The position numbers were made by a program, and so were the translations under genes. Positions 1 to 31,187 of a stretch of 31,187 nt of DNA are shown piece after piece. Where the stretch lies: assembly GCF_006345805.1 (NCBI RefSeq), contig NW_021832479.1, positions 1 to 31,187 on the forward strand, given 5' to 3'. The stretch is from Octopus sinensis (taxonomy: Eukaryota). A model generated the notes under the pieces. That model made no database searches. It saw nothing but the letters and a program-made list of their open reading frames with translations, and had not been told where the DNA came from. Position 1 is the stretch's first letter, and each line of letters begins with the position of its first letter.

Positions 1-235
1 CGCAAAGCTGTGACACAAGGAGATATTGTTAATCAGTATAGCTGATCATGTATGGGAAAACGGAGACCACCTCCCCCTGTGGGATGAAGTTAAAATAATA
101 GATAGAGAACACCACTGGAAAATATGAAAACTAAAAGAAGCAGCACATATGTTAGGACACAAGAACCTCCTAAGCAGACCGAGTGCAGATATGAGTAGCA
201 TATGGGAACTGGTATTAAGGAAGGATAGGAAAATA
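1..235 (+). mobile_element. Penelope-like element remnant, C-terminal part of GIY-YIG endonuclease (pseudogenised)
   Basis: Frame from nt 38 reads IADHVWENGDHLPLWDEVKIIDREHHWKI*KLKEAAHMLGHKNLLSRPSADMSSIWELVL. This matches the PLE endonuclease tail pattern (IAEHxW..H..W..VKI.D.E..W..RK.KEA). There is an in-frame TGA at 125-127 and a frameshift near nt 35. It is followed by a terminal repeat with a hammerhead core. Confidence 0.8.
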
Positions 236-271
236 TTTATAAGCCCTAAAATTCACTCCATAATTGCCCAT

Positions 272-758
272 GGGCATATGGCTTAGTGGTTAAGAGTGCG
301 AGCTACTAACACCAAGATTCCGAGTTCAATTCAGTAACCTGAATAATATTAATAATAATAATAATAATATCAAAAAATACCTTAGGAACGAGGGCCAAGG
401 TTCAAAATTTCCCCAAGACACCTGATGAAAGCTGGAGGGTATATCAGCCGAAAGTAAGGCGGCAAGTTGCTAGAAATGTTAGCACGCCGGGCGAAATGTG
501 TAGCTGTATTTCGTCTGCCGTTACGTCTGAGTTCAAATTCCGCCGAGGTCGACCTTGCCTTTCATCCTTTCAGGGTCGATAAATTAAGTACCAGTTACGC
601 ACTAGGGTCGATATAATCGACTTAATCCGTTTGTCTGTTCTTGTTTGTCCTCTCTGTGTTTAGCCCCTTGTGGGTAGTAAAGAAATGGGTATATCAGCTG
701 AAACGTTAACAACAAACAAGATGAAGACAAATATCTGTCAAATGAAAACAATGTACAT
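272..758 (+). mobile_element. tRNA-like head + (AAT)n + hammerhead-bearing PLE terminus, copy 1 (interrupted by SINE at 454-686)
   Basis: A box TGGCTTAGTGG 279-289, B box GTTCAATTC 324-332, then (AAT)n, then caagacacCTGATGA...GAAACG. Colinear with 28973-29274. Confidence 0.8.
454..686 (+). mobile_element. SINE family B (gagctggcagaa..ttagca..gagttcaaattcc..ggggtcga), full insertion with 17-bp TSD
   Basis: Flanked by gggtatatcagccgaaa (437-453) and gggtatatcagctgaaa (687-703). The empty site is seen in the paralogous copy at about 29199-29216. Confidence 0.9.
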
Positions 759-760
759 CA

Positions 761-988
761 ACTCTAGTACTTATTTTGTTGATCACTTTTGCCAGGCTGC
801 TAAGTTACAGAGTCATTAACACATCAACACTGGTTGTCAAGTAGTGGTGCTGGCATGTGCACATACACACACACACGCACACACACACATATATATATGA
901 TGGGATTCTTTCAGTTTCTGTCTAAGAAATCTGCTAACAGGGCTTTGGATTAGCTGGGGCTATTGTAGAAGACACTTGTTCAAGTAAC
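761..988 (-). mobile_element. Degenerate SINE family A fragment
   Basis: Diverged match to the reverse complement of the family-A copies (tctttcagtttc..., tagaagacacttg..caag, internal CA/TA tract). Confidence 0.6.
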
Positions 989-1072
989 TGATACTACTAC
1001 TACTACTACTACTGCTGCTGCTGCTGATGATGATGATATTATTATTATTATTATTTATTATTATTATTATTA

Positions 1073-2445
1073 TTTTTTTTTTTTTTTCTTCTTTCAAATT
1101 TTCTTCCATTTCTTGCCGAGTGTCTTCCCGACTCCTAGGGCAAAGAAACTCATAGTGTATATTGGTAGGCCATTAAACCAAACTCAGTAGTTCGTTCATT
1201 TTTTTTTTTTTTTTTTTTTTTAAGTTAAATTAAAATACATGAGCAGCAACAGTTCTCACATCGACAATGCTCTTCTCAATACGTGTGATGTACCAGTTAA
1301 GACAATCTTTTGCACTTCTTGCAGGGATGGTAAGCCAGGGATCATTCTCATATAATTTTCGGTTCCCTTCTTGATCATTCCTAGTGCTCCTACGATCACT
1401 GGTATTGTAACCGCCTTGAGATGCCACATTTTCTCAATTTCATGAGTAGGTCTTTATTTTCTGAGCTTGTCAAACTCTTTCGCTGAGATATTATGATCAC
1501 AGGGGATGCTCATGTCGATCAATAAGCAAACTTTATTGTTTTGGTCTTTCACAACATATCTGGTTTATTGGCCTTGATGGTTTGGTCTGTATGTACTGGA
1601 AAGTCCCACAGAATGGTTACATTTTCTCCTTCAGTTACAGCCTCAGGTGGTGATTATACCACTTGTCGGCAGTTTTGATATTGTAATGCCGACTTATTAG
1701 CCAGTGGAGATATTGGCCAACTCTGTCATGTCTTAATTTATACTCCACTGGTGCTAAGACTTTACATCCAGAGATAGGTGGTCCACTGTTTCAATCATGT
1801 CGTTGCAGAATCGGCATTTTGGGTCTGCTCCATTTTTCATCACATTGGCCTGGTAGTTCCGGGTTAATAGGCTTTGGTCTTGAGCAGCCAGGATGAAACC
1901 TTCGCTCTCTGCTTTTAGCCCTGAGCTCCGCAGCCACTGATGGGTTTGCTTCTGGTCAACATCAGCTTGTTTGCTGCGGGTCACATATTTGCCGTGCAGA
2001 GGTTTCTCCTCCACCTATCAGCCAATTGCTCGTGCGCTTTTTTCATTGCCATCATTTTCACCTTCTTTGCAACAATAGTTGCCGTACTTCCCGGGTTGTT
2101 CAGTTTGGGTATCCTGCACGAGATCAATAGCAAATTTTTTGCTTTCCTTGATGATAGAATGAAGCTTCTTTCGTCTCTCGTGATTTTCCACGCTTTAGCA
2201 TCCAGTCATTCGATATTTCGAGATATTTGGCCAGTCCAATTGTGGTTGTTTTGTAAGCTAGTTCAAATTGGATCAGGCCTCGACCTCCTTGGGTCTGGAG
2301 GTAAAGGCGATCTACGTCTGCCTTTTGGTGGTGCATCCTATTACAACTCAGCAGCTTGCGTATTTTTCTATCTATATTCTTTACTTCACTCATATTCCAG
2401 TTCAACACATTGTAGCTATAAGTAACAACTGGAACTGCAAAGGAA

Positions 2446-2450
<5 letters not shown>
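1073..2450 (-). mobile_element. 5'-truncated R4/Dong-clade non-LTR retrotransposon (RT C-terminus, CCHC knuckle, restriction-like endonuclease), pseudogenised
   Basis: Minus-strand translation across frameshifts gives INSFAVPVVTYSYNVLNW...HGKY..QADVDQKQTHQWLRSSGLKAESEGFILAAQDQ..YQANVMKNGADPKCRFCNDMIETVDH..RHDRVGQY.HW..LWDFPVHTDRPIKANKPD.VV..LLIDMSIP..IPVIVGALGMIKK. Poly(A) end near 1073-1087. (TAA)n microsatellite on both sides. Confidence 0.88.
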
Positions 2451-2518
<68 letters not shown>

Positions 2519-2534
2519 CATTATTATTTTGCAG

Positions 2535-2608
2535 GTGCCAAGGAGATTGACATTGCTGCCACCTTAGAACACATCAGAGACCAGAGAATGAAAATGGTTA
2601 GAGTGAAG
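2535..2608 (+). CDS. PTPRN: Penultimate coding exon of IA-2/phogrin-like receptor-type tyrosine-protein phosphatase
   Basis: Acceptor ttttgcAG at 2533-2534 and donor GTcagt at 2609. Phase-1 start, phase-0 end, 74 nt. Translates (G)AKEIDIAATLEHIRDQRMKMVRVK, recognisable as the IA-2/PTPRN2 motif GAKEIDIAATLEHxRDQR. PTPRN versus PTPRN2 cannot be distinguished; the invertebrate gene is probably co-orthologous to both. Confidence 0.95.
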
Positions 2609-2678
2609 GTCAGTAGCTTTCCTTCTTTCTGTTCTTTCTTTCTTTCTTTTCTTTCTTTCTTCCTTCCTTCCTTCCTCT

Positions 2679-2985
2679 GGAGGCGCAATGGCCCAGTGGT
2701 TAGGGCAGCAGACTCGCAGTCAGAGGATCGCTGTTTCTATTCCCAGACCGGGCATTGTGTGTGTTTATTGAGCAAAAACACCTAAAAGCTCTACGAGGCT
2801 CCGGAAGCGGGTGGTGGCAACCCCTGTTGTACTCGTTCGCCACAACTTCATTCTCTCTTTCTGTTTCTTGAGTAACGCTGCGATGGACTGGCGTATCGTC
2901 CAGCTGGGGGGAACACATACGCCAGAAACCGGGAAACTGGGCCCATGAGCCTGGCTAGGTTTGAAAAGGGTGACGTTTATTGTTT
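2679..2985 (+). mobile_element. tRNA-derived SINE family D (Meta/V-like central domain), in last intron
   Basis: A box TGGCCCAGTGG, degenerate B box, central gctgcgatggactggcgtatcgtccagc. Same family as 9871-10182. Head shared with 28633-28910. Confidence 0.8.
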
Positions 2986-3112
2986 ATATATATATATATA
3001 TATATATATCAAAATATAATGTAAAATATTATATATATATAATATTTAATAATATTTTGATAGAAAATAAGTAAAATGTATGGTTACTCACCAATAATGA
3101 ATATTGATTTAA

Positions 3113-3334
3113 CCCTTTTGTTACCAACCTGGCTGAAACCGCCTCTGGTTCTGTAGTACAAATGTTTTGTTTTCATAAGTTTTGAATTAAAATCTTCCAC
3201 CAAACCTTAGTCGCAATTTATGTTCCTTACACTAGCTTAATGATAACTAAGTTATTTTACTAAATTCTTTGTCATATTTAAAATTAATTGAAAGAAACAC
3301 AGAGCATCTCAACAGAAATATGGTAACAAAAAGG
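3113..3334. mobile_element. piggyBac-like MITE, copy 1
   Basis: TTAA at 3109-3112 and 3335-3338. Terminal inverted repeats CCCTTTTGTTACCA / TGGTAACAAAAAGG. 222 bp, non-coding. Confidence 0.8.
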
Positions 3335-3365
3335 TTAAAATATATAATAGAGAAACAATTCTTAA

Positions 3366-3587
3366 CCATTTTGATACCAACGTGCCTGATACAACCTCTG
3401 GTTCTGTAGTACAAATGTCTTGTTTACATAAGTTCTGAATTAAAGTCTTCCACCAAACCTTAGTCACAATTTATGTTCCTAACACTAGCTTAATGATAAC
3501 TAAGTTATTTTACTAAATTCTTTGTTATATTTAAAATTAATTGAAAGAAACACAGAGCATCTCAACAGAAATATGGTAACAAAAAGG
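3366..3587. mobile_element. piggyBac-like MITE, copy 2
   Basis: TTAA at 3362-3365 and 3588-3591. Same TIRs and length as copy 1; 3' two-thirds nearly identical. Confidence 0.8.
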
Positions 3588-3638
3588 TTAAGACAATGAT
3601 GGAAATAATGAGAGTAATGACTGCACAACAAAGAAGAT

Positions 3639-3882
3639 TTAAAGTTTTTCAGGTGTCACCTCTTCTTCAGGTGTTTTAGGGGATGTCGTATCTTCCTGCA
3701 AATCTTTCTTGGTGGACTTGAAGAACACTGTGATAGGAAATTGCTGTCATTGTTTTTTCATGGTGTTGAGGAGAGTTTTATACATCTGCATGGCGGCATC
3801 GATGGCATTTTTAAATTGGAGAGACCGAACCATATGGGGATCCCATGCTTCCGTCTTCCCTTGCAATTCCTTGGTTGTCCTT
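3639..3882 (-). mobile_element. Tigger/pogo-like transposase remnant, C-terminal part
   Basis: Minus strand reads RTTKELQGKTEAWDPHMVRSLQFKNAIDAAMQMYKTLLNTMKKQ*QQFPITVFF..., the typical pogo/Tigger tail. Joins in frame to 4532 once the CR1 is removed. Confidence 0.65.
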
Positions 3883-4531
3883 GTTGTCCTTTTCGCCTTC
3901 GGCCCAGTGCGTCCATGCTGCCAACAAAGCACGTGGAGTTCTGTTTTTGATTCGACGGTCATTCGGAATGCTCACAGCAGCCATATTCCTACCGCTCTAT
4001 GTCACACTAGTGAGACCCATATTGGAGTACGGGATTCAAGCCTCTTCTCCTTATCTCCTCAAAGACATACAGCATCTCGAAAGAGTTCAGAAGCTGGCTA
4101 CTCGCATGGTTCTTGGTCTCAAGAATTTGTCTTATGAAGAAAGGCTGAAGACGCTTGACCTTTATTCTCTCGAAAAACAACTACGCCGTGGTGATCTCAT
4201 TCTTGCTCACAACATCATAAGCGGAAAGTGTAACCTCTTGAAAGAGCTGTTCTTCATTCCTGCTTCAGAGCGTCGGCTGCGGGGTCACTCCAAAAAGCTC
4301 TATCTGCAACGATTTCATCTCAATCGAAGGAGAGGGGCTTTCTCCATCCGGGTTGCGGATCCATGGAATAAGCTGCCGGACAAGATAGTGAAGATGCCGA
4401 CGACCGCTTGGTTCAAAGTCTCTCTTGACCAGAAATGTCCTGAACTTTTTGCATAACTCCATGTCCCCCTACATGGCCTTGCTTTTTGTTTTTTGAGCCA
4501 AAAAATTAAATTAACTAACTTAACTTAACTT
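3883..4531 (+). mobile_element. 5'-truncated CR1-type LINE (RT C-terminal region + 3' tail)
   Basis: ORF 3845-4456 contains ANKARGVL..IRRSF..LYVTLVRPILEYG...LERVQKLATRMV.GLKNLSYEERLKTLDLYSLE..RRGDLI...LRGHSKKL...FSIRVADPWNKLP. Ends in a (TAACT)n tail at 4511-4531. Confidence 0.9.
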
Positions 4532-4855
4532 AAAAGGTCAGACAGACGTTCAGTTGTCAGGCCCACCTCATCCTCCTCTTTCTCCAGATCTGGTGCTTCC
4601 ACCTCCTCTTCTCTGGCAGACTTAATTAACTCCAACAAATCTTCGTCGGTCAGAGTGGGCATTGATGATGTTGTTGACCTCATCTTGCATGATGTTGTCA
4701 AAACCATTTGCCTCCAAGTACCTTTGCCAGTTTCCCTGCATTGTTGAGGGCCTCATGCTGAACATCTTCAGGTGGGAAGTCCTCATCCTGGACACTCTCT
4801 GGCCACACCTTCTTCCAGCATGCAATAAGGGTTTCTTTTTCATTTGTTCCCTTTT
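4532..4855 (-). mobile_element. Tigger/pogo-like transposase remnant, upstream part
   Basis: Across frameshifts: ETLIACWKKVWPESVQD..EALNNAGKLAKVLG..GFDNI.QDEVNNIINAH..LTDEDLLELIKS..GLTTERLSDLL. Confidence 0.65.
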
Positions 4856-5145
4856 ATGTGCCTCAGGCATGGGAGCCAGTCAGGAAACACTGGCATCGAC
4901 CACGTTCAGCTTAAGGGCTCCACCAGAACAGGGTCCCATCAGGGGGCACTAGCCACAGCTGTGATTTTGGTTATACTTGACATATCAAGGGTACTCTTAA
5001 ATGGGCTGGACATGCAACACTGGCATTGGCCATGGCTGCGATCTCACTTTAGTTTCTGAATATTCTCAATCACAACCTGGAGGACTATAATGAATAAGAG
5101 GGGGCTGAGAACTGTACCTTGGTGAACCCCTACTTCTATGCTGGG
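4856..5145 (-). mobile_element. Internally deleted RTE-like LINE fragment
   Basis: About 5055-5140 on the minus strand reads VGVHQGTVLSPLLFIIVLQ (RT motif GVxQGxxLSPLLF). The remainder looks like a non-coding 3' part. Confidence 0.5.
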
Positions 5146-5219
5146 GGGGATATACATTCCTTATATATATATATACACACACACACACACATGCACACAT
5201 ATATATATGTCTATGTGTA

Positions 5220-5249
<30 letters not shown>

Positions 5250-5271
<22 letters not shown>

Positions 5272-5631
5272 AAATTAAGGATAAAATCTTTATAAGAAAT
5301 TATCAGTAGTTAGCGTGAAAAACCTCGTAAGAGAAAAAATCTGTAAATTTTTCCACTTTGAAAATATTTATTTATATTATATAGAGGGTACTATTATTCA
5401 TAGGTACCGACATGTATGCTATATTGTGTTTTTTCCTTACATGTCTTGAGTTCGTTGCACTGAAGAGCATAGAATGCATATTCTGCATTGATTGCGAAAT
5501 CACAGGTGATATGTAACTAAATTCTGTTTTTAAATGACTTGCTTTGAAGTTTTGCATTCGGTAAAATTTGTTTATTTTAGTAGTTTTGACTAGCGTGTCG
5601 GTACCTATGAATAGTACCTCTATATAATATA
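5250..5631 (+). mobile_element. PLE-type terminal remnant embedded in (TA)n, with inverted repeats 5373-5412 / 5596-5631
   Basis: (TA)n on both sides, an internal hammerhead, and a ~36-40 nt inverted repeat (tatattatatagagg..tactat..tcataggtaccgaca) differing only by two small indels. Confidence 0.65.
5454..5517 (+). ncRNA. Type I hammerhead ribozyme, canonical core, predicted cleavage AUA after 5511
   Basis: Stem I GUUGCA/UGUAAC. Core CUGAAGA 5460-5466. Stem II GCA...UGC with G10.1-C11.1. GAAA 5496-5499. Stem III AUCAC-AG-GUGAU. NUH = AUA. Confidence 0.85.
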
Positions 5632-5699
5632 CATATATATATATGTATCTATGTATGTAAATATATATATACATGTATATGTATGGAAAAGTGGGTGTT

Positions 5700-5958
5700 A
5701 AATCTATGATGCTGATGATGGTGGTGATGATGACAACGAGAGTAATGATGACATTGATGGAGATGGTGCTAACGATGATGACAATGATAACGACTGATAA
5801 TGATGACGATGATGATGGAAATGATGATAGTGTTGATGATGATGACAATGATGGTGATGATGAGGATGATAATGTGGATGACAGCAACTATGGTGACAAT
5901 GTTCATGATGTTGGTGGTGATGATGATATGGATGATGTTGAGAATATTGATGATGATA
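5700..5958. repeat. Degenerate (GAT)n/(GGT) trinucleotide microsatellite
   Basis: Direct reading. It produces the spurious poly-Asp and poly-Ser ORFs. Confidence 0.95.
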
Positions 5959-5999
5959 TATAATTAATTACCGTTGTTTTTTTTTATTTCTTGTTGCAG

Positions 6000-6071
6000 G
6001 AACAGTTCCAGTATTCACTCGCATTGGTTGCCGAGGAAGTCCACGCAATCTTGAAAGCTTTGCCTCAGTGA
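6000..6071 (+). CDS. PTPRN: Terminal coding exon of IA-2/phogrin-like PTP
   Basis: Pyrimidine tract + gcAG acceptor at 5998-5999. Phase 0, matching the donor at 2609. Translates EQFQYSLALVAEEVHAILKALPQ* (TGA 6069-6071), matching the hallmark IA-2-family C-terminus ..AVAEEVxAILKALPQ. Confidence 0.95.
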   Translation, partial: EQFQYSLALVAEEVHAILKALPQ

Positions 6072-6139
6072 AGACCTGTTTATCCACGACCCACTGACCC
6101 CTCTGCCAACCCCTGCTGACCACCACTCACAACCCCATC

Positions 6140-6147
6140 CACTCACT

Positions 6148-6178
<31 letters not shown>

Positions 6179-6906
6179 ACTCACAAACACACGTGCATGC
6201 CGGCATTAGCATTGTCGCCACTTACTAACACAGTCACCACTCGGCACTAGCACCTATACCACAACTCTACTAACAACAATGTCAACACTGACAAAACTAC
6301 TACAACCACCACCATGACTGCTACAACCACAACTTTCAGTTACTACTACAAACACACCACCACTAGTACCACCACCACGACTACCACTACTACTACTACT
6401 AATACTACCACTACTACTACTACTTCCATCACTTGTAAAAAAGAGTAAAAACAGAGATGAAACAGTAAGTGGTGGCAATGGTGATGGTGGTAGTGTTAGT
6501 GGAAGTTTCTTTACAAACTAAGCACAGATATTACGCCTAATATTTACACACATATATATATATATATGTATATTATATATATATATGTGTGTAAATATAT
6601 ATATATATATATATAATATATATATACATACATTCATACATACATACATACATTCATACATGCATACATGTGTGTACCTATATATATGTGTGTGTGTATT
6701 TATGTATATATATTTGTTTATATGTGTGTGTGTATATATATATATTTGTATTTGTGCATATATATATATATAAGTATATATGTATGTGTGTATATATATA
6801 TATAGAGATACGTGTATTTGTGCATATGTATATATGTATTTATATATATGTATATATATGTATGTATGTATGTATGTATATAGTTATTTGTATATGTATA
6901 TATCTG

Positions 6907-6957
<51 letters not shown>

Positions 6958-6960
6958 TTA
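6140..6960. repeat. Compound microsatellite block (CA)n, (ACT/ACC)n, (TA)n/(TG)n/(TACA)n
   Basis: Direct reading. Confidence 0.95.
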
Positions 6961-7045
6961 GAAACAAAGATTTTATTCAAAAATTGCAGAATATGAAGTA
7001 GTGGTTGTGTATGTACATGAGTATGTATAAGTGTCAATGTATGTG

Positions 7046-7083
<38 letters not shown>

Positions 7084-7602
7084 TGGTGGTAGGCAGAGGG
7101 GCAGGGGACCAGAAAGAGTTCTGATCTGTTTTTGTTTTGTTTTCGTTATTTTTTTTGTTTTCATTTTTGTTATTTTATTTCGTTTTTTTTTTTTCGTTTT
7201 TTTTCTCTCAATTTTTTTTGTCTCTTCTGTAGTACTTGACTTTTATTATCTCCACTTCCCCCCTCTCCCACCCCACCCCCGGCTTTCATCACCTTTCACC
7301 TCTGATCTCCAGTTACATTCTTCTTCTTCGGGCACAGGGAAAAGCGGGGGGTGGGGGTTTGAGTGGGCCTGGGGTGGGAGGGTGTTGGTTAATAATGATT
7401 TTTGAAGAAATAGTCACCAAATTATGAAAAAAAAAAAAAATAACCCCAAAAGTAAGGAAGAAGCATAAAAGACTCCCCAAAAAACAAAAACAAAAAAAAA
7501 ACAAACATCATTTAAAATGAAGAATGAAAGACACTTCAGCCCAGAAGAACAATAACAACAACAAAGAGGAAGAAAAAGAAGGAAAATTACTTGTTTGTTG
7601 TC

Positions 7603-7635
<33 letters not shown>

Positions 7636-7660
7636 CATTATTATTGTTATTATTATTATT

Positions 7661-7875
7661 GCAGTGAGCTGACAGAATCGTTAGCTTGCTAGGCAAAATG
7701 CTTAGCGGTATTTTGTCGGATTTTCCATTCTGAGTTCAAATCCTGCTGAAGTCCACTTTGCCTTTCATCCTTTCAATGTTGAAAAAATAAGTACCAGTTG
7801 TGCACTGGTGTCGATGTAATTGACTAACCCCTCACTCCCGTAAAATTCCAGGCTTTGCACATAATGTAGAAAGGA
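7661..7875 (+). mobile_element. SINE family B in (ATT)n
   Basis: gcagtgagctgacagaatcgttagc...gagttcaaatcc...gtagaaaggattat, with (ATT)n on both sides. Confidence 0.85.
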
Positions 7876-7880
7876 TTATG

Positions 7881-7927
<47 letters not shown>

Positions 7928-8239
7928 CATTATTATTCTAAATTTTAATTTTTAAAATTACACCATGGAAAAACAAGCAAGACTGAAGTTGGGCAAAAAG
8001 AGATATTTTATTTTTAAAAATCATATTAAATATTGATAATGATTATAATAATATGATGATGATAATAATAATAATAGTAATAGTAATAATAAGAAGGATA
8101 GTATTATTGATAATAATAATAAGGATAATGTTTAGGTGAAAGAAATTGAATTGAAAAATGTTAAAAATATTTCTTAAATATCCGGTAGATTTCTTAATTT
8201 AATTATGACTAAAATATTGCTATTATTACTACTGTATAT

Positions 8240-8286
<47 letters not shown>

Positions 8287-8311
8287 TTTTTATTATTATT
8301 ATTTTTATTTT

Positions 8312-8518
8312 AAGGTGGTGTGCTGGCAGAATTGTTAGTATACCAGGCGAAATGCTTAGTTGTATTTTGTCTGTCTGCACATTCTGAGTACAAATTCCAC
8401 CGAGGTTGACTTTGCCTCTCCTTAAGTACCAGTGAAACACTGGGGTCGATGTGATCAACTAGTCCCCCCCCCCACCTCATCCCAAATTTCAAGCCTTGTG
8501 CCTATTATAGTAGAAAGC
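8312..8518 (+). mobile_element. SINE family B
   Basis: Homologous to 454-686 and 7661-7875. Confidence 0.85.
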
Positions 8519-8534
8519 GTTATCATTATTACCG

Positions 8535-8755
8535 AGGTGGCCATCTGGCAGAATGGCTAGCATGTCAGACAAAATGTCCAGCGGTATTTCTTCTGTCTCT
8601 TTACATTCTGAGTTCAAATCCCACCGTGTTTAACTTTGCCTTTCATTCTCTTTTTGGGGGGTAAAATAAGTTCCACTGGAAAACTGGGGTCGATATAATC
8701 GATTGTCCCTCCTTACGCAAAAAATTTCAAGTCTTATGCCTATAGTAGAAAGGAT
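8535..8755 (+). mobile_element. SINE family B
   Basis: Homologous to 8312-8518 and immediately tandem to it; ends gtagaaaggattatt. Confidence 0.85.
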
Positions 8756-9208
8756 TATTTTTATTATTATTATGATTAGATCACTGGATTAGCGGAATCG
8801 TAAAAGTTTTGAAAAAAAAAAAAAAAAAAAGGACAAGAATATTTGCTTTGCGATAAACTCTGAGGTGGGCCTTTTCACATTCCAGTTTCAAACCCCACCA
8901 GACTCTAACTTTGCACTTGAAACCTTCCTTTCCTTCCTTCTGATACAAAGGTCGACACATTGTTGTACCAGTCATATACTGGGGAAAAAGGGTATCCACT
9001 TAATCGACTTTCATCCCTACCCCACCGTCTTTTTCACCCTCCTCCCTACTCACTCCCTCTCCCTGGGGCCCCTGTGCCTGTAATATAGAGCTTTTTAACA
9101 TTCTTCTTATTATATGCATTATCATTTTCATTAACATTCTATTGATTTTATTTTCATTATTATCATTATTTTTATCATTATCATTGTTTATTATTATAAT
9201 AATTATTA

Positions 9209-9254
<46 letters not shown>

Positions 9255-9645
9255 AAGATTATATCTGATAGGGATGTTTATACTAACAAAGATACAAATA
9301 AGATGAAAATAATAATAATGATAACGATAATGATGTTTTTTTTTGTTGTTTTTTTTTTCAGAAATCGATGAACACTGCAATTATATAATGAAATAAATAT
9401 ATATATATATATAAATTTATATGTATGTATATAACAATATAACGTATCTGTAATAATATATATATAAATAAATATATAAATACATGTAAAGAAATATATA
9501 TATATATATAAATATATATGCATATATATATATACATATATATATATATTTATATGTATACATATATATATATTTCTGACCTACAATATACTAACAATAT
9601 GAATAACCATGACGTTAATAATGCTAATTATTATTATTATTATTA

Positions 9646-9683
<38 letters not shown>

Positions 9684-9870
9684 AAGCTGATTATATTGAT
9701 AATAAAACAAAACCAGACGAAGAAAGAAAGAAAAAAAAGGAAAATAATTCCATTCTTTAAATTGATGCAACACAAATATTTACTAATTGTTTGTTTACTT
9801 TTAGCAGCTTTGCTGTTGTTGTTTTTGTTGTTGTTATTGTTACTCAGTGTCTAAGATATTCACTAATGAC

Positions 9871-10182
9871 ATTGTTTGTTCCATCTTGAGCCATACCCGG
9901 CTCATGAGGGCCGGTTTCCCGGGGTCCTTGGCGTATAGGTTCCCCCACCTGGATGGGACGCCGGTCCATCACAGGTAAGCTGCAAGATGCAGGAGGAAAG
10001 AAGGAAAGAGTGAGAGAAAGTTGTGGTGAAAGAGTCAGCAGAAGTTCGCCATTACCTTCTGCCGGAGCCGCGTGGAGCTTAGGTGTTTCGCTCATAAACA
10101 CACACATCACCTGGTCTGAGATTCGAACCCGTGATCCCTCAACCGCGAGTCTGCTGCTCTAACCACTAGGCCATGTGCCTCC
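9871..10182 (-). mobile_element. tRNA-derived SINE family D
   Basis: Reverse strand: ggaggcacaTGGCCTAGTGG...GGTTCGAATC...cctgtgatggaccggcgtcccatccagg...ccgggaaaccggcc. Colinear with 2679-2985. Confidence 0.85.
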
Positions 10183-10204
10183 ACATGATATAGGTATATA
10201 TAAA

Positions 10205-11250
10205 TGTATCAATGAAATCGAGCACATCAATAATTTTCTACATATCTTTGGAAGGTGTGTTTCCAACGAGGGTGATGCAGAAATCAAAGTCGGGACCAGG
10301 TTAGGTAAAGCAATGCCAGTATTCCAGTGCCCTTCACCCAATATGAAGATCGAAGACCATCAGTAAGAACATAAAGTAGCCATTGCTTTACCATCAGCCA
10401 TCTGCCATGAAACCTGGAAGGAGGCAGCAAAGATCTCTTAATTGCTGGATGTATTCCATCAACACTGTCTCTGGTTCAATCCCAGGCATCCCTTACTGGG
10501 ATGGAGTGAGAAATGAAGAGATGAGCTGGCATGGAAAGTTTGCAGGATCTGGTGACCAGGCGGCAGATACAGTTTACTGGCCATGTGCTTCGCTAACTGC
10601 AGGAGAGAAATGGTACCATTGTGATGGAATGGATGCTGGAAGATGTGGAAGATGAAGGAAGATGCGGCACTGTATGTTCCGGGATGATATGATAGCAATA
10701 GAAGTTGGTCCAACTAGAGTTAAGAAGGGTGGCGAGCTGGCTGAATCGTTAGCACGCCAGGCGAAATGCTTAGCAGTATTTCGTCTGCCATTACATTCTG
10801 AGTTCAAATTCCGCTGAGGTTGACTTTGCCTTTCATCCTTTCAGGGTCAATAAATTAAGTACTAGTTACACACTGGGGTTGATGTAATCAACTTAATCCA
10901 TTTGCCTGTCCTTGTTTGTCCCCTCTATGTTTAGCTCCTTGCGGGCAATAAAGAAATAAGAAACGAGAAGAAATTGGAGAAGGCTTGGTGCCTGTTTTGC
11001 TAACAGCACTGGAGGGTCTAAGAACTAAGATGGAATAGAGCCACCACTCCTATGACCACCACCACAGACATGCTACCATCTTGGTGGAATGGCACTGGAG
11101 ACCGAGGGGGAAGATGTGGCACACTAGGTTCTGGAATGACAGGATATCATTGGAAGTTGACCCAAGGGGAGCCAGGAGGAAAGTGATCAATCAGGATGTC
11201 TGGAGAAAGTTCATTGCCCATTGTGCTGGCAGCACTGGAGGATCTAAGAC
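10205..11250 (+). mobile_element. Degenerate RTE-clade LINE 3' fragments (two tandem 3' ends), interrupted by a SINE
   Basis: EIEHINNF..FG..VSNEGDAEIKVGTRLGKA..F...HQHCL..I.GIPYWDGVRNEE. C-terminal ends ..STGGSK near 11010-11025 and NQDVWRKFIAHCAGSTGGSK at about 11190-11250. Confidence 0.65.
10724..10963 (+). mobile_element. SINE family B (aaagaaata-tailed subtype)
   Basis: Closely matches 454-686, including the 3' part cttaatcc..tttgtc..ctctatgtttagc..aaagaaat. Confidence 0.9.
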
Positions 11251-12036
11251 ATATATATATATATTACTTTTACATATATATATTACTTTACAGATTTCTG
11301 TAGAATATGGAGTCAGCACTGGAAGTCATGACATTTCATATACAAATATGTCTATGTAAACAATGTGATCGAAGGCAGAAAAATATTGGGTGTATATACA
11401 TATTTCAGGAGTATTTGCTCTTTCATCAGTACCACATCCAACCCATTACCCATCTACGGACACATTCCTTAAATAGTTACAAAGTTTAGCAGGTCAATTT
11501 ACATATTAAACACATTCCTGGCAACTGGTACATACATAGTACTTGCAGGGAGGGTAGGGGGCACACTCTTTCGTTTTGCAACTATAATATGCTACCAAGT
11601 ATACTAAAGGTTTTTATAAGTCAATATTGTGTCCAATTTTATGTTAGCAGTGCAATTCAATCACTTTTTAGTTATCTCTACAGGTTTTCTATAGAAATTA
11701 GAGCCAGCAATGAAAGTTACGACATTTCCTACATGAATGTATCTATGTGAACTATGTGATCAAAGATAGAGAAAATAGGTAATAGGTGTATATGCATATT
11801 TCGGGAATTATTACTCCTTCATCAGCACCACACTAAGTCCCATTAAGTATAGTAGTATATTATGGTTGCAAAAGGAAATATAATGTCCCTACCATCTATC
11901 TATCTATCTGGCTAGCTGGCTTCCTTCCTTCCTTCCCACCCACAAACACAACTACATGAGCCACCAAAGGGTTGTAAGTGGTACTGGTTGACAGAAACTG
12001 AAGGAAACCCATCATGTATATATGTATTTATCCACA

Positions 12037-12260
12037 TATGAGGTGGTGCTGAAAAGCTCTTGGTTTTAAAGGGTGTTGCAAAAGGCCTGGTTGGAGGCCA
12101 AATCTTCCAAGTTCTTTTACAGGGCTTAGAAAAACTGAAGGATAGCTGCAATGAGTATGTGAATCTGAGAGGGGAACATGTTGAATAAAACCATAATTAA
12201 CTGATCCTTCTGTGATTTCTTTCACCCAAAGCTAGGAACTTCCCAGCACTTGCTCATGTA
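12037..12260 (+). mobile_element. Non-autonomous mariner derivative
   Basis: Imperfect TIRs gaggtggtgctgaaaagctcttgg / aaagctaggaacttcccagcac. The interior encodes a mariner C-terminus-like FY..GLEKLKD.CNEYVNLRGEHVE*. Confidence 0.6.
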
Positions 12261-12581
12261 TATATTGCTGGTGTTATGAGAATACATGGACGTTGAGAGA
12301 ACATGAATTGGTTATCTATTTCAATGGTGGATCTCAGAGCAGATGTAATGAAGCTATAAGTAATTGTATGCAAATATTGAGTTAAAATGTTTACACAATA
12401 GGAGTGACTGTGTGGTAAGTAGCTTGCTTACCAGCCACATGGTTCCGGGTTCAGTCCCACTGCGTGGCACCTTGAGCAAGCGTCTTCTTCTATAACCTCG
12501 GGCCGACCAATGCCTTGTGAGTGGATTTGGTAGATGGAAACTGAAAGAAGCCTGTCGTTTATATGTATATATATATATATG

Positions 12582-12865
12582 TAGGTCCCGGGTTGAGTCG
12601 GGGTTAACCACAGTAAATAAGGTACTCAATACATAGCAGAGTAAATTAATTTATTTTATAGAAGGAGCTTCTACAGGACTAGAACTGTTTCATTCAAATG
12701 AAATCATCAGGAAGCTGGCTGTCAAAATAAGGTCTGGTATTTATACATTTAGACAGATTAAATCTGCCTAAATGTATAAATACCAGACCTTATTTTGACA
12801 GCCAGCTTCCTGATGATTTCATTTGAATGAAACAGTTCTAGTCCTGTAGAAGCTCCTTCTATAAA

Positions 12866-12868
<3 letters not shown>
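12582..12868. mobile_element. Fold-back PLE-type terminus; near-perfect palindrome 12652-12868
   Basis: Arms 12652-12759 and 12761-12868 (108 bp each), 1-nt centre, one mismatch (12753/12767). (TA)n on both sides. Each arm carries a hammerhead motif. Confidence 0.85.
12804..12854 (+). ncRNA. Type I hammerhead motif, predicted cleavage GUA after 12848 (mirror copy on minus strand 12666-12716)
   Basis: Stem I AGCUUC/GAAGCU. Core CUGAUGA 12810-12816. Stem II UUC-AUUU-GAA closed by U.U at 10.1/11.1. GAAA 12829-12832. Stem III ACAG/CUGU. Confidence 0.75.
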
Positions 12869-12913
<45 letters not shown>

Positions 12914-13274
12914 CGTATGTGTGTGTATATGTTTGTGTGTTTGTCCCCCTAGCATTGCTTGACAACCAATGCTGGTGTGTTTACGTCCCCGTCACTTAGG
13001 GGTTCGGCAAAAAGAGACCGATAGAATAAGTACTGAGCTTACAAAGAATAAGTCCCGGGCTCGATTTGCTCGACTAAAGGTGGTGCTCCAGCATGGCCGC
13101 AGTCACATGACTAAAACAAGTAAAAGAGTAAGAGTACAATATTTATTTACTATTTATAGCTCTATGTACTTCAAGATTTGTTGTCCCCTGCTCCCCCCTC
13201 CCACCAAAGAATTATTTCAAATTCCCCTGGAGGTTTATAAAATTCTTATGCTTTCAATAACATACCATTCTCTT

Positions 13275-13674
13275 TCTCTTTTTTACTTGTTTCAGTCATT
13301 TGACTGCGGCCATGCTGGAGCACCGCCTTCGGTCAAGCAAATCGACCCCAGGACTTATTCTTTGTAAGCCCAGTACTCATTCTATCGGTCTCTTTTGCCG
13401 AACCGCTAAGTTACGGGGACGTAAACACACAAGCATCGGTTGTCAAGCAATGCTAGGGGGACAAACACAAACACACACACATACACATATATATATATAT
13501 ATACATATATACGACGGGCTTCTTTCAGTTTCTGTCTACCAAATCCATTCACAAGGCTTTGGTCGGCCCAAGGCTATAGTAGAAGACACTTGCCCAAGGT
13601 GTCAGGCAGTGGGACTGAACCCGGGACCATGTGGTCGGTTAGCAAGCTACTTACCACACAGCCACTCCTGCGCC
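13275..13674 (-). mobile_element. SINE family A, full length
   Basis: Reverse complement of the head aggcgcaggagtggctgtgtggtaag through the tail gaaacaagtaaaaaagag. Confidence 0.9.
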
Positions 13675-13944
13675 TATATTCTATTTGGTAAGAATAAAGT
13701 TTCTTAAATGGATACAAACTTTCGAAGAATTGCTCTGGTACAATGGTAGAACTGCAGTCATACTTACAGGAGCTGTGGGTTTGTGTCCCATGGACAACTA
13801 TCAACTTTTTTTTTTCAATCCAAAGGATTTTTTGTAATTCAATATTTTACAAGTAATTATTTATAACTTTATCTGCTTCGAGATTCACTGTTCCAAAAAG
13901 CAAAAAAAGAATTATGTATGTGGTTGTGTGGTAAGAAGCTATGG

Positions 13945-14410
13945 CGCATGCGTGACTGTGTGGTTAGAAGCTTGCTTCCCAATCACATGGTCCAGGGTTC
14001 AATCCCACTGCGTGCACCTTTGTCAAGTGTCTTCTACTATGACCAGACCCTTGTGAGTGGATTTGGTAGGTGGGACCCGAAATAAGCCCATCACACACAC
14101 ACGTGAGTTCGATTCTTGGACCAGGCTCTGTATCGTGTTCTTGAGCAAGACACTTTATTTCACATTACTCCAGTGTGTGTGTGTATGTATCTGTGTATAT
14201 GTTTTTGTGTCTGTATTTGTCTCCCACCACCGCTTGATAACTGGTGCTGGTGTGTTTGCATCCCTGTAACTTAGTGGTTCAGCAAAAGAGACTGATAGAG
14301 TAAGTACCAGTACTATTAAAAAATGAGTACTGGGGTTGAACATTCGATTAAAATTTTATGGCAGTGCCCCCTACATGGCCGCAGTCAAATGACTGGAAGA
14401 AGTAAAAGAA
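13945..14410 (+). mobile_element. SINE family A (diverged) with an internal family-C fragment (~14103-14172)
   Basis: Family-A head and tail. Internal gtgagttcgattcttggaccaggc..cttgagcaagacactttatttcac matches 14850-14915. Confidence 0.7.
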
Positions 14411-14439
14411 AGAATTCTTATTCATTCGTCACTCATTGT

Positions 14440-14600
14440 CATCGTCATCATCATCGTTTAACGTCCGCTTTCCATGCTGGCATGGGTTGGACGATTTGAC
14501 TGAGGACTGGCGAACCAGATGGCTGCACCAAGCTCCAATTTTGATCTGGCAGAGTTTCTACAGCTGGGTGCCCTTCCTAATGCTAACCACTCTGAGAGTG
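14440..14600 (-). mobile_element. Retroposon 3' end with (GAT)n tail (RTE-associated type)
   Basis: Minus strand: ttaggaagggcacccagctgtagaaactctgccagatc...catgccagcatggaaagcggacgttaaacgatgatgatga. Confidence 0.6.
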
Positions 14601-14661
14601 CAATTCTAAATTTCAAAGATGAAGAATTTATATCATCTTCAATGTTTTGTGCTGATGCTTT

Positions 14662-14703
14662 CACTACGTTTCAGGTGTCGTATGCTCCTACCTTCTTCAG
14701 GTG
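14662..14703 (-). ncRNA. Minimal type I hammerhead (palindromic ACGU stem III), preceded by a tRNA-like head (14732-14793)
   Basis: Minus strand: CAC CUGAAGA AGGU-aggagcauacgac-ACCU GAAA CG UA GUG. Upstream B-box-like GTTCAATTTC and A-box-like TAACGTATGG. Confidence 0.7.
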
Positions 14704-14803
14704 TCTTGTTGTTCACCTTAGTGCCTCGCCTGAAATTGAACTCACAACCTCTAGGTGATTGCACTGCATTTCAACACCCTTATCCATACGTTATGCCTGT
14801 GTG

Positions 14804-15142
14804 AAGGCACATGGCTCAGTGGGTAAAGCAACGAGCTCACAATCATAAGATAGTGAGTTCGATTCCTGGACCAGGCTGTGTGCTGTATTCTTGAACAAGA
14901 CTCTTTATTTCACCTTGCTCCAGTTCACTCAGCTGTAGAAATGAGTTGTGACGTCACAGGTGCCAAGCTGTATTGGCCCCTTTGCCTTTCCCTTGGATAA
15001 CATCAGTGGTGTGGAGAGGAGGAGGCTGGTATGCATCGGCAACTGCTGGTCTTCCATAAATATCCTTGCCTAGACTTGTGACTTGGAGGGGAACTTTCTA
15101 GGTACATTACTATAATTATTCATGACTGAAGTGGGTCTTTAC
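14804..15142 (+). mobile_element. tRNA-derived SINE family C (CORE-like central segment)
   Basis: A box TGGCTCAGTGG, B box GTTCGATTCC, then ttgaacaagactctttatttcac..cagttcactcagctgtagaaatgag; tail ccctttacc. Confidence 0.7.
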
Positions 15143-15452
15143 CCTTTACCCATAGTTAGGGTCTGAGTGAATTTTTAAGGCTAACGAATCTCCATTGATG
15201 TCTTAGGTCTGCTCCATGTTGGTCAGTGAATCAGCCGATCATTTTAAATGGGTGAGACTAAGCCGTGACTCATACTTGGTGATTCAGTTTCGAATCTGCT
15301 ACAGGACAGAAACTTGGATAATGTTCTGAGGAATGGAAAAGAAGTTAGATGTGGATCATTCGCAGATCGGTCAGAAATGCAGCGGTACTAGCAAAACCGA
15401 AAATCCAAAGACACCTGGAGCGTTGTTGTAACAAAGATTTGGTGTTAGTTTA

Positions 15453-15990
15453 TATATTGGGTTGTCTGGAAAGTTCGTACCGATTTTTAAAGGAAAGAAA
15501 AAGTTCAATAAATACTTATCAACCAAATATGAACCATTTTGTTGCACAATGCGTCTCCATCTTTCCTTTAACTTGAAAATACCCTATTCCCAGAATTGAG
15601 GTGCTTTCATGGCAAAGAATTCATCAAGGTATCTTTTTACGTCATCCAGGAATTGAAATTTTTACCATTAAGACTATTCTGCAGAGACCTGAATAAGTGG
15701 AAATCCGAAGGAGCAATATCTGGTGAATATGGAGGGTGGGGTTAGCCAAGTTGCAGCAATTTTTGTCTGGTTTCCAAATCATCAAGTGCCGAAAATGAAC
15801 TTTCTTATCTTCCATTTTAAAGGGTTACAGAATTAACACAGGTTATAGGAACATAAACCTTCTTCCACGAAAAGATAGCTTAAACTGTGCTCTAAATGGA
15901 GGTGTAGTCAAATCCTATTTTATGGACTCAATCATGTTCTAAAATAAGTCGAAAGGTAAGCTACTATAAATCAGCACAAACTTTTACAAG
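15453..15990 (-). mobile_element. Internally deleted mariner element
   Basis: Minus strand: QKLLQLG*PHPPYSPDIAPSDFHLFRSLQNSLNGKNF..DDVKRYLDEFFA.K..FWE*GIFKLKERWRRIVQQNG.Y. TIR-like ends ttgggttgtctggaaagttcgtaccgattt and aaatcagcacaaactttt. Confidence 0.85.
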
Positions 15991-16014
15991 GCTTCATGAA
16001 AATACAGACAGCAT

Positions 16015-16310
16015 CAAGTCTTGTGAGTGGATTTGGTAGATGGAAACTGAAAGAAGCCCGTCATGTATATAGATGTGTGTGTGTGTGTGTGTGTTTCTGT
16101 CTGTGTTTGTCCCCTTCCACTGCTTAACAACTGGTGTTGGTTTGTTTGTGTCCATGTAACTTAGTGGTTCAGCAACAGACAACAATAGGATAAGTAGCAG
16201 GCCTTTGAAAAAATGTACTGGGGTCGATTCATTTCACTAAAAGTTCTTCGAGTCAGTGCCCCAACATGGCCACAGCCTCATGACTGAAATGGGTAAAAGA
16301 TAAAGGATAC
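16015..16310 (+). mobile_element. SINE family A, 5'-truncated
   Basis: cttgtgagtggatttggtagatggaaactgaaagaagcccgtc...cagtgccccaacatggccacagc. Confidence 0.75.
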
Positions 16311-16683
16311 ACACACACATATCATTCACTCACCACCATGGGTGAAAATATTCTCAAGGTCACCGTCCACTTCTATATATTGTAACGGACCTCTACTCAG
16401 CTACATTCTCTTTACTCTTTTACTTGTTTCAGCCATTTGATTGTGGCCATGCTGGAGCACCGCCTTTATGAACATCGTGTTTGACAGTTACTGGAGGTTT
16501 TCATCAGATAACTGATGATCAGGTTGATCCTTCACCTCGCTGCAGGAACGTTTGGCTGCGTTGAGTCTTCATCCATCTCTGATTTGGTTATAGAGTTTCT
16601 TGTAATACATACCAATATGTATTATCTAAAGTAAATTTTTCTCAGGGTCCCATAAAATACTATTGTGGGTCCCTAATTTTTAT

Positions 16684-17376
16684 GGTACTACTAGCGAACA
16701 GTGGTCCCGGTGCGCGTACTCGCGCATCCGCGCCTGCTAGTCATGACTAGTCAATCCTTACTTTGTGTTTTTGTGTCTCTCTCTTTTTTTACTCTTTTAC
16801 TTGTTTCAGTCATTTGACTGCGGCCATGCTGGAGCACCGCCTTTAATCGAGCAACTCGACTCCGGGACTTATTCTTTTGTAATCCCAGTACTTATTCTAT
16901 CGGTCTCTTTTGCCGAACCGCTAAGTAACGGAGACATAAACACACCAGCATCGCTTGTCAAGCAATGCTAGAGGGACAAACACATACACACACACACATA
17001 TATATATATATATACATATATACGACAGGCTTCTTTCAGTTTCCGTCTACCAAATCCACTCACAAGGCATTGGTCGACCCAGGGCTATAGCAGAAGACAC
17101 TTGCCCAAGATGCCACGCAGTGGGACTGAACCCGGAACCATGTGGTTGGTTAGGAAGCTACTCACCACACAGCCACTCCTGCGCCTTTTGCTTAAAAAAT
17201 GATGTACTTTTTGTTTTTGTGTTGTATTTTACTTTGTTTAACAAAAATTATTAGAAAATTATTTATTTTGTGTTTTATTTAGTTTGATAGGTAGTCGTTG
17301 TAGGATCGACTAGTCACGACTAGCAAGCACGACTGCGCGTGTGCGTGCACAGGGACCAATGTTCGCTAGTAGTACC
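16684..17376. mobile_element. MITE with 75-bp TIRs (superfamily unassigned), carrying a SINE insertion
   Basis: TIRs 16684-16758 (ggtactactagcgaacagtggtccc..ctagtcaatcct) and 17302-17376 are colinear inverted copies, roughly 80% identical by eye. Confidence 0.75.
16785..17185 (-). mobile_element. SINE family A, full length, nested in the MITE
   Basis: Near-identical to the 13275-13674 copy. Confidence 0.9.
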
Positions 17377-17379
17377 ATT

Positions 17380-17982
17380 GGATCTTTTCCTTTTGAAGGC
17401 CAGATTTCAACACAATTTCTAGTTAACTAAACACTTTAAAACTTCGTATACTGGTAGAATGTGTCAAAATAAAACATTTTTTTCTCTTGGCTTTCTTGAG
17501 AAAATTGTAATTTGTAAGTTTAACGTAGTTTAATTTTTCGAATTTTAACCAATCCTATGCTCTCTTTTGAGCTAAAATCATTTGCTGCGTCTAAAACTGA
17601 GACAACATCCTGTCACTAACCCTAACACTAACCCTAAATTTTTTTTTTTCTTAATTGTTACGCGTGTAAAAAATCTAAAGCAATGGAATTAGATTAATTT
17701 AACAATTAAGAAAAAAAAATTAGGGTTAGGGTTAGGGTTAGTTACAGGATGTCTCAGTTTTAGATGCAAAAAATGATTTTAGTTGAATGGAGGTAATCGA
17801 TTGGTTAAAATTACCGAAATGCTCAGATTTTCAGACGAAATATCTTACAAACTATAGAATTTTCTCAATAAAGCCAAGAGAAAATGATGTTTTATAAACA
17901 CATTCTACCAGTATACGAAGGTTAAAAGTGTTTAGTTTACTAGAAATTGTGTTGACATCTGCCGTTCAAAAGGAAAAGATCC
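17380..17982. mobile_element. Fold-back non-autonomous DNA transposon, Merlin-like
   Basis: Termini GGATCTTTTCCTTTTGAA.GC / GCCGTTCAAAAGGAAAAGATCC. 8-bp TSD gtaccatt (17372-17379) / gtaccact (17983-17990). About 280-bp imperfect inverted arms with internal (TTAGGG)3 at 17720-17741. Confidence 0.7.
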
Positions 17983-18364
17983 GTACCACTTATTATTTTG
18001 TTACGTGGACCTCCAAAAATCTTATATGGATCCTCAGAGGCCAAATGGATCCCGGTTCAAAACCACTGACCTAATGCCGTATGCTTCGAAAATATAAATT
18101 CATTAAAATAGTTGAAACCTTAAGCAAGGGACATAACTTGAATAGTTTTAGAGTTACTTCCCTTAGCTAAATGATGGCTGAAAATTAGATTTTTGTTTCG
18201 GTTCTCGGACTCATATGTTCACCTTCTCTTCTGTGCGTGGCGCAGTAACACATACACGCATGAATGTGTTTCATTAAGGACACGGCCATGTTGTTTAAGA
18301 CTGATTATATTTTAGAGTTTCCTTCTTTTTTTTTAGTCCTTAGTTTTTTGTTTTGTTAAATATA

Positions 18365-18811
18365 TTAATAATAATAATAAAACATTGTGTACAGTGCTGA
18401 GGTGCACTACAACTCATCTAAAGTGTATATATAATCAGGTGTAGTTTCGGCGGATTTCGGAAAGCATGAGGGCCTTAAAGGATGCAGTGTCATGGCAGTC
18501 AACAACTGACGCAGGCAGTTTATTCCATGCTTCAGCAACTCTGTGCGTGAAAAAATGTTTCCGAAAGTCATGGGAGCTGTGTTGTTTTCTGACTTTGTAG
18601 GCATGTCCACGTGTGTTAGACACATGGAGATCAAAAAGGTGTTCAGTGTTGTTGTTGGTGAGGTGGTTGATAACTTTGTGGGTGTTTACCAAGTCCGTCG
18701 TTAGACGCCGGAGCTTCAGTGAATCAATGCCCAGGGAAACAAGGCGCTCAGAATATGGTAGGTGTCTGATGGAGAGTATGCGTTTGGTTGCACGTCTCTG
18801 GACAGATTCCA
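18365..18811 (-). mobile_element. 5'-truncated CR1-type LINE 3' end
   Basis: LESVQRRATKRI..IRHLPYSERLVSLGIDSLKLRRL..DL...HKVI...NTRGHAYKVRKQHSSHDFRKHFFTHRVAEAWNKLP; short (TTA)n tail. Confidence 0.88.
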
Positions 18812-19349
18812 GGATCTCTTCGGTTTAACATAATTTCTAGGTAACTAAAAAATGTTAAACTTCGTATACTGGTAGAATGTGTTTATAAAACATCATTTTC
18901 TCTTGGTTTTATTGAGAAAATTCTATAGTTTGTAAGATATTTCCACTTTAAAATCGAGCATTTCGGCAATTTTAACCAATCGATTACCTCCGTTCAACTA
19001 AAATCATTTGCTGCGTCTAAAACTGAGACTACATCTTGTCACTAACCCTAAACCTCACCCTAACCTAAATTTTTTTTTCTTAATTGTTAAATTAATTTAA
19101 CAATTCAGAAAAAAAAAATTAGAGTTAGTTACAGGATGTTGTCTCAGTTTTAGACGCAGCAAATGATTTTAGCTCAATTAGAGGCGATTCATTGGTTAAA
19201 ATTCGAAAACTTAAACTACGTAAAACAAATGAATTACAATTTTATCAAGAAAGCCAAGAGAAAAAAAATGTTTTATTTTGACACATTCTACCAGTATACG
19301 AAGTTTTAAAGTGTTTAGAAATTGTGTGCCGTTCAAAAGGAAAAGATCC
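18812..19349. mobile_element. Second Merlin-like fold-back copy (opposite orientation to 17380-17982)
   Basis: The left arm matches the reverse complement of the right arm of the first copy; ends ccgttcaaaaggaaaagatcc. Confidence 0.75.
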
Positions 19350-20009
19350 CTTTTCGGTTTGAACGGCAGTTTTTAACATAATTTCTAGGTAACTAAAATA
19401 TTTTAAACTTCGTATACTGGTAGAATGTGTTTATAAAACATTTTTTTCTCTTGGCTTTATTGAGAAGATCCTATGGTTTGTAAGATATTTGTTGTTTTTT
19501 TCTTCAATTTCTGCATTTTCAACCAATCACTGACATCTATTGAGGTAAAAAACATTCTGTGCAGTATGAATATGTCCCTCATTTAAGAAACAGATTGGGC
19601 TTATTTATATTTGTGAAGAAAAAAGATACCCCACCCCTAAAACAGATTGAAATGCAATAGATCGATACTAGGGTAATAATTATGGGTGACAACTTCATAT
19701 GACACCGCTAGAAAAAACTGCCGTTCAAACCGAAAAGATCCGAAAAAAGATACCCTTCCCCCTAACCCTAACCCTAAAACAGATTGAAATGCAATAGATC
19801 GATACTAGGGTAATAATTATGGGTGACAATTTCATATGACACCGCTAGGAAAAACTGCCGTTCAAACCGAAAAGATCCGAAAAAAGATACCCTTCCCCCT
19901 AACCCTAAAACAGATTGAAATGCAATAGATCGATACTAGGGTAATAATTATGGGTGACAATTTCATATGACACCGCTAGGAAAAACTGCCGTTCAAACCG
20001 AAAAGATCC
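19345..20009. mobile_element. Third Merlin-like element with triplicated right terminus
   Basis: Left TIR gatc.ttttcggtttgaacggcag. Tandem units 19618-19741, 19742-19878 and 19879-20009 each end in ctgccgttcaaaccgaaaagatcc. Confidence 0.75.
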
Positions 20010-20124
20010 GTATTCCAATTATTTGAAGCTTTTCAAATTTTTACCAGATTGTTCAAAACAATGTACTTCTCACATAGGTTTCTATACTGCTGTTGGAAAT
20101 CGCATTTTCTGTTTCCAAGTAATC

Positions 20125-20430
20125 CATAATAAAGAAGTCAGCTTCCCAACCACATGGTTCCGGGTTCAGTCCCACTGCGTGGCACCCTGGGCATGTGTCT
20201 TCTACTCTAGCCTCGGGACGACCAAAGCCTTGCGAGATAATTTTGGTTGACGGAAACTGAAAGAAGCCCTTCGTATCTATCTCTGTGTTTGTTCCCCCAC
20301 AAACACTTGATAACAGGTGATGGTTTGTTTATGTCCCAGTAACCTAGAGTTTTGGCAAAAACAGACCGATAGAATAAGTACCAGGCTTAAATAATTACTG
20401 GGATCGATTCGTTCGACTAAAAATTCTTCA
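20125..20430 (+). mobile_element. SINE family A, diverged/partially deleted
   Basis: cttcccaaccacatggttccgggttcagtcccactgcgtggcacc...accgatagaataagtacc...gattcgttcgactaaaa. Confidence 0.75.
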
Positions 20431-20745
20431 ACATAGAATATAAAAGATTAGAATTTGAAGTTACGTAACTTTAGTCAATCGAAAACTTCCATTGCCAACA
20501 TATCGCATGTCAGAACTGTTGTCATAGTAATCAACAAAGACAAAGACGACACCGAAAACGAAACCTATATGGTCCCTCTCGACCTGCTAGAAACAGCAGC
20601 CAAATCTTGATGAAACTACACCGTGTCTAATAAAATGAAAGGTCGACACATTATACAACATGGATGAGAATATTGAGTTTTGTCATCCATAATTAGAACG
20701 CTGATGCATCCTAATGTGGTCTTAAATTCACAATTATATTATATA

Positions 20746-21125
20746 CTAGCAGTATCGCCCGGCGTTGCTCGGGTTTGTAAGGGAAATAACTATATAAGCA
20801 TTTTTAGAGAGTTATAGCAAAAAATGCATCAAAAATGGAAAAAAATGATGGTAAATTTTCTTTTAAATCGTTGATTCATCGTAGATATTTTTAGAGAGTT
20901 ACTTCCCTTATATAATAACGAAAAATGCATTAAAATGGAAAAAATGATGGTAAATTTTTTTTTAATCGTAAACTCATCGTAGACGCGCGCTAATACCCAG
21001 ATGGGCTCGATATGAATCACGACTATAAGATACCCAGTTTTGGTTAAACTGCACCGCAAAATGTGGGAGTAGTTAGGAATCTAAATCGTTGGAGACAGAC
21101 ACACAACTTGACTTTTATATATAAA
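20746..21125 (-). mobile_element. Non-autonomous Helitron
   Basis: On the minus strand it ends with a hairpin (plus 20758-20773 cccggcgttgctcggg) followed by CTAG and T. The 5' end reads TT instead of the canonical TC before tatatataaaa. Internal tandem repeat of about 90-100 bp. Confidence 0.7.
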
Positions 21126-21392
21126 TATTTTTATTTACGCGTCACCATAAACACGTTGCATATATTAATAAGAAACGCATGCTTTACGTCTTCGAGAATA
21201 AGCTTCGGTCCGACCTATGCCTTGGATTTGATAGTGGATTTGATAGACAGAAACTGGAGGAAGCCTGTCGTACATACATATTTATATATATAAAAACAGA
21301 ACAGGAGAGTGACTGAAGAGGTCACAGGATGTGTGAGGAAAGATTTCAGACAAAGGATACTAGAATAAAGTTGAAGTGAAGACCAAGGATAC

Positions 21393-21782
21393 AGGCGTAG
21401 GAGTGGTTGTGTGGTAAGTAGCTTGCTTACCAACCACATGGTTCCGGGTTCATTCCCACTGCGTGGCACCATGGGTAAGTGTCCTCTACTATAGCCTCGG
21501 GCTGACCAAAGCATTGTGAGTGGATTTGGTAGACGGAAACTGAAAGAAGCCCGTCGTATATATGTATTTATATATGTATGTATGTGTTTGTCCCCCTAGC
21601 ATTGCTTGACAACCGATGCTGGTGTGTTTACGTCCCTGTCACTTAGCCGTTCGGCAAAAGAGACCGATAGAATAAGTACTAGGCTTACAAAGAATAAGTC
21701 CTGGGGTCGATTTGCTCGACTAAAGGCGGTACTCCAGCATGGCCACAGTCAAATGACTGAAACAAGTAAAAGAGTAAAGAGT
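21393..21782 (+). mobile_element. SINE family A, full length
   Basis: aggcgtaggagtggttgtgtggtaagtagc...gaaacaagtaaaagagtaaagagt. Confidence 0.9.
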
Positions 21783-21917
21783 GCGTGTGTTTAATTAGCC
21801 AAAATCTATGACCATCACCAAATATAACAATAACTATATATATGTGTATATATATATATTTTGATTTTTTTTGATTTTCCAGTTTCAGCTAATGAGCTGT
21901 GGCCATGCTGGGGCACA

Positions 21918-21991
<74 letters not shown>

Positions 21992-21995
<4 letters not shown>

Positions 21996-22327
21996 CAAAA
22001 TGGAACAAGAACGCAAAACATCTAGACAGCTAGGTGTTACAAAAAGGGACAACAGAACATCCAGATAGACGATACAAAAAAAAAAAAAACACGGATGGGT
22101 CATTCGAAGCCTTTTATCTTCAGTCAAGAACCGTATCATCCTCGGAATTTCGGCTGATTAATCTTGAGATTGCTCCAATCTGGCCAGCCCCAAGGAAAAA
22201 CTAAGCTAAGAGCATTAGATTCCTTGGGGGAAAAAAGCATCGAATGTATACGAAACAAGGACAGAAAAACGGACGATGTTACACGAATATAAATAAAATA
22301 AAATAAAACAATAGTAAATAATCTACA
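21992..22327. mobile_element. Unclassified repeat-like remnant inserted in (TA)n (possible PLE terminus)
   Basis: Non-coding island bounded by (TA)n on both sides, like the hammerhead-bearing islands. No intact hammerhead could be folded. Confidence 0.35.
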
Positions 22328-22344
22328 TATATATATATATATAT

Positions 22345-22675
22345 TATTGAAGTAGATAAATGAATTATCTTATTACGGATAATTCAAATGATAACCGATA
22401 CCTGGGTAGCAAAAATCACAACAGAAAAGGCACGGTTGAGGTTACGACCATGGGGCCTACACTAAATATATATATAACGCCGTGATAGACCGTTAGCTCC
22501 TACACGCATTTTTTTCTCTCCTTGTTTTTTTTTTGTGTATCTTTCTGTCGAAGAGCGTAGGCTCGAAACGTAGAAGACTTTTTCTATTTCTATTCCTGAG
22601 CGCCATACTAATACATTTGTTTGTTTGTACACCACCTGCCTTCGTCTTTTGTTTATTTTCGTAAACCTTCCCGTT
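22345..22675 (+). mobile_element. PLE-type terminus in (TA)n with variant minimal hammerhead (22540-22577)
   Basis: UCUUU CUGUCGA A GAGC-GUAG-GCUC GAAA CG UA GAAGA. The downstream cctgagcg..taata..atttgtt motif is shared with 28396-28610. Confidence 0.65.
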
Positions 22676-23030
22676 ATATATATATATATTGGTTACATAT
22701 TACCTATATAACATTTTATAAATTGCATACAACCCCCCACGACTACCTGAAAAAAAACCCCAATTATTTTAATCTTTATTTATTTATATAGTTTGTATAA
22801 ATTCTTTTTAGAAACAAAGCCTACATTCTGAAAAGCATTTCCAAGGTAGAAGAATTGTAAATTCTTAAAGACTATTATGATATGCAATAGAAAAAACTAT
22901 ACGCGAACCTCAGACGAAATACATGAACAGTGAACACCATAAAATAAGCCTTAATAGTATTTACTATTTAATTAGATGACCATTGTCTTGATTTCTGTAC
23001 ATTTAATATGAATTTGTGCTTATTTTCGTA

Positions 23031-23147
23031 GCGTGGCACCTTGGGCAAGTGTCTTCTACTATAGCCTCGGGCCGACCAAAGCCTTGTGAGTGGATTGGTA
23101 GACGGAAACTGAAAGAAGCCCATCATTATATATGTATGTATATATAT

Positions 23148-23198
<51 letters not shown>

Positions 23199-23420
23199 AT
23201 GTATGTGTGTATATGTTTGTTTGTCTGTGTTTGTCCCCCCAACATCGCTTGACAACCGATGCTGGTGTGTTTACGTCCCCGTAACTTAGCGGTTCGGCAA
23301 AAGGAACCGATAGAATAAGTACTAGGCTTACAAAGAATAAGTCCCGGGGTCGATTTGCTTGACTAAAAGGCGGTGCTTTAGCATGGCCACAGTCAAATGA
23401 CTGAAACAAGTAAAAGAGTA
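23031..23420 (+). mobile_element. SINE family A, 5'-truncated
   Basis: gcgtggcaccttgggcaagtgtc...gaaacaagtaaaagagt. Confidence 0.9.
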
Positions 23421-23528
23421 TATATATTCTTCAGCGTTCTACTTGGTTATAACTACAAACGACTCTGACGAGAATAGCAGTAATTTTCTAGGGGTTCAGT
23501 TTTTCTCAACCGATCAAGTAACAAAGGG

Positions 23529-23723
23529 CATTAATACAAAAATTTTCAAATCATGTGGCAACATTATAGAGAAGGTAGATATACAGACAAAGATGTGGAT
23601 TTAAATTTTAAGAACACTACCTCCACTACCTCATATGTTCTTAAAATTTAAATCCACATCTTTGTCTATATATCTACCTTCTCTATAATGTTGCCACTTG
23701 ATTTGAAAATGTTTGTATTAATG
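23529..23723. repeat. Near-perfect inverted repeat (88-bp arms, 19-nt spacer)
   Basis: Arms 23529-23616 and 23636-23723, three mismatches by eye. Confidence 0.95.
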
Positions 23724-23737
23724 GAAAACCTCTATAC

Positions 23738-23823
23738 TTGGCTGATGAGTACTCAGCATCTTAAATCTGTTGTAATACTTACGACATTTAATAAAATGAT
23801 GTAGTACGAAACGATCGTACCAA
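23738..23823 (+). ncRNA. Type I hammerhead ribozyme, canonical core, long stem II, predicted cleavage GUA after 23819
   Basis: Stem I UUGG/CCAA. CUGAUGA 23742-23748. Stem II GUACU/AGUAC, extended by GCAUC/GAUGU, UUAAAU/AUUUAA and UGUUGUAA/UUACGACA. GAAA 23808-23811. Palindromic stem III ACGAUCGU. Confidence 0.85.
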
Positions 23824-23855
23824 ATTACCGGAGTCATTCTTGTTGCTTATTTTGA

Positions 23856-23951
<96 letters not shown>

Positions 23952-23952
<1 letters not shown>

Positions 23953-24169
23953 TGGTAAAACGGTAAGATAACAAAAGAAATTATTATGTAAATAGAGGAA
24001 ATTTATCTATACAATAATATGTTACATTACTCGAAAGTCAAGATAAAACTCTGAGTTTCAGATGCCGAAGTGGGAATCCACGACAGGGAGATGTCGTGGA
24101 TTCCCACTTCGGCATCTGAAACTCAGAGTTTTATTTTGACTTTCGAGTAATGTAACATAATATTGTATA
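23952..24169. mobile_element. Fold-back repeat remnant in (TA)n; palindrome 24008-24169
   Basis: Arms 24008-24085 and 24092-24169 (78 bp), loop GGGAGA, two mismatches. Carries what may be the 3' half of a hammerhead (GAUG..CAUC U GAAA CUC AGAG). Confidence 0.75.
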
Positions 24170-24185
24170 TATATATATATATATA

Positions 24186-25085
24186 CTACCTTCAAAGTAT
24201 TCTCCATTTGAAGCAAAGCATCGGTCCAGACGCGTTTTCCACTGTTCGAAACAGTCCTGGAACTCTTACGAAATGATGCCTTTTAACGCCTCGGTCGTTT
24301 TGGGGTTTTTTCTTCGCCTCTTGCTCATCCGCAAAACGTTTTCCTTTAAGGAATTTTTTTTCATTAGGGAAATAAAAATAGTCGTAACGAACAAGGTCGG
24401 GTGAATAGGGAGAGTGGGAAAGCGGGATCATGCCATCTTTGGTCAAAAACTGTCTCACACTCAAGGCAGCGTGCGCAGGCGCATTGTCGTGATGAAATCA
24501 CCACTCCACTTTGCCACAGATCGGGGTGTTTTCATCTCACTGCGTCTCGCAAGTGCTTCAGAACTTCTAAGTAAAATGTCTGGTTAGCAGTTTGATCAGG
24601 AGGTACAAATTCTGAGAGGACAATTCCTTTCGCCTCGATGAAACAATTCAGCATCGTCTTGACAGCTTCGACTTCACTTGACGCACATTTTGTGGGGCGT
24701 GGTGACACCGAATGCTTCCATTGATTTGATTGCTGCTTCGTTTCCGGGTCGTAACCGTAACACTAGCTCTCATCGCCATTGATGATCTTCGAAAAAGAAT
24801 CCGGATCAACTTCCAACTGTTCTTTCGGTTCACAACACGCATTAAGTCGTGACAGCTTTTGAACTTCCCTGAGCAAGTGAGGTACAATATTTTCTGCAAG
24901 TTTTTTCATTCGCAATTTCTTGCTCAAAATTCGTTGGCAGAAGCTTCAGGACACACCAGTCATATCAACATATCGGTCCTCTAAGATCAGTACATGAATT
25001 TTCGTGATGTTTTCATTCGTCTGTGGGGTCGACGGTCGCCCTGAACGATGTTGGTCTTCAAGCAACCATTCCTAAAGCGTGAAAA
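24186..25085 (-). mobile_element. Degenerate mariner transposase remnant
   Basis: DPDSFSKIINGDES*CYGYDPETKQQSNQWK ... PLSHSPYSPDLV.YDYF..LKGKRFAD..E..EFQDCFEQWKTRLDRCFASNGEYFEG across frameshifts. Confidence 0.85.
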
Positions 25086-25177
25086 CCATATGTAAACTTG
25101 TGCTTTCCTTATGGCAGCGTTCTTGTTAACTGTTTGAGGCATATACAACTGTTTCGGCCGCCATTTTCTCCGGCAGA

Positions 25178-25424
<247 letters not shown>

Positions 25425-25439
25425 TATAAATGTATGTAT

Positions 25440-25484
<45 letters not shown>

Positions 25485-26083
25485 ACAGACAACATGCTTC
25501 TTTCAGTTTCTGTCAATGAAAATTGCCCGAGGTGCCACGCAGCGGAAGTGAACCCAGAATCTTTTACCTGGGGAGCAAACTTATCAGCACATAGTTATAT
25601 ATTTTGCTTGCATTTTGATCTTGAGTATCTGTGGAAGACACAAAGATCCGAAGAGCTAAACTTGGAAATCAGAAAAAATACCATCTACCTTGAGATAAGG
25701 GACACAACTTTTGCTAAATAAAATTTATAAGTTATGTCCCTTGGACTACTATCGCCATTTTTAGGCGATTTGAAAGTTATAGTTTACTTCTTTTTTTTTA
25801 CAATTGAAAATGCAAATGTTAAATTCTGTTCCAGAGTTTTCTTTAAAAAGGAAAGAAAAAGAAAAAGGATTCTAGGGAATAAATAATTGTTGTTGTTTCA
25901 AACTATCGAGACTATTTTTGTTGTTGTTGTTTAACTGGAGTTTAGGCCTCAATCGAAAAACACTACGGTTCTGAGCATGCACCGACTGTGTGTGTGTGTG
26001 TGTCTGTTTCTCTGATTGTGTATCTATCTGTGTGTCGGTCTGTATGCCTGTCTGTCTTTGTCTTTATGTGTGTCTCTGTTTAA

Positions 26084-26084
<1 letters not shown>

Positions 26085-26150
<66 letters not shown>

Positions 26151-26156
26151 CCTATC
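26085..26156. repeat. (CTAT)n microsatellite
   Basis: Direct reading. Confidence 0.97.
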
Positions 26157-27268
26157 AAATGCACCAACGTGGACATGGAGCAACCGCAGTGGGTCGTCGA
26201 GATCGTATCTAGATAGGATACTGTGTAGAACAGTAGACAGGGATAACTTAAGATGTCCACAATTCCACACAGTCAGCTACACGGACCACAAATTCGTGAC
26301 GTGTACGCTAGGCTTAAATAAGGCACATAGACAGGGTCCCGGTTACTGGAAACTGAACGCATCTTTCCCGTCCAGACAGGTTTTCAGAGACAGAATCAAC
26401 ACGTTATTAAAGAGGGCTTTAACGGGATCCATCGTCAACAACAAATGGTGGTTCGCCCTCAAGAGAGCAGTAAAAACGGAAGCAATTAGATATAGCAAGG
26501 CACTAGCAGAAGATAGAAATAGAGTAGAGGGTGATTTAGTTAAGAAGTTAGAAGAGGCAATAAGAAGCGGCATCACATCCGACGTTTTAGCGGCGAGGTT
26601 GGCCCTCGACCAACACTTCAACGCCAAACACGAAGGGTGTGATGTCAGGGCTAGGATGCGTGCTCTAAGGATGGAAGGTGTTGGAGCCGCGAGAGAGGCC
26701 CGGGTGGCGGAGGCGCAGCAGGGCAACAAAGCCACCATTCGGTCTCTGGTAGACGAACAAGGGCGCGAATTGCTCGAGCTCAGCAAGATGTGCGAGGCAT
26801 TTCAGCGACACTTTGCCCGACCGTACGGGACGAGTGGCGAGCGTGAACGCAGGGTGGACTTCAGTTCGTACCTGCACAGCCTGCCACGACTCTCGGCAAG
26901 AGAGGCAGAGTGCTGCGAAGGTGTCATCACGCGGCGGATGTGCGGGACGCAAGGCAGAAATGCTCGAGAGACAAATCGCCGGGTCCGGGTTAGGATGGTC
27001 TGCCCTACGAGTTTTACAATTGTATGCCAATTGTTTGGAGGACGTCTTGGCAGCGGTATACTGCAACTGGCAGCAAAACGGGAGCATACCCGGTTTTGTG
27101 AGTCGAGGAGCCGTAACGCTGCTGAAGAAAGATCCAAACAAGGGGTACATTATAGTTAACTTTAGGCCAATCACTCTGCTCAATGCAGACCTGAAAATTT
27201 TGACAAAGGTGTTAGCCAAGAGGTTGGCGCTTGTCATTGAGAAACTGGTCGACAAGGCGCAAACGTGT
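26157..27268 (+). mobile_element. Tx1/L1-group LINE ORF2 internal fragment (AP-endonuclease C-terminus to RT N-terminus), pseudogenised
   Basis: TWSNRSGSSRSYLDRI...YTDHK...GPGYWKLNAS...; KSPGPG*DGLPYEFY; GAVTLLKK..NFRPITLLNADLKILTKVLAKRL..V...AQTC. Two frameshifts near 26933 and 27030. GC-rich relative to the flanks. Confidence 0.88.
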
Positions 27269-27274
27269 CTCTGT

Positions 27275-27625
<351 letters not shown>

Positions 27626-27683
27626 CGCAGCTTACCTTGTGGTTCGGTGTCGGCATTGGGTCGCATTGGTATTGAGTTCGAAC

Positions 27684-27895
27684 TGGCACCCTATCGATTA
27701 CGACGACGTGTGTTCCAGTTCATCCGATCAGCTCCTCATGATATTAACGTGTAAGTGGCTGAGCACGTCACAGGCACGCGTACCCTTAACGTAGGAGATT
27801 CAGCGTTCAACACAGAATGTGACAAGGCTGGACCCCTTTGAATAACAGGTACTACTCAGTTTTGCCTGCTGAGTGGTTAACTGGAGCAATGATAA
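27684..27895 (-). mobile_element. SINE 3'/central fragment (cephalopod-type)
   Basis: ctggcacc..ttacgacgac..gttccagtt.atccgatca..attaacgtg.aagtggctgagcac..cacag.cacg.gtacccttaacgtag. Recognised from memory only. Confidence 0.5.
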
Positions 27896-27906
27896 ACTCC
27901 CCCTCG

Positions 27907-27961
<55 letters not shown>

Positions 27962-28349
27962 GTTTATAATTATATATATGTTTATAATTTGTACTGTCGT
28001 TACTGTCCTGTTTTTGTTACCATTTTTTACCCCTCTGCGAAAAGATCTCAGAATTTTAATTGATTTGCTTTTCGCAGGAAGGAAAGTTTCTTGTCGAAGA
28101 TACGTCTCGCTTTCACCTTCGAAACGTAGAGTAGATGAAACCATAGCGACAGAAGAAGGGTTTTTTTCTTTGTGTTAATTGTCCTGTACTCTATTTTTTT
28201 TGTTGTTTAAAAAAATGTCCAGTTCCTTTGGTTTGTGTCTATGTTTTCGTTTCTCGTTGTGTTCGACGTCTTTTTGGTACATATGCGTGTATATGTACAT
28301 GTAGAGGTAGGTACGTACATATATGTTTATATATATATGTTTTATTGTT

Positions 28350-28395
<46 letters not shown>

Positions 28396-28396
<1 letters not shown>

Positions 28397-28610
28397 AAAT
28401 GTGACCGCGTGTGTACCGTTGGCAATTTTTTTTCTTCTGTCTTCTCTTCTCTGGATCTTTCCTTCTCCTATGTTTCCGACGAAGAGCTCCGCTCGAAACG
28501 TTAAATCCCCCTTCTTTCCTTCTTTCCTGAGCGTCCAATAATATTATATTTGTTCCACGTCCTCGCGTTGTTGTATTTTTTGTGCTTTCTTATTTGGATT
28601 AACTATATAA
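28396..28610 (+). mobile_element. PLE-type terminus in (TA)n with variant minimal hammerhead (28472-28506)
   Basis: GUUU CCGACGA A GAGC-UCC-GCUC GAAA CG UU AAAU, with (TA)n on both sides. Confidence 0.65.
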
Positions 28611-28632
28611 TATATATATATATATATATATA

Positions 28633-28910
28633 TGGTCCAGTGGTTAGGACAGCGGACTCGCGGTCTTAGGATCGCGGTTTCGATCCCCAGACCGGGCGTT
28701 GTGAGTGTTTATTGAGCGAAAACACCTAAAAGCTCCACGAGGCTCCGGAAGGGGGGGGATCCCAGCTGTACTCTTTCACCACTCTTTCTTCTGTTAGCCT
28801 GCTCGCTTAGCCAGCGGGGTGGCGTCATTCGAAGGCTAAAACAATGCGAACACGTTGTGACCAGCGATGTGTAGCTACATCTGATGGACTGGTCGGTCAC
28901 GAGATCACGT
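28633..28910 (+). mobile_element. tRNA-derived SINE, family-D head with a different 3' tail
   Basis: The first ~150 nt match 2679-2830 (tggtccagtggttagg..gagcgaaaacacctaaaagctccacgaggctccgg). The 3' part is unrelated to the 2679 and 9871 tails. Confidence 0.8.
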
Positions 28911-28972
28911 GATATATATATATATTATATTATATATATATATATATATATATATTAATATGCATACATATA

Positions 28973-29274
28973 TATGGCGTAATGGTTAAGAGCGCGGGCT
29001 ACGAACCCCATGATTCGTAGTTCGATTCAGGCAGTGACCTGAATAATAATAATAATAATTATTATTATTATTATTGTTATTATTATTATTATTATTATTA
29101 TCATTATTATCATTATTATACCAACAACAACATCGAAAAATACCTTAGGAATGAGAACCCAAATTCGAAATTTCCCCAAGACACCTGATGAAGGCTGGAG
29201 GGTATACCAACTGAAACGTTGTGTTAATAACAAACAAGATGAGGACAAATATCCGTCAATTGTAAATAATGTAT
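28973..29274 (+). mobile_element. tRNA-like head + (AAT/ATT)n + hammerhead-bearing PLE terminus, copy 2
   Basis: A box TGGCGTAATGG 28975-28985, anticodon-loop-like CT-ACG-AA, B box GTTCGATTC 29020-29028. Hammerhead GACAC CUGAUGA A GGCUG..CAACU GAAA CG UU GUGUU at 29180-29225 (stem II with one mismatch). Confidence 0.82.
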
Positions 29275-29299
29275 ATATACATACACACACACACACCAC

Positions 29300-30330
29300 A
29301 ACACATGGTTGGCATATATTTTTCCAACACTTTTTCTATTGAATTTTTTGGGAAGACGGTGATGGTGTCGAAGGACTTGGAGTAAGTCCTCAACACCACC
29401 GTCTTCTTTTCAAATTCTTTCAACCATTTTTTGGTTGGTGTAATCTCCCACTCCACAAGTCTTTCATTGTTCTTTCCCATGTTTAATTAAAGAAAAAGTC
29501 CAAAAACAGTTCATAAAGTTCAAATAATCACAGAGAAAAAGAAAGAAAGAGAAAGAAAGTTCCAATAAAAAGGAGGAGTGGCTTGTTTACCAACAACATG
29601 GTTCCGGGTTCAGTCCCACTGCGTGGCACCTTGGGCTAGTGTCTTCTACTATAGCCTCGGGCCAACCAAAGCCTTGTGAGTGGATTTGGTAGACGGAAAC
29701 TGAAAAGAAGCCCGTCGTATATATGTATATATATATATATGCGTGTGTGTGTTTGTGTGTCTGTGTTGGTCCCCCTAGCATTGCTTGACAACCGATGCTG
29801 GTGTGTTTATGTCCCCGTTACTTAGCGGTTCGGCAAAAGAGACCGATAGAATAAGTACTGGGCTCACAAAAGAATAAGTCCCGGGGTCGAGTTGCTCGAT
29901 TAAAGGCGGTGCTCCAGCATGGCCGCAGTCAGATGACTGAAACAAGTAAAAGAGAGTTCAATAAAGGGTTCCAAAATGAAAGATAGAAGAAGAAAGCAAC
30001 AGTTCAACACAGCAAAAATATTTTTTAGGCCACCTGGAACACAGCTTCTCACAGTTGTTGAAAAATTATTCCAAAAATATTTCACAAAGTTATTCTTCAA
30101 CAGGAACAATTTAATTGAGAACAACACTATTTTCAAAGTAAGTTTAGAGGCGGAATACGCCCCAAGCAGTAATTCTCACAATTAAGCGAGAAAAACAAAA
30201 TGCTCTCCTGCAGGCAGACCAAAGCCCAGAATCCAGTGAGGACTCCTTGCTTGTACAAAAAATAAATCTCTCAAACAACGAACCCCACTGAACCCAAAAA
30301 GCAAAAAGTCTTACCTTACAGTAGAGCCTC
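29300..30330 (-). mobile_element. Possible 5' end (UTR + ORF1 start) of a LINE, interrupted by a SINE
   Basis: Non-low-complexity ORF starting at 29480, MGKNNERLVEWEITPTKKWLKEFEKKTVVLRTYSKSFDTITVFPKNSIEKVLEK, cut off by a microsatellite. The assignment is a recollection and has not been verified. Confidence 0.3.
29573..29953 (+). mobile_element. SINE family A with approximate TSD agttc(c)aataaa
   Basis: Family-A body with a short 5' internal deletion. Flanks aaagttccaataaaaagg / agttcaataaaggg. Confidence 0.88.
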
Positions 30331-30437
30331 TCTCCGTAACAACTTTCTTGCCACACAACTACGCCTGTGCTCATACATACATATATTCTTACACATATAC
30401 ATATATACATGCATGCAAACATATATACATATGCATA

Positions 30438-30468
<31 letters not shown>

Positions 30469-30589
30469 CTGATATACATATGTGGTGTGTATGTATGTAT
30501 ATATGTATGTAGTATGTATATATGTATGTGTATATATATATATACATCTATATATATGTGTGTTGTGTTGTTTATGTAGTATAATATGG

Positions 30590-30641
<52 letters not shown>

Positions 30642-30642
<1 letters not shown>

Positions 30643-31078
30643 GGTGATGAAATTGGTGTGTGAAAGCACGTTGATGAATATATAGAAATAGTAAAAAGTG
30701 AAAAAACTACAGAAGGCTTGTTTTAAAAGGTTAAAAAATATATATTTGAGTCATTATGTCTGAAGAATGTTATAAATCTTTTTCATACAATGACATAGTT
30801 TTTGAAGAAATGACCGGTTTCGCGTTCAGCTTTTCAAATTTCTTACATCGTTATGTTTACGTTGAGAAGTGTGAAGGAGAGTGAAAGAGAGTTCCAGATA
30901 AGGGGAGGTAATAAGTGATTTCTTCCGGTGTAAGGGAGATAATCGCTTAATATTTTTTGCCTTTTTTTTGGAGTGAGTTTCTCTGCATAAGAATGTTGGA
31001 ATGGTTAAGTTTGGGCTTGTATTTTTCAATGAAGAATGTTTCCTTGTTTAGTCTAATTTGTGTGGATTCACATATTAG
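30642..31078 (-). mobile_element. Second Penelope-like remnant: GIY-YIG C-terminus + terminal region ending in (TA)n
   Basis: Minus strand 31069-31004 reads ESTQIRLNKETFFIEKYKPKLN (pattern R..E..FI.KYKP.LN). The hammerhead lies downstream at 30844-30805 and the element ends at (TA)n near 30641. Confidence 0.7.
30805..30844 (-). ncRNA. Minimal type I hammerhead with U3/A8 core, predicted cleavage GUC after 30812 (minus strand)
   Basis: AAGAAAU UUGAAAA GC-UGAAC-GC GAAA CCGG UC AUUUCUU: 7-bp stem I, 2-bp stem II with G10.1-C11.1, palindromic stem III ACCGGU. Confidence 0.72.
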
Positions 31079-31187
31079 TGTAGCGCATTCAGCGGTGGTG
31101 CCCCAGCATGGCCGCGGCCTTCGGGCAGAAACATTTTAAAAAGGATTTTTTAAGGATACACACACACACACACACACACACAGATAC

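Follow-up and report, generated by a model that had tools for sequence, protein, structure and literature searches.

Animal genomes harbor many hammerhead ribozymes that are borne by mobile elements, and the roles of these ribozymes in host genes are largely unknown. Animal hammerheads of type I have been described mainly in non-LTR retrozymes (PMC7229834) and in Penelope-like elements (PMC4209133), and their canonical form combines a helix II of 4 bp with a helix III of 1–2 bp that carries a palindromic loop (PMC4209133). Retrozyme units in animals are tandem repeats of 150–450 bp, with less than 45% GC and a high degree of self-pairing (PMC7229834). A recent proposal derives them, as non-autonomous elements, from Penelope-like elements; their solo monomers are dispersed, with approximately 43% of the Xenopus copies residing in introns (bioRxiv 10.64898/2026.07.22.740005). 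Penelope-like elements are themselves highly 5′-truncated, carry hammerheads in their pseudo-LTRs, favor (TA)n and other microsatellites as targets and are frequently accompanied by an adjacent, inverted 5′-truncated copy, which gives rise to flanking inverted repeats (PMC8557442). In animals, their hammerheads are minimal forms with next to no helix III, and function as dimers (PMC4209133).

Self-cleaving RNAs have also been described in the introns of vertebrate genes. Conserved intronic hammerheads are found in amniote RECK, CTCL and DTNB, and are thought to be derived from retroelements (reviewed in PMC6155905). The HDV-like ribozyme of CPEB3 modulates its own mRNA, the amount of which rises when the ribozyme is blocked; it is located 9.9 kb before the next exon and has a half-life of 2–3 min, matched to that distance (PMC10919898). 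According to a passage of the same article that cites earlier work, slow ribozymes left splicing unaffected.

In this work we analyze a hammerhead motif in a 31,187-nt stretch of Octopus sinensis DNA (contig NW_021832479.1, positions 1 to 31,187), hereafter the window. We read the region 5374–5630, with about even confidence, as the insertion of a small, AT-rich, hairpin-forming, non-autonomous mobile element, a passenger that carries a predicted type I hammerhead. The locus would probably be an instance of a kind already known, in which a mobile element carries a hammerhead motif into an animal intron. The supplement of PMC7229834 contains no cephalopod hammerheads, and among the papers searched that mention both hammerhead ribozymes and octopus, none is about a cephalopod hammerhead in its title or abstract; a cephalopod example may therefore add a lineage to those described.

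The hammerhead motif and its gene context

The exons flanking the motif were located by tblastn with the C-terminus of human PTPRN. The penultimate coding exon of a PTPRN/IA-2-like gene (2535–2608, forward strand, ..AKEIDIAATLEHIRDQRMKMVRVK) is preceded by AG and followed by GT, and the last coding exon (6000–6071, forward strand) encodes EQFQYSLALVAEEVHAILKALPQ followed by a stop codon. The last intron between them (2609–5999, forward strand; 3391 nt, phase 0) holds the element, and a pyrimidine tract and an AG at 5998–5999 precede the last coding exon. The PTPRN C-terminus search returned only short exon or transcript fragments at 85% identity or below, none from the same species, and those listed as “receptor-type tyrosine-protein phosphatase N” reach as much as 85% identity. 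The tblastn exons and their splice boundaries confirm an earlier note on this DNA, which had placed the motif, in sense orientation, within the last intron of the IA-2/PTPRN gene; the distance of about 480 nt that it gave to the 3′ splice site at 5999 amounts to 488 nt when counted from the predicted cut site to the end of the intron.

Two simple repeats lie close to the splice sites of this gene. An imperfect (ATG/GAT)n array (5706–5883), organized in about ten copies of an 18-nt higher-order unit, takes up the greater part of the intron's final 300 nt and stops approximately 115 nt upstream of 5999, the 3′ splice site; it is purine-rich on the sense strand, generates long spurious reading frames on both strands and could affect branch-point or splice-site use. 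Directly 5′ of the penultimate exon, about 90 nt of (ATT)n microsatellite (2440–2530) adjoin the 3′ splice site and occupy the place of a normal pyrimidine tract.

Sequence reading and a descriptor scan both identify a complete type I hammerhead consensus at 5454–5517 on the forward strand. Helix I pairs GUUGCA (5454–5459) with UGUAAC (5512–5517) through 6 bp, including one G·U, and its 5′ strand is followed by the conserved box C3–A9, which reads CUGAAGA (5460–5466). Helix II (5467–5495) extends over 29 nt in all, starting with G10.1–C11.1, C–G and A–U, and continuing through a symmetric 3×3 internal loop into 6 bp closed by the loop UAUUC. The segment 5496–5510 comprises G12 A13 A14 (5496–5498) and helix III (5499–5510), in which A15.1–U16.1, U–A, C–G and A–U are capped by the loop CAGG. 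By hammerhead numbering, A17 corresponds to A5511, so that the predicted cut falls between 5511 and 5512 at an AUA site. All the conserved core positions (C3 U4 G5 A6 N7 G8 A9, G12 A13 A14 and H17) are present, three helices surround the core with helix I open, as in the type I topology, and 19 of the 19 pairs are standard.

Past the internal loop formed by C5453 and U5518 A5519, helix I is prolonged by five extra pairs (5448–5452 with 5520–5524), and the hammerhead with its extended helix I thereby spans 5448–5524 on the forward strand. Natural type I hammerheads usually have their “loop 1” as an internal loop within a longer helix I, and the extension observed here matches that layout. Fast cleavage by hammerheads in cells depends on tertiary contacts of loop 1 with loop 2. 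In the motif, internal loops follow the first 6 bp of helix I and the first 3 bp of helix II, a geometry compatible with loop–loop contact, and no conserved contact nucleotides were recognized. The stricter pattern CUGANGA/GAAAY/RUH, applied in its supplement by the group that catalogued animal hammerheads (PMC7229834), is likewise found in the 5454–5517 motif.

The Rfam covariance models for hammerheads gave no match at their gathering scores over the whole window, and no match even at E ≤ 10 on 401 nt or on 80 nt. This failure is probably explained by three departures from the canonical animal form, namely a helix II that is interrupted and 29 nt long, the AUA site and a helix III of 4 bp. 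The motif had previously been called a “fully canonical” type I hammerhead, a description that holds for its core nucleotides but fails for helix II, which is atypical, and for the Rfam models, none of which recognizes it; G10.1–C11.1, the 6-bp stem I, the AUA site and the coordinates 5454–5517 were all upheld by the sequence reading and the descriptor scan.

When set against the described systems, the motif resembles the hammerheads of animal retrozymes in its type I topology, its full core and a helix I of 6 bp that leads into an internal loop. It departs from them in its helix II, which is long and interrupted where theirs has 4 bp, in its helix III of 4 bp with a non-palindromic tetraloop where theirs has 1–2 bp, and in its AUA site and its failure to match the Rfam Hammerhead_1 model. 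The hammerheads of Penelope-like elements share the type I motif, as found in retroelements, but differ in the minimal, dimeric form outlined above. Helices II and III are atypical, and fit neither of the known animal hammerhead subtypes. The intronic hammerheads of RECK, CTCL and DTNB are also of type I and also reside in introns of protein-coding genes, but they combine deep conservation with canonical loop–loop contacts of the sort that are not recognizable here. CPEB3 offers a parallel in that a self-cleaving RNA, here a predicted one, lies in the intron of a neural gene, where cutting by the CPEB3 ribozyme competes with co-transcriptional splicing; the two differ in fold and in their distance to the next 3′ splice site, which is 488 nt in the octopus gene and 9.9 kb in CPEB3.

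Chance rate, folding and expected activity

The motif is the only match to the hammerhead descriptor on either strand of the 31-kb window, and it is still the sole match when the helices are relaxed to 3/2/2 bp or when helix III is made optional. A set of 300 dinucleotide shuffles of the window yielded 0 matches with at least 5 bp in helix I, 3 bp in helix II and 4 bp in helix III, and 40 Mb of first-order Markov sequence with the composition of the window yielded 0 matches at the observed stringency and 1 match at the relaxed 4/3/3 setting. Analytically, we estimate a chance rate of approximately 2e-9 per position and strand, which corresponds to about 1e-4 per window. The estimate for a single 250-bp element is about 1e-6, and around ten chance matches would be expected per genome for an assumed genome size of ~2.7 Gb. 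A chance origin of the motif is consequently unlikely, although less so if very many windows were scanned.

For the 64-mer, the hammerhead fold has a free energy of −12.1 kcal/mol, compared with −13.3 kcal/mol for the minimum free energy (MFE) structure (z = −0.71), and the active fold is predicted to make up 2e-2 of the ensemble when the motif is taken in isolation, and from 1e-3 to 1e-6 when it is part of longer transcripts. As positive controls, the coral Amil224 and mussel Mg353 hammerheads, with sequences taken from the supplement of PMC7229834, were evaluated with the same measure and gave lower shares, from 6e-4 to 1e-7. Both are active ribozymes, with measured cleavage rates of 0.8 per min for Amil224 and 0.1 per min for Mg353, and validated invertebrate retrozyme hammerheads cleave at about 0.1–0.8 per min, taking one to several minutes; the mussel hammerheads lack most of the loop–loop contact nucleotides and yet reach 0.1 per min (PMC7229834). 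Since these validated ribozymes score lower than the octopus motif, the energy model provides no argument against the activity of the motif, and we rejected the proposal that it is inactive on the grounds that the hammerhead fold is not the MFE structure.

We infer that the predicted hammerhead probably cuts after A5511, and that it does so slowly, on a scale of minutes. Because helix III has 4 bp, it should be able to act as a monomer. If it does cleave, the locus would offer a compact natural test case, consisting of a monomer-competent hammerhead on the sense strand, near a 3′ splice site, in a neuroendocrine gene.

The inverted repeat and the class of the element

The hammerhead is contained in a unique, non-palindromic core of 183 nt and 32% GC (5413–5595, forward strand), bounded by the left arm (5374–5412) and the right arm (5596–5630) of an inverted repeat. 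The arms pair over approximately 35 positions with two bulges, the left arm having an additional G and an additional 3-nt unit, and their duplex has a predicted free energy of −48.2 kcal/mol (RNAduplex). The earlier note had put the repeat at 5373–5412 and 5596–5631, with about 36 bp; the repeat is real, and our delimitation shortens it to about 35 bp. Its further suggestion that the duplex would hold both cleavage products has the right geometry, with arms that flank the cut site.

The outer ~10 nt of the arms (ATATTATATA / TATATAATAT) are indistinguishable from the flanking (TA)n and match TA microsatellites across the whole window, so that the specific parts of the arms are reduced to about 5384–5412 and 5596–5620. 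An (AT)n microsatellite (5199–5268) lies 105 nt upstream of the left arm, and a (TATA)n-like microsatellite (5621–5684) borders the element on the right and overlaps its end. Next to GAGG...CCTC, the flanks read TATATA on both sides, a sequence that is both palindromic and microsatellite-like, and any target-site duplication is for this reason inseparable from the palindrome or the microsatellite. Rfam matches to microRNAs at 5616–5698 (mir-297, mir-1277 and others) score 20–35 bits against gathering scores of 80–100, and were dismissed as artefacts of the palindromic (TA)n and (TG)n repeats in that segment.

The 257-nt unit as a whole (5374–5630; 31–32% GC) folds with an MFE of −85.2 kcal/mol (z = −7.6), a value that no shuffled sequence reaches. 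It is not a long degenerate palindrome, a possibility that was rejected on finding no inverted self-similarity above the null expectation in its central 183 nt. The window contains no other copy of the element, whole or partial, and no specific direct repeat of the unit; the direct-repeat families detected in the window are exclusively TA-rich and microsatellite-like.

With its length of ~250 nt, its low GC content and its strong self-pairing, the element falls within the description of retrozyme units, whose solo copies are dispersed and in many cases intronic, and a solo retrozyme monomer is a possible identity. Unlike retrozymes, it shows no tandem repetition and is accompanied by no second ribozyme, the 31-kb window holding a single hammerhead and, on either strand, neither a second one nor a Penelope-type minimal hammerhead. 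The inverted repeats and the (TA)n surroundings would fit the pattern of Penelope-like elements (PMC4209133; PMC8557442), with an inverted copy and a microsatellite target, although a MITE would give the same picture. Unlike Penelope-like elements, the element has no pseudo-LTR and no Penelope-type reading frame (reverse transcriptase plus GIY-YIG) beside it. Given the absence of both this frame and the minimal hammerhead, only a very short truncated or non-autonomous Penelope copy fits. A 5′-truncated copy occupying 5413–5630, with an upstream inverted copy of its last ~35 nt at 5374–5412, would explain the arms as well as the presence of the hammerhead.

The features of a MITE are also there, in that terminal inverted repeats of ~30 bp surround a short, unique, AT-rich and non-coding core in an element of about 250 bp with TA-rich flanks; the flanks obscure any target-site duplication, the window holds no further copy, and no MITE is known to carry a ribozyme. 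A MITE explains the arms equally well, but it accounts for the hammerhead only by chance (~1e-6), and for this reason we lean toward a heavily 5′-truncated Penelope-like or retrozyme copy as the origin of the element, on what is a circumstantial fit, and keep the MITE as the alternative. A mobile-element origin, which had been proposed before, is in either case plausible for a hairpin-forming unit that adjoins a microsatellite.

Several additional searches were carried out with the element and its surroundings. A tRNA-derived SINE was rejected, as ARAGORN detects no tRNA. A protein search with the 85-codon open frame on the minus strand of the element returned nothing from a collection that does not contain the source genome, and an exact look-up of five reading frames of the window, beside or across the element, found none on record in public assemblies. 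A 19-mer of the arm had one match among metagenome contigs, in an unrelated contig of bacterial appearance that resembles the element in nothing but those 19 bases, and this match was attributed to chance.

Pre-mRNA behavior, rival explanations and neighboring repeats

In the pre-mRNA, the arms would form a stem of ~35–45 bp around a loop of ~180 nt, within which the hammerhead would fold and cut after A5511 at a minutes-scale rate. The polymerase reaches the right arm only ~80 nt past the ribozyme, and a clamp that holds the cleavage products in register would be expected to favor their religation. RNA polymerase II crosses 488 nt in an estimated 10–15 s at commonly quoted elongation rates. 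Cleavage at the expected rate would be slower than the travel of the polymerase to the 3′ splice site, so that most transcripts would be spliced normally. A cut, where it occurred, would concern mainly the intron, as a slow nick at most, and we infer that the element is a passenger that serves its host gene in no dedicated way. If the hammerhead cleaves, the duplex that bridges its cut site would make it possible to answer whether such a clamp neutralizes an intronic ribozyme.

The main rival to a mobile element with a putatively active hammerhead is a fortuitous match, in which an ordinary AT-rich MITE or foldback element happens to contain a hammerhead consensus that was never selected and that is inactive or negligibly active. 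We regard this explanation as possible but doubtful. The weak, AU-rich helices of the motif, the z-score of −0.71 of the 64-mer, the AUA site, the atypical helix II and the lack of an Rfam match are all what a chance assembly would look like, and so is a single copy with no tandem partner in the window. The ~10 matches expected per genome of the assumed ~2.7 Gb become relevant if many windows were scanned, as may have been the case, and in the literature searched, hammerheads are not linked to any element bounded by such repeats at its termini, in inverted orientation. These points are countered by a chance expectation of about 1e-4 per window, which is lower when the extended helix I is counted and about 1e-6 per 250-bp element, and by a predicted fold that is at least as favorable as that of validated ribozymes. 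A different explanation of the same combination of features would make the hammerhead the conserved cargo of a family of DNA transposons with terminal inverted repeats, and the locus the first ribozyme-carrying MITE; we consider this improbable, and found no hammerhead-bearing element bounded by terminal inverted repeats in the literature searched. Were it true, the terminal stem would constitute a built-in clamp that keeps the cleavage products together, which would favor religation or splicing across the break and turn intronic copies into reversible nicks.

The two remaining explanations assign a role to the locus at the level of the transcript. The dsRNA stem could be the relevant feature, as a substrate of ADAR or of another dsRNA pathway, with the hammerhead irrelevant. 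The ADAR option put forward in the earlier note is sound to the extent that a near-perfect intronic duplex of ~35 bp is a generic ADAR-type substrate, and the length of the stem (35–45 bp), the fold of the whole element (−85 kcal/mol, z = −7.6, unmatched by shuffles) and the arm duplex (−48 kcal/mol) all point in this direction. Such a substrate is nevertheless generic to any intronic inverted repeat, and the stem, with over 370 nt between it and the nearest exon, would produce no recoding; we consider this explanation quite unlikely as an account of the locus. Lower still in our estimation is the idea that the host has adopted the ribozyme to attenuate or time PTPRN pre-mRNA co-transcriptionally, with the inverted repeat acting as a clamp that permits splicing. 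The sense orientation of the motif in the last intron, the arms that bridge the cut site (−48 kcal/mol) and the precedents of RECK, CTCL and DTNB (PMC6155905) and of CPEB3 (PMC10919898) speak for it. The proposal of a “timer or attenuator” of a neural gene is, however, unsupported, and such a role is also kinetically unlikely: the 488 nt to the 3′ splice site, compared with 9.9 kb in CPEB3, are covered by the polymerase in ~10–15 s, whereas validated invertebrate retrozyme hammerheads cleave at 0.1–0.8 per min. The slow ribozymes without effect on splicing that are mentioned in the cited passage of PMC10919898, the lack of a recognizable loop–loop motif for fast cleavage, the two indels by which the arms differ and the resemblance of the unit to a mobile-element insertion beside a microsatellite likewise argue against host adoption.

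Other repeats and mobile-element remnants occur elsewhere in the window. A remnant of a mariner-type DNA transposase is present on the reverse strand at 24192–24708, where a fragment matches Pfam Transposase_1 (PF01359) with E = 1.9e-8; the arms of the hammerhead element bear no resemblance to it. In the intron preceding the one that holds the element, a weak match to zf-RVT (PF13966) on the reverse strand (1754–2014; E = 0.0015, below the curated cut-off) suggests another putative retroelement remnant. Long frames on the forward strand at 25990–27754 resemble a degraded non-LTR retrotransposon split by a long tetranucleotide-type microsatellite that codes for “LSIY”, and gave no significant Pfam match. 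The window's commonest SINE-like repeat, recognized by its recurring translations “..DCGHAGAPP..” and “AAMLEHRL”, is present in at least six copies on both strands (~13040–13370, 16765–16970, 21600–21790, 23060–23410, 25100–25300 and 29775–29945), and a search of the protein collection with its frame identified one related contig of 538 bp (ENA ERZ1023377).
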